Shown: in pieces, positions 1 through 64,000 of the stretch
Position numbering within the stretch: position 1 is the first letter of the stretch
Layout: each line of letters starts with the position of its first letter
NCBI GenBank assembly: GCA_963717145.1
Contig: OY970325.1
Coordinates: forward strand, 3,744,001-3,808,000
Length of the DNA stretch: 64,000 nucleotides
DNA from: an uncultured Armatimonadetes bacterium
GTDB taxonomy: Bacteria; Armatimonadota; UBA5829; DTJY01
Reading direction: 5' to 3'
Made by a program: the position numbers and the translations under genes
The notes under the pieces: generated by a model
What the model saw: only the letters and a program-made list of their open reading frames with translations
Told to the model about the DNA's origin: nothing
The model's database searches: none

Positions 1-8
1 GCAGAGAT

Positions 9-1475
9 GTAACAGTTCACGCTTGGGGATAACGAGTTTGATCAGGCAGGGAAGAGGACAGACTTGCCTGCGAGCAGTTGCCTGCATGATTCGAGCATGT
101 CCAGACCCCTGACGTGCCATGTGCCAAACAGACTCATGAGCGTCATCTTTGTCTCAGAACCCTTCTCGCTTCTCGTCCCGCCGCATACCTTGCGCGCGAT
201 CACGCACGGCCTCAGCGCTCGTTCTGCGCCATTGTTGTCCGACGGTACTTCCGGGTACTCTACGAACATGAACAACTCGTGCAAGCGATCTATGAATCTC
301 TTTGCCAGCGTCTGCTGTGGAGCATCTGAGCCGACATACGGACCTGAGAGCGCCTCTACCTCTTCCTCGAAGAGTACTCGCTTCCACTTGCGAACCTCCG
401 CCTTCTTGCTCCGGAACTCCTTTGCCCGATCGTAAACACCCTTCACCGCATCCGCCCATGCGATGACGCCCGTGTCGTCCGCGTTCCTCTCCTTCAGTTT
501 GTGCAGATCCCTGGCCAGATGTGCCCAGCATATCTGGCGGTCTGCAACTACCGGGTTGTATCCGGCATAGCAATCCGTTACCACTACCCCTTCGTAGTCG
601 CCGCCTATCGTTTCCTTCGGGATCTCTCCACTCCGACTCCGCCGGTAGATGAAGTAGCGCACGTTCTTAGTGGAGAAGGTCCAGATGTATCCGTTCAGCC
701 CATCCTCTCTCCAGCCCGTCTCGTCTGCGTTTATGTATGGGCTTCCACGTACAAGCGAGAGTAGTCGCTCTTTCTCTTTTTTGCCACAGTCTGCCACCGT
801 GTGCAATATCTCGCTTATCTCTCCCACAGAGAGCCGAAGACCATACAGAGCCTTCAGCAATCCCTGTATCGTCCGCTTTGTCATGCGACCTACCGTCGAA
901 AGATACGATATCAGGCTCATCAGGTTCACGCCTACCCGATGCTTGCCTACAACCTGGCCGGAAAGGTCAACCTTCGGCACATGACTCTTGCCACAGTATC
1001 CGCATCTTCTGGCGATGAACCTGTGCTCGACTACGTCCACAGGCACGATGGGGATGTCGATGACTTGGCGGAGTCTCTTTACCGTGCCCCCTGTGAGCGC
1101 TCGGCCGCAGTCCGGACACTTCGAGTGCGCGTGCTCGACTACACGGGTGGGTGTCTCCCGCCTGCGCACGAACGACTTCTTGCGCTTCTTTCGTTCAGCT
1201 GCCCGGCGCTCTTTGCGGTTCGGCTTCACCCAGTCAGGCACGGATGGGGAACTGCCATCACCGCCGGAAAGCCTGGCGCGAAGGTCTTCGTTCTCCTTCT
1301 CCAGGTCGCCGATACGCGCCACGAGTTGGGGAACTAGACCTTCCAACTGGCTGACCCTGGCCTCAAGCTCCTCGTATGTCGGCTTGGATTGCTCGCTCAC
1401 ACTCCTTGGTTCGAGACGCTCCCAGCAGGTTCCTTCTTCTTACAGACAAAATAATCCCTAAGCCTGAACTGTTAC
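9..1475 (-). mobile_element. IS66-family insertion sequence (single-ORF type), complete, 8-bp target site duplication
   Basis: Left end GTAACAGTTCACGCTTGGGGAT (9-30) is an imperfect inverted repeat of ATCCCTAAGCCTGAACTGTTAC (1454-1475); GCAGAGAT flanks both sides (1-8, 1476-1483); GTAA ends and 8-bp DR are typical of IS66. Confidence 0.93.
42..1400 (-). CDS. IS66 family DDE transposase
   Basis: N-terminal coiled coil, CPDCG...CGYC zinc finger, ADETGW, QICWAHLARD and DNNGAERALRP motifs. Confidence 0.95.
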   Translation of the reverse strand: MSEQSKPTYEELEARVSQLEGLVPQLVARIGDLEKENEDLRARLSGGDGSSPSVPDWVKPNRKERRAAERKKRKKSFVRRRETPTRVVEHAHSKCPDCGRALTGGTVKRLRQVIDIPIVPVDVVEHRFIARRCGYCGKSHVPKVDLSGQVVGKHRVGVNLMSLISYLSTVGRMTKRTIQGLLKALYGLRLSVGEISEILHTVADCGKKEKERLLSLVRGSPYINADETGWREDGLNGYIWTFSTKNVRYFIYRRSRSGEIPKETIGGDYEGVVVTDCYAGYNPVVADRQICWAHLARDLHKLKERNADDTGVIAWADAVKGVYDRAKEFRSKKAEVRKWKRVLFEEEVEALSGPYVGSDAPQQTLAKRFIDRLHELFMFVEYPEVPSDNNGAERALRPCVIARKVCGGTRSEKGSETKMTLMSLFGTWHVRGLDMLESCRQLLAGKSVLFPA

Positions 1476-3010
1476 GCAGAGATTTGCACAGAAAGAGTTC
1501 ACGATCGTTGATAGTGAAGTTTGTCAGGCTGGATCGGTCGCGGGTGTCTGAGGAACGCCCATGAGCATCCGCCGGCATGACTCCATCGCATCTTCACCAC
1601 GCAAGTGCCAGGTCCCGAATAGACTCATCAGCGCCATGCGGGTCTCAGATCCCTTGGCCGACCGTGTGCCGCCGCTGATCTTGCGAGCCGTTACCGCAGG
1701 CCGGATCGCTCGCTCGGCCGCGTTGTTCTCGCTTGGTACTTCCGGACATTCTACGAAGACAAACAGCTCCGGCAGGAACCTCTCGATCCGCTGAGCCAGT
1801 ATCCGCTGGGGAACATCCCGCTTCAGGTATGGCCTGGCGAGCCGATACAACTCTTCCTCGAATGCGATCCGCTGCTCGTGCCGAGCCTTCGACTCCTCGT
1901 TCGAATATCTCTTCGCGCGTCTGTAAACGGCCTTGACCTTGCCGACCCAGACTGCTACCCCTCTCTTGTCAGGGTTCGCCTCGACGAGCGTTCGCAAGTC
2001 CCGCAGGTAGTGCACCCAGCACCGCTGATGCCGCCCCAAGAGCACGTTGTAACCGCAGTAGAAGTCGCTTACGACTACACCGCCGTAGTCCTCTCCCAGC
2101 ACATCCTTTGCGACCTCTCCGCTCCGACTCTTGTCTCGGATGAAGTAGCGCACGCGTGGCGTCGAGAAGCTCCAGATGTATCCGTTCCTCCCGTCTTCCC
2201 GCCAGCCGGTCTCATCCGCGTTCACCGCAGGGCTTCCCCGCACCGCATGAAGAAGCTTCTCTACCTCCGACTTCCCCATGGATGCTACCGTATGTAGTAT
2301 CTTTGTGATCTCTCCGCGCCCGAGATGCAGACCGTAGAGTGATTCCAGAAGCTTCTGCACACGCTCGACCGGCATTCTACCGACCGTGTGGAGATAGCTC
2401 ACCAGGCTCATCAGCCGGATGCCCACCCGGTGTGTCCCGACCACCTCTTCGGAGAGGTCGAGCTTCGGCACGTGTATCTTGTGGCAGACTCCGCAGTACC
2501 GTCCGATCACCAGGTGCTCGATGATCCTGACCGGCATCACCGGTATCTCGATCACCTGCCGGCTGTGATGCATCGTGCCGCCGGAGAGCTTCCTGCCGCA
2601 GTCGGGACAGGTGTCGAGCGCGTGCTCCACGATCTCCGTGGGGGTCTCCCTCAAGCGGGCAAACGACTTCTGCCGCTTCTTGCGATCCTTCTTCTTGCGC
2701 TCGGGCCGGTTTGCCTTCACAAAGGCAGGTATCGTCCTGCCGCCGCCACCGAGCTTGGACCGGAGTTCTTCATTCTCCTTCTCAAGCGCTCGGACGCGTT
2801 CGGTCAGGGTGTCTACACCTTCACGCAACTCCAGGACGGCCTGATGCTGCTCTCGGATCGCCTGGTGCTGCTCCAAGACGATGCCGATCAGTTCTTCTCT
2901 TGATAGGTTGCCGAGATCGTTCACAACCTACCATTCGACAGCCGATCCTGGGGTACCTTCCTCAGATTATCAATGATCGTGAACTCTTACTTTGCACATT
3001 CGTCTGTTAC
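1476..3010 (-). mobile_element. Second IS66-family element; its left terminal repeat is interrupted by the first IS66
   Basis: Right end ATGATCGTGAACTCTTACTTTGCACATTCGTCTGTTAC (to 3010) is an imperfect inverted repeat of GCAGAGATTTGCACAGAAAGAGTTCACGATCGTTGAT (from 1476), which lacks about 5 terminal nt. Confidence 0.85.
1524..2924 (-). CDS. IS66 family DDE transposase
   Basis: CPDCG zinc finger, ADETGW, QRCWVHYLRD, ENNAAERAIRP; clear paralog of 42-1400. Confidence 0.95.
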   Translation of the reverse strand: MNDLGNLSREELIGIVLEQHQAIREQHQAVLELREGVDTLTERVRALEKENEELRSKLGGGGRTIPAFVKANRPERKKKDRKKRQKSFARLRETPTEIVEHALDTCPDCGRKLSGGTMHHSRQVIEIPVMPVRIIEHLVIGRYCGVCHKIHVPKLDLSEEVVGTHRVGIRLMSLVSYLHTVGRMPVERVQKLLESLYGLHLGRGEITKILHTVASMGKSEVEKLLHAVRGSPAVNADETGWREDGRNGYIWSFSTPRVRYFIRDKSRSGEVAKDVLGEDYGGVVVSDFYCGYNVLLGRHQRCWVHYLRDLRTLVEANPDKRGVAVWVGKVKAVYRRAKRYSNEESKARHEQRIAFEEELYRLARPYLKRDVPQRILAQRIERFLPELFVFVECPEVPSENNAAERAIRPAVTARKISGGTRSAKGSETRMALMSLFGTWHLRGEDAMESCRRMLMGVPQTPATDPA

Positions 3011-3106
3011 GCAACGACTCGCCCTCTGGAATGGACTACCACTTGGCAATTGGGAGCACGAAGTGCTCTGTTTGCCTCTCGACCAGCGCAACGGGCTTTG
3101 CATCAC

Positions 3107-4468
3107 CGTGTTGCCTCATTTAACTTTGTTACCGAAACGCCATTCGTTGCGTCATTGATAATGTTACCAAGTAGTGTGTTCAAGTATGTCAGATCGGCTC
3201 TTGATCGCCGCTCAGGGCCGCGCCTTGCTCGCTTTCGATCTGTCTTTATTCGGCATCCTGTCAAGCTTTGATGATAGCCTGTGGATGCGTCTTAGTAGCT
3301 CCACCGGGTTCGTCGCTCTACGTTCTTTATCGAGGCGATCCTTTGCTTCATCGTCAAGCCATCCTTCAACACTTATCAGCTTGCGGTACGGCGTCATCGC
3401 AGGCTCATAGCGTTTGATCACTTTACTCCCAATCCGCTCCTTTTCTTTAAGACGCATCATGGGCTGACAGAAGTTGTGATACGCCACGATCAGCGGATAT
3501 ATCGCCTTTAGTACCGCAAGCTGCTCGTCCGTCTCGAATCGCCGGTAACCTATAAACTGCCGGACTACGCTCCAGTTCTTCTGCTCTACATGACATTGAT
3601 CGTTCTTCTTGTAAGGCCGACTGCGCGTAAACGTGATCCTGTGCGCTCGACAGTACTTGTTCATGTGATGGTTGATGAACTCGCCGCCGTTGTCGGTATC
3701 TATGCCTCTGACTGCAAACGGTGCGCTCTTGGACGCGGACTGCACCGCAAGCACGGTTCCGTGCTCCCCTCGGCCTTTCATTCCATCAAGCGCTACCCAT
3801 CCGGTCGCTACATCAGTCATAGTCAAAGTATACAGGAACTCTCCGCTCCCGTCACCTCCGCAATGACCCACCAAGTCCATCTCGAAGAACCCAGGCTCAG
3901 CTTCATCCCAGTCGGCAAACGTCCTCACCGGGATCTGAGACCGAAGCAGTGTCCCCGGCTTTGTTAAGGTCCTCCCTGTTAGCGATAGGGCAGACCGCTC
4001 CTTCTTCATCAACCTGTCGATGCTCGACGCGCTGATCGAGTTAAGCAGCCTCTCTTCTTCTGGTGTAACCGTTATCTCCCCGAATGACTCCAGTATGGGT
4101 AGAAACTCAGTCAGAAACGGCTGCAGACGCTTACCGCACGCGTAGAAACTCGCAGCCCAGAGTGTCTTCAGCTTGTGGGCTATCGGCTCGTATTTCGACT
4201 TCCTTGCGCGTCTCACTGGACTCCTCGCTGGTGGAACTCCTTTCGCGAACAGCCTCACCAGCGACTTCCTGTGGTAACCGGTCAATCCCTGGACTTCACT
4301 CAATACCAGCTTCTTCTCCGATTTGGTGGCTTTGCCATATTCTTTGCGTTTGCGCCTCACGACTTCTCTTACGGATGCAGTTGTCATCTTCTCCATGCCT
4401 CAGTTTCGGTAACATTCTTATCTGAGGCAACGTTTCCGTTTCGGTAACATCGTTCGTGAAGCAATTCG
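3107..4468 (-). mobile_element. ISNCY-like insertion sequence with two subterminal repeats at each end and a 5-bp target duplication
   Basis: Ends CGTGTTGCCTCA (3107) and TGAAGCAATTCG (4468); motif GGTAACA-N7/8-TGA(G/C/A)GCAA at 4405-4431 and 4440-4466, inverted at 3110-3136 and 3146-3168; ATCAC at 3102-3106 and 4469-4473. Confidence 0.8.
3212..4396 (-). CDS. Integrase-core (rve-like) DDE transposase
   Basis: PGFFEMDLVGHCG, TDVATGW, IDTDNGGEF, TRSRPYKKNDQCHVEQKN motifs. Confidence 0.9.
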   Translation of the reverse strand: MEKMTTASVREVVRRKRKEYGKATKSEKKLVLSEVQGLTGYHRKSLVRLFAKGVPPARSPVRRARKSKYEPIAHKLKTLWAASFYACGKRLQPFLTEFLPILESFGEITVTPEEERLLNSISASSIDRLMKKERSALSLTGRTLTKPGTLLRSQIPVRTFADWDEAEPGFFEMDLVGHCGGDGSGEFLYTLTMTDVATGWVALDGMKGRGEHGTVLAVQSASKSAPFAVRGIDTDNGGEFINHHMNKYCRAHRITFTRSRPYKKNDQCHVEQKNWSVVRQFIGYRRFETDEQLAVLKAIYPLIVAYHNFCQPMMRLKEKERIGSKVIKRYEPAMTPYRKLISVEGWLDDEAKDRLDKERRATNPVELLRRIHRLSSKLDRMPNKDRSKASKARP

Positions 4469-4473
4469 ATCAC

Positions 4474-4503
4474 TTGACTTTGCCGCGCGATTCCGGTTAT
4501 CAT
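4474..4503 (+). promoter_or_regulatory. sigma70-type promoter upstream of pckG
   Basis: TTGACT-N18-TATCAT immediately after the IS target duplication. Confidence 0.5.
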
Positions 4504-4729
4504 ATCAACGAAACCAGCAGGGTGGGCGATTGAGCGCCCGTTGTGCTGGAGAGAAAAGACGGTCCTTCCGCACTTGCATATCGGCGGGGCAAGCCCGTTT
4601 TTCCGGTATCTCGATGAAATGGAAGGCCGAGTACCCGCCAATCCTTGACGGATATTCGGCCATTTTTCGTCCGTATGGTGCGAGTCGGACGAGTCCGACG
4701 GGTCGGACATGTCAGAGCGAAGGGAAGTG

Positions 4730-6484
4730 ATGACGATCGGGAATCGAGCCGTGCTTGAATGGGTGGACGAAATGGCGAGGCTGTGCAAGCCCGACCGCGT
4801 TGTCTGGTGCGACGGCTCCCTCGAGGAGAAGGAGCGCCTGACGGCCGAGGCTCTCTGCACCGGTGAGTTGACTGAACTCAACCAGGACAAGCTCCCGGGA
4901 TGCACATACCATCGCACCGCGACGAACGACGTGGCGCGCACCGAGCATCTTACCTTCATCTGCACCAGCAAGGAAGAGGATGCCGGGCCCACCAACAATT
5001 GGATGTCGCCCGAGGACGCATACCGCAAACTCGGCGCGCTTTTCGACGGCTCCATGAGCGGCCGAACCATGTACGTCGTCCCGTTCATCATGGGCGTCCC
5101 CGGATCGCCGTTCAGCAAGATCGGCGTCGAGATCACCGACAGCATCTACGTCGTCTTGAACATGCGCATCATGACCCGCATGGGCAAGATCGCGCTCGAC
5201 GCACTCGATCATTCAACAGATTTTACCAAGTGCCTGCACTCGAAGCACGAACTCGACATCGAGCGCCGGTACATATGCCATTTCCCCGAGGACAACGCCA
5301 TCTGGAGCATCGGCTCCGGATACGGCGGGAACGTCCTGCTCGGCAAGAAGTGCCTGGCCCTCCGGATCGCGAGCTGGATCGGACACCAGGAAGGCTGGAT
5401 GGCGGAGCACATGCTCATCCTCGGCGTGGAAAGCCCCGAGGGAGAGATTCATTACGTCGCGGGCGCGTTCCCGAGCGCGTGTGGGAAGACCAACCTCGCG
5501 ATGCTCGTGCCCCCTGAGTCGATGCCGGGCTGGAAGGTCTGGACGGTCGGCGACGACATCGCCTGGATGCGTATCGGTCCCGACGGGCGGCTCTGGGCGG
5601 TCAACCCCGAGGCGGGATTCTTCGGTGTCGTGCCGGGGACGAACTTCAAGACGAACCCTAACGCCATGCGCAGCATCGCGCGGAATACGATCTACACGAA
5701 CGTGGTGTTGAGGCCGGACGGAAACGTCTGGTGGGAGGGCCACGACGAGGACCCGCCCGAGCATGGGATCGACTGGCAGGGGCAGTTCTGGACGCCGGCA
5801 TGCGGTGAAAAGGGCGCTCATGCGAACTCACGGTTCACCGCGCCGGCATCCCAGTGCCCGAGCATCTCGCCGGAGTGGGAGAATCCTCAGGGAGTGCCGA
5901 TCTCCGCGATCCTCTTCGGCGCGCGCCGGGCACACCTGGCTCCGCTCGTGTACCAGTCGTTCAACTGGCAGCACGGGACATACATCGGGGCGACGATGGC
6001 CTCCGAAACAACCGCCGCTGCACTCGGCGCGCAGGGAATCGTGCGGCGCGACCCGATGGCGATGCTCCCATTCTGCGGCTACAATATGGCGGAGTATTTC
6101 CGGCACTGGCTCGACATCGGGCAGGGGCTTGTCGATCCGCCGAAGATCTTCCGCGTCAACTGGTTCCGCCAGGACGAGGGCGGCAAATTCCTCTGGCCGG
6201 GATTCGGCGACAATCTGCGGGTGCTGAAATGGGTGATCGAGCGCTGCAAGGGCGAGGGCAATGCCGTCGAGACCCCGATCGGGTACGTGCCGGCTGCGGG
6301 GAGCATGTATCTCGACGGGCTGAAGATCTCGTACCAGACGATGGAAGAGCTGACCCACGTGGAGAAAGACTCGTGGTACGAGGAACTCGAGAGCCAGACG
6401 GAATGGTTCCAGCAGTTCGGCTACTCGCTTCCCCTCGAGATCTGGCAGGAACACGAGGCCCTCGCAGACCGACTGACGCGTTGA
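4730..6484 (+). CDS. pckG: Phosphoenolpyruvate carboxykinase (GTP)
   Basis: GSGYGGNVLLGKKC, AFPSACGKTNLAM, VGDDIAW, NPEAGFFGV, RRDPMAMLPFCGYN, FRVNWF; start at 4730 or 4709. Confidence 0.97.
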   Translation: MTIGNRAVLEWVDEMARLCKPDRVVWCDGSLEEKERLTAEALCTGELTELNQDKLPGCTYHRTATNDVARTEHLTFICTSKEEDAGPTNNWMSPEDAYRKLGALFDGSMSGRTMYVVPFIMGVPGSPFSKIGVEITDSIYVVLNMRIMTRMGKIALDALDHSTDFTKCLHSKHELDIERRYICHFPEDNAIWSIGSGYGGNVLLGKKCLALRIASWIGHQEGWMAEHMLILGVESPEGEIHYVAGAFPSACGKTNLAMLVPPESMPGWKVWTVGDDIAWMRIGPDGRLWAVNPEAGFFGVVPGTNFKTNPNAMRSIARNTIYTNVVLRPDGNVWWEGHDEDPPEHGIDWQGQFWTPACGEKGAHANSRFTAPASQCPSISPEWENPQGVPISAILFGARRAHLAPLVYQSFNWQHGTYIGATMASETTAAALGAQGIVRRDPMAMLPFCGYNMAEYFRHWLDIGQGLVDPPKIFRVNWFRQDEGGKFLWPGFGDNLRVLKWVIERCKGEGNAVETPIGYVPAAGSMYLDGLKISYQTMEELTHVEKDSWYEELESQTEWFQQFGYSLPLEIWQEHEALADRLTR

Positions 6485-6494
6485 GGCTCGGGGG

Positions 6495-6567
6495 GTCGTC
6501 ATGCTGAACTTGATTCAGCATCCACGGAGGCGGCAGATGGATGCTGAATCAAGTTCAGCATGACGAC
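6495..6567. repeat. Palindromic REP/MITE-like element with 30-bp perfect inverted repeat
   Basis: GTCGTCATGCTGAACTTGATTCAGCATCCA (6495-6524) and its reverse complement (6538-6567). Confidence 0.9.
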
Positions 6568-6702
6568 GGCTTGTATTTTCAAGGAAGATACGGGGCACGG
6601 TGGGTGAAAACTCGCCGTGCCTTTTTGTATATGCGCCCCAAGCAGGCATTGTCCCCTCAGGCGGCGAACAGCAGAGTTGATCTTGTGAGGGAGGACACTA
6701 CT

Positions 6703-8805
6703 ATGAAACACGCTTTGGTTCTTCTTGGATTGCTCATGCTTATCGCCGGATCGGCGCTCGGAGGGGAAAAGATGAAGGTTACTCTGAACGGACTAACTGT
6801 TACTCTCGATGCCGATTCGGGGTGCATACTCGGCCTCGACTACGCAGGGCCGGGTACGATGCTCGAGTCGTCTCCCGACCGCGGAGGGCTCGTCGACCTC
6901 GCCTATCCGCACGAGAAGTTCGAGCCGCGCCGACTCGCATCCAGGTACTCCCACGGAGCACAGATCACCAAGACCGACGGCGGTGTGGTCATCACCACAC
7001 CGAATCTCGGGGCCAGCCGCGAGGTCTTCCCGGTGAGCGGAAACGTCTCCGCGACCGTCCGACTCACAGAAGCACCCGACGGCCGATCGATCGTCATGAC
7101 CTGCGAGGTCAGCAATCAGTCGGACAAGCCCGTGCGCCAGGTGATCTTCCCCGACTTCCCCGGACTGCTGCCGTTTGATGGGAGGGATGGGACCTGGCTC
7201 CGTGCGGGCGGATTCGGGAGCCTGCCGTTCCTCGAACTCGCCCCGGACGAAGGCAAGGCCAGCACCCAGTATATGATCGACTTCGCCGGCTACACCGTCG
7301 AGCACAAAGCCGGCGGCGTCTTCAACGATATGTTCGTGCGGTGGATGGACTTCGGCGGCCTCGATGGCGGGCTCAGCCTCTTCCCGAAGCGCTGGGGGGC
7401 CGACCCGCAGGTACCGGTTCGGCTGCAGCTCTCCGAGGTCGACGGCACGATCCGCCTCATGTGCATCCACGATGCCACTATCGAGCCGGGCAAGTCCTGG
7501 GAGAGCGGCGAGTTCGTCCTGACCCCGCACGCGAACGGCTGGGCGAAGGGCATCGAGCCGTACCGCGAGTGGGTGAAGACGAAGTACAAGCGCGAGTTCC
7601 CGATCCCCAAGCGGGTTCGAGAGGGGCTCGGGTACCGGACGATCTGGATGTGCCAGACTCAGCCCGACGACCCGCAGGATGCGATCTTCCGGTTCGACGA
7701 TCTGCCTGAACTCGCGCGGGAGTCGAAGGATCACGGGCTCGACGAGATCGTCATGTGGGCCTCGCACAAGGCGTTCACCCTGCCGTTGCCGCCTCCGTTT
7801 CCACACCTGGGCACGGAACAGGATATGGCCGATGCGATCAAGGAGTGTCGGGCGCTCGGAGTCAATGTCGCCCCATTCCTGAGCATCGTCCAAGCGAACC
7901 CGGAGACCGCCCCGCGATATGGGCTCAAGGTGACCGACAACAACGGCTGGACTTATCACACCGAACTCATCCCCAAGTGGAATCCATCCTATGCGACTGG
8001 TTATTCCTGCGTGCAGGTCGGCCCGCTCAACCCGAAGTGGCACGAGGACGTGCTCGAGGGCTGCAAGCGCCTGATCGATATCGGGGTCCCCGCCCTGAGC
8101 TGGGACCAGTTCTGGACTACGCACGATCCGCCGCCGAACATGCTCTCCCTGGCATCGCAGATCAGGACCTATGCCCTCGCGCACGATCCCGAGGCCACCT
8201 TCTCCGGGGAGGAACTCTGGAACCTGGAACTCGACAGCGCCATACTCGACTACACCTGGAACTGGGGCGGCTACCGGGATTGCCGGGCCTTCACGAGCGT
8301 CTTCCCGGCCCCACGTATCAACTCCTGTATCAGTTTCGCACCGCTGAGCGTGAAGATGGCGTTCGCGGACAACCTCTACCTGAACATATTCCCGCGCAAG
8401 AAGGAGTCGGCTAACGGCTCAGACCGGATCTCGAACTACCCCGAACTCAGCAAGGCCCTGAAGCAGTGCGCCGGCCTGAGGAAGCAGTTCCTGCCGTACT
8501 TCGTCGATGGAACGCTGATCGGCGACTGCATCCTCTCGAAGCCGTGTCCGGCGACTCACATCACCGCATACACGCTGCCCGGCCGCGCGATCGTGATCAT
8601 GATCAACCGGGGCGCAAGCCGCGAGATCGACTTCACCTGCGACCTCGCGCCCTGGGTGAAGCCGTCGTCCGGGCGCTATGAGGCAAAGTCCTACGACGAG
8701 GACGGCAAGCTGCTCGACACGGCGAAGATCGACGGCGCGTGGACGGGCAAGACACCCGTGCTTGCGGGCGAGCAGATGGTCGTCTACGAGGTGACGGCTC
8801 TCTGA
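6703..8805 (+). CDS. Secreted protein, probable glycoside hydrolase-like fold (DUF6259-like)
   Basis: RBS GAGGA before ATG 6703, signal peptide MKHALVLLGLLMLIAGSALG, beta-rich N-terminal part then TIM-barrel-like region with aromatic/acidic motifs (WDQFW, GEE). Confidence 0.6.
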   Translation: MKHALVLLGLLMLIAGSALGGEKMKVTLNGLTVTLDADSGCILGLDYAGPGTMLESSPDRGGLVDLAYPHEKFEPRRLASRYSHGAQITKTDGGVVITTPNLGASREVFPVSGNVSATVRLTEAPDGRSIVMTCEVSNQSDKPVRQVIFPDFPGLLPFDGRDGTWLRAGGFGSLPFLELAPDEGKASTQYMIDFAGYTVEHKAGGVFNDMFVRWMDFGGLDGGLSLFPKRWGADPQVPVRLQLSEVDGTIRLMCIHDATIEPGKSWESGEFVLTPHANGWAKGIEPYREWVKTKYKREFPIPKRVREGLGYRTIWMCQTQPDDPQDAIFRFDDLPELARESKDHGLDEIVMWASHKAFTLPLPPPFPHLGTEQDMADAIKECRALGVNVAPFLSIVQANPETAPRYGLKVTDNNGWTYHTELIPKWNPSYATGYSCVQVGPLNPKWHEDVLEGCKRLIDIGVPALSWDQFWTTHDPPPNMLSLASQIRTYALAHDPEATFSGEELWNLELDSAILDYTWNWGGYRDCRAFTSVFPAPRINSCISFAPLSVKMAFADNLYLNIFPRKKESANGSDRISNYPELSKALKQCAGLRKQFLPYFVDGTLIGDCILSKPCPATHITAYTLPGRAIVIMINRGASREIDFTCDLAPWVKPSSGRYEAKSYDEDGKLLDTAKIDGAWTGKTPVLAGEQMVVYEVTAL

Positions 8806-8845
8806 TCGCATCTCATCAGACTCGTGTAGGAGGGAGTTTGTCCTC

Positions 8846-10525
8846 ATGAAGTACCGCATTCATCTCGCGATTCTCCTGCTCGTATTGAGCAGTTCCGCCA
8901 TACAGGCAAAGACGTGGGTCAAGAAGCTCGCGCCAGGGGTCACCTATATCCAGATCGTCCGGGAGGCGCCTGTCCCACGGATCATCAATGTGCTCAAGAT
9001 CGATCCGCGGGTGCCCGGCGTCGAGATACGGTCGGTGCTTGCGGGTGACATGGTGAACGACGTCGATGCGACCAGGGGCCGCGAGACGATGGGTTCGATC
9101 GCCACGCGACTCAAGGCAACCGCCGTCGTCAACACCGATTTCTGCAACTGGACCGGCGACCCACTCGGCCTCCACATCGAGCGAGGCGAACTCGTCAGCG
9201 AGCCGTATCGCCGACGGACGATGTTCGGCATGACTGCGGATGGAGACTATCTATTCGACGTCTTGGGATGGGACGCGAAAGTCACCCTGGCCGACGGGAC
9301 TTCCCGGGCGATCGACGGCATCGACCGTGACCGCGAGGCCGGCGAACTGATCGCCTATACCTCGAAGTGGTTCACGAGCACCTGCACCAAGGACGGCGGA
9401 TGCGAGGCCGTCATTACGACGAAGGACCTCCCGGTGCGCCTGGGCGTCCCTATCAAGGGCAGGATCACGGAGCTGCGGCCCGGCCTGGGGGATACCCCCA
9501 TCCCGGCGGACGGCATCGTGCTCTCGGGCTCGGGACCAGCCGCCGACTTCATCGAGAACAGCCTCATCAAGGGCCCGGAAATGACGATGGAGTTCAACGT
9601 CATCCCGACGAGCACGACCGGCTGGGAGCGGGTCGTCGAGGCGGCGGGAGGGACTCCGAGGCTCGTTCGGAACGGCGAGGTCTGCACCGATTTCCTGAAC
9701 GAAGGCGTCGCTGCGAGCTTCGTCACCACGACTCATCCCCGATCCGCGATCGGCGCAACCGCCGACGGTCGGCTCGTGCTGGTGACCGTCGATGGCCGAC
9801 AGTACAACGCGACCGGCATGTCGCTCCCCGATCTCGGGCGGCTGATGAAGTCGCTGGGATGCGTGGACGCTCTCAACCTCGACGGCGGCGGATCGAGCAC
9901 GATGGCGACGTACTTCGGCACGCTCAACAGCCCGTCGGATGGGAGGCTTCGCGCGCTGCCGAACGGGATGGCCGTTTTCGCGCCGGACCTCACATTCCCG
10001 ACGCCGGAGTTCAAGGTCGTCGCTCCCTCGGATACGATTGTGACCGGCGAGAGCATGCAACTCACACTGATCGATGTTGTGACCGGTCAGCCGCTCAAGA
10101 AGATCATCGCGAACCGTGCCATTTGGAGCACCGCGGCGGCGATGGGATTCGTCGATCAGTCCGGCAAATTCACGGCGTATGGCGCGGGCACGGTGGAGGT
10201 CGTTGTCAAGCTCGGCTCGCGAATGGCGACTGCCACGATAGAGACCGTCAAGGGCCCGCCGAAGAAGGTGGTCGCTGCCCTTGATGGCGACAAACCCGGC
10301 GCTGAAAACCGGAATATTCTGTCCGTCACTATCTATGACAAGAACTGGAACGCGCTCCGCGGAGTGAGCCTCCAGGTCGCGGTCACTGGCGGGAAGCTCG
10401 ATCGAACGGACATCGTGACCGGTGACGCCGGCAAGGTGGCGGTGGGCATCACCTGGGACGCCCCCACCGGCGGCCAAGCCGAGGTCTCCTGCGCCGACCT
10501 CCCACCGGTTGTCGTCACGCGATAG
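8846..10525 (+). CDS. Phosphodiester glycosidase (NAGPA) family secreted protein with C-terminal Ig-like domains
   Basis: Signal peptide, HPRSAIG, VTVDGRQ, ALNLDGGGSSTM motifs. Confidence 0.88.
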   Translation: MKYRIHLAILLLVLSSSAIQAKTWVKKLAPGVTYIQIVREAPVPRIINVLKIDPRVPGVEIRSVLAGDMVNDVDATRGRETMGSIATRLKATAVVNTDFCNWTGDPLGLHIERGELVSEPYRRRTMFGMTADGDYLFDVLGWDAKVTLADGTSRAIDGIDRDREAGELIAYTSKWFTSTCTKDGGCEAVITTKDLPVRLGVPIKGRITELRPGLGDTPIPADGIVLSGSGPAADFIENSLIKGPEMTMEFNVIPTSTTGWERVVEAAGGTPRLVRNGEVCTDFLNEGVAASFVTTTHPRSAIGATADGRLVLVTVDGRQYNATGMSLPDLGRLMKSLGCVDALNLDGGGSSTMATYFGTLNSPSDGRLRALPNGMAVFAPDLTFPTPEFKVVAPSDTIVTGESMQLTLIDVVTGQPLKKIIANRAIWSTAAAMGFVDQSGKFTAYGAGTVEVVVKLGSRMATATIETVKGPPKKVVAALDGDKPGAENRNILSVTIYDKNWNALRGVSLQVAVTGGKLDRTDIVTGDAGKVAVGITWDAPTGGQAEVSCADLPPVVVTR

Positions 10526-10527
10526 TA

Positions 10528-10637
10528 TGGAGTGCGATGGCTCGACATCGCTTTGGTCTTCGGCGGCTTGACGCCGTCCGGAGGGCCGCCGTGTCGAGCC
10601 ACGGCTCAGGAAAGCGATGTCGAGCCATCGCACTCCA
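10528..10637. repeat. TGGAGTGCG...CGCACTCCA palindromic repeat (27-bp arms)
   Basis: TGGAGTGCGATGGCTCGACATCGCTTT / AAAGCGATGTCGAGCCATCGCACTCCA; same ends as 15965-16055. Confidence 0.85.
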
Positions 10638-10666
10638 AGAGGAGAACAGCAGCCCCCCGTATGCCT

Positions 10667-12619
10667 TTACTTCGCCGGCTGGAAGATGCCGAGGGACTTG
10701 CCGACGAACTCCGCGTCGGCCATCAGCTTGCAGCACGCGGGATTCTCGATCGTGTTCGCAATGCCCGTGCCCGGGCCGGTCGGCTTCGGCTTGGCGGGCG
10801 AAACGACGATGCACGCGTCCATGACCTCCATCTCGAAGTCGCCGAGCAGCAGGCCGGCATCCGTCATCTTCTTGTTGTCCACGAGCATCCGTATTTCCGC
10901 GAGCTTTCCCTCGAGCACGGAGAAAAGCGCCTCATCGGAGATCAGCGGCACTTCGTCCAGACCGAACGGCAGTTCGTGGAAGAGGTCCAGCATCAACTGC
11001 ATGTGCGGAATGTCGGTCTCCAGTATCCATTTCCACTCGTCCCTGTGGACGTAGCCGGTCGGGTTCGGGCCTGCGCCGTCGTCGTCCCACGGAACCGACG
11101 TGCCGTAGAGGATGTTGAGCGTCCATGTCGTGCCCGCGGTTTCGTACATCAGCGGCCACCAGAGCCGGATGTTCGGCGTCCCCTGCTGCGAAATGGTGTT
11201 GGCCGGGAAGACGTCCGCGCACTGGATGATCTCCGGCGTAGTCTTCTTCAGGACGACGTTCTTCAGTGTGTATTCCACATCGAGTTGAGCAGCCTTCACG
11301 TAGTTCGCCCACGCCTGGCCCGGGACGATGGAGAGGACTCCGGGCGAAGCGGAGATCAGATCGCCGTCGGGATCGGATACGAATCCGTCGAAGGCGACAG
11401 CTTCCAGGACTCCGGTCTGTCCCGGATACACCGAATACACGGGCAGGAACTCCGAGTGAGTGATGTCGGTCAGGAACTCGTCCGCGCCGATATCGACCGT
11501 TCCGCCTATGATCCTCTCCTGTCCGTCCATGTCGGTGGCGGGGATCCCCGGCGCGTCGTTCCATCCGGCGTTGATGCAGGGTGAGAGCGACGTGAGGTGG
11601 TAGTCACCGCCCGCCATATTCACGAAGAGGGGATCAGCCGAGATGTCTCCGACTCCGGCAGCCGAGCCCGGAGTAGTTGTAGGCCGTATTGCCGTACACG
11701 TCGTTGTTCCGAAGAACAGGTGGTCCTCCGTTGTAGATGCATATCCCCGAGGAGTTGAAAGCCACGATGTTGTTCGACACTGCGGGAGAGGAGTTCTCGC
11801 ACTCTATCCCCCCCCCCACCCGCCGTCCGCGGTGTTACCGGTGATCGTGTTGTTCGTGATGGTCGCGGACGAGAAGTAGCAGGCTATCCCGCCGCCCAAC
11901 CCTGGGCTATGGTTACCGGCGATCGTGTTGTTTGTGATCGTCGGTGAAGAGTAGTAGCACAATATTCCGCCGCCCCAGAACGCATCGTTACCGCTGATCC
12001 TATTGCTCGTAATCGTTGGCGAGGAGCTCAAGCAGCATATCCCGGCACCCCCGACACGGGGCAGGCCGTTGGCTGTGATCGTGTTGTTCGCAATCGTCGG
12101 CGAGGAGTTCTCGCAGTATATCCCGCCGCCCCACCAGACCCCCGTGTTTCCGGTGATATTGTTGTTCGTGATAGTCGGCGAAGTGGCGTTGCAGTAGATG
12201 CCTCCACCGTTGTCGGCGCGCCCGTTGCGGATTGTGAAGCCATCGATCACCGTGGCCGGACCCGCTCCACTTGGACAGATCACGACGCTGCCGGCCTGGT
12301 TCCCATCAAGGATAGTCACGTGCGCCGCGATGTCCCTTGTCGATCCCACACCGGAATACCCGCCGTAGAGCGCCACTCCAGCCTTCAGAGTGATGCATTC
12401 GACATACGTTCCCCGCGCGACCCAGACCTGATCCCCCGAAGACGCCGCGTTCAAACCAGCCTGTACGGTGTGGTACGCCTTGCCCCACGACGTTCCATCG
12501 AACGTCGGGCCGGGAGAGTCCCATTTGACGTAGACAACCGCAAACGCCGCCGAGGAAGTGAGCGCGAGAAGCAGAATCGTCGCGAGCAAGGCAAGAGCAA
12601 ATCCGGAACGGTACTTCAT
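10667..12619 (-). CDS. Secreted right-handed beta-helix repeat protein with uncharacterised C-terminal domain; two frameshifts in this sequence (~11810, ~11663)
   Basis: Signal peptide MKYRSGFALAL, DGTSWGKAYHTVQAG cap, GGGIYC..SSPTITNN repeats, then GDISADPLFVN..GDYHL..SPCINAG and VDIGADE in shifted frames. Confidence 0.8.
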
Positions 12620-12998
12620 CGTAACCTCCAAATGCGGAAATGACCAAATGGTGAATCGGGTGAAGCTCTGATGCCGGCGCGTCTGCGGTGAGTAGTAGTG
12701 CTTGCGCCGGACTACTTGGCGATAGTATACCCATGTTAGCGACATATTACTCATATCTACAAGCTCAGCAGGAGAAAAACCGGGGTTTTTTCGCAAGCTC
12801 AGCCGTTGCCCGTTCGGATGCATCATGCCCTCGCTTCGGGGTTACCGGGCACAAGCATCCCGGAAAACCCCTCCTACGTGGCTATGGACATGATGAGTTC
12901 TCCGCGCCCCTTGCACTGATCTCACGCACAGAGTAGAATCATCCGGAGGCTGGTCCCCCTTCGTAATGGGGACAGCTTCCGCTCAACAAGGAGTAACC

Positions 12999-14027
12999 AT
13001 GAGAGCAGTCAAGCTGTATGCGCCGGGCGATATGCGCCTGGTAGATATCGAGAAGCCGACGCCCGGACCGGGGGAGGCACTCGTCCAGGTCAAGGCGGTC
13101 GGAGTATGCGCATCCGATGTACACTACTACCGCGAAGGGCGGATCGGCGATGCCGTCGTAACCGAGCCGATCATTATGGGCCATGAGTTCGCCGGCGTCG
13201 TGGCGGAGATCGGTCCCGGCGTGACGGGCCTCAAGGTCGGCGACCGAGTGGCCGTCGAGCCCGCGTTCCACTGCGGAGAGTGCGAGATATGCAGATCCGG
13301 CAACATCAACCTCTGCCGGGCGATGAAGTTCTGCGGCACGCCTCCGTATGACGGATCGCTGAGGGAGTACATCGCGTGGCCCGCCAGTCTGTGCGTTCCC
13401 GTGCCGGACTCGATGAGCATGCCGGAAGCCGCGATGCTCGAACCGCTCGCGGTCGGCGTTTACGGCGTCGAGATCGCCGAACCAGTCTCGGGGAAGGGCA
13501 TCGGCATCCTCGGCGCAGGCGCAATCGGGCTGTCGATCCTTCAGGCGGCGAAGGCGTCCGGGTGCGGTAGGGCATACGTCACCGATCCGATCCCCGAGCG
13601 CCGCGAACTAGCCCGAAAGCTCGGGGCCGACGCCGTCTTCGATGCCGCCGATCCCGACGTGGTGAGCAAGGTCGTCGGCGATTCTATCGGGCTCGACATC
13701 GTTTTCGAGGCGGCCGGCGAGAACGACGCGGTCCGTCAGGCGACCGAGATCGTCCGACCGGCGGGGCTGGTGGTCGTCGGCGGGATACCTCGCGAGGACA
13801 GCCTGTGCGTCACCGCCTCACTCGTCCGCAGAAAGGGCCTCACCATCAAGCTGATTCGACGCAGCAGGAACACGCTCCACCGCTCGATCGACCTCGTGAA
13901 GGCGGGCAAGGTGGACATCGCTTCCTTCGTCACGCACAAATTCCCCGTCGAGCGCGTCCTTGATGCCTTCGAGCTTGCGATGGCTCGGAGAGACGGCGTA
14001 CTCCGGGCCGTGGTGGAATTCGGTTAG
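12999..14027 (+). CDS. Zinc-dependent alcohol dehydrogenase, sorbitol/iditol dehydrogenase-like
   Basis: GVCASD, GHEFAG, CGECEIC...NLC, GAGAIG motifs; RBS AAGGAG. Confidence 0.92.
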   Translation: MRAVKLYAPGDMRLVDIEKPTPGPGEALVQVKAVGVCASDVHYYREGRIGDAVVTEPIIMGHEFAGVVAEIGPGVTGLKVGDRVAVEPAFHCGECEICRSGNINLCRAMKFCGTPPYDGSLREYIAWPASLCVPVPDSMSMPEAAMLEPLAVGVYGVEIAEPVSGKGIGILGAGAIGLSILQAAKASGCGRAYVTDPIPERRELARKLGADAVFDAADPDVVSKVVGDSIGLDIVFEAAGENDAVRQATEIVRPAGLVVVGGIPREDSLCVTASLVRRKGLTIKLIRRSRNTLHRSIDLVKAGKVDIASFVTHKFPVERVLDAFELAMARRDGVLRAVVEFG

Positions 14028-14059
14028 CCATGCGTTTGGCGCAAGCACTTCGTGGGGAA

Positions 14060-14153
14060 ATGGTTAATGGTTCATGGTTGATGGTTCATGGGGGACGGGA
14101 AACCGAACCGCCATTCCCCATTAGCCATTAACCATCAGCCATCAACCATTCCC
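14060..14153. repeat. Heptamer (ATGGTTN / NAACCAT) tandem repeats in inverted arrangement
   Basis: ATGGTTA ATGGTTC ATGGTTG ATGGTTC followed by TAGCCAT TAACCAT CAGCCAT CAACCAT. Confidence 0.85.
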
Positions 14154-14165
14154 GAGAGGTACACC

Positions 14166-15962
14166 ATGGCGAGGGACCGCTCATCGGAGATCCACTGGGT
14201 AGAGTGGAGCAACGAAGCCTTCGAACGCGCGCGGAAGGAGGACAAGCTCGTCCTCCTGAATATCGGCGCGGGCTGGTGCCACTGGTGTCACCAGCTCGAC
14301 CGTACGTCCTACTCCGATCCTCAGGTCGTCGAACTCATCAACGAAAAGTTTGTGCCAATCCGAGTCGAGGCCGACCGCCGGCCCGACATCCAGGACAGGT
14401 ACCTCATGGGCGGCTGGCCGACCACCGCGATCCTCACCCCGGACGCTCGAATCCTGACCGGCGCAACGTATATGCCACCCGAACGCATGCTGAGCCTCCT
14501 GCGACAGGTCGGCCAACTCTACGAGGAGGACCGGGAGGCCGTGACCCTCCGCGCATCGCAGATGTCCGAGGAGGCCGAGGAGGAGATGGGCCGGCACTGG
14601 GCCGCCACATCAGCGAAATCCCCGAGCCGAGAGGTCATCGGCTCGCTCGTCACCGCCATGCGCCGGGAGTTCGACTCGATCAACGGCGGCTTCGGTACCG
14701 AGCCTAAGTTTCCGTTCCCGGATGCAGTCCGTCTCGCATTCCTCCAGAACCGCCGAACCGGCGATCAGACGATGCTCGATATGGCGCTGAAGACGCTCGA
14801 CGGCATGGCCCGCCTCATCGATCCCGTATGGGGCGGGATGTACCGGTATTCCGTGGACGCCCAGTGGAAGCATCCGCACTACGAAAAGATGCTCTACATC
14901 CAGGCCGGGGCGCTCGACAACTACGTCGAGGCATACCAGGTCACCGCCAACGTGAAGTATGCCGAGATCGCGGCCGGGATCGAGGTCTATGTGAGGCGAT
15001 TTCTCGCCGACAGGGAGAACGGCGGGTTCTATGGCAGCCAGGACGCCGATATCGGAAGCCACGAACCGCAGGCCGATCTCATCACCGGCGAGCAGTATTT
15101 CCCCAAGAGCGAGAAAGAGCGCCTCGAAATGGGTATGCCGCACACCGACCAGACCATCTATGCCGGGTGGAACGGCATGATGTGCTCCGCATACTTCCGA
15201 CTCTGCAGCGCGACCGATGACATGAACGCCGCGAACTTCGCGATCAAGACCATCGACCGCCTGCTCAGGGAGAACGTGAGGGACGGACTGGTCTATCACT
15301 ACAATGACGGCGAGCCGCGCGTGCCCGGCCTGCTCTGCAACCAGGCGTACTTCGCTCAGGCGCTGATCGACGCGCACCAGACGACCGGGCGACGCGGCTA
15401 CCTCGAACACGCGGAACGGATCGCCCGGGTGACGCTTGACGTGCTGCAGGACAGGGAGAGCGGCGGGTTCTACTACCAGCCGCCCGATCCACATGCGCTC
15501 GGCGAACTGGCACAGCGACACAAGCCCTTCGACGAGAACGTCATGGCGGCGAAGGTGCTCACCAAACTGAACTACATGACCGGCAGGGAGGACTACCGCG
15601 AGGCAGCCGGGCGCGCGCTCGAAGCGGTGTCGTACCCGCAGTTGGTGGAGAGCATCATGGGCGCGGGCTATGGATTGGCGCTCGATCTCCATCTGGAGCC
15701 GCCGGTTCACATAGTGGTCGTCGGCAACCGCGACAACACCGAGACGGGCAAGATGCTCAAGGCGGGACTCCATGCCTATGAGCCGCAAAAGCTGATCCAG
15801 GTGCTCGATCCGGATGAAGACAGCCTGACGATCGGCGCATTGATCTATGCCGCGCAGAAGGAACCATCCGCCTATGTCTGCGTAAGAAACGTGTGCATGA
15901 GCCCGATCGTCGGCAGCGACGAACTGACGACGACGCTGGAGGACGTGCTGGGGAATGGTTGA
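14166..15962 (+). CDS. Thioredoxin-domain protein, YyaL/SSP411 (DUF255) family
   Basis: WCHWCH, RPDI, GGWPTT, GGFGTEPKFP, RYSVDAQWKHPHYEKMLY, AYVC...C motifs. Confidence 0.92.
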   Translation: MARDRSSEIHWVEWSNEAFERARKEDKLVLLNIGAGWCHWCHQLDRTSYSDPQVVELINEKFVPIRVEADRRPDIQDRYLMGGWPTTAILTPDARILTGATYMPPERMLSLLRQVGQLYEEDREAVTLRASQMSEEAEEEMGRHWAATSAKSPSREVIGSLVTAMRREFDSINGGFGTEPKFPFPDAVRLAFLQNRRTGDQTMLDMALKTLDGMARLIDPVWGGMYRYSVDAQWKHPHYEKMLYIQAGALDNYVEAYQVTANVKYAEIAAGIEVYVRRFLADRENGGFYGSQDADIGSHEPQADLITGEQYFPKSEKERLEMGMPHTDQTIYAGWNGMMCSAYFRLCSATDDMNAANFAIKTIDRLLRENVRDGLVYHYNDGEPRVPGLLCNQAYFAQALIDAHQTTGRRGYLEHAERIARVTLDVLQDRESGGFYYQPPDPHALGELAQRHKPFDENVMAAKVLTKLNYMTGREDYREAAGRALEAVSYPQLVESIMGAGYGLALDLHLEPPVHIVVVGNRDNTETGKMLKAGLHAYEPQKLIQVLDPDEDSLTIGALIYAAQKEPSAYVCVRNVCMSPIVGSDELTTTLEDVLGNG

Positions 15963-15964
15963 TA

Positions 15965-16055
15965 TGGAGTGCGGAAGCGGAGTCTGCGGAGCTTCCGCTT
16001 TGGCATACGTTACGACGGAAAGCGGAAGCTCCGCAGACTCCGCTTCCGCACTCCA
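15965..16055. repeat. TGGAGTGCG...CGCACTCCA palindromic repeat (37-bp perfect arms)
   Basis: 15965-16001 is the reverse complement of 16019-16055. Confidence 0.9.
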
Positions 16056-16066
16056 AAGGATACCAT

Positions 16067-16750
16067 ATGAGAAGAACCCTCGTCATAATGGCGAAAGCCC
16101 CCATAGTCGGCAAGGTGAAGACGCGATTGTGCCCGCCGCTCGGTGCACAGAGCGCCGCCCTTCTGCACGAGTCCTTCATCCGCGATGCAGTCGAGAAGGC
16201 ATCGACAGTGCCGGACGCCCAGACCGTGATGGCATATACCCCGCGAGGCACCGCCTCATTCTTCCGTGACGCCGCCTGTGATGCCGACGCATATATGCTC
16301 CAGAAGGGCAGCGGACTCGGGGAGCGGCTCTCGAACTGCTTCGATCGGCTGAGCGAGCGTGGGCGCGCGGTCGTCGTGATGGGCGCGGATTCGCCGACGC
16401 TCCCCGCGAGGTGTCTCGAGTTCGCATTCGACGTGCTCGATACGGAGCGCGCCGACGCGGTTCTCGGGCCAACGAGCGACGGCGGGTTCTACCTCGTGGG
16501 ACTGCGGTCGCCCCAGCCGAAGTTGTTCGAGGACGTCCTGTGGAGCGGGCCGAACGTACCCGGCGCTTCCGTCGAGAAGGCGAAGGAGTTAGGCCTGCGC
16601 ATGCACCTGCTCCCGGAGTGGTATCACGTGGACCGATCGGTGCATCTGGCCCACCTCCGCGCGGAACTCCTCGAACGGAAGGTGACGAATCACGCCGCCC
16701 GCCACACCCGCGAGCGCCTCCAGTCCTTCGTCGAGCGCGGGTTGCTCTGA
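16067..16750 (+). CDS. DUF2064 / TIGR04282-type glycosyltransferase
   Basis: MAKAP..GKVKTRL, Q.G.GLGERL, GADSP, LGPTSDGGFYLVG motifs. Confidence 0.88.
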   Translation: MRRTLVIMAKAPIVGKVKTRLCPPLGAQSAALLHESFIRDAVEKASTVPDAQTVMAYTPRGTASFFRDAACDADAYMLQKGSGLGERLSNCFDRLSERGRAVVVMGADSPTLPARCLEFAFDVLDTERADAVLGPTSDGGFYLVGLRSPQPKLFEDVLWSGPNVPGASVEKAKELGLRMHLLPEWYHVDRSVHLAHLRAELLERKVTNHAARHTRERLQSFVERGLL

Positions 16751-16763
16751 ATGCGGAATGGCG

Positions 16764-16887
16764 AACCTCCCCCGGCCTGCTGGCCGGCCCCTCCTTCGTA
16801 AGGAGGGGCGCAGACAGAGATGTCCCCCCCTGCCGCAACAGATGTCCCCCTTACGAAGGGGGACCGGCCTCTGGGCCGAGGGGGTTT
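16764..16887. repeat. CCCCTCCTTCGTAAGGAGGGG-type palindromic repeat pair
   Basis: 16764-16814 and 16841-16887 recur at 38870-38920 and 38770-38816; partial copy near 12945-12974. Confidence 0.9.
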
Positions 16888-16897
16888 CCGGTCCGAC

Positions 16898-18124
16898 CTA
16901 ACGCACGAGCTTGAAGAGCCTTCCCTCGCCCGGCTGGAGCGGCAGGACCACCTTGCCTGACGCGTCCGGCGGATGGTTCAGGCGACCCCCGCTCGCCGCG
17001 GTCAGTTCCTCCAGCCGCTTCACCGATTTACCGAACGTGAGTTCCACCTCCACCGGCTTGCGCATCAGGCGGTTCGAAACCATCGCCCAGGTTGAGCCGT
17101 CCTCATGCTTGAACATCCCCAGCACGACCGGCGCGTCATTCGACACTCGAACCGGCAGCCCCGACTTCTGCGCCTGACATCCCGCCGGCACGTCGCCTGA
17201 GTGATACACGCCGGTCGAGGTCAGCTTCATCAGTGTCGGTCCGAGGATCCGCAGATCGCCGTTGATCCGCCTGGCCCGGTTGAAGAGCGCCGTCCGATTG
17301 CCCTTCTGGTCTATGATCGCGCTCAAGGGGCCCAGGACATCGCCCGGCGTCCAGTACGTGAAGTACAGTATCCCCTTCACGCCGTAGACGAGCGAGTTGT
17401 AAACCTGCCAGCGCAGATCGGCATCGGTGGGAGTGCGATAGGAGAAGTGAGGGAGCGAGAGCATTATGTAGCAGGTCGGGATGTCGTACTTCAGGCCGGC
17501 GGCGCGAACGACCTCCAGGTTCTGGAAGTAGCTGGCGATGTTCGGCAGGTTCTCCGGCTCTCCGGCCATCGCAATGTAGTGATCGTAGCTCAGTATCCGC
17601 GGTTCGACGATCTTGCAGAACTGATCGACGTGCGCCTCATACGTCGGGTTGCCGAGTTGCTGTTCATTCGCGTAGTTCGGGAACAGGTTGATGTACGGCA
17701 GGCGCTTCGGATCCGCCTTCAGCAGGTACTTGTTGATCGCCGTCAGCCTGGGGAACACAGCGGAGTTCGGCTCATCGGTGACGTAATATCCTCCCAGCGC
17801 GGGGTACTTCGAGTAGTCGGCGACCACCGAGTCGAGCTGCTTGGTGAAATCCGGGCTCGCCGGATCGGCGAAGGTCCGCGGGTCGCCGACGATGTACTTC
17901 AGGCCGTACTTCGCGCAGGCATCGAGAATCGCCTTGTTCTGCTCGGGGGTCACCGCGCTGCACGGAGGCAGGCAGTAGTTGAAGTTACACTCCGCGACCT
18001 CGGCATACCGGGCGATCGGATCCTGGTCCGCGGCCGGGCCGCACCAGTAGCTGACGATGAAATCCGACGCCGTCGCGGGCACAACGAAGAGAAGAAGGAT
18101 GACAAGAGCCAGAACCAGGTACAT
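16898..18124 (-). CDS. Secreted protein, putative TIM-barrel glycoside hydrolase
   Basis: Signal peptide, GYYVTDEP, YINLFPNYA, LSYDHY, GILYFTYW motifs typical of uncharacterised GH-like proteins. Confidence 0.65.
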   Translation of the reverse strand: MYLVLALVILLLFVVPATASDFIVSYWCGPAADQDPIARYAEVAECNFNYCLPPCSAVTPEQNKAILDACAKYGLKYIVGDPRTFADPASPDFTKQLDSVVADYSKYPALGGYYVTDEPNSAVFPRLTAINKYLLKADPKRLPYINLFPNYANEQQLGNPTYEAHVDQFCKIVEPRILSYDHYIAMAGEPENLPNIASYFQNLEVVRAAGLKYDIPTCYIMLSLPHFSYRTPTDADLRWQVYNSLVYGVKGILYFTYWTPGDVLGPLSAIIDQKGNRTALFNRARRINGDLRILGPTLMKLTSTGVYHSGDVPAGCQAQKSGLPVRVSNDAPVVLGMFKHEDGSTWAMVSNRLMRKPVEVELTFGKSVKRLEELTAASGGRLNHPPDASGKVVLPLQPGEGRLFKLVR

Positions 18125-18166
18125 GGTCGGATACCTCCCAGGACAGACGTTGGACGTCGGACCCTC

Positions 18167-18391
18167 GTAGTGGCCGCGCCTCCGTGCCGGCCATGCGCCT
18201 CCTACCGGGACCGTCTAGTCCTGAGTATGCCGGTGAATGACGGCATGTAACGAAGGACGGTGGCATTCCGCCAGACCTCCGTGCTCCGCAAGCCGCCCTT
18301 CGTTACATGCCGTCATTCACCGGCATACTCAGGGCTGACGGGTTGCCGTTCCCGGCACACCGGAAGGCCGGCACTGAGGCACGGCCACTAC
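18167..18391. repeat. Composite repeat: GTAG-type REP pair enclosing a GTCCTGAG...CTCAGG long-hairpin element (18211-18341)
   Basis: GTAGTGGCCGCGCCTCCGTGCCGGCC at 18167, inverted copy at 18366-18391; similar composite at 20606-20867. Confidence 0.9.
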
Positions 18392-18508
18392 GTTCTGTTT
18401 CCTGCATATTCGCGTTCCACACCGCCGTTCCTGCAGGGAATGGTTGGCCTGCTACCGGTCGCAGTTCCGGCGCACGTTTGCGTTGAAAGAAAAAATGGGT
18501 AGAAGGTA

Positions 18509-18563
18509 TTGACAAACGAACAGCACTCATGTAGACTAAGAGTGCTAGGTGAACTTAAGTTTG
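18509..18563 (+). promoter_or_regulatory. sigma70 promoter with downstream LexA (GAAC-N4-GTTY) box
   Basis: TTGACA(18509)-N17-TAGACT(18532); TGAACTTAAGTTTG at 18550-18563; another near-box CGAACATACGATCG at 18630-18643. Confidence 0.7.
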
Positions 18564-18582
18564 CTGTCCCGGAGGAATCGTT

Positions 18583-18984
18583 ATGATGTCAGGAAGACAC
18601 TCGGGAATCCTCTCACGAGGGTTTAGCATCGAACATACGATCGACCGCACGGAGTCGATTCTTCTCTTTGCCGCCGTCCTCATGCTCCTTTTCGTCATCG
18701 GCATGTGGGCCAAAGGCCTCATCGTATCCGATACGCCTGTCATGAACATGGAGGTCACCGTTCAGCGGGGAGACACCCTCTGGAGTGTCGCTCAGGCTTA
18801 CGGCGATCCGGACGAATACATACTCGCACGCGTCGATAAGCTGGCAAAGGCGAATGGCCTGACACGGGGCGCTGTCCTTGACAAGGGACAGACGCTCGTC
18901 GTGCCCATGACCGGCAAGATGCGCGACCTTGTACTGCGGAGGCACATATGCAAGCAGACCGACTCCGGACAAAGGACCTTATGA
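18583..18984 (+). CDS. Single-TM LysM protein, YneA-like SOS cell-division inhibitor
   Basis: One hydrophobic helix then LysM (VTVQRGDTLWSVA...N.L...L..GQTLVVP); small size; upstream SOS box; RBS GGAGG. Confidence 0.75.
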   Translation: MMSGRHSGILSRGFSIEHTIDRTESILLFAAVLMLLFVIGMWAKGLIVSDTPVMNMEVTVQRGDTLWSVAQAYGDPDEYILARVDKLAKANGLTRGAVLDKGQTLVVPMTGKMRDLVLRRHICKQTDSGQRTL

Positions 18985-19403
18985 TCGAAACCGCCGCCTG
19001 CCGTCCGGATTCAGGGCCGGGCGGCATCGGCGTTGTCGCGCGGAACGTCCATCCCACGGTGGCAGGCCGGATATGCGAGCAGGCATACGGCGACATCGAC
19101 GAGTTGACGTACCGGGCGGTGCTCAGAGCGCTAGACCTCGGGAAGCGTCTCCGCCTGGGACGAGTCTCCATCCTGTGTCCCGATGAGACGATCGTCAAGC
19201 AGATCAACCGCGAGTTGCCCGTCCCCCAGCAAGGCCGGATTCCCCTGCTCTACGTGAGGGTCAAGTCGCTCATGTACACCTACAGCCACGCGGAGATCAT
19301 CGCTGCCCCCGAGGGCAAAGTGCGCGCCGCCCGCAAGCTCGCGATGGCCGGAAGCAGGATTCCCATCCCCGTCAAGAAAGAGCCCCGCACGCTCTTCACC
19401 TAG
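18948..19403 (+). CDS. RNase HI-like (RVT_3) fold protein with degenerate active site
   Basis: GPGGIGVV, YRAVLRAL, IVKQIN, AARKLA follow the RNase HI pattern but catalytic acidic residues appear replaced; RBS GGAGG at 18938. Confidence 0.65.
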   Translation: MQADRLRTKDLMIETAACRPDSGPGGIGVVARNVHPTVAGRICEQAYGDIDELTYRAVLRALDLGKRLRLGRVSILCPDETIVKQINRELPVPQQGRIPLLYVRVKSLMYTYSHAEIIAAPEGKVRAARKLAMAGSRIPIPVKKEPRTLFT

Positions 19404-19450
19404 GCCCTGGGAATCATAATCATACTCATACTCCGTGGCCGGCACGGCCA

Positions 19451-19933
19451 CTACATCTCAGGCGGCCAATGCGTCTTCCGGCTGCTGGTGAGAATCCCGC
19501 CGGAGCAGCGGAATCTGGGGCCGATCCGGAGTGCGAGCGCCAGGGCGCACACGCAATCATCATGCTGCCCTCGACGCGCCTGCGTGCGGACGTGCCCCGA
19601 GTTGGTGATCTCATACTCGTAGAACTGAAGCTCCTCGATCAGCGGCTCGATGCGCGGATAGACGATCTCCTGATGAGCCAGACGGACGGCGAGGTTGTCG
19701 ATCAACTCGCGCTTTGTCTGGTCGTATGTCGGCGCAACGATCATCTGCACCGATCCGTCGAACGCCGCCGCGAACGTGGCGACATCGACCGCCGCCGCCT
19801 CGGTCTTGCCCCATCGCCGTCCGCACGCCGCCACTCTGACGGGATGGCCGTCGAGCAGCCACTCCCTCTGGCTCGGATGAGGAGTCCAGCCAAAGAGAGC
19901 CGCCGCCAGTTCAATCCTCTTCGCGGGTGTCAT
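19451..19933 (-). CDS. Internally deleted terminase large subunit (160 aa; possibly a pseudogene)
   Basis: PHPSQ, Walker A ACGRRWGKT and IVAPTYDQ joined in frame to C-terminal nuclease segment ELQFYEY...HDDCVCALALA. Confidence 0.75.
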   Translation of the reverse strand: MTPAKRIELAAALFGWTPHPSQREWLLDGHPVRVAACGRRWGKTEAAAVDVATFAAAFDGSVQMIVAPTYDQTKRELIDNLAVRLAHQEIVYPRIEPLIEELQFYEYEITNSGHVRTQARRGQHDDCVCALALALRIGPRFRCSGGILTSSRKTHWPPEM

Positions 19934-20300
19934 CGTTCACCTCCGCTATGCGATTGAGCACCGATGTGAAGCCATCGGCCTCGTCGTCGCCGGCGGAATG
20001 CTCGGCGGCGAGGAGTCCGCTGGCCTTGAGGAGATCGATGATCACCTTGTGGCGGACCTTCTCGTCGGCGGTCTTGATCATCGCCTCGAGTTCCTGGGCG
20101 GCCTCGACGACGCGCTTGCTGATGAACCTGATGGCGGTCAGGCGGTTGTCGCGCACGAAATCGCAGAGCGCCTGAGCGAACTGCGGGTCGCGCTTCCACT
20201 CGTCGAGGGTCTCGCGGTTGATCTTGAGCTTGCGAATGACCTCCTCGTCGGTGGACTGGAAGAGCAGAGCCACGGCCCTGCGCTGTTTGGGATCGAGCAT
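19911..20300 (-). CDS. HTH protein, terminase small subunit-like
   Basis: LDPKQRRAVALL...KINRETLDEWKRDPQF HTH followed by helical region; overlaps the start of the TerL-like gene. Confidence 0.7.
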   Translation of the reverse strand: MLDPKQRRAVALLFQSTDEEVIRKLKINRETLDEWKRDPQFAQALCDFVRDNRLTAIRFISKRVVEAAQELEAMIKTADEKVRHKVIIDLLKASGLLAAEHSAGDDEADGFTSVLNRIAEVNDDTREED

Positions 20301-20318
20301 GATTGATGCTGCCTTTCT

Positions 20319-20332
20319 CGAACATATGTTCG
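20319..20332. promoter_or_regulatory. LexA SOS box, perfect palindrome
   Basis: CGAACATATGTTCG matches the Gram-positive-type CGAAC-N4-GTTCG consensus and abuts the RBS of 19911-20300. Confidence 0.8.
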
Positions 20333-20490
20333 GCCTGATGATGTCTCCTCCGACCTGTCGGAGCCCTCATATTACTAGCACGCCATCCTGCCCCGAAAGA
20401 ATGAACAAACCGTGAACTCTCCCGGAAATCTTCGCCGCAATACATGCTGGTCGAAGAAAACCGCGACTTTCTTTTGCGCAAATATTTAGT

Positions 20491-20507
20491 TTGGCACGGT
20501 TCTTGCA
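20491..20507 (+). promoter_or_regulatory. sigma54 (-24/-12) promoter
   Basis: TTGGCACGGTTCTTGCA = TGGCACG-N4-TTGC consensus. Confidence 0.85.
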
Positions 20508-20517
20508 CAATACCCTA

Positions 20518-20584
20518 GTGGACAACAACATCTTTTCTCCTTCCTAATTGCCCTCCGGCGCTTTGCCGGGGGGCTCTCTTTTTT
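20518..20584 (+). ncRNA. Candidate sigma54-dependent small RNA, copy 1
   Basis: Lies between a consensus sigma54 promoter and an intrinsic terminator (GCCCTCCGGC-GCTTT-GCCGGGGGGC + T run); carries ACAACAACA and TTTTCTCCTTCCT; duplicated at 20931-20996. Confidence 0.7.
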
Positions 20585-20605
20585 GAGTGGTCTTCCCCGT
20601 CCCAT

Positions 20606-20867
20606 GTAGTGGCCGTGCCGGCCATGCGGCTCCTACCCGCGCCGTCTAGTCCTGAGTATGCCGGTGAATGACGGCATGTAACGAAGGACGGTGGCATTCC
20701 ACCAGGCCTCTGTGCTCCGCAGGCCGCCCTTCGTTACATGCCGTCATTCACCGGCACACTCAGGGTTGACGGGTTGCTGTCCCCGGCACGCCGGAAGCCG
20801 GCACGGAGGCGCGGCCGCTACGAGGCGATGCGATGGCGGAAGGCCGGCACGGAGGCACGGCCACTAC
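20606..20867. repeat. Composite REP / long-hairpin repeat separating the two sRNA candidates
   Basis: GTAG REP at 20606, hairpin element 20642-20772, inverted REPs ending near 20821 and 20867. Confidence 0.88.
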
Positions 20868-20903
20868 GAGCCGCCCGAGACGTTTTTTTGGCAAATGCGC
20901 GGA

Positions 20904-20920
20904 TTGGCACGATTCTTGCA
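20904..20920 (+). promoter_or_regulatory. sigma54 (-24/-12) promoter
   Basis: TTGGCACGATTCTTGCA. Confidence 0.85.
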
Positions 20921-20930
20921 CTATACCCTG

Positions 20931-20996
20931 GTAGACAACAACATCTTTTCTCCTTCCTAATTGCCCTCCGGCGCTTTGCCGGGGGGTTTTCTTTTT
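20931..20996 (+). ncRNA. Candidate sigma54-dependent small RNA, copy 2
   Basis: 20934-20986 identical to 20521-20573; own promoter and terminator T run. Confidence 0.7.
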
Positions 20997-21095
20997 GTAT
21001 AACCCCTCAACTTGTGGTACAATCAGCTTTGACTGGGACAGCTACCGGCCGCAGTGCCGGCGTCCGATTTATCCGACGTCGCTGAGGAGCCGTCC

Positions 21096-22052
21096 ATGAA
21101 GAAACGATACCTGCCGTACATCATCGCGCTCATCGCTATCCTGACCATCGCAACGATTCTGATCGCCGACGATTCGCCCTGGATCACCCCCGAGCCGCCC
21201 GAGTTCACCTTCATCGTCATGGGTGACAGCCGGCCCGGGCTGCCCGCTGAGGCCCAGCCGCGGATGTTCAAAGACCTCATCATGCGCGCGGATGCCTACA
21301 ACCCCGGGTTCGTGGTGCATACCGGCGATGCGATCTACGGGTCGTCGAGCCTGGGTAAGGTGCAGGAGCAGTACAAGGATTTCAAGGACGCCGTCAAGCC
21401 GCTGAGGGCGAAGCTCTACCTGACCATCGGCAATCACGAGGTGCAGAACCGGGAGGCGAACCAGACGTTCTTCGAGAAGGAGATCGGCGGGCTGTACTAC
21501 TCGTTCGACCTCAAGGGATCGCATTTCATCGTGCTCGACAGCCATATCGTCGGCGAGGCGGGTCGAATCGCGGGCAAGCAGCTCGACTGGCTCAAGGAAG
21601 ACCTGCGGAAGTCGCGGACCGCCCGGCACAGGTTCGTCTTCATCCACATGCCGCTCTACCCGGTCGACGGCCACATGGGGGCATGCCTCGATGCGCATCC
21701 CGAGGAGCGCGACGCGTTACACAAGCTGTTCATGCTCAACCGGGTCGATACCGTCTTCGTCGGGCACGAGCACTTTTTCGACGAGCAGAAGAGGAATGGC
21801 GTCCGCTACGTCATCAGCGGCGGCGCAGGGGCGCCTGTGTTCCCATCGCTGAAGGGCAAGGGCGACTTCTACCACTTTGTCATCGTGAATGTCAACGGCG
21901 ATTCGGTCAAGATGAAGGGGTTCCGCCCGGCGCAGAGAGGCCGACCGGAAGAGGAGTTCAGGATTCCGCCGGATCAGCCGCGTGTCCGAATGCCGAGTCG
22001 GTGGAAGAACTATGCCGGCGATGGCTTGTTGAAGCGCGCTAACTCGGCATAG
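21096..22052 (+). CDS. Calcineurin-like metallophosphoesterase, N-terminally anchored or secreted
   Basis: GDSR, HTGD, GNHE, FIHMP, GHEH motifs. Confidence 0.9.
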   Translation: MKKRYLPYIIALIAILTIATILIADDSPWITPEPPEFTFIVMGDSRPGLPAEAQPRMFKDLIMRADAYNPGFVVHTGDAIYGSSSLGKVQEQYKDFKDAVKPLRAKLYLTIGNHEVQNREANQTFFEKEIGGLYYSFDLKGSHFIVLDSHIVGEAGRIAGKQLDWLKEDLRKSRTARHRFVFIHMPLYPVDGHMGACLDAHPEERDALHKLFMLNRVDTVFVGHEHFFDEQKRNGVRYVISGGAGAPVFPSLKGKGDFYHFVIVNVNGDSVKMKGFRPAQRGRPEEEFRIPPDQPRVRMPSRWKNYAGDGLLKRANSA

Positions 22053-22154
22053 GCGGCCACCTGCTCCTCGATCCATCCATCGTCGCGCCGAAAGGATATG
22101 ACATGCCCCTGGAGATCAACTACCACGATATCCATGTGCAGAAGCTTATGCTAG

Positions 22155-23742
22155 CAGCCTGTCCATGAAATAACCTCTGGCGCAAGGTGCCAGGTATGTA
22201 GTAAAATACGGGTATGAGCAAGCCATACCTTCCTTATCAACCTGACCAGATATTGCTGTTGCCGCCCTTGATGTCGGAGTGGCTGCCCGAGGGACATCTC
22301 GCATACTTTGTGAGCGATGTCGTAGACAGTCTCGACCTTTCCGCGATATACGCCTCATACGAGAAAGAGGCCCGAGGAGCGCCGCCGTTCCATCCGGCAA
22401 TGCTTACAAAGATCATATTCTACGGTTTGTGCCGGGGAGTGTATTCATCTCGAAAGCTCTCCCTGGCCACGTATGAAGATGTAGCCTTCCGGGTGCTTGC
22501 GGCAGGAAATCATCCCGACTTCCGCACGATAAGCGAGTTCAGGAAGAGGCATCTCAAGTCCCTTGCGGACCTGTTTGTGCAAGTGCTCAGGCTATGCGCA
22601 AGCGCCGGGCTTGTGTCGATGAAACACATAGCCATAGACGGAACAAAGCTGCTTGCCAACGCAAGCAAGCACTCCGCCATGAGCTACTCTCGGATGGTCG
22701 AGAAAGAAAAAGAGCTTCAGGCTGAGATCGAGGCGCTCCTTGCGAAGGGTCTTTCTGTGGACGACCAGGAAGACGCGGAATATGGTCTTGACCGCCGAGG
22801 AGACGAACTCCCGGAGGAACTCGCAACCAGAGAGAAGCGGCTCGCCAAGATCAGGGAAGCAAAAGAAGCGCTGGAGCGCGAGGCCAAAGAGCGAGCATCA
22901 GCCGAAGAAGCGATGCGAGCCCAAGAGAAGGCGGAGCAGGAAGCATCCGGGAAGAAGCCTCGCGGCAGAGAGCCGGGGCCCGTAAAGACAGAGCCGGAAG
23001 GGAAGGCACAGCGGAACTTCACAGACCCGGAAAGCCGGATAATGAAGGACGCAAAGAAAGCCTTCGTGCAGGCATACAACGGACAAGCTGCGGTAGACGC
23101 AGATCATCAGATTGTAGTGGCGTGTGATCTCACGAACCAGGCAGCGGACTCACCGCATCTTAGTGACATGATCGAGGCAATCAAGGAGAACACCGGAAAG
23201 AAACCGGAAGAACTATCCGCCGATGCCGGATACTTCAGCAGCGACAACATAGAGATGGTCGAGCAGCAAGGGATCGACGCTTATATACCGCCTGACAGAC
23301 AACGTCATGGCAAAGAGCCGACGGCGCCTTCCTGCCTTGATCCGGCAAAGCAATCCGCCGCAGATCGCCAGAGAGCAAAGCTCTTGACTCCTCTTGGCCG
23401 AAAGATCTACGGGAGGCGGAAGGAGACGGTAGAGCCGGTGTTCGGCCAGATCAAGAGCGCACGGAACTTCCGAGGCTTCCTACTCCGAGGCCTTGCGAAA
23501 GCGAAGTCGGAGTGGACGCTTGCGTGTCTTGGGCACAACATGCTGAAGCTATACCGATACGGCGACCGGAAATCGATCTTCGATACGTAGATATATGACC
23601 TGGATCAGGCTGATTATCAAGGTACAAGGGGTCTTTACAGACCCTCGCCGGAAATCCGGCGAAAAACACTATCGAACAGCAGCCAGCGCGACCCCGCAGA
23701 TGGGAAACTCACCCACATAGCGGGGAATTCTCAGACAGGCTG
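22155..23742 (+). mobile_element. IS1182-family insertion sequence
   Basis: CAGCCTGTC...GACAGGCTG inverted ends flanked by CTAG at 22151-22154 and 23743-23746. Confidence 0.9.
22214..23590 (+). CDS. IS1182 family transposase
   Basis: PDFRTISEFR, AIDGTKLLANAS, NFTDPESRIM, ADAGYFS, RKETVEPVFGQIK motifs. Confidence 0.95.
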   Translation: MSKPYLPYQPDQILLLPPLMSEWLPEGHLAYFVSDVVDSLDLSAIYASYEKEARGAPPFHPAMLTKIIFYGLCRGVYSSRKLSLATYEDVAFRVLAAGNHPDFRTISEFRKRHLKSLADLFVQVLRLCASAGLVSMKHIAIDGTKLLANASKHSAMSYSRMVEKEKELQAEIEALLAKGLSVDDQEDAEYGLDRRGDELPEELATREKRLAKIREAKEALEREAKERASAEEAMRAQEKAEQEASGKKPRGREPGPVKTEPEGKAQRNFTDPESRIMKDAKKAFVQAYNGQAAVDADHQIVVACDLTNQAADSPHLSDMIEAIKENTGKKPEELSADAGYFSSDNIEMVEQQGIDAYIPPDRQRHGKEPTAPSCLDPAKQSAADRQRAKLLTPLGRKIYGRRKETVEPVFGQIKSARNFRGFLLRGLAKAKSEWTLACLGHNMLKLYRYGDRKSIFDT

Positions 23743-24653
23743 CTAGGCGACGGCATTCGCTGCAAGTCTTTCCGCCGCGCTCTCGCTGAGATCGTAACGT
23801 CGGATTCCGCGGTCTTGGATATTGGTGCCGGTACCGGAATACTGAGTATCTTCGCGGCACAGTCGGGAGCCCGAGTGGTGTACGCCGTGGAGAGGACCAA
23901 GACGGCCGAGCTTGCCCGGCGCATCGTCTCGGAGAATGGCCTATCTGACCGCATACAGATATTCCAGGATGACATGGAAAACGTCGAGTTGCCTGAGAAG
24001 GTCGACGTGATAGTCTCCGAGTGGCTTGGCGGCTACGGGATAGATGAGAACCTCCTGCCCGTGATAGTCCAGGCTAGAGATCGATGGCTCAAGCCTGGTG
24101 GCAGCATGATACCCAGGCATGTTTCGTCCTGGATAGCCCCGGCCTACGATGAACTCCTCGACCAGGATGACGGCTTCTGGAGGCAGCACCCGTATGGCGT
24201 GAATCTCGCTGCCATCAGTGACGTCACCTCGAGCCAGTTGCTGTGGTGCCGCAACAACGTGAAGGAAGAGCACCTCTTGGCGGATGCGCGGCAGATGTGG
24301 GAGATCGACCCCGCCTCGATCACTCATGGTCAGGCGACCGACGTCTTCCAGGCTGAACTGAGCTTTTCCTGCCGCCGAAGTGGGCGCTGTAATGCGTTGG
24401 CCGCGTGGTTCGAGGCTTGCCTGAGTGACGGGAACATCCTGTCGAACCGTCCCTCAGAGCAGTACACGCACTGGGGGCGCTGGATCTTCCCCATCGGAGC
24501 ATGTCTGGATGTGGACGAGGGCTCGACTATCGCTGTCTCGTTCCGTGTGGAACCAGGGGGAACAGGGCAGTCGACGGCGACATGGCGGGTCAACCTCGGC
24601 GACTACTCATTCTCCTCGCAGGATTCGACGAGTCTCACCGGATGACGCGCTGA

Positions 24654-26216
24654 TCAGACGATGTAGCCATGCGCCAACTCGGTGTACCGCACTACCTGCC
24701 GCTCGGCCCACGGGGAATCGCGCCCAAGTTCGGCGGCCATCACCCGCGCCACCGTCGTCGCCATCTCGATGCTGATCTTCGCCCCCAGAAGCAGACACCT
24801 CGTCCGCCGCGAAAGGAAGTCCTCGACCGTCTGCGCCATCTCATTCCGGACCGCCCAGACGATCTCGCCGACGACGTGCGGCATCTCGGGATGGATGCGC
24901 TCGGCGTACTCAGGCTTCTCCCGAATGAGCGACTGAAGCGCGGGCGCATCCGAGCCATAGATCGCCAGGTCGCCGAACCGCTCGGAGTTCTTGTGGAAGC
25001 CATGGATCGGGAGATCCGCCGTCACGCACGGGCGTCCCGGATCGAGTTCCCCGAGGAGCGCCGCCTGGTTTACGGTGTCCTCCGCCATCTTGCGATAGGT
25101 CGTCCACTTCCCGCCCGCGATCGTGATCAGCCCGGTGTTCGAGATGTGGACGGTGTGGTCGCGCGACAGTGAGGCGGTGTGCTCCGCGTCCGACGATCCG
25201 ACGAGCGGCCGGATGCCGGTGAACGCGCTCAAGATGTCGTCATCGGTCGGGTCCTTCGTCATGTACCGCGCGGCGTGGCTGAGCAGGAAGTCGATCTCTT
25301 CCCTCAGCGGCTTCGGCTCGACCTCAATGCTGGTCACCGGCGTGTCGGTCGTGCCGACGATGACGGCATTGTGCCAGGGGATCGCGAAGAGCACGCGGCC
25401 ATCATCGGTGTGCGGCACCATGATCGCCGTGTCGCCGGGGAGGAAAGATCGGTCGAGCACGATGTGGACTCCCTGGCTCGGGTCGATCATCGGCCTGACT
25501 TCGGGGTCATCCATCCGCCGGACGGAATCGGCGAACGGCCCGGTCGCGTTGATGACGATCTTGCTCCTGATCTCGAACTGCTCGCCCGTCTCCGCATCTT
25601 CCGCGATAATCCCACTGACGACATCATCGGCCTTGAGGAGCGACTTCGCCTCGACGTAGTTCGCCAGGACCGCTCCCTGCTCGGCGGCGGTTTGGACCAT
25701 GTTGACGATCAGGCGCGCGTCGTCGAACTGCCCGTCGTAGTAGACCACTCCGCCTCGGAGGCCCTCAGTCTCGATGGTGGGGATGCGCTCGACGGTCTCG
25801 TCCAACGAGAGGAGGCTCGATCGCCCGAATCCCTGGCGGCCGGCCATGATGTCGTAGACCTTCAGCCCGAATCCGTAGAATCCGCCCTCCCACCAGTCGT
25901 ATCGCGGGACGACGAACGCGAGGTCGTGGACGAGATGCGGGGCGTTCTGGCGAAGGAGTCCACGCTCCCGGAGCGCCTCCAGGACGAGCGAGATATTCCC
26001 CTGCTGGAGGTATCGGACGCCACCGTGGGCGAGCTTGGTGCTCCGGCTCGAAGTGCCCTTGCCGAAGTCGAATCGCTCGACGAGGACGGTCCGGTAGCCC
26101 CGTGACGCGGCATCGATGGCGATCCCCACGCCGGTCGCCCCTCCGCCGATCACGACGATATCCCACGGATCGGTCGCGCTCCGTATCCGTTCGAGCATTG
26201 TATCTCGATCGAGCAT
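24654..26216 (-). CDS. glpD: FAD-dependent glycerol-3-phosphate dehydrogenase
   Basis: IGGGATG, GTSSRSTKLAHGGVRYL, DGQFDDARL, GGKWTTYR motifs. Confidence 0.93.
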   Translation of the reverse strand: MLDRDTMLERIRSATDPWDIVVIGGGATGVGIAIDAASRGYRTVLVERFDFGKGTSSRSTKLAHGGVRYLQQGNISLVLEALRERGLLRQNAPHLVHDLAFVVPRYDWWEGGFYGFGLKVYDIMAGRQGFGRSSLLSLDETVERIPTIETEGLRGGVVYYDGQFDDARLIVNMVQTAAEQGAVLANYVEAKSLLKADDVVSGIIAEDAETGEQFEIRSKIVINATGPFADSVRRMDDPEVRPMIDPSQGVHIVLDRSFLPGDTAIMVPHTDDGRVLFAIPWHNAVIVGTTDTPVTSIEVEPKPLREEIDFLLSHAARYMTKDPTDDDILSAFTGIRPLVGSSDAEHTASLSRDHTVHISNTGLITIAGGKWTTYRKMAEDTVNQAALLGELDPGRPCVTADLPIHGFHKNSERFGDLAIYGSDAPALQSLIREKPEYAERIHPEMPHVVGEIVWAVRNEMAQTVEDFLSRRTRCLLLGAKISIEMATTVARVMAAELGRDSPWAERQVVRYTELAHGYIV

Positions 26217-26316
26217 GGGGATATTGTACCATACCGCCTGTGGAGTGCGGAAGGAGTCCGACGCCTAACGCATCGAACATACCCTCAGCAATCATCTCCG
26301 GAAAGGTCCGCACCGC

Positions 26317-29034
26317 ATGATACGCATTTTCGGCTTCGCGCTGATACTTCTCCTGGCGGCGAGAGTGGTGTGCTCACAGGACGCTCCCGTCTCCTATCTC
26401 GATGGCACGGCGGCGATCCCGGACGATATGGTCCGCCCGTCGCCCGCCGATGGTTCGGTTGCCGCCACCAATCCGCCGGGGTTCGTATGGCTCCCCGAGG
26501 CGGGCGCCGTCTCCTACACACTCGAATGCTCCCGAAGCACCGACTTCTCCGATGCCGTCACGCTCGAAGGCACCAAGCTGAGCATCCATCAGCCGAACGA
26601 GCCCCTGCCCCAGGGCACGTGGCATTGGCGGTATCGAGCGGTATTCGCGGACGGGAAGACGTCGGCGTGGAGCATCACCCGCTCGTTCAGGATCACCAGG
26701 GACTCCCTCCCGCTGAGGTTTCCGCCGTTCGAGGAGGTCAAGGCGAACGTCCTGAGCGGCAGGCCGAGGCTGTTCGCGCGTGCGGCGAGTCTGGAAAAGC
26801 TCAGGGCGGCGCGATTCACGACGCTCAAGGCGCTATGGGAGCCGCTGGAGAAGACCATCGAATCGAGCATCGGCGCCAAACTGATCCCGGAGCCGGAACG
26901 ATATCCCAACGACACGCGCACCGCGGAGTTGTGGCGCAAGAACTATGGCGAGATCCGTGCGATGACCGGCCCGATGGAGTATCTGGCGTTCGGCTACCTG
27001 GTCACCGGGGAGCGGAAGTATGCGGACGAGGCGAAGCGCATCATGCTCTATCTCTGTTCCTGGGACCCAAACGGCACAAGCCGCTACACGTACGATGATG
27101 AGGTCGCCATGCCCCTGGCCAACAGCGTCAGCCGGGCCTACGACTGGATCCATGACACACTGACGCCCGAGGAGCGGACCGTGGTCGTCTCGTCCATGCG
27201 CATCAGGATGGGAGAGCTGTATCAGGTTCTGAAGCGCAGTCCGTACGAAGCAAGGCCCTATTCCAGCCACTCGTCCCGCGCTCTGATGTTCCTCGGCGAG
27301 GCGAGCATCGCGTTCATGGGGGAAGTGCCTGAGTGCGAGGAATGGCTGGAGTACGTGCTCAAGGTCTACGCATGCGTGTACCCGCCGTGGGGCGGCGCTG
27401 ACGGAAGCTACAGCGAGGGGCCGTGGTATTGGGCCAGCTACATCGGAAAGGCCCTGTCATTCAACGACGCTCTCCAGGGCGCGACGGGTGTCGAGCTGTA
27501 CGGCAAGCCGTTCTTCCGGCACACCGGCGACTGGGCGCTGTATTGCGTGCCGCCGTTCCTCAAGATGGTGGCCTTCGGTGACGGGCAGTGGCTTCCTCCC
27601 GGCTCGGGCCACCAGATGAATCTCTACAGGCTGTCGTCGGTCTACAAGAACCCGTACTACCGGTGGTATTCCGAGAGCTTCGAGAAGGGGATATGGAGCA
27701 GCCCGACCTTCTACCTGTGGAAAGACGACTCCGTGAAGGCCAAGCCTCCGACCGACATCCCGCAGTCGAAGGCGTTCTACGACTCCGGCGAGGTCGCGAT
27801 GCACAGCAACCTTGCCGATGGCCTTGAGGATCGCTTCCTGCTGATGAGAAGCAGCCCGGGCGGCTCGTGGAGTCATTCGTTTGCCGATCAGAACGGATTC
27901 TACCTCCAGGCGTTCGGTGAGCCGCTCGCGATCCCGACCGGCTACCGTCCGTTCTATGGCGACGCGCACCACAAGGGCTGGACCTGGGAAACGAAGGCGC
28001 ACAACTCCATACTGGTCGACGGCCAGGGACAGGTGACCCGCTCGCGATCGTCTCAGGGCAGGATCGCCGGGTTCATCACCACTCCGCGGATCGACTACAC
28101 GTGCGGCGATGCGACCAGGGCATACGGCGGACGGCTCGATCGGTTCCTTCGGCACGTCATCTTCCTGCGGCCCAACTGCTTCGTCATGATCGACGACCTG
28201 CACGCCCCGAAGGCGTCCACCTACCAGTGGCTGCTCCACTCCGTGGAGAAGATGGACGTGGATGAGCAGGCGAACAGGGCCGTGATCTCGAAGGGCGATG
28301 CTCGTCTATCGGCAACCTGGGTCTGGCCCGACAAGCTCGATTTCAGCCAGACCGATCAGTTCTCGGTCGCACCTGCAAACGGGATGCCGAACCAGTGGCA
28401 TCTCACCGCCTCGACTACCAATGCATCGAGGTCCCAGCAGTTCGTCACGGTGCTGCATCCCTATAAGGCCAATAATGCGTCTCAGCCGCTGATAGAGCGC
28501 ATCGAGGTACCCGGCGCGATCGGAGTCCGGTTGAGCCAGGACGGCTCAACCGACACCGTCGTGCTCAACAAGCTGGGCGGACCGATCGCCGGGCTGCCGG
28601 TGAAGTCGGACGCGCACATCGTCAGCGTGCGTGAAGAGGTCGGCAAGGTGACGTGCATGCTGATACAGGCCGGCTCCTACTTCACATACCGGGAGGAGTC
28701 GGTCCGGTCGGATGCGCCGGTCAATCTCGTAATGGATCAGACGAAGAGCATGCGCTCGCTGGTGTCGCAGTCGGAGGGGCCTGCGAGGATCGAGATCGCG
28801 GTCCCGGAGGCTGCCTCCAAGCCGTTGTCCGAACGAATCCTCGGCAAGATGAGCCGGTCCCCGGTCACGGATGACATGGACGACCCGAAGTGGTTCCGAG
28901 GAACGGTCAGGGTCGATGGAAAAGGTCTATCTAGGACCGAGTTCTCGTTCGATCGCAAGACTCTGGTGCTCAGCCTGAAGCTCCCCGCCGGCGAGCACCG
29001 CATCGAGATCAAGGCGACGGGACAGCCGACGTGA
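26317..29034 (+). CDS. DUF4962 + heparinase II/III-like polysaccharide lyase (oligo-alginate lyase-like), secreted
   Basis: Signal peptide, NPPGFVW, RPRLF, YSSHS, EGPWYW, HSFADQNGF, AHNSILVDG motifs. Confidence 0.8.
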   Translation: MIRIFGFALILLLAARVVCSQDAPVSYLDGTAAIPDDMVRPSPADGSVAATNPPGFVWLPEAGAVSYTLECSRSTDFSDAVTLEGTKLSIHQPNEPLPQGTWHWRYRAVFADGKTSAWSITRSFRITRDSLPLRFPPFEEVKANVLSGRPRLFARAASLEKLRAARFTTLKALWEPLEKTIESSIGAKLIPEPERYPNDTRTAELWRKNYGEIRAMTGPMEYLAFGYLVTGERKYADEAKRIMLYLCSWDPNGTSRYTYDDEVAMPLANSVSRAYDWIHDTLTPEERTVVVSSMRIRMGELYQVLKRSPYEARPYSSHSSRALMFLGEASIAFMGEVPECEEWLEYVLKVYACVYPPWGGADGSYSEGPWYWASYIGKALSFNDALQGATGVELYGKPFFRHTGDWALYCVPPFLKMVAFGDGQWLPPGSGHQMNLYRLSSVYKNPYYRWYSESFEKGIWSSPTFYLWKDDSVKAKPPTDIPQSKAFYDSGEVAMHSNLADGLEDRFLLMRSSPGGSWSHSFADQNGFYLQAFGEPLAIPTGYRPFYGDAHHKGWTWETKAHNSILVDGQGQVTRSRSSQGRIAGFITTPRIDYTCGDATRAYGGRLDRFLRHVIFLRPNCFVMIDDLHAPKASTYQWLLHSVEKMDVDEQANRAVISKGDARLSATWVWPDKLDFSQTDQFSVAPANGMPNQWHLTASTTNASRSQQFVTVLHPYKANNASQPLIERIEVPGAIGVRLSQDGSTDTVVLNKLGGPIAGLPVKSDAHIVSVREEVGKVTCMLIQAGSYFTYREESVRSDAPVNLVMDQTKSMRSLVSQSEGPARIEIAVPEAASKPLSERILGKMSRSPVTDDMDDPKWFRGTVRVDGKGLSRTEFSFDRKTLVLSLKLPAGEHRIEIKATGQPT

Positions 29035-29037
29035 CGT

Positions 29038-29117
29038 ATGGGGGTGTGGGAGTATGGGAGTATGGGGGATCGGAGGATTCCGGACTCCCACACTCCCACA
29101 CCCCCACACTCCCATAC
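29038..29117. repeat. Octamer (GGGAGTRT / AYACTCCC) tandem repeats in inverted arrangement
   Basis: ATGGGGGTGTGGGAGTATGGGAGTATGGG ... CTCCCACACTCCCACACCCCCACACTCCCATAC between convergent genes. Confidence 0.8.
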
Positions 29118-29121
29118 TTCG

Positions 29122-29910
29122 CTAGGCGAAAATCGACGGCTCTTTCGTCTCGCCGCGGATGCTGATCACCACCGAATCGAGCGGGATGGTCGCGCCGGAT
29201 TCCTCGACCGCCTGCTTTGCCGCGAACAGGAGTCCGAGGCAACACGGCACCTCCATGTGGAGGACGGTGATACTCTTGATCCCGCCTTCCGTGATGATCG
29301 CCTTCAACTTCTCTTTGTAGATGTCGACGTCGTCGAACTTCGGGCAGCCGATCGCCAGCGCCTTCCCCTTCATGAAATCGGGGTGCATCGACGCATAGGC
29401 GAACGCGGTGCAGTTGGCGGCGAGCACCAGGTCGGCACCCTTGAAGTAAGGCGCGCTGGGACTGACAAGCCTCAGTTTGACCGGCCACTGACGGAGCGCG
29501 CTCCTGAGCTTCGGGGTGTCAGACTGATCCTCATCCTCTTCCACGTCGCTGAAGTCGAACGTCCGCGCAGACGGGCATCCTCCGCCTCCCCCGCCTGAAC
29601 TCGGGCATCCTCCGCCGGCGTGGGCGGCCTGACGGGCGTTGTGCTCCTCCAGGGAGCGGCCCATCGAGGTGAGATGCTGCTCGACCGCCTGGATGTCGAA
29701 CTCCTCGGCCTCGCGTTCCTCGAAGGATATCGCGTCCATCGGGCACTCTCCGAGACACGCGCCAAGCCCATCGCAGTAGGTGTCGGACACGAGCCGCGCC
29801 TTGCCATCGATGATCTGGATCGCTCCCTCGGCGCACGACGGGACGCACTCACCGCATCCGTTGCACAGTTCCTCGTCGATCTTGATCACTTTTCGGGTCA
29901 CTTTGGTCAT
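29122..29910 (-). CDS. 4Fe-4S ferredoxin-domain iron-sulfur protein
   Basis: CNGCGECVPSCAEGAI and CDGLGACLGECP, C-terminal QWPVKL, GCPKFDD, MEVPCC. Confidence 0.88.
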   Translation of the reverse strand: MTKVTRKVIKIDEELCNGCGECVPSCAEGAIQIIDGKARLVSDTYCDGLGACLGECPMDAISFEEREAEEFDIQAVEQHLTSMGRSLEEHNARQAAHAGGGCPSSGGGGGGCPSARTFDFSDVEEDEDQSDTPKLRSALRQWPVKLRLVSPSAPYFKGADLVLAANCTAFAYASMHPDFMKGKALAIGCPKFDDVDIYKEKLKAIITEGGIKSITVLHMEVPCCLGLLFAAKQAVEESGATIPLDSVVISIRGETKEPSIFA

Positions 29911-29947
29911 TTCTTGTACCTCACCAGGTATTATACCCAAGCCGACA

Positions 29948-30979
29948 CTACAGGCTCGGGGCGGTCTTCTTGAACTCCGCCGTGGTGTAGAGAAGCCTGA
30001 AATCGGTGATCCCGGTCGAATCGGATATCGAGCGCGCCGTCTCCTCGCACTCATCCCGCGAATGGCCGTGGATCATGGTGTAGACGTTGTAGGGGAATCC
30101 CTCGAACCGGGGACGCTCGTAGCAGTGACTGACCGATCTCAACTCGGCCGCCGTCCGCCCGAACCATTCCACCCGGTCGTCCGGTACGTTCCAGGCGCCC
30201 ATGGCATTGACGGAGTACCCGGCCTCGCGGTGGCGGAGGATCGCCCCGAACCGCCGTATCGTGCCATCGGATTTCCAGGCCGCCAACTGCGCGAGGAGGT
30301 CGTCCACCGGGATGCCCACGTCCTCCGCAACGTCGCGAAACGGCTCGCTGGTCAATGGCAGGCCGCCCACCAGCGCCGTGATGATCCTCCGCCTCACCTC
30401 GTCGTAGTGGCCGTGCCTCTGTGCCGGCCTTTCTACATCGCTGGTTGGCTCTTCTGCTCCGCTGGCCGGCACAGAGGCACGGCCACTACGGGTTTGGTCG
30501 GTGGCGGACGAGTCACCGACAGCGGGCTCTCCGGTGAAATCGAACTCCACCCTGATCTTGAACAGCCGCTCCGCGGGCAGGACATGGATATCCCCTACCC
30601 CCGTGCGAGCCTTGATGTCGGACACGATCCGCTCGACCTGCGCCCAATCGCGCGCCACAAGGGCGAACCAGAGGTTGAACTCGTCCTCCCGCCCATAGTT
30701 GTGAGTCACCTCGGGGTACGAGCTGATCAGCCCGGCGATGTCCTCCAGACGGTCGGGCGGGGCCTTCATCGCGACAAGTGTGCTGACGTATCCGAGTCGC
30801 CGGGAATCGAACGACGGCCCGATCCGGCGGATGATCCCCGATTCTGCGAGGCTCTTCACACGCGCCAATGCCTCAGCCTCGGGTATGCCGAGCCGCTCCC
30901 CGATCACCTGGTATGGCCTCGGGTCGAGCGGGAATTCCGCCTGGATGATGTTCAGCAACTGCCGGTCGAGGGTATCCAT
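29948..30979 (-). CDS. Siroheme decarboxylase AhbA-AhbB fusion (NirDL-like, AsnC/Lrp fold)
   Basis: FPLDPRPY, IIRRIG, VTHNYGR..FNLWF then IRRFGAILRH, VSHCYERP, YTMIHG, EFKK. Confidence 0.88.
   Translation of the reverse strand: MDTLDRQLLNIIQAEFPLDPRPYQVIGERLGIPEAEALARVKSLAESGIIRRIGPSFDSRRLGYVSTLVAMKAPPDRLEDIAGLISSYPEVTHNYGREDEFNLWFALVARDWAQVERIVSDIKARTGVGDIHVLPAERLFKIRVEFDFTGEPAVGDSSATDQTRSGRASVPASGAEEPTSDVERPAQRHGHYDEVRRRIITALVGGLPLTSEPFRDVAEDVGIPVDDLLAQLAAWKSDGTIRRFGAILRHREAGYSVNAMGAWNVPDDRVEWFGRTAAELRSVSHCYERPRFEGFPYNVYTMIHGHSRDECEETARSISDSTGITDFRLLYTTAEFKKTAPSL
30403..30490. repeat. GTAG REP pair inside the AhbA-AhbB linker
   Basis: CGTAGTGGCCGTGCCTCTGTGCCGGCC (30403-30429) and its reverse complement (30464-30490). 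Confidence 0.9.
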
Positions 30980-31042
30980 GGTCTTGGGAATCTTACCATT
31001 CTCCCCGCCTGAGGTCAAATCCGGCACTAGTACCGGTGCGAA

Positions 31043-31058
31043 TGGCACGATTCTTGAA
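31043..31058 (+). promoter_or_regulatory. Probable sigma54 promoter
   Basis: TGGCACGATTCTTGAA, one mismatch at -12, same spacer as the 20904 promoter. Confidence 0.6.
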
Positions 31059-31133
31059 GATAGAGAGTATGAGTCTGCAGAGTGGTGTTGCCACAAGCAA
31101 GACGGATGATAGAAAAGGGGAAAGCGACTACAT

Positions 31134-31472
31134 ATGAAGACCATACAGTCCCCAGCAGCCGCCAGAACGGGAGCCGTTATCAGCGCAGAGAGCATCGCCA
31201 TCATGGCCATATGCATGGCAGACCTCGTATCCACGATATGGCTGCTGGCGGCGGGACTCGCGACCGAGGCGAACCCTCTGATGGCTCGTCTGCTGAGTCA
31301 CAGCCCGCTTCTGTTCTGCACGGTGAAGATGGGAACCGTAACCTGCCTGGTGACCGTGACTGAGTGGTACAAGAAACACAACCCAACGTTCGTGCGCAAC
31401 GTGATGCGGGCCGCTATCGCATCGTATCTGGCGATCTATTTCATACTTGTCTTCGGCATTAACTGGGCTTAA
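31134..31472 (+). CDS. Small membrane protein, DUF5658-like
   Basis: ADLVST...EANPLM...F..VK pattern with three hydrophobic segments. Confidence 0.75.
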   Translation: MKTIQSPAAARTGAVISAESIAIMAICMADLVSTIWLLAAGLATEANPLMARLLSHSPLLFCTVKMGTVTCLVTVTEWYKKHNPTFVRNVMRAAIASYLAIYFILVFGINWA

Positions 31473-31498
31473 CTCGACTGCGCTGCTCCAATCGCCCC

Positions 31499-31531
31499 GA
31501 AAGCCTCCCCCCAGCCAGGGGGAGGCTTTCG
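31499..31531. terminator. Stem-loop terminator
   Basis: GAAAGCCTCCCC...GGGGAGGCTTTC after the 31472 stop. Confidence 0.65.
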
Positions 31532-31619
31532 TAATGTCAGAGCCACAAATTGTGAAGTTACAAACTAAAGAGCAGGCTTCGAGGCTCGAAAAAAAGCCTC
31601 GAGCCTCGAACCCTGCACT

Positions 31620-32294
31620 CTAGATCCTCAACGCGGTCTCTGTCAACAGATTCTCTATGTCGCCCACGAACTGATCGCTCGGGGCAGCCCTTTCCAGAGC
31701 TTCTCGGGCCGCCTGTCTCGCCTCAACAAACCGGCCGAGTATGATGTAAGCCCTCGCGATCATGTAGTAGATCGCCGGAGACGCTGGATCCAGGCTCAGC
31801 GCCCTCGTAAGCGATGCCAGGGCTTCCTCGCCTTTACCGAGCGCAACGTATGCGTTGCCGAGAGAAAAATAAGCGTCCACATCCTCATCGTCCTGCTCTA
31901 TGGCTCGCTTGAAAAGTTCGACCATCACACCACTCTTCATGTTAGCCTGCTCTTCGTGATGCAGATAGCTCCCGAAGGCAGCCTCACCGAGAGCGGTATA
32001 GATCCCCGGGTAGTTGCCGTCCTGAGTGAGGACCTGGTACAGATGGCCGATGGCTTCATCGCACCTATCCGTTAGTGACAGGGCGACAGCCAGGTTGAAC
32101 CTGCCGGTCAGGTGGTCCGGGTTCATCTCGAGACATTGTTCGAGCAGAGCGACCGCATGTTCGAAGTCACCGTTGGCCACAGCGTTCATTGCAGCCTTGA
32201 AACACTTGTCCGGATCGCAGTTACGACCCGCGCCGCAGTTCGGACAGCCGATGTCCGACACACTGAGTCTGAAACCACACTCACTACAGCTCAT
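31620..32294 (-). CDS. TPR-repeat protein with N-terminal zinc ribbon
   Basis: CSECG...CPNCG then TPR-like helices (AYFSLGNAY, ALSLDP). Confidence 0.82.
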   Translation of the reverse strand: MSCSECGFRLSVSDIGCPNCGAGRNCDPDKCFKAAMNAVANGDFEHAVALLEQCLEMNPDHLTGRFNLAVALSLTDRCDEAIGHLYQVLTQDGNYPGIYTALGEAAFGSYLHHEEQANMKSGVMVELFKRAIEQDDEDVDAYFSLGNAYVALGKGEEALASLTRALSLDPASPAIYYMIARAYIILGRFVEARQAAREALERAAPSDQFVGDIENLLTETALRI

Positions 32295-32659
32295 CTCCTC
32301 ATACCCCCTCTGGGCGCCGCGCACGCTTCCTCCATGAAGGTTCACGACATACCGGGTGCCGTACTTTCTACCCGGCATCCTGCCAGGCAACAACCGAGAG
32401 ATGCGGCACGTCTGGGTCCGTCATCGATGCGAGTGTTACAGTGTTTCGCGATCTGACGCATAGTGGTGTTCCCAATCCGGGGCAACGGGAAACCTCCAAC
32501 AATACACGACTACCAAGGCATTTGCGGACTATGATTTCGCTAACTTTGGCACAAAATCAACTGATGTGCGCGCGCATCTATGCTCGCATTCTAGAGCCAA
32601 TCCTGGGAGCTGTCATATCGCGTGATGATAATCTGCGAAAAAAGGGTCACGCGTGCGAG

Positions 32660-33091
32660 TCAGACCGGGCGGTTGTACGTGCAGCGGTGGACGAGGCTCA
32701 GGTACGCCGAGTAGAGTCCCCTCGACTTCGAGCCGCAGGCCTCCACCCGATTGCGCGCGGTGTTGATCAACCTCACCGCCCGCGGACGTGTTGTTCCGAG
32801 CATCACCGCGACCTCATCCGGCAGCACGCCTTCCATGTACATCCTCCACGCGAATGCCTCTTCCGCAGCGAGTCCGGCTTCCTCGGACAGGTCGTCGAGT
32901 TCCGCCGAGAGAAGGATGTGGGCGCACGAATACGGACGGCCGCCATTCCACTGCCGACGGCTCGACCGCCGAGTCTTCCTGTCGAGTTGTCTTTCGGTGT
33001 AGGCCGGGTATTCCTGGTCGCGGCCCGCGAGTTCGAGCATTGTGTCTGCGAGTAGTTCCAAGGCCTCCGCATGCATCGCGTTTCTGGTCAT
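32660..33091 (-). CDS. Hypothetical protein with sigma-region-4-like HTH
   Basis: EG..PDEVAVMLGTTRPRAVRLINTARNRV; RBS GAGGAG. Confidence 0.55.
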   Translation of the reverse strand: MTRNAMHAEALELLADTMLELAGRDQEYPAYTERQLDRKTRRSSRRQWNGGRPYSCAHILLSAELDDLSEEAGLAAEEAFAWRMYMEGVLPDEVAVMLGTTRPRAVRLINTARNRVEACGSKSRGLYSAYLSLVHRCTYNRPV

Positions 33092-33180
33092 TTCTCTCCT
33101 CTTGGGCGTAATAGTAGACAGTTGTCTACCCTTACGCCCAGTATAGCACCAGGTAGCTTGGGCGTCAAGGGGGTTACACG

Positions 33181-33395
33181 TGTCATTCTGAGCAAGTGAC
33201 TGCACTGTACGCAGTTGTTTCCGTCAGAAACCACCGTCAGTCCTGAGTTCGCCGGTGAATGACGGCGTGTAACGAAGGACGGCTCGGTGCAACAAGGCCG
33301 TCCTTCGTTACACGCCGTCATTCACCGGCGAACTCAGGACTGACGGTGTGGGCTTCCTCAGGAGCGTACTGCCGAGTGGCGTGCTCAGAATGACA
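33181..33395. repeat. Nested palindromes: 52-bp perfect inverted repeat (33232-33348) inside TGTCATTCTGAGCA...TGCTCAGAATGACA ends
   Basis: 33232-33283 is the reverse complement of 33297-33348; outer ends match the 51600 and 53057 family. Confidence 0.88.
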
Positions 33396-33481
33396 GCCGT
33401 CGTGGAGGCGTTGAGGGTAGAAAGAAATAAGTGAGGCCGCCGGGCGGCGGCCTCATCAAAGCTGGGATGTGCTCCGAACGG

Positions 33482-33823
33482 CTACTTGCCGGCCTTGGCG
33501 ATGATCAGCTTCACAGCATCCTTAAATGACTTGCCGATGACCTTCTGTGACACTTCCTCGAGAAGCGCTCGGCCCATCTTCTCCCTGGTGATGTTTGCCT
33601 TGTAGATGAAGGCATCGGTCTTCTTGGTCCCGGTCCGTTCCTGGGTCAGGACGCCCTTCCGGGCGAGCTTGGCCATCGTGAGCATGATAGTCGAGTAGGA
33701 CAACTCTCGCTTCGGATACATGATCTTGAAGACTTGGGTGCTGGTAATCGGGGGCTTCAGGTCCCAAATGACGTCAAGTATCTGAGCCTCCAATTCGCCC
33801 AGGGCCTGGCTTTCTTTACTCAT
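33482..33823 (-). CDS. BlaI/MecI/CopY family transcriptional regulator
   Basis: LGELEAQILDVIW, LSYSTIM.TMAKLARKG motifs; RBS AAAGGAG. Confidence 0.85.
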   Translation of the reverse strand: MSKESQALGELEAQILDVIWDLKPPITSTQVFKIMYPKRELSYSTIMLTMAKLARKGVLTQERTGTKKTDAFIYKANITREKMGRALLEEVSQKVIGKSFKDAVKLIIAKAGK

Positions 33824-34046
33824 AAGCTCTCCTTTCGATGCATGCGGCTTATCCGCTGACACTGCTGCCGCTGTAGCATCTTTCGCTCTTAATATACGGC
33901 TTATGCTTTTCGCTGTCAAGTACCTGATAAAGTTTTTTATAGCCGACAGTGAAAGAGAGTCGCAATGGTCGGCCCCCTCTGGTCGCATTGGACTTTCCGT
34001 GGTATAATGCGTCGTCACGGAATTGCGAGGAGGATATGCAGCCGAT

Positions 34047-34814
34047 ATGAGTCCCAAGGAAGAAGTTCTCAAGCAACTGATCGATATGTCCCACTGGCTC
34101 GGCGAGGAATGCCGCGGCCTGGTGATTCTCGGCGAGGGGAATACCTCCGCCAGGATCAGCGACGATACGTTCTTCGTGAAGGCGAGCGGCACTCAGCTCG
34201 GCACGATCCACGCATCAGGGTTGGTGGAGGTCAACGCCGGGAAGGTCCTCTCGATGATCGGCGGCCCGGAGCTGACCGACGATGAGATCAAGGCGAACCT
34301 CCGGGCGGCGATGGTCGACCCGAACGGGAAACTGCTCCCCTCGATCGAGACGGTCTTCCACGCCTACCTGCTGAGCATCCCAGGCGTGAATTTCGTCGGG
34401 CACACGCATCCCGTCTCGGTGAACAGTATCCTCTGTTCGAAGGAGTGGTACGAATCCACCCAGGGCCGGCTTTTCCCGGACGAGGTCGTCTGCTGCGGGA
34501 TCGCGCCGGCACACGTGGAGTACGTCGACCCGGGAGTGACGCTCGCGCGGCGGATCAAGGAGGTCGTGGAGGACTACATCCGGGAGCACGAGGAGCGCCC
34601 GAAGGCGGTTCTGGTGCAGAATCACGGCCTGATCGCGCTCGGATCGACCGCCAAAGAGGTCATGAGCGTGACGGCGATGTGGGACAAGACGGCGAAGGTC
34701 CTCGCGGGGACGTTCCAGTTCGGCGGCCCGAACTACATGACCGACGAGCAGGTGGAGCGCATCCACACGCGCCCGGATGAGGCGCAGAGGAAGAAGCTTA
34801 TCGAGAATCTTTGA
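34047..34814 (+). CDS. Class II aldolase/adducin family protein
   Basis: GEGNTS, KASG, PSIETVFH, GHTHP, QNHGLI motifs. Confidence 0.9.
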   Translation: MSPKEEVLKQLIDMSHWLGEECRGLVILGEGNTSARISDDTFFVKASGTQLGTIHASGLVEVNAGKVLSMIGGPELTDDEIKANLRAAMVDPNGKLLPSIETVFHAYLLSIPGVNFVGHTHPVSVNSILCSKEWYESTQGRLFPDEVVCCGIAPAHVEYVDPGVTLARRIKEVVEDYIREHEERPKAVLVQNHGLIALGSTAKEVMSVTAMWDKTAKVLAGTFQFGGPNYMTDEQVERIHTRPDEAQRKKLIENL

Positions 34815-34960
34815 GGGAATGGTTGATGGCTGATGGTTAATGGTTAATGGCGGAATGGTTGATGGTTGATGGGGAATGGTTGTTGAGGGATGCCGATCTC
34901 CATTTCTCCCATTCTCCCATTTCCCCATCAACCATCAACCATCAACCATCAACCATTCCC
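34815..34960. repeat. Heptamer (ATGGTTG / CAACCAT) inverted tandem repeats
   Basis: Multiple ATGGTTG/ATGGTTA units then CATCAAC tandem units. Confidence 0.85.
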
Positions 34961-34978
34961 GTGAGTAGGAGCATGAGC

Positions 34979-36682
34979 ATGAGCGAGAAACTGCCTGAGA
35001 CGATATTGACTTGGTACCTCTACGGTGCGGGGCTGGAGAGCTTCGGCAGGGGCAAGAAGCCCGTCGAGCACCCGATGCCCGAATATGGCCCGGACGAACT
35101 GCTCGTCCGAATCGATGCCGTGAGCATCTGCTTCAGCGACATCAAGGTCATCAACCAGGGCGACCAGCATCCCCGGCTCACCGGGCGCGATATGGTGAAC
35201 GACCCGGTCACGCTCGGGCACGAGGCGGCGGTCACCGTCGTCGGCGTCGGCGAGAACGTGAAGGACCGGTTCGCGATCGATCAGCGGTTCACCGTCCAGG
35301 CCGATGTCTTCGTCAACGGCGTCAGCATGGCGTTCGGATACGTCCTCCCCGGCGCGCAGACCCAGTATCAGGTGATCCGCAAAGAGATGCTCGACGGCGA
35401 TGAGGGGTGCTACCTCCTCCCGATGGCGGACTCCACCGGATACGCCGAAGCCGCGCTCGCCGAGCCGTGGGCCTGCGTCGTCGCCTCCTACAAGATCACG
35501 CGCCGGAAGTCGATCAAGCCGGGCGGGAAGCTCTGGATCATCTGCGCATCGGCCTGCGACAGTGATTTCGCGCTCGATTTCGGCGTCGATCCCGAACTCG
35601 TCGTCGCCACGGAACTCGAATGGCCGATGCTCGATCAGCTCAAGTTCTGGTCCGAAGCCGGCCGGTTCAAGCTCAGACAGACGCCCGAGTTCGACTCGAT
35701 TGACTTCGAGGAGTTCGGTCAGAAGCACGGCGGATTCGACGACATCATCGTCCTCGGGGCGAACCCGGATGTGATCGAGAAGGCGGCGACCCTGCTGGCG
35801 AAGGGCGGCATCATGAACATCGTGGCGGATGAGCCGCTTGCGAGGCCGGTCAAGATCGACATCGGCAAGGTCCACTATCAGAATCACTCATACATCGGCA
35901 CGATGAGCCGGCACGTCGGTTCGGCATACGAGCCGGTCAGAATGCCGAGCGAGTTGAAGCCCGGCGGGATGGCCTGGTTCGTCGGCACGGGCGGGCCGAT
36001 GGGTCAGATGCACCTTCCCCGAGCGCTCGAACTCGAGGGCGGGCCGAGGAAGGTACTCGCGACCGACATCGACACGGGGCGACTGAACAGCCTCCGAGAG
36101 CGGTTCAACCCGATCGCCGAGCGCCGGGGAATCGAGCTGCTGATCGTGAACCCGAACGAGATGACCCCGGAGGCGTTCGACAAGCTGCTCCACGATTTCA
36201 CCGACGGCGGCGGATTCGACGACATCGTGATGCTCGCGCCCGTGCCCGCGCTGATCGAGCAGGCGGTCCCGTACCTCGCGGAAGAGGGGCTGATGAACGT
36301 ATTCGCCGGCGTCCCGATCGGCACGATCGTCAGCATCGACCTCAGCGGCGTCTTCATGTGCAACATCAGGTTCGTCGGGAGCAGCGGATCGAAGGTGAGC
36401 GACATGCTCGACACGCTCCGCGCGGCCGAGTCGGGCGAGATCTCGACGAACACGTCGGTGGCGGCCATCGGTGGGATCGAGGCATCGTGGGACGGTATGA
36501 AGGCGGCGAAGGAAGGGACGTATCCCGGCAAGGTCGTGATCTACCCGCAGATCGCCGGCCTCCCGTTGACGGCGGTACCCGATCTGAAGGAACGCCTGCC
36601 CGCGGTCTACACGAAACTCACCGACGGGATGTTCTGGAACCGCGAGGCGGAGGCGGAGCTTCTCGGAATGGTCGATGGTTGA
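34979..36682 (+). CDS. Zinc-binding (MDR) dehydrogenase, sorbose-1-phosphate reductase-like, extended form
   Basis: ICFSD, LGHE, AEPWACV, GTGGPMG, duplicated GGFDDI motif, YPGKVVIYP. Confidence 0.78.
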   Translation: MSEKLPETILTWYLYGAGLESFGRGKKPVEHPMPEYGPDELLVRIDAVSICFSDIKVINQGDQHPRLTGRDMVNDPVTLGHEAAVTVVGVGENVKDRFAIDQRFTVQADVFVNGVSMAFGYVLPGAQTQYQVIRKEMLDGDEGCYLLPMADSTGYAEAALAEPWACVVASYKITRRKSIKPGGKLWIICASACDSDFALDFGVDPELVVATELEWPMLDQLKFWSEAGRFKLRQTPEFDSIDFEEFGQKHGGFDDIIVLGANPDVIEKAATLLAKGGIMNIVADEPLARPVKIDIGKVHYQNHSYIGTMSRHVGSAYEPVRMPSELKPGGMAWFVGTGGPMGQMHLPRALELEGGPRKVLATDIDTGRLNSLRERFNPIAERRGIELLIVNPNEMTPEAFDKLLHDFTDGGGFDDIVMLAPVPALIEQAVPYLAEEGLMNVFAGVPIGTIVSIDLSGVFMCNIRFVGSSGSKVSDMLDTLRAAESGEISTNTSVAAIGGIEASWDGMKAAKEGTYPGKVVIYPQIAGLPLTAVPDLKERLPAVYTKLTDGMFWNREAEAELLGMVDG

Positions 36683-36715
36683 TGGTTCATGGGGGATGGG
36701 TGTTGGGTCTTAGAA

Positions 36716-36847
36716 CCCGCTAGTCCTGAGTGCGCCGGTGAATGACGGCGTGTATCGAAGGACGGCCTGCGAAGCACCAACCCCTGGCTGCGGGCGACCG
36801 TCCTTCGATACACGCCGTCATTCACCGGCGCACTCAGGACTAGCGGG
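36716..36847. repeat. GTCCTGAG...CTCAGGAC long-hairpin element
   Basis: About 50-bp inverted arms; same family as 18211, 20642 and 33232. Confidence 0.9.
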
Positions 36848-36868
36848 GGTTTGAGTAGGAGTATGAAT

Positions 36869-37667
36869 ATGAGCGGGTGCGAGATGCTGAGTGGGAAAAG
36901 TGCCATCGTGACGGGTGCCGGGCAGGGGCTCGGGGAGGCGATCGCCCTGAGGCTCGCCGCCGAGGGATGCCAGGTCATCCTCGGCGATATCAACTTCGAG
37001 AACGCGCAGATGGCCGCGGAGAAGATCCACAAGGCGACCGGCAGGAAGGCCATCGAGTTCAGTGTCGATGTCACCAACGACGAGCAGGTCGCCGAGATGG
37101 TGAAGCTCGCGGTCAAGGAGTTCGGCAAGCTCGACATCATGGTCTGCAACGCCGGCATCCTCAAGGCCGCCGAGGTCACCGAGCTTCTCGACTCACGACT
37201 GGCGCAAGGTCATCGACGTCAACCTCGTCGGCTACTTCATCTGCGCCCGCGAGGCCGCCAAGGTGATGGTCGAGCAGAAGAGCGGCGCCATCATCCAGAT
37301 CAACTCCAAGTCCGGCAAGAAGGGCAGCTTCAGCAACTCCGCCTACGCCGCGAGCAAGTTCGGCGGGATCGGCCTGACCCAGAGCCTCGCGCTCGAGATG
37401 GCGCCGCACGGCGTCCGGGTGAACGCGGTCTGCCCCGGGAACCTGCTCGACGGCACGCTCTGGCAGGACAGCCTCTTCGAGCAGTACGCGCGGACCCAGG
37501 GCCTCACGGTCGAGCAAGTGAAGGAGAAATACCTCGACCAGGTGCCGCTCGGACGCGGCTGCACCTACGATGACGTGTCGAACGTCGTGGTCTTCCTCGC
37601 GTCCGATCAGTCGAGCTACATGACCGGCCAGGCGATCAACGTGACCGGCGGGCAGGAGATGCGGTAG
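36869..37667 (+). CDS. srlD: Sorbitol-6-phosphate 2-dehydrogenase (SDR); one extra base near 37184 splits the frame
   Basis: TGAGQGLG, NAG, then INSKSGKKGS.SNSAYAASKFGGIGLTQSLALE, YMTGQAINVTGGQ. Confidence 0.8.
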
Positions 37668-37776
37668 GGGTCGAGGAGACAGAAGTCAGGAGTCAGAAGT
37701 CAGAAGCCGGAATTCGGCGGTTGGGGTACCTTGTAGGAGGCGACTCCGATCGCCGATTATGTATGTGGAGGCACGT

Positions 37777-38538
37777 ATGGAGGACCATCAGAGTCAGCCC
37801 GATCGTGATAGAAGTCGGCTGGTGGAGAACGGCGTGTTGTTGGCGTGGATGCTCGCCACGGTTCCACTCCTGCTGATGAACGCGGTGGGAGTTGTTTTCT
37901 GGATCGCGTCCTTCCTGGTCGGCGTGTTCGTGTTGCGGACGATCCGACGTGATCACCTGCCCAGGAAGGGGTATGTGGCCGCTTGGATGGTAGTCGTGTT
38001 CAGCAGTCTGGCGCTGCTTCTGATAGGGCTAATCATCTCCCCGCTGTTTGGTCCGCGCCACAGCATTCACCGTGGATACTGCAGCAACAACTTGCACCAA
38101 CTCGGCTTGGCGATGGACTCATATGCCCACAAGCACCAAGACCGGTACCCCGATCCGGACAACTGGCCGCAACAGATCATGGGGTACGTGAAGAGTCAAA
38201 GCATATTCATATGCCCCGCAAGGAAGGTCCATGGTCTGAGAAGACATCCGATCAAGGCGCCATACATGGAAGCGCTGTCAGTCACCTACGCCATGAACGA
38301 GCGGCTGAAGGGGCTCTCCGTGCGAGACGTGAAGAAGCCCGAGAAGACGGTGCTGCTATTCGAGTCGACCGGCGAGAAGCTCTCCGGCGGGCCGGAGTTG
38401 CTACCGAAAGAGACGCGTCACGAGGACAGGGAGTACCTGGTGATCCGCCATCCGTACATCAATGTGCTCTTTGCTGACGGGCACGTGAACAAGGTCCCTC
38501 TGGAAGAGGTTCCGCGTCTGAAGTGGGACCCGAAGTAG
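37777..38538 (+). CDS. Membrane protein with DUF1559-like / H-X9-DG C-terminal motif
   Basis: N-terminal TM segments, CSNNLHQLGLA, FICP, YAMN, NVLFADGHV. Confidence 0.75.
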   Translation: MEDHQSQPDRDRSRLVENGVLLAWMLATVPLLLMNAVGVVFWIASFLVGVFVLRTIRRDHLPRKGYVAAWMVVVFSSLALLLIGLIISPLFGPRHSIHRGYCSNNLHQLGLAMDSYAHKHQDRYPDPDNWPQQIMGYVKSQSIFICPARKVHGLRRHPIKAPYMEALSVTYAMNERLKGLSVRDVKKPEKTVLLFESTGEKLSGGPELLPKETRHEDREYLVIRHPYINVLFADGHVNKVPLEEVPRLKWDPK

Positions 38539-38549
38539 GACATATCATC

Positions 38550-39602
38550 ATGAGCAACGAGCACAAACCACACGGTCGGCTGGCGGTCGGGGCGGAGGAC
38601 CTCGATCTTCGGCACACGCTCACGCCCGGGCAGTCGTTCCGGTGGCGGGAGGACGAACTCGGGCGATGGACCGGCGTCGTCGGGCGGAAGGTCGTTCGGC
38701 TTTGGCGGGAGGGAGGGGATATCCTCTGGGAGTCGTTCCCGTCGGACGGATCGGATGGGAGCGCCGGGGGATGTCCCCCTTACGAAGGGGGACCGGCCTC
38801 TGGGCCGAGGGGGTTTCTGCGCGCGGAATCTATGAAGCGTAACCGCCAGGACGCCGGGGACACCAGGCAAACCTCCCCCGGCCTGCTGGCCGGCCCCTCC
38901 TTCGTAAGGAGGGGCGCAGAGATGATCGCGGACTACCTCCGGCTCGATGTCGATCTCCAGGCGCTCTACGCCGAGTTCCGCGCCGCCAACGAGCACATCC
39001 GGGACGCGATCGACCGCCTGAGGGGGCTCAGAGTCCTGCGCCAGGACCCGGAGGAGACGCTCCTCTCCTACGTCTTCACTGCGGCGAACTCCCTGCGCCG
39101 GATCATCCCCGCCATCGAGGAGGTATCCCGGCGGTTCGGCGACCCGATCGCGGAGGTCGATGGGCGGATGTACTACTCGTTCCCGACCACACAGGCATTG
39201 GCGAACGCGCATCCGGACGATCTGCGGTGCATCGGCGGGGTCTGCTTCCGTGGGCCGAACCTGCACTCGGTCGCGAGGGTGATCCTCCACCACCCGCCGG
39301 GATGGGCGGCCGGGCTTCGTGAGAAGTCGTATGAGGAGGCCCGCGCGGAACTCCTCGCCATCAGGTGCATCGGGCGCAAGATCGCGGACTGCGCGCTTCT
39401 TTTTTCGATGGATAAGGACCAGGCGTTCCCCGTGGATACACATATTCGCCAAGTTGCTGTACAATACTACGTGCCCGAGTTCAAACAGAAGACGTTGACC
39501 CCGGCGGTGTATGAGGCGATCGTGGCCTTTTTCCAGAAGAAGTTCGGCCCATACGCCGGCTGGGCACAGGAGTATCTGTTCTATGACGATCTCGGAACGT
39601 AG
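38550..39602 (+). CDS. 8-oxoguanine DNA glycosylase (OGG1-like) with in-frame repeat-derived insertion
   Basis: TLTPGQSFRW, GLRVLRQDPEETL, IGRKIADC, FPVDTH, FGPYAGWAQEYLF. Confidence 0.9.
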   Translation: MSNEHKPHGRLAVGAEDLDLRHTLTPGQSFRWREDELGRWTGVVGRKVVRLWREGGDILWESFPSDGSDGSAGGCPPYEGGPASGPRGFLRAESMKRNRQDAGDTRQTSPGLLAGPSFVRRGAEMIADYLRLDVDLQALYAEFRAANEHIRDAIDRLRGLRVLRQDPEETLLSYVFTAANSLRRIIPAIEEVSRRFGDPIAEVDGRMYYSFPTTQALANAHPDDLRCIGGVCFRGPNLHSVARVILHHPPGWAAGLREKSYEEARAELLAIRCIGRKIADCALLFSMDKDQAFPVDTHIRQVAVQYYVPEFKQKTLTPAVYEAIVAFFQKKFGPYAGWAQEYLFYDDLGT

Positions 39603-39827
39603 TGGCCGCGCCTCCGTGCCGGCCATGCAACGTGGCGTAGTGGCCGTGCCTCCGTGCCGGCCATCCGACGTGGCGTAGTGGCCGTGCCTCCGTGCCGGCC
39701 ATCCGACGTGGCGTAGTGGCCGTGCCTCCGTGCCGGCCATGCAACGTGGCGTAGTGGCCGTGCCTCCGTGCCGGCCATGCCGAGCTGACGGTAACATCGA
39801 TGGCCGGGACTGAGCCACGGCCACTAC
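39599..39827. repeat. GTAG-family REP array: five tandem units at 38-nt period plus one inverted variant
   Basis: GTAGTGGCCGYGCCTCCGTGCCGGCCAT at 39599, 39637, 39675, 39713, 39751. Confidence 0.93.
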
Positions 39828-39841
39828 GGGAGATCAACGTC

Positions 39842-40330
39842 ATGACCGAGCAACGTATTCTCAGACGCCAACGGATGCGCCTTGAGGACGTGAGCTACGC
39901 CGAGCCCAGCATGGTATACTTCGCCACGCTGTGTGCGCGACACAAACATGACGTCTTCCGGGATGACGAGTTCGCACGTGTGGTGATCGAATCGCTGATG
40001 TGGTGCCGCTCCAGAGCGCTCTTTCGCTTGTATGCGTTCTGTCTGATGCCCGATCATCTGCATATCGCCGTGTCGCCAACGGTGGCTGCTGTAAGCCTGT
40101 CAGCTTCGATAGGCCGATTCAAGAGCTTTACGACATCGCGGAGTTGGGAATTCGGACAGGCAGGTCAGCTCTGGCAGCGCAGTTGGTACGACCACATCGC
40201 TCGGAAAGAGGATGATGTACCTGAGATATGCAAGTACATCCTGGAGAATCCCGTGAGGAAGATGCTGGTCGAGTCATCTGATCTCTGGCCATACAGTGGG
40301 ATGCCCGATGCGTTTGCGGCTTCATGGTGA
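39842..40330 (+). CDS. REP-associated tyrosine transposase (RAYT, HUH Y1 family)
   Basis: YFATLC, MPDHLH, FKS, LWQRSWYDH, YILENPV, WPYS motifs; flanked by REP arrays. Confidence 0.92.
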   Translation: MTEQRILRRQRMRLEDVSYAEPSMVYFATLCARHKHDVFRDDEFARVVIESLMWCRSRALFRLYAFCLMPDHLHIAVSPTVAAVSLSASIGRFKSFTTSRSWEFGQAGQLWQRSWYDHIARKEDDVPEICKYILENPVRKMLVESSDLWPYSGMPDAFAASW

Positions 40331-40334
40331 TCTC

Positions 40335-40514
40335 GTAGTGGCCGTGCCTCCGTGCCGGCCATCCGTGCCTCCGTGCCGGCCATGCGAGGCGACGATACGG
40401 CCCATGGCCGGGACAGAGCCACGGCCACTACATCACGTCGGAAGGCCGGCGCGGAGGCACGGCCACTACATGACGGTGTGCCACGGATGGCCGGGACAGA
40501 GCCACGGCCACTAC
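40335..40514. repeat. GTAG-family REP cluster downstream of RAYT
   Basis: One direct, one partial and three inverted copies ending GGCCACTAC. Confidence 0.9.
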
Positions 40515-40540
40515 GCCGGACGCCCTAGTGAGGAGAACAC

Positions 40541-41293
40541 ATGCTACGCGTAGAGGAACTGCAGAAATACTACCGGACGACGCTCGCCGTCGACGGCATC
40601 AGCTTCACCGTCGCCGATGGTGAGATCCTCGGGCTGCTCGGCCCGAACGGCGCGGGGAAGACCACGATCCTGCGCTCGATCGCCGGGGTGATCCAGATCA
40701 CCGCCGGGCGCATCGAGGTCGCCGGGCACGACCTCGCGACCGACGAGACCGCCGCGAAACGAAGCCTCGCGTTCGTTCCCGAAACGCCCAATCCCTACGA
40801 GATGCTCACCGTCTACGAGCACCTCCGGTTCATCGCGATGGCCTACAACACGCTCGACAGGTTCGAGGAGCGGGCGACTTCTCTGCTCGACAAGTTCGAC
40901 CTCGACGAGAAGCGCAACGACCTCGTGGCGACGCTCTCGAAGGGCATGAAGCAGAAGCTCGCGGTGGCGTGCGCATTCATCCATGACGCCCGGGTGGTCC
41001 TCTTCGACGAGCCGCTGATCGGGATCGACCCCAAGGGCGCGCGCGAGTTGAAGAACATGATGCTCGAGGCGAAGGATGCCGGGTGCTCGATCCTGGTAAG
41101 CACGCACATGCTCGATACCGCCGAGCGCCTCTGCGACCGAATACTGATCATCGACCACGGGCACGTCGTCACCGAGGGCACACTGAGCGAGCTTCACGAC
41201 CGCGCGCAGATGGGCGCCGACGCCACTCTCGAGGACATGTTCCTCAAGCTCACGGAAGAGGCAACTCCGGATGAAGGCGCTCCTGTATCTTGA
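40541..41293 (+). CDS. ABC transporter ATP-binding protein
   Basis: GPNGAGKT, LSKGMKQK, VLFDEP, STH. Confidence 0.95.
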   Translation: MLRVEELQKYYRTTLAVDGISFTVADGEILGLLGPNGAGKTTILRSIAGVIQITAGRIEVAGHDLATDETAAKRSLAFVPETPNPYEMLTVYEHLRFIAMAYNTLDRFEERATSLLDKFDLDEKRNDLVATLSKGMKQKLAVACAFIHDARVVLFDEPLIGIDPKGARELKNMMLEAKDAGCSILVSTHMLDTAERLCDRILIIDHGHVVTEGTLSELHDRAQMGADATLEDMFLKLTEEATPDEGAPVS

Positions 41294-42941
41294 GTATCGG
41301 ACAATCGTCAATGAGATCAGGCGCACACTCAGGTCGCCCAGGCGGCTGATACCTGGTCTGATCACGCTGGGGATGCTTCTGTTCCTGTTCCAGCACCGAA
41401 GCGGTTCGCCGAGCAGGCATGCGATGGATCCGCGGGTACTCGATCTCCTGGGGCAACACATCGAGTACGTTCGCCCGGCGGTCTTTGGGCTGGTGACGCT
41501 TCTCTCGTCACTGATCCTTACTGCTGCCTTAGGTCAGAGCCTGATCGCCTTCCGCCAGAACGAACTCGACTACCTGGTGCCGAGCGGGCTCGACCGCAGA
41601 CTGATTATGGGGTCGAAGCTGCTGGGCCTGATGTCGAAGGTCCTTGGTCTTCCGGCGGTCTTTGCCATTATGTGGCTGCCTTCCGTGCGGTCCGTCCTTG
41701 CGGGAAAGGGCGCGGTCGTCTGGCCGGCATTCATCGGTTTCTGCGCATTCGGCTTCTTCTTCCTGAGTCTGTATACGCTGGTCAACCTGATAGGCGCATA
41801 TCGGCCGGGCGGGAAGTGGTGGGCATCGCTCCTGGTTCGAGGCCTGGCGGTCTCGGCAGTGGGGTTTCCGTTCATTCTCGCGCTTGGCGGCTGGCTGCTG
41901 GCGGGCAACCCCCTGGTCTACCTGCTCCCGGCGCTCAGGAGTCCGATTACTACGACGGCATTCTTCCCGGTGAAGTGGCTCACCGACCTGCTGCTTGCCG
42001 TAGTGACCGGATGGAGCCCAGTATTGACCGCCGAACTCGCGGGACTGGTGCTCCTCGCCGGAGTCGTGTTCGCCGCCACAATCAGTCGGAAGGAGAACCC
42101 ATACGAGCCGTCCCTGACCTCCTCCGCAGGGCTGGTCGCCGTTATGGTCGCATCTCATTCTGGGGAGCTGCAAGCACTCGCGGCACGGGTAAGGGATGCC
42201 GAGCTTAGGAAGATCAAGCCGGCGCGGACGAGCATCCCGCCGTTCGGTCGAGGCGCATGGGCATTCGTGTGGAAGAGCGCAGTCTCCACGCGGAGGGGCT
42301 ACTTCAACGCCTGCGTGGGCATCTTGCTGGTGATTGTGGTTCTCATTGCTGTGCCGAAGATCGTGATGGCGGCACTCGGCGAGCATTCGGACTCGACGCC
42401 GTCCGCGATGGTGGCGTTATGCCTCCTGCCCATACTTATCATGTTCGGATCGCTCGCAGCCATGCACGAACTGCGCGCGGACCTGAAGCAGGCGAACATC
42501 GTGAAGCCGATGCCGATCGCGGCCTGGCAGATCATGGCGGCTGAGACCGCTCATGCGACCGGTCTACTGTCGCTTGCGGCGTGGGTAGTCCTGGCCGAGC
42601 TTGCCGCCCTGTACGGAGTACCGCACAACGGGTCGATGCTCGTCATCGCACTGACCGTCCCGTTCGTCATCGCGGCATGCTCATGCGTCCAAGTACCGAT
42701 ATCCGTGATCTATCCAGACTGGGAAGAGGCCACTTCCCAGTCCACCGGCAGCGGGTTGACAATCCTGCTGACGGTCTCGGTGCTCGGCTTCTCGCTGCTG
42801 ATAGGAACGGGTCTCTGGGGACTCGGGCTTTGGCGGCCTGCGGTCGCGCTGGCGTTGATACTGTTTTGCTCAGCAATGTCGATTGCCGGCACGGCGGTCG
42901 GCACCTTTCTGTTCCAGCGCTACGACCCGACCAACGAATGA
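41271..42941 (+). CDS. Putative ABC exporter permease
   Basis: Many TM segments, overlaps the ATPase stop, paralog of next gene (KENPYEPSL, PPFGRGA, KPMPI). Confidence 0.8.
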   Translation: MKALLYLEYRTIVNEIRRTLRSPRRLIPGLITLGMLLFLFQHRSGSPSRHAMDPRVLDLLGQHIEYVRPAVFGLVTLLSSLILTAALGQSLIAFRQNELDYLVPSGLDRRLIMGSKLLGLMSKVLGLPAVFAIMWLPSVRSVLAGKGAVVWPAFIGFCAFGFFFLSLYTLVNLIGAYRPGGKWWASLLVRGLAVSAVGFPFILALGGWLLAGNPLVYLLPALRSPITTTAFFPVKWLTDLLLAVVTGWSPVLTAELAGLVLLAGVVFAATISRKENPYEPSLTSSAGLVAVMVASHSGELQALAARVRDAELRKIKPARTSIPPFGRGAWAFVWKSAVSTRRGYFNACVGILLVIVVLIAVPKIVMAALGEHSDSTPSAMVALCLLPILIMFGSLAAMHELRADLKQANIVKPMPIAAWQIMAAETAHATGLLSLAAWVVLAELAALYGVPHNGSMLVIALTVPFVIAACSCVQVPISVIYPDWEEATSQSTGSGLTILLTVSVLGFSLLIGTGLWGLGLWRPAVALALILFCSAMSIAGTAVGTFLFQRYDPTNE

Positions 42942-42953
42942 TGGAGAACTAAC

Positions 42954-44615
42954 GTGTCCAGTGCGCTCTTCTACCTGCAATACCGGCAGCTCGCGAACCT
43001 GGCGAGGATCACCCTGCGGACGCCCAAGCGGCTGATCCCCGTCGTGCTGGGCGTCATCTACCTGCTGTTCTTCACGGTCGGCCAGGTTGCGCTCCGCAGC
43101 ATGGGCCACGGAATGCGTCACCCGACGCCGATGATGATGTCCTCCGTAGACGCCATTCAGTCCGGCCTGCTGTTTCTCGCGATCATGCTGTCACTGTCGA
43201 AGCTACACCAAGCCTTCTCCGAGAGCATGATCATCTTCACACCGGCGGAGATGGACGTGCTGATCTCGATGCCGATCAAGCGCCGAACCATACTGGCGAT
43301 CAAGCTCGCGGGCGTCTACGCGAAGTTCGGGATCTACATCGCATTCATCGGCGTCTTCACGGTCCCCCAGATGATGGCAGCCATCGGGACGGCGTCTCCG
43401 ATTCTGGCGCTCCTCGGCTGGCTGGCGATGGTGCTCTATGCCGCGACGGTCGTCAACCTCGCGACGGTGATCAACCTGATCGTCGCCTGCAGCAACGAGG
43501 ACAAGTGGTGGCAGAAGACGCTGGTCCGCGCCCTGATTCTCGGCCTCCTGCTGCTGGCATCGGTGACGGTCTACTCCGAGCTGTCGCGCACCGGGAGCAT
43601 CATTGCCGCCCTCGCCGCGTTGGTGCGCCAGCCGGTGCTGATCTGGCTCGCGGCCCCGGCGGTCTGGGCGACGGGACTCGGGGTATCGGTGTTCCGCGGA
43701 TGGCAGCCGGCCTTCGCGTGGCAGTTGGGCCTCCTGGCGGCTCTGGCATACGGGACGATGGCCATGGTTCTCGCGCGGAAGGAGAACCCGTACGAGCCGT
43801 CGCTTGCCGTGAGCGCCCGCACGGCGCTTATCAAGACAGCCATGAAGTCAGGAGGAATGTCCGCGGTCCGCGCCGAACTGATGCGTAACCGGAAGAGGTC
43901 GTCAGCCGCCACGATCGTCCCCCCGTTCGGCCGTGGCGCAACCGCGATCCTGTGGAAGAACATGGTCGGTTCGATGCGCACGAGCCGCTCAGGGATCATC
44001 GGCGCCGTCATACTGCTGCCCGCGCTCGCGTTGATCCTCCGCCTCACCGTCCGGGACAAGGGATTGTTCGAGTTCGCGCCGGAGGTGATGACGGGCGCTG
44101 CGTTGTATGTATTGTGGATCATGTCCATGGTGATGCAGCAGACTCTCCGCGCCAACCTGAAGCAGGTGAACATCCTGAAGCCGATGCCGATCTCCGCCTG
44201 GTGGCTCATGGTCGCCGAGACCGCCAACGCCGGGCTCATGGTATGCGGCTTCGTATGGCTGCTCTTCGGATCGGCGATCTTCATCCTCGGAGCGCCGGCT
44301 TCGAGCCAGATGATCATCTCGGGCCTCTCGCTTCCATTCGTGGCCTATGCTTCGATCTGCTCGCAAACGACTGTCGCGGTTCTCTATCCGAACTGGCAGG
44401 ACATATCGCAGCAGTGGATCGCCGGTCTGCTCAGCATGGGGCTGAGCGCACTGAGCATCGGCCCTCCGGTGGCGATCGGGGTGATCATGTGGTACGTGCA
44501 CGTTCCCCCGGCGATCGCGGCGCCGGTCGTGATCGCCACGGCACTCGGCCTGGCGCTGGGTGGAATCACGCTCGGAGCGGCTACCTACCGACGCCACGAT
44601 CCTACCGGTGAATAG
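42954..44615 (+). CDS. Putative ABC exporter permease (second paralog)
   Basis: Many TM segments; shares KENPYEPSL, PPFGRGA, KPMPI and terminal DPT.E with 41271-42941. Confidence 0.8.
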   Translation: MSSALFYLQYRQLANLARITLRTPKRLIPVVLGVIYLLFFTVGQVALRSMGHGMRHPTPMMMSSVDAIQSGLLFLAIMLSLSKLHQAFSESMIIFTPAEMDVLISMPIKRRTILAIKLAGVYAKFGIYIAFIGVFTVPQMMAAIGTASPILALLGWLAMVLYAATVVNLATVINLIVACSNEDKWWQKTLVRALILGLLLLASVTVYSELSRTGSIIAALAALVRQPVLIWLAAPAVWATGLGVSVFRGWQPAFAWQLGLLAALAYGTMAMVLARKENPYEPSLAVSARTALIKTAMKSGGMSAVRAELMRNRKRSSAATIVPPFGRGATAILWKNMVGSMRTSRSGIIGAVILLPALALILRLTVRDKGLFEFAPEVMTGAALYVLWIMSMVMQQTLRANLKQVNILKPMPISAWWLMVAETANAGLMVCGFVWLLFGSAIFILGAPASSQMIISGLSLPFVAYASICSQTTVAVLYPNWQDISQQWIAGLLSMGLSALSIGPPVAIGVIMWYVHVPPAIAAPVVIATALGLALGGITLGAATYRRHDPTGE

Positions 44616-44837
44616 CCCTGACTCGGATGGAACCTTCCTGCGGCTTTGCTCGCAGATAAAATATTACTCCGACAGGCGATCCGGGGGTCTCGGCTGTGGT
44701 ATAATATCGTAAGGAGACCCCGCTATAGCAGACTTCGTTCACAAGACATTCACGAAAGATTACCAGGTGTGGCATAATACTGGTGGGCTTTGCCGATCGA
44801 ATGTGAGCACCATCGAGAGGGTAAGAGAACACTCGCC

Positions 44838-47800
44838 ATGAGAAGCGTTTTCATTCTGATACTGATAGCCCTCGCCTCCCTGCCATCTAATGGAGCGGTC
44901 ACCTACGTCGATGCGGCCGCCACTGGCGCGAACGACGGATCATCATGGGCGAACGCGTTTGACACCATCCAGGCTGGAGTAGACGCGGCCAATGCCTCAG
45001 GCGGTGGCGAGGTCTGGGTCAAAGCGGGCACTTATAGCGGATGCACCAATGCGAATCCATCCGACAGCTTTGAAGCGCTCGACCCCAATGCAGTTGACAT
45101 CATGGGGGAAGAGAAGGACCTCTACTACACCACGAACGGCACACGGCTCTATGCTCACATCACTATGGCGTTCCTCACCGGTTCTGTGACTGTGGCTGGA
45201 ACATTGCCAGGGTTTGGCAGCACAACGGACGTGAATTCCTTTACGGCGCGTCTATTGGATCTGCGCGATGCAAATCCGGACGCTCTCCTTTTTGTCAATC
45301 ACCCCTCTGATGGCGCCCGGACCATACAGACCCCTGATCTGCTCGAAGCGGCGAATGCCGGCGTACTTCGTGTGATGGAGCTTCTGCGGCAACGTCCGGA
45401 CGACCTCGTGAAGTGGGACTACCTGCTCGCCAATCTCGATGACCAGGCCGGAGACTGCAGCAAGATGGTGTGGGGCATATGCTCCGCCGACCTGCACCAT
45501 GCGGTTGCTATAGACTACAAAGTGAAGCCCAGCATGATTGGCATGATTCCTACAGTCGATCAGGACCCCGCCTACAGTAATCGCAGGCTCGCATTCGCAG
45601 ACATGATTCGTCGAGGCAGCATGGTGTCCATGGCAACAAACTTCAGATGCGGCATGCCCACGTATTCGATGGAGAGTTCGGAGGGGACCGCCGCAAGCAT
45701 TAACGTAAGCATGCAGGCCGACAATATCGGCGGTGCGCCCTGGGTAGAGATGCGTTTCTATGGCTGCGATTGGCAGACTGGAACCCAACCCGGTACTCTG
45801 CTGTACACCAAGCGCATGAATTTCGGAAGCGTTGAGTCCGTAACCTACTATCTGACGCAGACGGGAGCCGTGGGTGGGATTCCGCTGACTGCTCAGCAGA
45901 AGGCGAATATCAAGTATATTCGACCGATGCTGGCTACCAGCGCAAGCGCCTATCAACACACTTACATGCAGCCGGTCAGGATTAGAAGCACGGGAAGCTG
46001 GTGGAACGGTCCAGCCGTCACCCTTGCCGGGCATCAGGCAACCGTGGGCCCGTCACCATATCCGTCAGGCGGCGACGATACGGGAGCAACAGTCTTCTTC
46101 AACACCCATTCGCATACTCTTGGTTCGGACGGCGACTCTGCGCCCCCATCGGTAAGAAGGGCGTATTGGGATATGTTCCGTGTCCTGGGCGGGCCTGAGG
46201 CTCTGTCTTTCGACATCGTTACCGACCACGAGGCTAGAACGCCCTTCTGCTTAGCCACGAGCAGCGTTGTCGCGCTCAAAGAGGGAGTGCACCTATATGG
46301 GGGATTCGCGGGCGATGAGACCAGCAAGGACCAGCGCGACTGGCAGGTGAACCATAGCATCATAGACGCCCAGAACCTGGGAAGGTGCATCTACTGCAAC
46401 GCAAACGATTGGACAGACCGGGCCAACGCCACGATTGACGGTTTTGTGCTGAAAAGAGGACGAGTAGACGAGGACTGCGGAGGCGGTCTGTGTAACTGGA
46501 AGTCCTCGATGGCTGTTCGTAATTGCACCTTCAGTGAGAACTTTGGGACGTTCGGAGGCGCTATGAGCAACTCCTCCGGCACTCCGAGTATCACTGATTG
46601 CGTATTCTCGGCCAACCAGAATTTCGTCTACGGCAGTCGCGGCGGCGCTATAATGAATGACGCATTCGCGAAGGCTTCGATCACTCGCTGCACCTTCCAG
46701 GGCAATTGTGCTCGCAGAGCCGGCGCAGTATTCGAGGGAGGAACAGAATCAATTATAACGGACTGTGATTTCGTGGGAAACACCGCCGTCAATACAACCG
46801 GATGGATCGGATATCATGGCCTCGGTGGAGCAATATATTGCCTCAGGTCCACTACCAAGATTACGAATTGCCGATTCGAGGGCAACAACAGCGCCACGAT
46901 CGGGAACTGCCGGGGCGGAGCGGTCTACGTCGAGGACAAACCATCACCCACATTCGAGCGTTGTACATTCACCGGTAACTCCGTGACTGGACCCAACGGT
47001 CGCGGGGGAGCCATGTACATTTGGCTGTCTACCCCGAAGGTACTCGGCTGCGTTTTCACCGGCAACTCAGCGCCGGCCAATGCCGGCCTGGGGGGCGCAG
47101 TCTATGTCGACGGTCTACCCGGAGCCATTGTCAACTGGAATACCTTCGTGGCAAACACCGCCCTGCAGGGTGGCGGGATATACACCATCAACTCCTCGCC
47201 CTTGATCGCCAACAACATCGTAGCTTTCAACTCCACAGGGATCGAGCGCAGCGGCGAGTCGCCCACGCTCAAGAACAATGACTTCTTCGGCAACACCATA
47301 GACTACGTTGGGATCGGCGCAGGCAGTGGAGATATCTCCGCGGATCCGCTGTTCGTCGACAAGGAAGCGCGCAACTACCACCTCACGGCCGTCTCACCAT
47401 GCATCAATGCCGGGACTAGTGTGCCCGATGTGCCGGCGTTTGACATGGACGGCGAGGGAAGGATCTACGGCTCGGCGAGGGATATCGGAGCGGATGAGTA
47501 CTGGTCGACCACGGTCCCTCTGACTGCGATCAAGACACTCGCGGATGAGACGGACGCTTGCCTGGAAGGTCTGACCGTCAGTGCCGTGTTCGATGACTTC
47601 TTCTACGTCGAGGCCGGGGACAGATCATCCGGTATCCGGGTGAACAAGGAAGATCACGATGCCCAGATCGGGATGACCGTCAAGGTCTGCGGCACTGTGA
47701 GGACGAATGACGATGGAGAGAGGTACATCGAGGCCGATACAGCCTCGGAAGATGGAGAGGGCACTGTCAATTCTCTATTCCTGCTTAGCCGCAGCATCGG

Positions 47801-48122
47801 CGGTGGGGATTGGATGTATGATCCGGCTACGGGGACCGGTCAGAAGGGCATCGCGGGCGCCGTGGATCTGAATAACATCGGCCTCCTCGTAAGCACCAGC
47901 GGGCGAGTGACCTATTCCTGCGCCAGCTACTTCTACATCGACGACGGCTCGGCGCTCCAAGACGGCTCGGGGTATCTCGGCGTCAGAGTCCTGCCGTATG
48001 ACCTCGCCGTTCCTCCCGCAACTGCTCGAGTCCGGGTAACTGGGGTCAGTTCATGTTTCAAGCTGAACGGTAACATACGCCGCCTCATTAGAGCTACCAG
48101 CTTGGTGGACTACGGGCAGTAA
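44838..48122 (+). CDS. Large secreted beta-helix protein with inserted PHP-like domain and C-terminal OB-fold-like domains
   Basis: Signal peptide, DGSSWANAF cap, GGA/N-rich beta-helix repeats, ISADPLFV..NYHL..SPCINAG, DIGADE, LNNIGLLV, FYIDDGS. Confidence 0.85.
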   Translation: MRSVFILILIALASLPSNGAVTYVDAAATGANDGSSWANAFDTIQAGVDAANASGGGEVWVKAGTYSGCTNANPSDSFEALDPNAVDIMGEEKDLYYTTNGTRLYAHITMAFLTGSVTVAGTLPGFGSTTDVNSFTARLLDLRDANPDALLFVNHPSDGARTIQTPDLLEAANAGVLRVMELLRQRPDDLVKWDYLLANLDDQAGDCSKMVWGICSADLHHAVAIDYKVKPSMIGMIPTVDQDPAYSNRRLAFADMIRRGSMVSMATNFRCGMPTYSMESSEGTAASINVSMQADNIGGAPWVEMRFYGCDWQTGTQPGTLLYTKRMNFGSVESVTYYLTQTGAVGGIPLTAQQKANIKYIRPMLATSASAYQHTYMQPVRIRSTGSWWNGPAVTLAGHQATVGPSPYPSGGDDTGATVFFNTHSHTLGSDGDSAPPSVRRAYWDMFRVLGGPEALSFDIVTDHEARTPFCLATSSVVALKEGVHLYGGFAGDETSKDQRDWQVNHSIIDAQNLGRCIYCNANDWTDRANATIDGFVLKRGRVDEDCGGGLCNWKSSMAVRNCTFSENFGTFGGAMSNSSGTPSITDCVFSANQNFVYGSRGGAIMNDAFAKASITRCTFQGNCARRAGAVFEGGTESIITDCDFVGNTAVNTTGWIGYHGLGGAIYCLRSTTKITNCRFEGNNSATIGNCRGGAVYVEDKPSPTFERCTFTGNSVTGPNGRGGAMYIWLSTPKVLGCVFTGNSAPANAGLGGAVYVDGLPGAIVNWNTFVANTALQGGGIYTINSSPLIANNIVAFNSTGIERSGESPTLKNNDFFGNTIDYVGIGAGSGDISADPLFVDKEARNYHLTAVSPCINAGTSVPDVPAFDMDGEGRIYGSARDIGADEYWSTTVPLTAIKTLADETDACLEGLTVSAVFDDFFYVEAGDRSSGIRVNKEDHDAQIGMTVKVCGTVRTNDDGERYIEADTASEDGEGTVNSLFLLSRSIGGGDWMYDPATGTGQKGIAGAVDLNNIGLLVSTSGRVTYSCASYFYIDDGSALQDGSGYLGVRVLPYDLAVPPATARVRVTGVSSCFKLNGNIRRLIRATSLVDYGQ

Positions 48123-48240
48123 GCCGGATCTGCCCTGACTCGCCCTGCTCCCTGCGATTCCATTTCCCCCCCCGAAATGCGTTGACTATTTGAACGAATG
48201 CAGGTAGAAATAGCAGTGGCAGACGCATAATCCTCAAACC

Positions 48241-51200
48241 ATGATACGACGACTCGGCACTCACTTTGTCATACTCGTCCTCCTGCTTGTCGCGCTGGGA
48301 ACGGCTCGACCGTCGGTCTTCTACGTCTCCCGCGACGCTACCGGAGCGAATACCGGCCTCTCCTGGCAGGACGCGTTCACCACCATCCAGGCAGGCATCG
48401 ACGCCGCGGATTCGGCGGGTGGCGGCGACGTATGGGTCAAGTCCGGCATATACAGCGGTTTCACTTCGACTCCCACCACCGACCGATTCGAACTCCGAGA
48501 TCCGAGGGCGGTCGACGTGATAGGCGAAGAGCGGAATTTCGTCCTACACCTCATCCGGGTCGCTGATGACATGCCATCTCACCGTCCTGTATATCGAGGG
48601 CGAGCGCTCCGTAGTCATCCCGCCCGCGACGTTCGGCCCGACGACGGATCAGGACTCGTTCGCAGACCGGCTGGCGGCGATGATGCATGGCCCGACGGAT
48701 GTGCTGGTTTTCGCGAACCACCCGAGTATGAGCGTGGGCGCGGGCGACACCAGGATCGCGGTGGAGGACCTCACGAGCGCGGCGAATGCCTCTGCCCTGG
48801 ATGCCATGGAGATCAAGGGCGACGAGGACGTCGTGAAGTGGGATTACATACTCGCCCATCTCGACGATCAATCCGCTGACTGCCGCAAGATCATCTGGGG
48901 ACTGCGTGCCGACGACCAGCACCGCATCGCGCAGATCGACTACAGGACCTACGGTGTCATGATGGGCTGCATCCCGACTGAGAGCCAGGATTCCGTCTAC
49001 GCCGATAGAAGGCTGGCGCTCAAGGACATGATCCGCAGGGGCAGCTTCGTCTCCCTGCCCCCCAACTCGAAGTGCGGGATGCCCTCGTACACCTTCGAGA
49101 GCGTGGGTGGCAGTGCGAGCCGGATGCAGGTCAGGGTCTACATGGAGAACATCGGAGGCGCGACCTCGGCGAACATCCGCTTCTACGGCTGCGACTATGC
49201 CACGGGGAACACCCCAGGCACGCTGCTTTTCACCGCCCCGCTCACACTGAACGCCGACAACACCGCAAGCTACTACCTGACGACCACCGGCACATCGAGC
49301 GGACAGGCTCTCTCCGTCCAGCAGAAGGCGAACATCAAGTACATCAGGCCGGTCATCACCTGGCTGGGACCGGAGCCGCGAGGCCTACCTGCAGCCGGTG
49401 AGGATTCGCACGAACGGCAACTGGTGGAATGGCCCGGCGCACACCCTTGCAGGCGCACAGGGCGTCATCGGACCGTCTCCGTATCCGGTCGGCGGCACGG
49501 ACACCGGCGAGACGATCTACTTCGACACGCACGACCACACAACGGCTTCGGATGGCGACTCATCGCCTTCAGCGATGCGCGCGAAGTACTGGGACAACCT
49601 CGGAGAGATCGATCCCACGAAGCCGAGGTTCGCCGTCATGACGGACCACCAGGCGCGCACTCCCTTCCAGACACCGGTCGCCTCAGTCATCGAGATGAAG
49701 CCTGCCGCGCAGATCTACGGGGGATTCGCCGGCACGGAGACCCTTCGCGACGAGCGCAGTTGGACACTCCGCCCGACGATCATCGATGGCCGGGGGGAGG
49801 GTAGGTGCGTCCTGGCGGATGGGGCTCACTGGGCGGACAAGACCTCAGCGGTCCTCGATGGATTCACTCTGATCAACGGCAAGGCCACCGGCGCCAGCGG
49901 TGGCGGCATGCTGATATACGACTGCGCGCCAACCATAGGTAACTGCACGATCATGGACTGCATGGCGGCCCATGGGGGCGGAGTGTGCGTCTCCTCGGGA
50001 TGCTATCCGCGCATCAGCAATTGCATCATCTATGGCAACCAGGCCGACGGCTTCTACGACGGTGGCGGGGGCATACAGGTGCTCGACTCTATGTTGAACC
50101 TGGATAACTGCACACTCGAAGGGAACTCGGCGAGTTTCGGGGGAGCGATCTCCTGCTACTCATCCCAGCTCTTCATGAGCGATTGCGCGCTGACAGGGAA
50201 CACTTCCAAGAACGGCGGTGGAGGACTCCTCGTATCCGGGTCACATTCTCAGATCATGCGGTGCCGGTTCGCCGGCAACTCGTGCGCGAGTGACGGGGGA
50301 GCGATCAGGAGCACCGGCACGACCATCACGTTACAGGACTGCCGGTTCCTGTACAACTCGGCTGGTCAGGCAACCGGAAAGGGCGGAGGAGTGTACTGCA
50401 ATGGCTCCCTGCAGCTAACGGGATGCCATTTCGCTGCGAACACCGCACACGATGCTGGCGGCATATATCTCGACTCGAACGACTGCGGGGTTCAGAACTG
50501 CATATTCGACGGGAATCAGGCGGCCACCGACCTGGGACGCGGCGGGGCGATCTTCTGCCGAAACCAGGAGCAAGGGCTCGTGGCGCATAACACAATGGTC
50601 GAGAACTCCTCCGGTCGGGGCGGTGCGATCTTCTGCCTCGACTCGGAGGTAACGGTCGCCAACAACATCATGGCATTCAACGTCGGAGGCATCTGCGTCG
50701 AGGGCCGAGCCCCTACCCTTCTGCACAACGATCTGCACTCCAACATGGTAAGCTACGAGGGAATCGGGCCGGGTGAAGGCGACATCTCCGCCGATCCGCA
50801 GTTCGCTGACCGTCCGGCTGATGACTATCGCCTCACCAACGACTCGGAGTGCATCGATGCCGCCACGAATTCGACGCCGGGCCTCCTCGCCCGAGACCTT
50901 GACGGCATATCCCGGCCCTGGGTCCAGACCGTGGACATCGGCGCCTACGAGTTCCGATCGCCGAACGCGGTGCCCAAGTCGATCGCGGATGGAGATCCGG
51001 TCGCGATCGAAGCGTTTGTGGTCACCGCCTCGTTCACGGGCGTCTTCTACATCGAGGCCGATAACCGCAACTTCGGGCTCAGGGTCAGCAAGTCGGATCA
51101 CGGGATCATTGAAGGGATGCGGGCCGATGTCTCAGGCCGCATGAGGACCAACACTGACGGCGAGCGGTACATCGAGGCCGACTCGGTCGTCGCGAATGGC

Positions 51201-51569
51201 GCGGGAACGATCGCCCCGATCGGCATGACCATCCGCGGCATCGGCGGGTCGGAATGGCGGAGTCCCTACGGTGCTGTGGTCGGACAGGCGGGAGTCATGG
51301 GCGGAGCGGGCTTGAACAACGTCGGGCTGCTGATCCGCACATGGGGGACGGTCAAATCCGTGGGCAGCGACTGTCTCTACCTGGACGACGGATCGGCATC
51401 CTGGGACAGCACATACTCGGGCGCTGTCAGGATCATGTGCAATCCGGCGGGATTCGAAGCGGGCGATCGGCTGGAGGTCACTGGCATAAGCTCGTGCTTC
51501 GCCCCGACCGAGGGAACGATCGCGCGCTACGTCCTCACCCGCAGGTCCGAGGATCTCCGACCTCTGTAG
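48241..51569 (+). CDS. Tandem paralog of 44838-48122; two frameshifts in this sequence (~48544, ~49375)
   Basis: ORF pieces starting 48241, 48566 and 49398 align colinearly with the upstream paralog (KWDY.LA.LDDQ..DC.K, QQKANIKYIRP, WWNGPA). Confidence 0.82.
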
Positions 51570-51599
51570 CGACTGGGGGGAACTCATTCAGGACTGCAG

Positions 51600-51667
51600 T
51601 GTCATTCTGAGCGTAGCGAAGAACCTGGCTCTGCGGAAACAGATTCTTCGCTACGCTCAGAATGACA
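51600..51667. repeat. TGTCATTCTGAGCGTAGCGAAGAA palindromic element
   Basis: 24-bp perfect inverted arms; second copy at 53057-53127. Confidence 0.9.
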
Positions 51668-51688
51668 GCCCCCTAAGGGATTGTCGTT

Positions 51689-52351
51689 CTACACTGATCT
51701 GCGCTTGCGAGGTATGAAGCGGGTTGCGAGGCTCACTCCACCGAATCCGAGTACGAGAAAGCCGCTCATCTCCGGTATGACTGTCACGGGATACTGCCGT
51801 CCCGCGGACCGGTCATGCCACGTGCTGCCAAGCTGCTCTTCGAAGTGCTCCTCCCACCGGCGGGTGGCATCGAGCGATCCCGAGCCCGGGATGACCGCGC
51901 CCACGTGTGAGGCAAAGAGCAGCCCCATATCGCTTGGCCCGCTCATGTTGATGTACTCTCCACCGACCTTCGGCTGATACGTGAAGGTCAGGCTCTGACC
52001 CGGGGCGAGCGCATAGGGTGTGTAGTACTTGCCGGGTTTCGACGCCAGCTCCATCTTCTTTCCGTTCCAAGTCCAGCCCTCAGGCGCGCTCCACGAGGCC
52101 GGCTCCTGGATCCGGTACGGCATGATATCCCACACAAGGACATCGAATGCGGGGAACTGATCCGACGCCTGCGAGCTGTTGTTCGTCAGCGTCCACACCT
52201 GCGTGTCGTCCTGAAGCAGCCAACTGACGGACGTCAGTCCGGTATCGATGGCGGAATTCCAGTTCTGCGAGTACGCGGTCCCGGCCAGGATCAGCACCAT
52301 CGCAAAGGCGACGAGTCCGGCGATGACGATTCCCCGAGCGAGTTTCGGCAT
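51689..52351 (-). CDS. Secreted protein with PEP-CTERM-like C-terminal sorting signal
   Basis: Signal peptide; C-terminus VIPEMSG + hydrophobic helix + RKRR. Confidence 0.75.
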   Translation of the reverse strand: MPKLARGIVIAGLVAFAMVLILAGTAYSQNWNSAIDTGLTSVSWLLQDDTQVWTLTNNSSQASDQFPAFDVLVWDIMPYRIQEPASWSAPEGWTWNGKKMELASKPGKYYTPYALAPGQSLTFTYQPKVGGEYINMSGPSDMGLLFASHVGAVIPGSGSLDATRRWEEHFEEQLGSTWHDRSAGRQYPVTVIPEMSGFLVLGFGGVSLATRFIPRKRRSV

Positions 52352-52370
52352 TCTTTGTCCTCCTGCGAAG

Positions 52371-52445
52371 AAAAAGACCCCGGCCACAGAATGACCGGGG
52401 CAAGTCCGGAAAGGAGAAAAGGAGAAAACGCGTTGCTTTCCATCC
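52371..52445 (-). ncRNA. Candidate small RNA or terminated leader resembling the 20.5/20.9-kb pair
   Basis: Minus strand reads TTTTCTCCTTTTCTCCTTTCC-GGAC-TTGCCCCGG..GGCCGGGGTCTTTTT; upstream CTAAC-N16-GCCAATAA resembles a sigma28 promoter. Confidence 0.45.
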
Positions 52446-52621
52446 TATATTATTGGCGATGACGAGTGTCCGCGTTAGAGTATTTCCTTCAAGTCTTGGG
52501 AAAAAGTATGTATACCCCCCTTGACTTCAGGACGGTGGCTTGCTATATTGCATATAGTTGGTTCTACAGCAAGACGGACGATGTAGGACAACAGGGGTTG
52601 GATGGCCACTCCGAGGTGTAT

Positions 52622-53026
52622 ATGGAGTCTTTCGCGGGCCCGAAAATCGAGATACAGGTACCGCTGAACCCTGCAGAGTGTTCGCGCGTTCGGAGAGTCG
52701 TCTCCTGCCTCGCATCAGCAGCGCTGGATGATCCGGTGGCAGTCGATGACATTGAGCTCGCTGTCGGCGAAGCATTCACCAATGCGGTGAAGTATGGCAG
52801 TCACGGTCGCGCCACGGTCTACGTCGATCTCTCGATGCCCAGCGTCCTGACCCTCGAGATGGTCTACCTCGGCATGGATTTCGACACCACAGTCACCTAT
52901 CCTGAAGACGTCCGGGCGGCGAATGGCGGCTTCGGGCGCTTCATCATGAGCAACCTGCTCGACGATATGGACTACACGTTCGAGGACGGCCGCACCATCC
53001 TCCGCATGAGCCGCTCCCGCCGCTGA
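52622..53026 (+). CDS. RsbW-like anti-sigma factor / HATPase_c protein
   Basis: DIELAVGEAFTNAVKYG, GGFGRFIM..LLDD; upstream TTGACT-N17-TATATT at 52521-52549. Confidence 0.85.
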   Translation: MESFAGPKIEIQVPLNPAECSRVRRVVSCLASAALDDPVAVDDIELAVGEAFTNAVKYGSHGRATVYVDLSMPSVLTLEMVYLGMDFDTTVTYPEDVRAANGGFGRFIMSNLLDDMDYTFEDGRTILRMSRSRR

Positions 53027-53056
53027 TGTCCCTCCCCCCACTCGTACTCCTGCAGG

Positions 53057-53127
53057 GATGTCATTCTGAGCGTAGCGAAGAATCTCTCTGTAATGCCAAG
53101 ATTCCTCGCTACGCTCAGAATGACATC
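53057..53127. repeat. TGTCATTCTGAGCGTAGCGAAGAA palindromic element
   Basis: Inverted arms matching 51600-51667. Confidence 0.9.
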
Positions 53128-53218
53128 TCGTGAGCTACCTCCCACGCTCGTCAGCATTGACCCGAGACCCCGATTTCTGCTATAATGAGCGCAATTGAAA
53201 CAGGAGACAAGACCCAAT

Positions 53219-55327
53219 ATGGCAGATGAAGGTCAGGAACTGAATACCGACGGAACGGACGAGGAAGTAAGGTACGATGCCGACCAGTTGACGGTCTTGA
53301 AGGGCCTCGAGGCGGTGCGCCTGCGGCCCGCTATGTACATCGGCACGACAGGTTCCAGAGGTCTCCATCATCTCTTCTACGAAGTTGTTGACAACTCGAT
53401 CGACGAGGTGCTGGCCGGCTATGCCGATGAGATCAACTGCACCCTGCACACAGATAACAGCCTTTCCGTGCGCGATAATGGCCGAGGAATACCGGTCGAT
53501 ATCCACTCCGAGACGGGCGTCTCAGGCGTCGAAGTCGCGATGACGATCCTCCACGCCGGCGGTAAGTTCGGCGGAGGAGGCTATAAGGTTTCCGGCGGCC
53601 TGCATGGAGTCGGCGTCTCGGCTGTGAACGCGCTCTCCGAGTGGTGTCACGTCGAGGTCTGCCGGGACGGATGGTGCTGGGAACAGGACTACAAGCGCGG
53701 AGTCCCCGTAGAGCCACTTGCCAAGACCGATAAGGCCAAGAAAACCGGCACCTACACCCGGTGGCTTGCCGACCACGAGATTTTCGGCGAGATCGAGTAT
53801 CATCTCGAAGTTCTCGTTCAGAGGATTCGCGAGCTTGCCTACCTCAACAAAGAGGTCAAGATCACCTTCACGCACGAGGAGACCGGCGAGACCCAGGAGT
53901 TCCACTACAAGACAGGTATCGCCGCATTCGTCGAGCACCTGAACCGGAACAAGGACCCGCTCCACAAGGTCGTATACTTCTCCCGCCAGCGCGAGGACAA
54001 CGACGTCGAGATCGCACTCCAGTACAATGACGGCTACCAGGAGAACATCCTGACGTTCGCCAACAACATCAACACATCCGAGGGAGGCGTCCACCTCTCC
54101 GGCTTCAAGACCGCGTTGACCAGGGTGATCAACAACTATGCCCGCAAGAACGGCCTTCTCAAGGAGAAGGAGAACAACTTCATGGGCGACGACGTGCGCG
54201 AGGGTCTCGCCGCCGTCATCTCCGTGAAGCTGCTCAATCCGCAGTTCGAGGGCCAGACGAAGACCAAGCTCGGCAACAGCGAACTGGAAGGCATCGTGAA
54301 CTCGATCGTCGGCGAAGGACTCGGGGAGTTCCTCGAGGAGAACCCGGCGATCGGCAAGAAGATCATCGACAAGGCGCTGACCGCATGCCGCGCGCGCGAG
54401 GCTGCTCGAAAGGCCTCAGACCTCGTCAAGAGGCAGAGCGCCCTGGAGAACTCCTCGCTGCCCGGCAAGCTGGCCGACTGCTCCGAGCGCGATGCGTCGA
54501 AGTGCGAGATCTACCTCGTGGAGGGCGACTCCGCGGGCGGTTCGGCGAAACAGGGCCGCGACCGTCGTTACCAGGCCATACTCCCGCTCAGGGGCAAGAT
54601 TCTGAACGTCGAGAAGGCGCGGCTCGACAAGGCGCTCGAAAACGAGGAGATCAGGTCGCTCATCACCGCTCTGGGCACGGGGATCTCGAAGGGCTCCGTC
54701 CCTGAGTCCGAGGATGAAGATCCGATGGCGTTCGATGCCGATGCTGACGGCGAGTCGGTATCCGAATCCGAGTCCGATGGCGAGGCCGAGGTCGAGATTG
54801 AAGCCGTCGGCAACGGTAACGGCAAGAACGGCAACAGCAAGGACAACGGCTTCAAGTTCGATATGAGCAAGCTCAGATACGACCGGGTCATAATCATGAC
54901 CGATGCCGACGTGGACGGCGATCACATCTGCACGCTGCTGCTCACCTTCTTCTTCCGCTACATGCGCCCGCTCGTCGAGGAGGGCCACATATACATCGCG
55001 AGGCCGCCTCTTTATCGAGTCACCTCCGGCAAGGACCAGCAGTTCTACGCCCGCAACGACAAAGAGCTGGACGAGGTGATGAAGAACATCAAGTCCAAGA
55101 AGGACATCAAGGTCCAGCGGTTCAAAGGTCTTGGCGAGATGAACGCCGACCAGCTCTTCGACACGACGATGAACCCGGAGAACCGAACGATGGCCCAGGT
55201 GACGATGGAGGATGCGCTTCTAGCCGACGAGGTCTTCACGTGCCTCATGGGCGACAAGGTCGAGCCGCGCAGGGAGTTCATCGAGATGCACGCGAAGGAA
55301 GTCACCGACGTGGACTGGCATTACTAG
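53219..55327 (+). CDS. gyrB: DNA gyrase subunit B
   Basis: EVVDNSIDE, LHAGGKF, GGLHGVG, VEGDSAGGSAK, PLRGKILNVEK, MTDADVDG, QRFKGLGEMN; promoter TTGACC-N18-TATAAT at 53157-53186. Confidence 0.97.
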   Translation: MADEGQELNTDGTDEEVRYDADQLTVLKGLEAVRLRPAMYIGTTGSRGLHHLFYEVVDNSIDEVLAGYADEINCTLHTDNSLSVRDNGRGIPVDIHSETGVSGVEVAMTILHAGGKFGGGGYKVSGGLHGVGVSAVNALSEWCHVEVCRDGWCWEQDYKRGVPVEPLAKTDKAKKTGTYTRWLADHEIFGEIEYHLEVLVQRIRELAYLNKEVKITFTHEETGETQEFHYKTGIAAFVEHLNRNKDPLHKVVYFSRQREDNDVEIALQYNDGYQENILTFANNINTSEGGVHLSGFKTALTRVINNYARKNGLLKEKENNFMGDDVREGLAAVISVKLLNPQFEGQTKTKLGNSELEGIVNSIVGEGLGEFLEENPAIGKKIIDKALTACRAREAARKASDLVKRQSALENSSLPGKLADCSERDASKCEIYLVEGDSAGGSAKQGRDRRYQAILPLRGKILNVEKARLDKALENEEIRSLITALGTGISKGSVPESEDEDPMAFDADADGESVSESESDGEAEVEIEAVGNGNGKNGNSKDNGFKFDMSKLRYDRVIIMTDADVDGDHICTLLLTFFFRYMRPLVEEGHIYIARPPLYRVTSGKDQQFYARNDKELDEVMKNIKSKKDIKVQRFKGLGEMNADQLFDTTMNPENRTMAQVTMEDALLADEVFTCLMGDKVEPRREFIEMHAKEVTDVDWHY

Positions 55328-55388
55328 GAACCGCCAAGACGCCAAGGTCGCCAGGGACCGGGCTCGCAGTCTGGACACAATAGACGCC

Positions 55389-55421
55389 AAGAGGGAGCAG
55401 GACGGATTCCTGCTCCCTCTT
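55389..55421. terminator. Stem-loop between convergent gyrB and transglutaminase-like genes
   Basis: AAGAGGGAGCAGGA / TCCTGCTCCCTCTT, inside outer AACCGCCAAGACGCCAAG...CTTGGCGTCTTGGCGGTT repeats. Confidence 0.65.
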
Positions 55422-55483
55422 CTCGTGCTCGGGCTATCCACAGCCTGCCCTGAATGACTTGGAGTTCTTGGCGTCTTGGCGGT

Positions 55484-56950
55484 TCACTCCGCCGCGATGA
55501 CCTCCGCCTTGAGGGCGCCCATCGTTTTCACCATGTCGAACATCGAGGTCGCCTCGCCTTCCGCGAGCTTGATGTGCGTCGCATCGACGAAATCGGTCGT
55601 GAGCGTCGGGTCGAACGGTACCCACTCGCCGACGAAGCTCTCCGCCCACGCGTGGTAGTAGAACCGCCCCTCGAAATACACCAGCCCCGAGACCATTTTC
55701 GTCGGGATGCCGGCCGCACGGGCGAGCGCCGCATAGAGCACCGCATAGTCCCTGCAAACGCCCGTCTTGCCGTGGAACACATCGACCGCCGACCGCATGA
55801 TCCCGATGTCGGCCTTCGACCTCATGTTCGCGTTCACCCACGCGCGAACCATCCCGGCGGCGAGATACGAGTTCGCCTCATCGCCGACAATCTTCTTCGC
55901 CTGCGCCCTGATCTCCGCATGGGTTGCCTGGACGTATGGGGTGTCCTTGAGTAACGCCGCGAACTCCTTGTCCTTGATCGGCAGTTCGATCGCTTTGTCC
56001 AGGTTGAACTCCGTGGCCGTGATCGTATACTCCCCGACCGGCGGCTCGCCAGGGATGTACTTCGTCTGCTGCCGTTTGTCGGATATCGCCAGCTTTTCGT
56101 CGAGCAGCCCGACGAGCCGAATCTTCAGCGATTTGACGTACCTCGGCGCGAGGATCTCCTTGTCCGCCGGCGCGGAGGTCGCAACCGCCAGGTCCTCCGG
56201 TGGGAGATACGTGTTCTCGAACTTGAGGGCCTTCTCTTTCGGCTCTTTGACCATATTGAGGCCGAGGATCGCCGATATCTTGAGCATATTGCCCTTTTCG
56301 TCGAGCCAGCATTTCATCTCGCCCAAAGGGGTCATGTTCCGGACCATGAGCGTCTTGTACTGGACGCCCTCGATCTCGGTCGTGTCCGTCCCGACGACCT
56401 CTGCATGGACATCGTCGAGCGTCAGGCCGGCGGGGTTGAAGTACTTGTAGTCATACACGTCCCCGACCTTGAGCTGCTTGCTTGCCGGGAAAAACATCAG
56501 ATCGCCAACGAGGTTCGTGCCCGCGGGGATCGGGATCGTCTGCGTCTCCTTCGTGTCGTCGGAGAGGATGACCGCGGTGATCTTGTCCGGCTCGAATGCG
56601 GCCTCGATCTTCGTGACCGATCCGCCGGAGCGCATCTCGAAGACCTCGGATATCGGCTGATACTTATCAGTGAGATGAATCGTGGTCATCAGTTCCTGCT
56701 CGACGAGCATGCCGAGCGCGAGGATGCGTGTGAAAACCTTGCTGTCACACTTGAAACCGGGCTTGCCCCGGTACGTCTCCTTGTCCATGCGCAAGCGCGC
56801 GTATCCGATCTTGGACTGGCCCCGATATATGCCCATCCAGCTCTCACTGGGGACATCCTGCGCCAAGGCTGGGATGTAGCCGAGGAATGTGGTGAGTCCC
56901 ATGATGATTATGATTGCGAATGCTCGAATCGTCCGGGTGCATGCGGACAT
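55484..56950 (-). CDS. Secreted transglutaminase-like domain protein
   Basis: Signal peptide; GVCRDYA..ARAAGIP, YHAWAE, WVPFDPT (Cys-His-Asp triad). Confidence 0.88.
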   Translation of the reverse strand: MSACTRTIRAFAIIIIMGLTTFLGYIPALAQDVPSESWMGIYRGQSKIGYARLRMDKETYRGKPGFKCDSKVFTRILALGMLVEQELMTTIHLTDKYQPISEVFEMRSGGSVTKIEAAFEPDKITAVILSDDTKETQTIPIPAGTNLVGDLMFFPASKQLKVGDVYDYKYFNPAGLTLDDVHAEVVGTDTTEIEGVQYKTLMVRNMTPLGEMKCWLDEKGNMLKISAILGLNMVKEPKEKALKFENTYLPPEDLAVATSAPADKEILAPRYVKSLKIRLVGLLDEKLAISDKRQQTKYIPGEPPVGEYTITATEFNLDKAIELPIKDKEFAALLKDTPYVQATHAEIRAQAKKIVGDEANSYLAAGMVRAWVNANMRSKADIGIMRSAVDVFHGKTGVCRDYAVLYAALARAAGIPTKMVSGLVYFEGRFYYHAWAESFVGEWVPFDPTLTTDFVDATHIKLAEGEATSMFDMVKTMGALKAEVIAAE

Positions 56951-57205
56951 TCTGCACCTCCAATGGTAGTATTCTGCCACCATATAAACACAAAAGGGCG
57001 TCCAGTGCAAGGGGAACTCATGCAGGGGGTGCATTTTCGCAGAGTGGGTTAGCCTCTCGTTATGCCACCAGAGTGGCTACTCGAGGAGATCGGTTGGGTG
57101 GTCTGCCAGGGTTTCGAAGCCCCAACCGTCTAGTCTCGAGTAGGTTTCTCTGGAAACCATAACGAGAGACGGTCGCCACCAACGGAACGGGACGGCGACC
57201 GTTCC

Positions 57206-57604
57206 CTACCCACCCTGGGCGACGTGCAGGCGGTTGAGCGCGCGCTTGAGGGCTATTTCCGCGCGGACGAGGTCCATGTTCGCATCGGCAGCCGCGAGTC
57301 GCTCACGCGCACGAGCGAGGGCCTGCTCCGCGCGAGCGACGTCGATCTCCTCGGCTCTCTCAGCGGCATCGGCCAGGATGCGCACCGTGTTGTCCGCGAC
57401 CTCCATGAACCCGCCGGAAACCGCATAGCGCTCCTCATGGCCGTCCGGGTCACGCATCTTCAGCTCGCCGACGGTGAGTTCGGCCATCAGCGGGGCGTGG
57501 TTCGCCAGGATGCCGAGCGAGCCCTCCGATCCGGGCACGACCACGGAAACGGCGTCCTGCGACAGGACGATCCTCTCCGGCGTCACGATTTCCAATCTGA
57601 ATGC

Positions 57605-57613
<9 letters not shown>
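57206..57613 (-). CDS. atpC: ATP synthase F1 epsilon subunit
   Basis: LEIVTPE, GILANHAP, VSGGF, RALNRL. Confidence 0.96.
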
Positions 57614-59143
<1,530 letters not shown>

Positions 59144-59158
59144 GGATCTCCTCACATT

Positions 59159-60034
59159 CTACTTCAGCGCTTCTGCACCGCTGACTATCTCGATCAGTTC
59201 CCTGGTGATCGCGGCCTGGCGCGCGCGGTTGAAATCGAGCGTCAGCCGTTGGATCATGTCGCCTGCGTTCTCGGTCGCGGTGCTCATGGACGTCATCCGA
59301 GCGCCGTGTTCGCTCGCGAGCGACTCCATCATGGCGCGGTACACCTGGACGTCCACGTATCTCGGCAGCAGCCTCCCGAGCAAGACCGCCGGCTCCGGCT
59401 CGAAGATGTAATCCACCGCCGCAGCCGCCCCGATTGCTGAGGCGGATTTGTCCGGTGGAGTCACCGGGAGAAGCTGCTGGTCGGTCACCCGCTGACTAAT
59501 CGCGCTCAGAAACCTCGTGTAGACCACATGCACCAAGTCAACGTCGCGACTCTCGAACATATCCCTGATCGCGCGGCTGATCACCCTCGCCTCCGCGATC
59601 GTCACCTCCGACGACGGCATCGAGTAGTCGGCGGCGATGGTGTACCCCTGTTTGCCGAAGAACGCCCTACCCTTCTTGCCGACTGTGACAAGCTTGACAT
59701 GCTCTTTGTCATAGTGCGCCGCGATGTCCATCGTCCGCCGGATGATGTTCGTGTTGTAGCTCCCGGCCATTCCGCGATCCGAGGTAATGACCATGATGCC
59801 GACATTGACCGGTTCGCGTACCTCGAGGAGCGGATGGCTGAATTCCCCGCCTTGATCGGCCTGAGCCAGATGACTCATGACGGCGACCATCTCCTCGGCG
59901 TAGGGCCTCGCGGCCTTCGTGCGGGATTCCGCCTTCTGGAGGCGGGCCGCGGCGACCATTTTCAGCGCCTTCGTTATCTCTTGTATGTTCCGAACGGTCT
60001 TTATCCGCCGCCGGACATCGCGAATTGTTGCCAT
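59159..60034 (-). CDS. atpG: ATP synthase F1 gamma subunit
   Basis: ITKALKMVAAA, SEHGARM, RQAAITRELIEIVSGA. Confidence 0.97.
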   Translation of the reverse strand: MATIRDVRRRIKTVRNIQEITKALKMVAAARLQKAESRTKAARPYAEEMVAVMSHLAQADQGGEFSHPLLEVREPVNVGIMVITSDRGMAGSYNTNIIRRTMDIAAHYDKEHVKLVTVGKKGRAFFGKQGYTIAADYSMPSSEVTIAEARVISRAIRDMFESRDVDLVHVVYTRFLSAISQRVTDQQLLPVTPPDKSASAIGAAAAVDYIFEPEPAVLLGRLLPRYVDVQVYRAMMESLASEHGARMTSMSTATENAGDMIQRLTLDFNRARQAAITRELIEIVSGAEALK

Positions 60035-60073
60035 GGAAACCTCGGTACAGGATGCCGGATCGCCTCTCGCGGG

Positions 60074-60131
60074 ATCCCCTGACGACTCCCGTCGTCGGGG
60101 CCGGCCCCGACGACGGGAGTCGTCAGGGGAT
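60074..60131. repeat. Perfect 58-bp palindrome without spacer between atpA and atpG
   Basis: ATCCCCTGACGACTCCCGTCGTCGGGGCC directly followed by its reverse complement. Confidence 0.9.
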
Positions 60132-60139
60132 AGCTCCTA

Positions 60140-61666
60140 TCAGGCCTTCTGCGCTGCTACAAACTTCGCCTTGAACTCGTCGATCGCTTTCTTGAGCTTG
60201 TTTTCCGTCTCTTCGCTGAGAATCTTGCTCTTCTTGATGTCGAGCCCGACATCGGCATAACTGCCGTTCATAAAGACCAGGAACTCGCGCTCGAACTGCC
60301 GGACCTGGTTCATCGGAAGATCGTCCAGGTAGCCCGAGTTGCCGACGTACAGGGCCATTACCTGCTGCTCGACCGGCATCGGCTCGAACTGCGGCTGTTT
60401 CAAGGCCTCCGTGAGCCGCGATCCCCTCGTCAACTGCGCCTGTGTCGCCTTGTCGAGGTCGGTCGCGAACTGTGCGAACGCCAGGACCTCTCGATATCGC
60501 GCGAGGTCGATCCTCAATCGGCCGGCGACCTGCTTCATCGCCTTGATCTGCGCGTTGCCCCCTACCCTCGACACCGACACACCGACGTTGATCGCAGGCC
60601 GAACGCCCGCGTAGAAGAGGTCGGTCTCGAGGAAGATCTGCCCGTCCGTAATCGAGATGACGTTGGTCGGGATGTACGCCGAGATGTCGCCCGCCTGGGT
60701 CTCGATGACCGGGATCGCGGTGAGAGATCCACCGCCGAGATCGTCGTTCAACTTCGCCGCGCGCTCGAGGAGTCTAGCATGCAGGTAGAACACGTCGCCG
60801 GGATATGCCTCACGGCCCGGCGGACGCCTCAGGAGCAGTGAAATCTCGCGGTACGCCTGCGCGTGCTTCGACAGATCATCATAGAAAACGACCGCGTGCT
60901 TGCCGTTGTCCCGCGATTCCTCGCCTATCGCGCAACCCGCGTATGGAGCGAGGTACTGCAGGGATGCGGGTTCGCTCGCGGTGGAACTGACAATGGTCGT
61001 GTACGCCATCGCGCCATGTTCCTCGAGCGTCTTGACGACCTGCGCGACGGTGGAGAGCTTCTGCCCGATCGCCACGTAGATGCAGTGGACATCTGAGTCC
61101 TTCTGGTTGATGATCGTGTCCAGGATGATGGCGGTCTTGCCGGTCTGCCGGTCGCCGATGATCAGCTCTCTCTGTCCGCGCCCGATCGGGATCATGCTGT
61201 CGATGGCCTTCAGTCCGGTCTGGAGCGGCTCCTTCACCGGCTGGCGCTCGACGACGCCGGGCGCCTTGACCTCGATGTTCCGGAGTTTGTCCGAAACGAT
61301 CGGACCTTTGCCGTCGAGCGGCTGGCCGAGCGCATTCACGACGCGCCCGACGAGCGCATCGCCGACGGGAACAGAGACGATCCGACCGGTCCGCTTGGCG
61401 GTGTCGCCTTCCTTGATCTCGATATCCGAGCCGAGAACGATGCACCCGACGTTGTCCTCCTCGAGGTTGAAAACGAGCCCGAAGACGCCGCCGTCGAACT
61501 CGATCAGCTCGCCGGCCATGGCGTCCCTGAGGCCGTATAGTCTTGCGATCCCGTCGCCGACCTGCAGTACGGTCCCGACGCCGACCTCCTGGAGTTCCTT
61601 CTCGAAGGACTGAAGCTCCCTCTCCAGGATCGACGTGACTTCTTCGGGTCTTATGTTAGTTGACAT
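60140..61666 (-). CDS. atpA: ATP synthase F1 alpha subunit
   Basis: [30 protein letters not shown]. Confidence 0.98.
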
Positions 61667-61690
61667 CGTCTCTCACTCCCGCCAAAATGT

Positions 61691-61755
61691 GTAGTGGCCG
61701 TGCCTCAGTGCCGGCCAGCAACGTCGTATGGCCGGCACTGAGGCACGGCCACTAC
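61691..61755. repeat. GTAG REP pair between atpH and atpA
   Basis: GTAGTGGCCGTGCCTCAGTGCCGGCCA / TGGCCGGCACTGAGGCACGGCCACTAC. Confidence 0.9.
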
Positions 61756-61764
61756 GCGACAAGT

Positions 61765-62310
61765 CTAGCCCAGCATCTGTTCCCTCAGCGATGCGAGATA
61801 TCCCCGCACGCTGCCGTCTATCACCCTGTCGCCGATCCGGATCGTCAGGCCGCCGATCAGATCGCGGTCCTCCTGCAGTTCGAGATCGGTGTTCTTGCCG
61901 GTAAAACTGTCGAGCTTCTTCTTCAGCGCCCTGACCGAGTCCTCGTCGAGCGGAACGGCACTTGTGACGATGACCGGAACGACGCCCCGCCACTCGTTCG
62001 CCAGGCGGACGTACTCCGGCTCGATCTCGGGCAGTATCGCCTCGCGCCGCTTGTCTATGACAAGCTCGACAAAGCGCAATGTCACGGCATGCACCTTGGC
62101 CCTGAAGATCTCGGATACGATCGTCTTCTTGCGTTCCCTCGGGATGAGCGGATGGTTCAACGCCTCGACGAGCTTCGGCATCGTCTCCAGCGAGTAGTTG
62201 ATCAGGCCGAGATCGCTCTCCACCATGTCTATGACGTCTTTGACGTCCAACTGCCTCGCCGTCTCGAAAAGTGCGCCGGCATATCGTCGCGCGAGGGTCG
62301 TCATCCTCAT
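61765..62310 (-). CDS. atpH: ATP synthase F1 delta subunit
   Basis: ARRYAGALF, LIGG..IRIGDRVIDGSV. Confidence 0.96.
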   Translation of the reverse strand: MRMTTLARRYAGALFETARQLDVKDVIDMVESDLGLINYSLETMPKLVEALNHPLIPRERKKTIVSEIFRAKVHAVTLRFVELVIDKRREAILPEIEPEYVRLANEWRGVVPVIVTSAVPLDEDSVRALKKKLDSFTGKNTDLELQEDRDLIGGLTIRIGDRVIDGSVRGYLASLREQMLG

Positions 62311-62816
62311 GGTTTCGCGCTCCCGATCTGGTCGATGAAATCGTTGACGAGCTTCCGCTGTCTGGCCTCATCGAGCGACTCGCCGATGATCTTCGAGGCC
62401 GCCGCGATCGACAGATCGACGGTCTGCCCCCTGATCTCAGCCAGGATCTTCTCGCGCTCGCGGGCCAGGTCTTCCTCCCCGCGCTTCAGCATCCCGTCCA
62501 CGCGAGTCTTCGCCTCGGCCAGCATGTCGTCTTTGGCGACCTGGGCCTCCTTGATCGCTGCCTGAATCCTCGTCCGCGCCTCGGCCTCGATCCCGGCAAG
62601 CCGCGCGTCGAGGTCCACCTTCAACTGCTCGGCCGCGGCCAGCTGGGCATCGGCCTGGTCGTACGTCCCCTTGATCTCGTTCGCGCGCGACTGCACGAGA
62701 CCCATCACGGGCCCGAACAGGAACTTCTTCAGCAGCATCCACAGCAGCACGAAGCCGATGATCTGCGACGCGATTATCTTGGGGTCAATCCCCAGCTCAT
62801 GAAACAGCTCCGCCAT
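62307..62816 (-). CDS. atpF: ATP synthase Fo b subunit
   Basis: N-terminal TM then KKFLFGP and long coiled coil; operon position. Confidence 0.95.
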   Translation of the reverse strand: MAELFHELGIDPKIIASQIIGFVLLWMLLKKFLFGPVMGLVQSRANEIKGTYDQADAQLAAAEQLKVDLDARLAGIEAEARTRIQAAIKEAQVAKDDMLAEAKTRVDGMLKRGEEDLAREREKILAEIRGQTVDLSIAAASKIIGESLDEARQRKLVNDFIDQIGSAKP

Positions 62817-62938
62817 AAACTCGTCCTCCACCCGTAGGGGTGGCCTTGAGCGGCCTCCCATTGTCGCCAACTGGAGACGCAATAACACTACTGCGCGTCC
62901 TGCGACCATCGCGGGCGTCAACGCCCGCCCCTACGGTA

Positions 62939-63211
62939 CTAGCCTGCTCCGCCGAGCGTGCGTATGATTGCTTCCGTCTCAGGCAGCTTGCCCTGAAGCA
63001 GGAAGAACATCAGAAGCGCGTAGATGACCAGCGATTCAATGAACGCGAGCGCGATGATCATCGCGGTCTGAATCTTCCCGGCTGCTTCCGGCTGCCTCGC
63101 GATGCCCTCCATCGCCGAAGCGGCGGTCTTCCCCTGCCCTATTGCGGCGGACAGGACTGCGATCGGCACACCAAGGCCGACTGCCAATGCCAATGCCATC
63201 AGGTATAGCAC
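62939..63211 (-). CDS. atpE: ATP synthase Fo c subunit
   Basis: IGQG, ARQPEA loop, FIESLVIY. Confidence 0.96.
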
Positions 63212-63310
63212 AGTGTGTTTCCTCCCTTTCTGATCTTACTCGTAATCGAAAGGCCGGCACCAGAGCGCGGCCACTACACATGTCCAGCATGTCCGACATG
63301 TCATACTTGT

Positions 63311-64000
63311 CTAACCGGCGTGTTCTTCGTGTCCGGAGACCGCAATCGAAATATAGATCGTGGTCAGCATCGCGAACACCAGTGCCTGGACGAACGATGT
63401 GAACACCGCGAAAACCATCAGCGGGAACTGGACGGGTACCGTCAGCACCGGGATGCCATGGTATCGGATCAGGGCAATGCTCATCCCCGCCAGGATGACC
63501 AGGATCGTTTCCTCGCCGAATATGTTGCCGAAAAGACGGATCGAGAGCGAGAGTGGCCTGGCCAATTCGCCGATCACGTGGATCGGGAACATCAGCGGCA
63601 CCAGTACCCACTCTACGGCGCTCCCGGGGTTGCCGAGCAGATGCATGAACCACGCCTTGAGGCCGGTCTCCCGCAGCCCGAAGTAGTTGTACATCACGAA
63701 GACTATCAGCGCCAGGGGGATCGTGATGCTCAGGCCGCTGGTCGGCGCTTTGAACCCCGGGACCAGGCCGATCAGGTTCATGGTTAGCACATATATGAAA
63801 ATAGTGCCGATGAACGCCGTATACTTCTCGCCTCCGTGACCAAGGATCCCGACTACAAAGCCGTTCAGCGAGGAGACGATCAGCTCGACCACGCCCTGTG
63901 TACGCGTCTCCGGGATCTTCCGAAGCTTCCGAGTCGCCAGTATGGAGGCCACGACGAGTGCTAGAATCACCAGCACCGACATGGCCAGAAGCAGCCAGGG
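63311..64000 (-). CDS. atpB: ATP synthase Fo a subunit (5' end probably outside the window)
   Basis: ARPLSLSIRLFGNI, VQALVFAMLT; frame open to the window edge. Confidence 0.95.
   Translation of the reverse strand, partial: PWLLLAMSVLVILALVVASILATRKLRKIPETRTQGVVELIVSSLNGFVVGILGHGGEKYTAFIGTIFIYVLTMNLIGLVPGFKAPTSGLSITIPLALIVFVMYNYFGLRETGLKAWFMHLLGNPGSAVEWVLVPLMFPIHVIGELARPLSLSIRLFGNIFGEETILVILAGMSIALIRYHGIPVLTVPVQFPLMVFAVFTSFVQALVFAMLTTIYISIAVSGHEEHAG

Follow-up and report, generated by a model that had tools for sequence, protein, structure and literature searches.

Four small genes in a 64-kb window (the whole stretch of DNA that was analysed, 64,000 nucleotides) of an Armatimonadota genome raised the question of whether phage-type packaging genes and a YneA-like gene had been joined into one module under DNA-damage control. 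The answer that we favour, at a probability of roughly 70%, is that the locus holds the dead packaging unit of a host-owned, tail-less head kit, which came to lie beside an unrelated operon through an inversion. Four open reading frames (ORFs), two on the plus strand and then two on the minus strand, were recovered, and the convergent layout described in the initial annotation was borne out by ORF calls and profile matches. A search of 18100-21100 against Rfam gave no match above gathering scores.

The YneA-like operon and its palindrome

The first pair is preceded by the near-consensus sigma70-type promoter that had been proposed (TTGACA-17-TAGACT, 18509..18537, plus strand). One match was obtained against 0.9 expected by chance, and TTGACA with a similar -10 was kept in the relatives G001, G007, G006, G004 and G009. 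A degenerate palindrome, (C)AAACTTAAGTTT(G) (18550..18563), lies as a putative operator between the promoter and the ribosome-binding site. The YneA-like gene follows (18583..18984, plus strand; 133 aa, one TM at aa 25-43 and a LysM domain at aa 59-108), and its stop codon is overlapped by the start codon of the RNase H-like gene (18981..19403, plus strand; 140 aa).

The YneA-like protein matched Pfam LysM with an E-value of 9e-10, its homologs (threshold E<=1e-6) were detected in 13 of 60 relatives, and dN/dS against G001 was 0.34. In Bacillus, lexA and yneA are neighbours. The gene here is not next to lexA, as had been stated (the three lexA paralogs of the genome all lie elsewhere), and is paired instead with the RNase H-like gene. 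Bacillus subtilis YneA is likewise a small single-TM protein with LysM (PMC13396833), whereas the protein here reached 42.6 bits with the NCBIfam YneA model, under the cut-off of 60.

The RNase H-like protein was matched by Pfam RVT_3 (E 5e-7), and its predicted structure (pLDDT 88.7) was aligned by Foldseek to RNase HI with an E-value of 1e-9 and TM scores of 0.74-0.77, so that the modelled fold resembles that of RVT_3-type RNase HI (M. tuberculosis Rv2228c N-domain, archaeal RNase HI). Unlike in those enzymes, all four catalytic acidic positions were substituted (T, T, P, R). The replacement runs through the 51-member family, with D10 changed to T in 46 members, D74 to P in 45 and D124 to R in 42, while the E50 position is variable (E in 10 of 51). 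Judged from these residues, the protein is a catalytically dead pseudo-enzyme of the RNase HI fold. The dN/dS of its gene against G001 was 0.23. A separate, intact RNase HI is encoded elsewhere in the same genome, at 607485.

The left palindrome had been read as an SOS-like box through which the YneA-like operon would be controlled. On the SOS matrix it scored 6.3, compared with 24.2 for the box on the right, and it is a conserved palindrome of another type, differing from the SOS motif of the clade; the proposed SOS control through it found no support. Of the 6 same-family relatives having the YneA-like gene, 5 carried the palindrome, and 18550..18563 was the sole site within one mismatch of it in this genome. 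It was found neither before the three lexA genes of this genome nor before 29 lexA loci from relatives, except for one GC-centred look-alike outside the class. Exact copies occurred in G002, G010, G016, G038 and G059, and in the five loci inspected they did not stand at a yneA-like gene. The YneA-like gene itself holds, within its 5' end, an SOS-like site, CGAACATACGATCG (18630..18643), with a score of 16.4. Near the start of this gene the best score was at most 7.3 in G001, G007, G028 and G040, and no SOS site scoring at least 12 was found at the gene in the scanned loci of relatives; the intragenic site is possibly a chance occurrence. These results suggested that the pair is a family-level host operon with its own palindromic putative operator.

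A deletion allele of terL and a probable inversion

On the minus strand, terS (19911..20300; 129 aa) is intact together with its operator and ribosome-binding site. The protein, which has a helix-turn-helix (HTH) at its N terminus, a long helix and a hairpin, matched the PHROG terminase small subunit (E 8e-12). Its best structural matches were 2ao9, a protein of phage phBC6A51 (Z 7.3, rmsd 3.3, 73 aligned), and the DNA-binding domain of SF6 TerS (Z 5.5, rmsd 1.5, 50 aligned); Foldseek gave no match at E<=0.001. The neighbouring terL (19451..19933, minus strand; 160 aa) matched the PHROG terminase large subunit (E 5e-10) and had lost about 296 codons in frame, 888 bp fewer than in G001, with the junction YDQ|TKRE near 19718. 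Walker A and the C-terminal DD were kept, and Walker B was gone together with the first Asp of the nuclease, leaving the residue set of an active large terminase incomplete.

The initial annotation had named this short form a mini-TerL. The data point to a deletion allele, and not to a separate type of gene: terL was of full length in 38 of 41 relatives, and a soil contig of 93% identity carried 935 additional letters at the junction. A recurring short form was ruled out, because among 23 database matches of 88-280 aa none of the 22 others joined both halves.

It had also been suggested that these genes inhibit induced prophages. In such a reading the four genes would form a functional SOS module, and the short TerL, with TerS, would block the packaging of prophages in a dominant-negative way. 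The frame of the deletion, the intact terS, operator and ribosome-binding site, and the synonymous nature of 10 of 14 codon differences to close strains in terL (among 40 of 232 differences listed) would fit such a function. Against it, the deletion was unique among 42 genomes as well as the 23 database matches, the terL of a near relative was frameshifted instead, and three further lesions were found in the head operon of this genome. On this branch, 15 versus 5 amino-acid changes had accumulated in terL, the opposite of recA (7 versus 15), and no other terminase was detected in the genome by three Pfam families. Moreover, the two pairs stood side by side in none of the six relatives having both parts. 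Taken together, a functional inhibitor module is very improbable.

The last point removed the four-gene module itself. Synteny comparison with relatives found no terminase genes at this locus, and the breakpoints of an inversion were mapped. The left zone (19404..19460) contains the end of a REP/MITE-like repeat (19436-19456), which overlaps the altered terL C-terminus. The right zone (32611..32660) lies between a zinc-ribbon/TPR gene on its left (31620-32378, minus strand) and gene X on its right (32660-33091, minus strand), the latter a neighbour of a BlaI-family gene (33482-33823, minus strand). Non-coding DNA 3' of the RNase H-like gene of G001 mapped to window positions 32644-32187 on the minus strand, and in both G001 and G006 the 3' end of terL is flanked by X-blaI. 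Most likely, an inversion of 13.2 kb brought the 3' ends of both units together. Its direction was assigned by parsimony, because single-gene trees give no firm branching order for G000, G001 and G006; the X-terL junction is common to two of these three. No repeat pair above chance was detected at the breakpoints, and no contig in four sequencing runs bridged the rnh-terL gap.

The terL deletion or the inversion might instead be an assembly error in this single-contig genome, which would also account for the close strains that are without the deletion and agree with genes elsewhere in the assembly that appear frameshifted. However, the deletion is in frame and its two edges share a Gln codon (YDQ / NVQ in the near relative), as expected from a micro-homology deletion, the missing segment was found nowhere else in an own-genome search, and the head operon carries independent lesions, two of which are IS insertions. 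An assembly error is thus quite improbable. The anatomy of the locus, with terS-terL and the YneA-like/RNase H-like genes as two unrelated units, a deletion and an inversion, is highly probable on the comparative data, and it illustrates that an inversion and a deletion together can produce a conspicuous local 'module'.

The head kit in the host class

No portal or capsid gene had been seen in the window, and an HMM search of the own genome agreed, placing homologs of capsid, portal and decoration proteins outside it. The accompanying statement that there is no prophage around held locally and failed at a distance: a search for orphan portal and capsid genes with the same box, as had been suggested, found the matching head genes 163 kb from terS-terL, behind an identical CGAACATATGTTCG copy. 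Together they belong to a kit of terS, terL, Mu-like portal, protease, decoration protein and Mu gpT-like capsid genes, with further genes for variable small proteins, adaptor, stopper, holin-like proteins and endolysin. The kit is split over several loci in G000, G001, G005, G006, G009 and G010. In the genome studied here, an IS3 element lies between operator and portal, the portal is fused to a shortened protease, and an IS481-like element precedes the capsid gene; with the terL deletion these make four lesions, by which the kit is read as dead in this genome.

In relatives the kit is widespread. TerS was found in 41 of 52 same-class genomes, and the capsid gene in 49 of 61 genomes; further searches for the kit gave 46 of 52 genomes and, in the phylum, 71 of 251. 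In 37 genomes, the TerL and capsid trees shared 20 and 17 of 34 splits, respectively, with the RecA tree, with no conflict between splits of support at least 0.95; shuffles shared at most 2. Four of five families and all six genera were monophyletic in the kit trees, the exception being family f4 in both the TerL and the capsid tree. The host TerLs formed one clade in a quick tree (support 97), and the TerL of other viral contigs was at most 40% identical. With this genome left out, dN/dS was 0.06-0.18 for TerL (7 pairs), 0.07-0.19 for TerS (5 pairs) and 0.02-0.17 for the capsid (7 pairs), indicating that the terminase genes evolve non-neutrally in relatives, under purifying selection. No integration or replication genes were found among 107 proteins of kit clusters from 10 genomes (ORFs from our own caller), bar weak HTH matches that came from TerS.

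The broken state of the present copy, the phage-like genes and the IS insertions could also be those of a common prophage remnant in decay, with a LexA box that arose by chance. This is hardly credible, since most genomes of the class hold one copy of the kit, which is congruent with the RecA tree, has dN/dS far below 1, and keeps a constant gene set lacking tail and integrase, as well as conserved operators. The earlier proposal of host-domesticated packaging genes in a dispersed system resembling a gene transfer agent (GTA) is therefore supported by distribution, RecA congruence, selection and the LexA-type operator, and the kit is, on the comparison of genomes, very likely domesticated, host-owned and vertically inherited.

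The perfect right-hand box of the initial annotation was confirmed. The operator CGAACATATGTTCG (20319..20332), 19 bases before the terS start, supplies one of the window's 3 perfect GAAC-N4-GTTC cores, an operator type as described in PMC3323433. Window sites with at most one mismatch numbered 37, where shuffles gave 25.4 +/- 4.5. When only relatives were used to train the matrix, CGAACATATGTTCG was the joint top-scoring site of the genome. With the matrix trained on terS sites, an operator preceded terS in 22 of 41 genomes and in 9 of 28 genomes outside the training set, against a background of 11 of 2000; among the 21 genomes of the largest family, 15 were without it. Up to three such operators occur in the kit of the present family, before terS, before the portal gene and inside the decoration gene, an arrangement by which its parts could separate on the chromosome and still be regulated together. 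In this genome the same motif precedes dinB, uvrA, uvrB, ruvC and the DinG-like and MrfA-like helicase genes (uvrA appears with 292 aa in this assembly, which shows apparent frameshifts). No SOS box was found at recA in 48 of 48 genomes, and only 1 of 32 lexA loci carried the operator, so that the SOS reading draws on the remaining repair genes, and these from one genome. SOS control of the kit in this family is nevertheless probable from its operator sites.

No tail families were found among the 107 proteins of the kit clusters from 10 genomes or in this genome; the searches were confined to six Pfam families plus prophage proteins, by which a divergent tail could be missed. Of 61 genomes, 17 had baseplate J and 16 had tape measure, and several kit-bearing genomes hold complete myoprophages. 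A headless tail operon was ruled out as partner of the kit, because the baseplate and tape-measure matches fell in full prophages, which have large head regions of their own (6 genomes with loci listed, of 9 fetched). The kit thus appears to be tail-less.

Possible working of the kit

The data on intact relatives cover gene content, descent, selection and operator sites, and from these the working steps were inferred. DNA damage would lead to LexA cleavage, proheads would assemble, and TerS-TerL would fill them with host DNA, the expected cargo since no cognate phage genome exists. The HTH kept by TerS suggests preferred start sites. Adaptor and stopper would then seal the filled head, and holin and endolysin would lyse the producer cell. 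The heads might act as GTA-like DNA carriers, for which a tail or adhesin would be needed from elsewhere. It is rather likely that the kit yields DNA-filled heads, and delivery of DNA by these heads is conceivable, with the odds somewhat against it.

The same host-owned kit might serve defence instead, with surplus SOS-induced heads soaking up tails or packaging substrates of co-induced prophages, or with lysis of damaged cells. Its timing would match prophage induction, myoprophages are at hand in several of the genomes, adaptor and stopper are present without a tail, and the heads of cf-PICIs bind foreign tails (10.1101/2025.02.11.637232). On the other hand, a tail sink needs no conserved ATPase and nuclease, whereas Walker A and B and the other TerL motifs were kept in 38 full-length copies, and tail genes were detected in far fewer genomes than the capsid gene. 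Defence is accordingly considered unlikely. A combined scheme is doubtful, though less so: an ancient SOS-wired kit would pack host DNA from preferred sites and borrow the tails of co-induced prophages, serving both as a repair GTA and as a prophage tail sink, and operators on each sub-operon would allow scatter over the chromosome.

To our knowledge, known GTAs are tailed and confined to few lineages. Our packaging kit shares with GTAs and viriforms, such as RcGTA of Rhodobacter capsulatus and the Caulobacter crescentus GTA, phage-derived head and packaging genes in the chromosome, vertical inheritance, purifying selection and the lack of integration and replication genes; several loci, a stress link and lysis genes are further common traits (PMC9953437). 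It differs in that no tail genes were found and in its Mu-like portal and gpT capsid. Its TerS keeps the N-terminal HTH, which RcGTA TerS is without (PMC6854486). Its operators lie directly on structural genes. The effect of LexA on RcGTA, in contrast, is an indirect one by way of CckA (PMC6363796), and in Caulobacter RogA, without cleavage residues, acts through gafYZ. The latter GTAs aid repair after DNA damage (both from PMC9632790).

The cf-PICIs also have their own capsid and packaging genes and no tail, and their heads are completed by foreign tails (10.1101/2025.02.11.637232); in contrast to the kit, they are mobile satellites that pack their own DNA and cross species. In the scanned clusters of the kit neither an integrase nor a replication gene was found, and the kit, which is often split, tracks the host tree. 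If the combined scheme were true, the kit would be the counterpart, domesticated and not mobile, of the tail piracy of cf-PICIs. A literature search, with subscription papers and supplements outside its range, returned no paper on a tail-less Armatimonadota kit. Under selection across the class and with LexA-type operators on structural genes, the kit would represent a separate domestication, and relatives of its terminase extend over much of the phylum. Two questions become testable with it: whether there are GTA-like particles that serve DNA repair, and whether hosts are able to live off the tails of phages. The YneA-like operon offers a smaller lead, a conserved dead RNase H-fold protein together with a putative operator of its own.

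The four genes and the short terL

The four open reading frames, the promoter and the right-hand box described in the initial annotation were all found in place, while the type of the left box, the mini-TerL as a form of the gene and the four-gene module were not upheld. On the plus strand, the promoter (18509-18537) precedes the gene of a YneA-like protein with a transmembrane segment and LysM (18583-18984; ORF and domain matches), whose stop overlaps the start of an RNase H-like gene (18981-19403). On the minus strand, ORF and homology analysis placed a TerS-like gene (19911-20300) and the gene of a 160-aa TerL-like protein (19451-19933), and the perfect LexA-type box CGAACATATGTTCG lies beside terS at 20319-20332. 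The source genome, G000, is a single contig (C1) of 5.37 Mb with 98% completeness, and the organisms recorded for homologous proteins indicate Armatimonadota. A uvrA truncated to a 292-aa ORF (G000:C1:911711) and several respiratory-chain genes that look fragmented (L027:1-5300) were also seen, suggesting indel errors in the assembly.

In an alignment with seven relatives, the short TerL matched residues 1-72, skipped 296 codons and resumed at TKRELIDN, a gap of 888 bp relative to the related genome G001. This removes Walker B (DEAA) as well as the first nuclease Asp (GIDW) and leaves Walker A and the last DD. Among loci fetched from 41 relatives, terL was full length with Walker A and B in 38, frameshifted in two and truncated by the contig end in one. 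Of 23 database proteins between 88 and 280 aa long, the window's own was the only one to join the two halves, and the missing part was found nowhere else in G000. A deletion allele was thus found where a functional mini-TerL had been proposed. At the junction, 935 extra letters were present in a soil contig sharing about 93% identity with the window, and contigs from two other studies ended there too. The terL of a near relative was split by a frameshift, with a C-terminus of nearly the same odd form, as seen in two database proteins that each came from a contig of 2340 bp. Because 935 is not divisible by three and this relative is frameshifted, terL may have decayed more than once in the lineage. 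Amino-acid changes on the G000 branch versus the G001 branch numbered 15 versus 5 in terL, the 15 being partly due to the altered C-terminus, and 7 versus 15 in recA. Compared with close strains, 10 of 14 changed terL codons were synonymous (33 of the 40 listed differences used, out of 232), so the loss in G000 looks recent rather than a long decay.

The LysM protein has one transmembrane segment and the expected YneA layout (compared with the anatomy described in PMC13396833), but scored below the YneA family cut-off. For its partner, called a degenerate RNase H in the initial annotation, the model, one of five above pLDDT 71, reached 88.7 with an RNase HI fold (TM about 0.75), the catalytic positions were replaced throughout a 51-member family, and dN/dS was 0.23, indicating purifying selection. 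Judged from model and alignment, it is a conserved pseudo-enzyme. Orthologs occurred in seven of 10 same-family genomes, six of which carried the pair. The pair is a family-level operon and most likely serves cell-envelope or division control with a non-catalytic partner.

A tail-less head and packaging kit

The initial annotation suggested looking in the genome for orphan portal and capsid genes with the same box, and such genes were found: a second copy of the 14-mer lies at genome position 3601059, 163 kb from terS. Behind it, a head operon encodes a Mu-like portal, protease, decoration protein, Mu gpT-like capsid, 115-aa protein, adaptor-like and stopper-like proteins, 104-aa holin candidate, M15 endolysin and second 115-aa protein, the adaptor, stopper and holin labels being based on weak matches or gene position. 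In most of the loci listed, terS-terL stands at the start of the head operon; it is separated from it in G001, G005, G006, G009 and G010, as in G000. TerS was detected in 41 of 52 same-class relatives, nearly always as a single copy, and in 0/8 others; the capsid in 46/52 and 2/8. Across the phylum, TerL (E<=1e-60) was present in 71 of 251 genomes, among them all 16 of one outside family, and many families had none. In 20 further loci terL was often alone or accompanied by the portal only. The kit endolysin belongs to three different families depending on lineage (L043:590-988, L045:778-1503, L039:608-1096), and genes 3' of the capsid gene range from 115 to 957 aa.

Clusters and flanks from 10 genomes (107 proteins) contained no tail or integrase family besides one peptidase domain match and weak TerS HTH matches, and searches of G000 for six tail families and three terminase families were negative. 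Two tail families occurred in 17/61 and 16/61 genomes of relatives, as part of full prophages in six genomes listed. Loci L190-L203 (G008, G012, G016, G029, G035, G040) hold a family of myoprophages that look complete and encode a very large protein (~1,500 aa) in the head region.

In 37 genomes, TerL and capsid trees shared 20/34 and 17/34 splits with the RecA tree, compared with at most two in label shuffles, and no conflict occurred at support >=0.95. Four of five families and six of six genera were monophyletic, the exception being f4, the largest family of relatives. In a quick tree, host TerLs grouped as a single clade with SH-aLRT 97. Two IMG/VR contigs inside it look like host fragments, and all others had TerLs at most 40% identical and no further kit gene in common. 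The dN/dS values (Nei-Gojobori, G000 excluded, some pairs close to saturation) were 0.06-0.18 for TerL, 0.07-0.19 for TerS, 0.02-0.17 for capsid and 0.01-0.08 for RecA, so the suggested selection test on the terminase genes returned purifying selection in relatives. Descent with RecA, selection and split loci supported the earlier idea of host-domesticated, dispersed GTA-like packaging genes, and on these sequence comparisons the kit behind the window's terS-terL is real and under selection. Stops and frameshifts were frequent at tree tips (G002, G010, G024, G025, G029, G037, G052), and such breaks are read as recent events. Four lesions mark the G000 copy: the terL deletion, an IS3 directly behind the head operator, fusion of the portal to an N-terminally truncated protease, and an IS481-like element in front of the capsid gene. 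The relatives' 80-aa holin-like gene was not found in it at E<=1e-10.

Operators and possible operation

An operator matrix was trained on the terS sites of 13 relatives. Among 31 G000 sites scoring >=14.5, the top three were the identical pair of boxes and one more in the decoration gene, and further sites preceded dinB (two), uvrA, uvrB, DinG-like and MrfA-like helicases and ruvC. Sites >=14 stood before terS in 22 of 41 genomes (9/28 outside the training set; background 11/2000 windows), before the portal in 6/10 genomes of G000's family versus 0/31 in other families, and in the decoration gene in 9/10 versus 1/34. The latter site (G000:C1:3597486; same-family loci L031, L033, L043, L081, L092-L096) is a near-perfect LexA-type operator within coding sequence, encodes G-E-H-T-F and lies upstream of the capsid gene. 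Against an SOS reading, only 6/21 f4 genomes had the terS site; no site was found at recA in 48 genomes, and lexA loci gave 1/32. Two to three LexA paralogs are usual in G000's family. The three in G000 (C1:4617268, 998239, 3466161) differ in recognition helix and have no clear box in front; one carries the SSSTVH helix of Bacillus LexA. In Bacillus and Mycobacterium, GAAC-N4-GTTC is the motif of LexA (PMC3323433). SOS-like boxes had been proposed at both ends: the right one is perfect, but the left, with a score of only 6.3, is a degraded version of another palindrome, (C)AAACTTAAGTTT(G), which follows the promoter in five of six same-family relatives, occurs once in G000 and is probably a genuine operator.

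Gene content, descent, selection, operator sites and lesions are established for the kit, and its operating steps are inferred. LexA cleavage would derepress up to three sub-operons, TerS-TerL would fill proheads, and the heads would be sealed and freed by lysis. Host DNA is the expected cargo because no phage genome exists to package, and the HTH retained by TerS hints at preferred packaging start sites. Caulobacter GTAs offer a precedent for a benefit in DNA repair (PMC9632790). DNA might leave the tail-less head through borrowed tails, as reported for cf-PICIs (10.1101/2025.02.11.637232), or with variable small kit proteins as adhesins; alternatively, the heads might deliver nothing and act as decoys.

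Judged from its genes, the kit resembles GTAs in the way it would work and cf-PICIs in morphogenesis, and is at most a candidate member of either group. Vertical descent, purifying selection and multi-locus layout are shared with GTAs (as defined in PMC9953437), whereas no tail genes were found in the kit clusters of 10 genomes. The RcGTA TerS is described without an HTH (PMC6854486), in contrast to kit TerS, and LexA acts on RcGTA indirectly (PMC6363796), whereas the kit has LexA-type operators directly on structural genes. The mobility that marks cf-PICIs was not seen. Literature searches found no paper on the kit among the records listed, and it is apparently undescribed so far.

Gene order and flanking elements

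The synteny check spoke against a four-gene convergent module, since a left-operon gene adjoined terL in none of the six relatives carrying both. In G001, the window's upstream genes are followed by the yneA-like, rnh-like, TPR and DUF5658 genes, and blaI, gene X and the terL 3' end stand at a separate place; G006 is similar, but with hemB inserted. The window carries the TPR and DUF5658 genes in reverse, next to X-blaI at 31-34 kb. The non-coding stretch 3' of the G001 rnh-like gene aligned to window 32644-32187 (minus strand). A single inversion of about 19.4-32.65 kb would interconvert the two orders. The three genera (G000, G001, G006) form a trio without clear branching order, and since two of them share the X-terL junction, the window order is most simply the derived state. 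By these alignments, the mini-TerL and the local module are accidents in a dead kit copy.

A DDE transposase with DUF772 (IS1182-like) lies within the inverted segment (22214-23590). Palindromic REP/MITE-like repeats of 185 nt, 93% identical, flank the four genes (18182-18366 and 20613-20797), with 317 partial BLAST matches in G000. Another unit, in two copies 88% identical (20472-20583 and 20885-20996) and with no more in the genome, comprises a sigma54-like promoter (TGGCACG-N4-TTGCA), about 60 nt with the anti-Shine-Dalgarno-like CTCCTTCC, and a terminator. It matched no Rfam family and was absent from the other fetched loci. Two sigma54 genes are present in G000, and the units are candidate tandem sigma54-dependent small RNAs.

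Follow-up and report, generated by a model that had tools for sequence, protein, structure and literature searches.

Two short transcription units in the genome of an uncultured Armatimonadota bacterium very probably encode genuine sigma-54-dependent, base-pairing small RNAs (sRNAs). They represent a previously undescribed family. The units occupy positions 20492-20584 and 20905-20996 of the stretch of DNA that was analysed (64,000 nt, hereafter the window), and each comprises a sigma-54 promoter, an identical 53-nt body and a terminator (Table 1). Judged by its sequence, the seed of these RNAs is the reverse complement of a Shine-Dalgarno (SD) element, a spacer and an AUG start codon, and its best predicted matches are the start sites of PEP-CTERM genes that lack a sigma-54 promoter. 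PEP-CTERM mRNAs are a plausible but tentative choice for the main targets, and the explanation as a whole, in which trans-acting siblings governed by sigma-54 and the enhancer-binding protein EBP-A silence PEP-CTERM genes, seems to us rather probable. The case is built on sequence anatomy, conservation, covariation, phyletic links and complementarity statistics, all computed here.

Table 1. Features of the sRNA units, their relative in the window and the candidate activator (window positions unless stated otherwise).
Feature	Position	Strand	Sequence or evidence
Sigma-54 promoter, copy 1	20492..20507	+	TGGCACGGTTCTTGCA; GG at 20493-94, GC at 20505-06; same 16-mer type ahead of family members in relatives
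Sigma-54 promoter, copy 2	20905..20920	+	TGGCACGATTCTTGCA; consensus -24/-12 elements
Predicted sRNA, copy 1 (~67 nt)	20518..20584	+	5' end predicted from promoter geometry; covariance model R1, 63.7 bits, E 1.5e-12
Predicted sRNA, copy 2 (~66 nt)	20931..20996	+	Covariance model R1, 60.8 bits
Seed, copy 1	20529..20544	+	CATCTTTTCTCCTTCC; reverse complement of GGAAGGAGAAAAGATG (Shine-Dalgarno + spacer + ATG)
Seed, copy 2	20942..20957	+	Same as copy 1, by sequence identity
Intrinsic terminator, copy 1	20550..20584	+	Stem-loop 20550-20574, then TCTCTTTTTT
Intrinsic terminator, copy 2	20963..20996	+	Stem-loop 20963-20987, then T-run
Palindromic interspersed repeat (~130 nt), between both copies	20642..20773		41-nt inverted arms; outside the sRNA genes
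Third, diverged sRNA relative	52369..52443	-	GGAAAGCAACGCG-UUUUCUCCUUUUCUCCUUUCC + terminator; covariance model R1, 36.2 bits, E 1.6e-5; fold
EBP-A	C1:3047975-3049174 of the source genome (G000)		NtrC-type response regulator: receiver and AAA+ domains, no DNA-binding domain

A sequence-only reading of the same DNA had claimed two complete units at these positions with an identical 53-nt body, and both claims hold: the stretch GACAAC...GGGGGG is the same at 20521-20573 and 20934-20986. The G that had been proposed as transcription start is present in both copies (20518 and 20931), 12 nt past the C of the -12 GC. The two sRNA promoters are the only exact matches to the promoter pattern in the window (2 exact); with up to one mismatch there are three matches against 0.58 expected, a count that was reached in 5 of 100 shuffles, and a promoter scan of 20300-21150 detected no sigma-70-like promoter. 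A repeat search returns both units as one 112-nt direct repeat (20472-20583 versus 20885-20996, 88% identity). The claim that similarity ends at the unit edges stands except at the promoter, where the repeat runs ~20 nt farther upstream and patchy identity continues to about -50. As had been proposed, the copies share no start codon, the codon position at the 5' end of the sRNA reading GTG in copy 1 and GTA in copy 2.

The terminator scan identified exactly two sites, the stem-loops at 20550-20574 and 20963-20987, with a T-run after each. In the minimum free energy fold the 5' half of the RNA is open and a single terminator hairpin follows (z -3.78 for copy 1 and -3.59 for copy 2). TCTCCTT is invariant across 26 family members, and in the same number of sequences 7 of the 8 terminator stem pairs display compensatory changes while the seed is unpaired. 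Long forms of the sRNA family behave in the same way as the short ones, with compensatory changes at 5 of 9 pairs, and contain a second invariant unpaired box, GUGUUGUGG. The hairpin plus T-run terminator and the unpaired CU-rich seed of the sequence-only reading are thus confirmed by scan and fold, respectively, and the complementarity of the seed to a ribosome-binding site extends to the spacer and the start codon. Taken together, the units have the traits of intrinsically terminated trans-acting sRNAs: their own promoter and terminator, no conserved ORF, a conserved unpaired seed and variable neighbours.

The distribution of the family was followed in 52 relatives of the same Armatimonadota class. 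BLAST with the sRNA unit yielded matches in 21 of 60 relatives. The combined promoter and seed pattern is present in 36 of the 52 class relatives versus 5 of 348 genomes from other parts of the phylum, where all five matches lack the ACATCTTTT context; a reversed-pattern control produced 2 matches. A covariance model of the RNA only recognises members in 41 of the 52 class relatives, with up to seven copies each, and at 8 places in the source genome. Tandem arrays in which each unit has its own promoter and terminator occur in G001, G006, G007 and others, and some relatives of the sRNA, including the one at 52369-52443 in the window, have no sigma-54 promoter upstream. The expectation that the unit would be conserved in relatives and multicopy is therefore borne out across the class, with compensatory terminator changes. 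Outside the class the covariance model picked up single weak matches in 7 of 137 genomes. Six of these were inspected: three contain CACCUCCUUUC in an RNA-like unit of another kind that lacks a sigma-54 promoter, two fall on terminators located behind coding regions, and the last is devoid of a terminator. Among the genomes searched no convincing member was found beyond the class, and within them the family appears limited to this one class of Armatimonadota.

Rfam 15 reported no family at gathering score anywhere in the window, in agreement with the earlier verdict of an sRNA family that was not recognised, and for 20 loci of short, long and variant members the sole match was an unrelated neighbouring c-di-GMP-I riboswitch. 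The best sub-threshold scores belong to RsaOG (RF01775, 25.4 bits versus a gathering score of 50, with most of the model skipped) and mmgR/suhB (RF00519, 19.2 and 16.6 bits versus 41), of which the sRNA is hence not a member. As one of the closest Rfam models, mmgR/suhB likewise describes a short RNA in which a terminator comes after an unpaired CU-rich tract, but it and other alphaproteobacterial anti-SD sRNAs differ in phylum and promoter. Qrr is absent among the eight Rfam matches at E <=10 in 19000-23000. The Qrr sRNAs of the Vibrionaceae (sigma-54 and LuxO) are akin to the new family in that a genome has several sibling genes, each with its own sigma-54 promoter and terminator, that depend on one NtrC-type response regulator, and in that the start regions of mRNAs are bound by a conserved single-stranded part of the RNA. 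The use of sigma-54 and an NtrC-type activator in both is a shared mechanism, not homology. Qrr RNAs are ~100 nt long with four stem-loops, whereas the Armatimonadota sRNA is ~65 nt long with one hairpin and differs in seed, phylum and proposed targets. LuxO is described with a DNA-binding domain, which EBP-A lacks, and all three activators of the source genome score 334-384 bits with the LuxO model against a cut-off of 800, so none of them is a LuxO ortholog. The LhrC sRNAs of Listeria are multicopy, partly in tandem, are tied to the LisRK two-component system and use CU-rich tracts to block the ribosome-binding sites of surface and envelope protein mRNAs. Unlike LhrC, with its short UCCC motifs in loops and its sigma-A promoter, the Armatimonadota sRNA has a sigma-54 promoter and a single long, linear seed in its 5' part that reaches from SD to AUG; the Rfam scans contain no LhrC match and hence point to no sequence relation. 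Promoters of the -24/-12 type with a dedicated activator are also described for GlmY/GlmZ of enterobacteria and for a flagellar sRNA of Campylobacter; GlmY is described as a decoy and GlmZ as an activator, the sequences of all these RNAs are unrelated to the present ones and none of them is an anti-start-site seed family.

The sequence-only reading presupposed rpoN, and the source genome encodes two copies, one of them at C1:2168979. All 36 relatives with the promoter and seed pattern carry rpoN, and the pattern is absent in the 7 relatives that have no scoring rpoN, namely six class relatives without an rpoN match and G024, whose match is below cut-off; the presence of the unit thus tracks rpoN among class relatives. 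The likely activator of the sRNA promoters, judging by its sequence and distribution, is EBP-A. Its gene is flanked by those for a histidine kinase and for a receiver-PilZ protein, and the protein ends after the AAA lid (residue 398 of 400) without an HTH_8 domain. Orthologs with 59-91% identity are found in 43 of the 52 relatives, including 39 of the 41 that are positive with the covariance model. In G011, G013, G015 and G017, EBP-A is the only PF00158 protein, rpoN is single and sigma-54-promoted sRNA copies are present; G036, G037 and G045 have EBP-A and rpoN and no covariance-model match. A third activator of the source genome, EBP-B, does contain an HTH domain and could drive the sRNA promoters instead of EBP-A. 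Alignment of 27 promoters of the source genome on the -24 element revealed no conserved upstream activator site, a result in keeping with an activator devoid of a DNA-binding domain, although it amounts to no more than negative evidence. The same alignment has a weak T-rich patch ~20 nt upstream and a preference for GAT before TGG, and palindrome-like elements stand beside the -24 element in some relatives.

The same type of sigma-54 promoter also precedes surface-protein genes: among 17 downstream ORFs tested in the source genome, 8 score at or above the PEP-CTERM cut-off. Control of PEP-CTERM genes by sigma-54 has been described for the PrsK/PrsR system (Haft et al. 2006, PMC1569441; Rajeev et al. 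2011, PMC3333781), which is similar in the sigma-54 promoter on single-gene PEP-CTERM operons, the two-component enhancer-binding regulator and the link to exosortase. Only Proteobacteria share these motifs among the PEP-CTERM species discussed in that part of the earlier paper, where an upstream activator site accompanies a Fis-type DNA-binding regulator (PMC1569441). The present system is unlike PrsK/PrsR in its Armatimonadota host, its candidate activator without a DNA-binding domain and the sRNAs within the same-promoter regulon. With the PrsR model (TIGR02915) the activators of the source genome score 400-407 bits (EBP-A 401.2) against a cut-off of 502.6, and are hence not PrsR. In Desulfovibrio vulgaris the sRNA regulator is separate from the PEP-CTERM regulator, and the relevant passages of the two papers describe no link from an RNA to PEP-CTERM genes (PMC1569441, PMC3333781).

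The locus lies among a transposase gene, fragments that match a family weakly or not at all and interspersed repeats. The palindromic repeat between the copies matches the genome at 83 places when both strands are counted, and its insertion accounts for the 413-nt spacing of the two units. In this setting the units might be silent relics, orphan promoters and terminators that were spread by duplication amid the scars of mobile elements. However, the class-wide conservation of the seed, the compensatory changes in the stem and the co-occurrence with rpoN and EBP-A make this highly unlikely. Copy 2 ends ~100 nt ahead of a metallophosphoesterase gene on the same strand (21097-22052), a second sRNA pair of the source genome ends ~40 nt ahead of a PHP phosphoesterase gene, and a metallophosphoesterase gene is located downstream in G001 too, all of which would suit cis-acting leaders, composed of promoter and attenuator, of the downstream gene. 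Yet the downstream genes vary among the 24 loci scanned (Metallophos, PFK three times, FlgM, TilS, PHP, opposite-strand methyltransferases and 13 without a family), and no conserved neighbour gene was found at class level. Moreover, every unit of a tandem comes with a promoter and a strong terminator of its own, copy 1 has the repeat element and then copy 2 behind it rather than a gene, and what is conserved is the seed and no leader structure; we regard leaders as very improbable. The notion that the conserved stretch is the translation start (SD, spacer and ATG) of a small protein on the opposite strand is barely credible. The minus strand does read as such a start at both copies, and a 54-aa frame opens at 20531, but the minus strand of copy 2 has no frame of 20 aa or more, a stop following after 7 codons when read from the sequence. 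In relatives, the frames opened at such sites run to anything from 2 to 55 codons and are unrelated in sequence, the distance between seed and promoter varies by non-multiples of three with unconserved sequence in between, and the terminators face the plus strand.

If the units encode base-pairing sRNAs, the seed points to candidate targets. For the source genome these were ranked over 3907 crude genes from our own ORF calls, 54 of which were classed as PEP-CTERM by a regular expression more permissive than the HMM; for the HMM-tested ORFs of relatives and in the promoter test the class was defined by TIGR02595, which describes a PEP motif at the C-terminus together with a hydrophobic span and a basic tail, at a cut-off of 16 bits. 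A first search of 24,815 candidate starts with the 5' half (33 nt) was noisy, with implausibly strong duplexes on spurious ORFs, and the shorter seed and the thinned gene set were used instead. PEP-CTERM genes (54 among the 3907) make up 15 of the 79 best predicted start-site duplexes, a figure to which two paralog arrays contribute at least 5 and whose members, like the 19 starts in relatives given below, are not independent, because PEP-CTERM paralogs share 5' regions by descent. The corresponding number was on average 1.2 (maximum 6) with 33 full shuffles of the seed and 3.2 (maximum 8) with 33 shuffles that keep its core. In relatives with the sRNA, the seed complement is matched with two or fewer mismatches at 29 ORF starts, of which 19 are PEP-CTERM, the sites being hand-picked, non-randomly, among the matches listed (61 inspected of 210). 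Ten of the 19 reach the curated cut-off (17 were tested with the HMM) and nine more are assigned by motif alone. In G003 and G008, which lack the sRNA, 0 of 4 such ORF starts are PEP-CTERM. None of the 19 PEP-CTERM starts has a sigma-54-like promoter within ~400 nt; likewise, the top 21 PEP-CTERM seed duplexes of the source genome all belong to genes without one. Examples of the top predicted targets are the genes starting at C1:2047708, 148459, 956455 and 4376859, and examples of sigma-54-driven PEP-CTERM genes are those at C1:4497609 and 3055462. The mean duplex energy is -11.1 kcal/mol for PEP-CTERM genes with a sigma-54 promoter (n=11) and -15.3 for those without (n=43), a modest difference (two-sided p 0.017). 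Exosortase is encoded by 47 of the 52 relatives, including 40 of the 41 positive with the covariance model. Two other target sets were considered and rejected. Sigma-54-driven genes gave a weak trend only (-11.9 versus -10.4, p 0.019, for 17 sites, 16 of them at ORF starts and one mistakenly placed at a stop codon), which is reversed among PEP-CTERM genes. Flagellar genes (236-300 kb) did not stand out, the best duplexes of -21.0 and -19.3 kcal/mol falling on ORFs of 116 aa and 362 aa.

A preference for PEP-CTERM starts need not mean dedicated regulation, and the sRNAs could be general anti-SD dampers or serve another target set, the enrichment reflecting strong, purine-rich starts. Any CU-rich RNA prefers strong SD sites, PEP-CTERM start regions are A-rich, and control seeds (shuffled, reversed or 16S-like) do slightly favour PEP-CTERM genes, by -0.1 to -2.3 kcal/mol for full shuffles and -1.1 for a 16S-like anti-SD. 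Furthermore, 10 of the 29 ORF starts that match best in relatives belong to genes outside the PEP-CTERM class, for instance those of an anti-sigma antagonist and of other secreted proteins, and the top duplexes of the source genome include several other genes. This is nonetheless unlikely, as the 15 PEP-CTERM genes in the top 79 of the real seed compare with at most 8 in 66 shuffles, those keeping the CUCCUUCC core included, and PEP-CTERM matches recur in ten other genomes. A long U/C-rich single strand beside a terminator is also a typical ligand of Hfq or ribosomal protein S1, and the sRNA might act as a ligand or sponge of these or another pyrimidine-binding protein without pairing to mRNA. 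The genome has genes for Hfq and CsrA, and the additional invariant unpaired box of the long forms would be compatible with such a role. On the other hand, the CAU opposite AUG is conserved and the register fits real start regions over 14-17 nt, and both count against a sponge because a mere pyrimidine tract needs neither; we consider it quite unlikely.

In the model that we favour, base-pairing siblings under sigma-54, each unit would be an independent gene for a trans-acting sRNA of ~65-70 nt whose transcription would require sigma-54 and EBP-A. The RNA would consist of a single-stranded 5' half and a single terminator hairpin, and the 5' half, CAUCUUUUCUCCUUCC, would pair with the SD, the purine-rich spacer and the AUG of target mRNAs, so that binding of the 30S subunit would be blocked. 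The preferred targets would be mRNAs for exosortase-sorted PEP-CTERM surface proteins without sigma-54 promoters. PEP-CTERM genes that are driven by sigma-54 match the seed poorly, so that EBP-A, once active, would switch on one group of surface proteins while silencing another. From these sequence features we infer that the units are transcribed, where the RNA begins, that it represses, which mRNAs it targets and any part that Hfq may play. The sequence-only reading had envisaged an sRNA family that represses a set of mRNAs under the control of an enhancer-binding protein; conservation, the unpaired seed and the rpoN link support it, and it is extended here in four ways, by a larger family, a seed that covers the start codon, a specific enhancer-binding protein and PEP-CTERM genes as target class. 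One may go further and envisage a class-wide two-component sigma-54 switch, with an activator devoid of a DNA-binding domain, that exchanges the exosortase-sorted coat. Some PEP-CTERM genes would be transcribed directly and sigma-54-independent ones silenced by sibling sRNAs, whose 16-18-nt seed mirrors a shared SD-spacer-AUG; the RNA family would have evolved in concert with the start regions of genes that are united as a family by nothing but their sorting signal, and the GUGUUGUGG box would be a second module. This wider scenario is possible but doubtful.

Armatimonadota are a widespread phylum of soil, sediment and reactors. Our literature search found no paper on regulatory RNAs in this phylum and none that ties an sRNA to PEP-CTERM or exosortase genes. 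In 2006 the cellular location of any PEP-CTERM protein was without experimental evidence, and more regulators were still to be found, according to PMC1569441. If the proposed model is true, the sRNAs would be the first RNA regulator family of the Armatimonadota and would provide a handle on the control of PEP-CTERM surface proteins, as well as a clean case of an sRNA seed that fits the start region throughout a paralogous gene family. With the covariance model, these sRNAs can be annotated in metagenome-assembled genomes and sought in metatranscriptomes.

Two sigma-54-driven sibling small RNAs had been proposed for this locus, and both are borne out as complete promoter-body-terminator units (see table). 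Each opens with a 16-mer in exact agreement with the sigma-54 consensus TGGCAC-N5-TTGCA, has a G 12 nt past the GC of the -12 element and ahead of the 53-nt body, and ends in a GC-rich hairpin with a T-run; in pairwise alignment the body is, as claimed, free of differences between the copies. A repeat search of the locus returns a single 112-nt direct repeat (88% identity, 413 nt apart), a terminator scan of 20300-21150 yields exactly two sites, those of the two copies, and no sigma-70-like promoter was found in the same interval. With up to one mismatch the promoter pattern occurs three times in the 64 kb against 0.58 expected, a count reached by 5 of 100 shuffles, and the only two exact matches belong to copies 1 and 2. 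The 5' end of the RNA is placed by the position of the predicted promoter. Similarity had been thought to stop just outside the unit; upstream, the likeness runs about 20 nt beyond the promoter, and farther out identity is patchy.

The 413-nt spacing of the units is due to the insertion of a palindromic element between them, which has 83 matches in the 5.37-Mb genome (60.6% G+C), both strands counted, and further copies in the window at about 18182-18392, 36714-36843 and 39636-39775. Mobile-element remains flank the locus at 19451-20300 (-) and 22214-23590 (+), comprising a 129-aa frame whose match to an insertion-element HTH stays below threshold, a 160-aa frame matching no family and an intact DDE transposase gene. 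Elsewhere in the window, a sigma-54-like promoter with a spoiled -12 element (TGGCACGATTCTTGAA) lies at 31043-31058 (+); some 75 nt farther on, the ATG at 31135 begins a frame with membrane-protein-like first residues. A diverged family relative lacks a sigma-54 promoter and has an AT-rich -10-like box upstream, and a gene starts 22 nt beyond the end of the model match.

Features of the small-RNA locus, its diverged relative and the candidate activator (R1, RNA-only covariance model of the family; plain coordinates are window positions, C1 coordinates those of the contig, on which the window spans 3744001-3808000)
Feature	Position	Strand	Description
Small-RNA unit, copy 1	20492-20584	+	sigma-54 promoter, 53-nt body, hairpin, T-run
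Palindromic interspersed element	20642-20773		~130 nt, MITE- or REP-like, 41-nt inverted arms
Small-RNA unit, copy 2	20905-20996	+	sigma-54 promoter, 53-nt body, hairpin, T-run
Diverged family relative	52369-52443	-	R1 36.2 bits; doubled CU tract (UUUUCUCCUUUUCUCCUUUCC) and terminator
EBP-A gene	C1:3047975-3049174		receiver, AAA+ sigma-54 domain and lid

The units belong to a class-wide, multicopy family, in keeping with the conservation expected of them. A regular-expression scan of the genome turned up more units with this promoter and a seed (the CU-rich 5' stretch) resembling that of copies 1 and 2: a tandem pair at C1:4.126 Mb and, at C1:4.341 Mb, a longer variant. The covariance model R1, built on an alignment (A3) of 26 transcribed regions, matches eight places in the genome: copies 1 and 2 (63.7 and 60.8 bits), the diverged relative in the window (36.2 bits), the tandem pair (63.1 and 60.2 bits), the longer variant (32 bits) and two weak matches (about 22 bits) likewise behind sigma-54 promoters. 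A single unit used as BLAST query finds matches in 21 of 60 relatives. The pattern TGGCAY-N5-TTGC-N18-36-TCTCCTTC is found in 36 of the 52 class relatives (7/10, 6/6, 5/6, 18/28 and 0/2 in families f1 to f5). Elsewhere in the phylum 5 of 348 genomes have it, all five matches lacking the conserved ACATCTTTT context, and a reversed-pattern control yields two matches. R1 reaches 41 of the 52 at E <= 0.001, with up to seven copies per genome, and one f5 genome has a member behind a sigma-54 promoter; in a second draw of genomes it matches 10 of 13 of the class versus 7 of 137 others. Of the seven outside-class matches six were read: three are a different unit (…CACCUCCUUUC… plus terminator) devoid of a sigma-54 promoter, another two prove to be terminators that follow coding regions, and the sixth has no terminator. 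In another family of the phylum (loci L248, L249 and L252 of G071, G131 and G096) a sigma-70-like promoter precedes a conserved GCGUGAAACCUCAUUUUCACCUCCUUUCGUAGCG and a terminator; this unit seems to encode a separate anti-Shine-Dalgarno small RNA, unrelated to the family. The family is, as surmised, new to Rfam: no gathering score was reached in the window, nor for the small RNA in 20 loci with short, long and variant members, the best sub-threshold matches being RsaOG at 25 bits (gathering 50) and mmgR/suhB at 19 and 17 bits (gathering 41).

An invariant UCUCCUU within …(C)AUCUUUU(U)CUCCUUC(C/U)… is common to the 26 short forms, which continue with a variable linker and one hairpin. In their RNAalifold consensus the terminator alone is paired, with 8/8 pairs kept and 7/8 changed on both sides; folded one by one, the sequences keep the seed unpaired, and their energy comes mostly from the terminator (z -3.6 to -3.8 for copies 1 and 2). 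The 19 long forms of f3 and f4 (for example L015:1528-1634 and L010:1516-1620) carry an invariant GUGUUGUGG four bases past the seed, unpaired in the consensus, a variable middle hairpin and a terminator with compensatory changes in 5/9 pairs; in some members base pairing between GUGUUGUGG and an ACAACA ahead of the seed would be possible and would leave the seed in a loop. In reverse reading, the seed becomes GGAAGGAGAAAA(A)GAUG, a Shine-Dalgarno sequence followed by a purine-rich spacer and then a start codon, so that the anti-Shine-Dalgarno tract first noticed extends to the spacer and start codon as well. In G035 a c-di-GMP-I riboswitch (66 bits; L005:1218-1312, -) lies between a long-form gene and flgM on the same strand.

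Units of this kind might be cis-acting leaders of the genes that follow them. However, the downstream genes vary among the 24 units scanned, from a metallophosphoesterase (in G001 as well as in the window) to phosphofructokinase (three times), FlgM, TilS, a PHP phosphoesterase and methyltransferases on the other strand, with 13 matching no family, and tandem units each have their own promoter and terminator; the units are very unlikely to be leaders. Nor is the conserved stretch likely to be a hidden gene: the two copies share no reading frame on either strand, in agreement with the lack of a conserved start codon noticed at the outset, and opposite-strand frames from the mirrored start are 2 to 55 codons long and mutually unrelated. 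The reading as small RNAs with an anti-Shine-Dalgarno seed stands, their transcription being predicted.

The presence of rpoN, on which sigma-54 control had been premised, is confirmed with two genes, alongside three true enhancer-binding proteins, and the genome holds two sigma-54 systems with separable promoter dialects. TGGCAC-N5-ATTGCT precedes the flagellar genes FlgB and FliN and adjoins rpoN-2 and EBP-C, an HTH-domain activator; C1:242740-270000 contains rpoN-2, this type of activator with a kinase, and the ATTGCT promoters. TGGCA(C/T)G-N4-CTTGCA precedes the small-RNA units and secreted-protein genes; 8 of 17 tested ORFs after it reach the curated HMM cut-off for PEP-CTERM (exosortase-sorted surface) proteins, and it appears to drive a subset of PEP-CTERM genes too. 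Further promoters of the small-RNA type lie at C1:1523043(+), 2151822(+), 3591340(-), 3605552(-) and 4067746(-); the first two are followed by ORF-less terminated units, one with UUUUCUUCUUCUUUACCUUUC and the other with a partly paired CUCCUUCC, and the remaining three have no ORF call nearby or resemble C1:1523043(+). The regulon probably includes several RNA families.

All 36 pattern-positive class relatives have rpoN, and the pattern is absent from six relatives with no rpoN match and one below cut-off. The activator is most likely EBP-A, a two-component enhancer-binding protein with no HTH domain, encoded between a histidine kinase gene and a receiver-PilZ protein gene. Of 52 relatives, 43 have an ortholog (59-91% identity over the full length; most of the frames are about 400-430 aa long), among them 39 of the 41 model-positive ones. 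Four f2 genomes (G011, G013, G015 and G017; 96-98% complete), all with sigma-54-promoted RNA copies, have one rpoN and the EBP-A ortholog as sole PF00158 protein, which must be the activator there if the promoters work. An alignment of 27 promoters of the genome revealed no conserved upstream site, as would agree with an activator that does not bind DNA. The EBP-A ortholog lies 4-5 kb from an exosortase gene in G011 (C12:56999-63013) and G013 (C1:1205761-1211793); in the genome studied here the two genes are 1.7 Mb apart.

Putative targets were sought by pairing a 23-nt seed with a thinned set of 3907 crudely called ORFs, 54 of them labelled PEP-CTERM by a regular expression that recovers 8/8 HMM-positive genes. 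Mean duplex energy is -14.4 kcal/mol for PEP-CTERM genes versus -10.7 for the rest (p 5e-8, the paralogs not being independent). They make up 15 of the 79 best start regions. With the reversed seed the count falls to 2 and with a generic 16S-like anti-Shine-Dalgarno sequence to 4; 33 full shuffles average 1.2 (maximum 6) and 33 shuffles retaining CUCCUUCC average 3.2 (maximum 8), any CU-rich probe being drawn to strong Shine-Dalgarno sites. Predicted pairing usually covers 14-17 nt and takes in the AUG. Just 11 of the 54 genes lie within 400 nt of a sigma-54 promoter; these average -11.1, equal to the genome average, versus -15.3 for the other 43 (two-sided p 0.017), and the 21 best-pairing PEP-CTERM genes all lack such a promoter. 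The seed seems to mirror the start regions of PEP-CTERM genes outside sigma-54 control, the presumptive target set.

Among the relatives, the 17-mer seed complement (up to two mismatches) has 210 matches in 53 genomes versus 36 for the reversed control. Sixty-one were inspected, chosen among the matches listed and not a random sample. Of the first 21, 17 are more small-RNA genes in antisense, several without a sigma-54 promoter; 29 of the 61 are ORF starts in RNA-bearing genomes, 19 of them encoding PEP-CTERM proteins (10 of the 17 tested reach the HMM cut-off, nine more were assigned by motif only). The roughly 400 nt upstream of each of the 19 contain no sigma-54-like promoter. The four ORF starts inspected in G003 and G008, two genomes without the RNA, all encode unrelated proteins. 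Exosortase is present in 47 of 52 relatives; the five negative genomes also lack rpoN and EBP-A, and four have no model match, the fifth (G046) showing one weak R1 match (28.4 bits) devoid of a sigma-54 promoter.

Known sigma-54-dependent small RNAs include Qrr, GlmY/GlmZ and a Campylobacter flagellar RNA, and the units resemble Qrr in their predicted sigma-54 promoters. LhrC comprises tandem CU-rich anti-Shine-Dalgarno siblings under a two-component system, an arrangement of siblings that recurs here. Sigma-54 control of PEP-CTERM genes is described for Proteobacteria (Haft 2006, PMC1569441; Rajeev 2011, PMC3333781), similar to the subset with such promoters in this genome. No paper on regulatory RNAs of Armatimonadota, or on a small RNA linked to PEP-CTERM genes, was found in open-access full text. 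An Hfq gene is present and may act with these RNAs, which presumably repress. The simplest model would be a surface-coat switch, in which active EBP-A would induce one group of sorted surface proteins and, by way of the RNAs, would prevent the translation of those expressed from other promoters.
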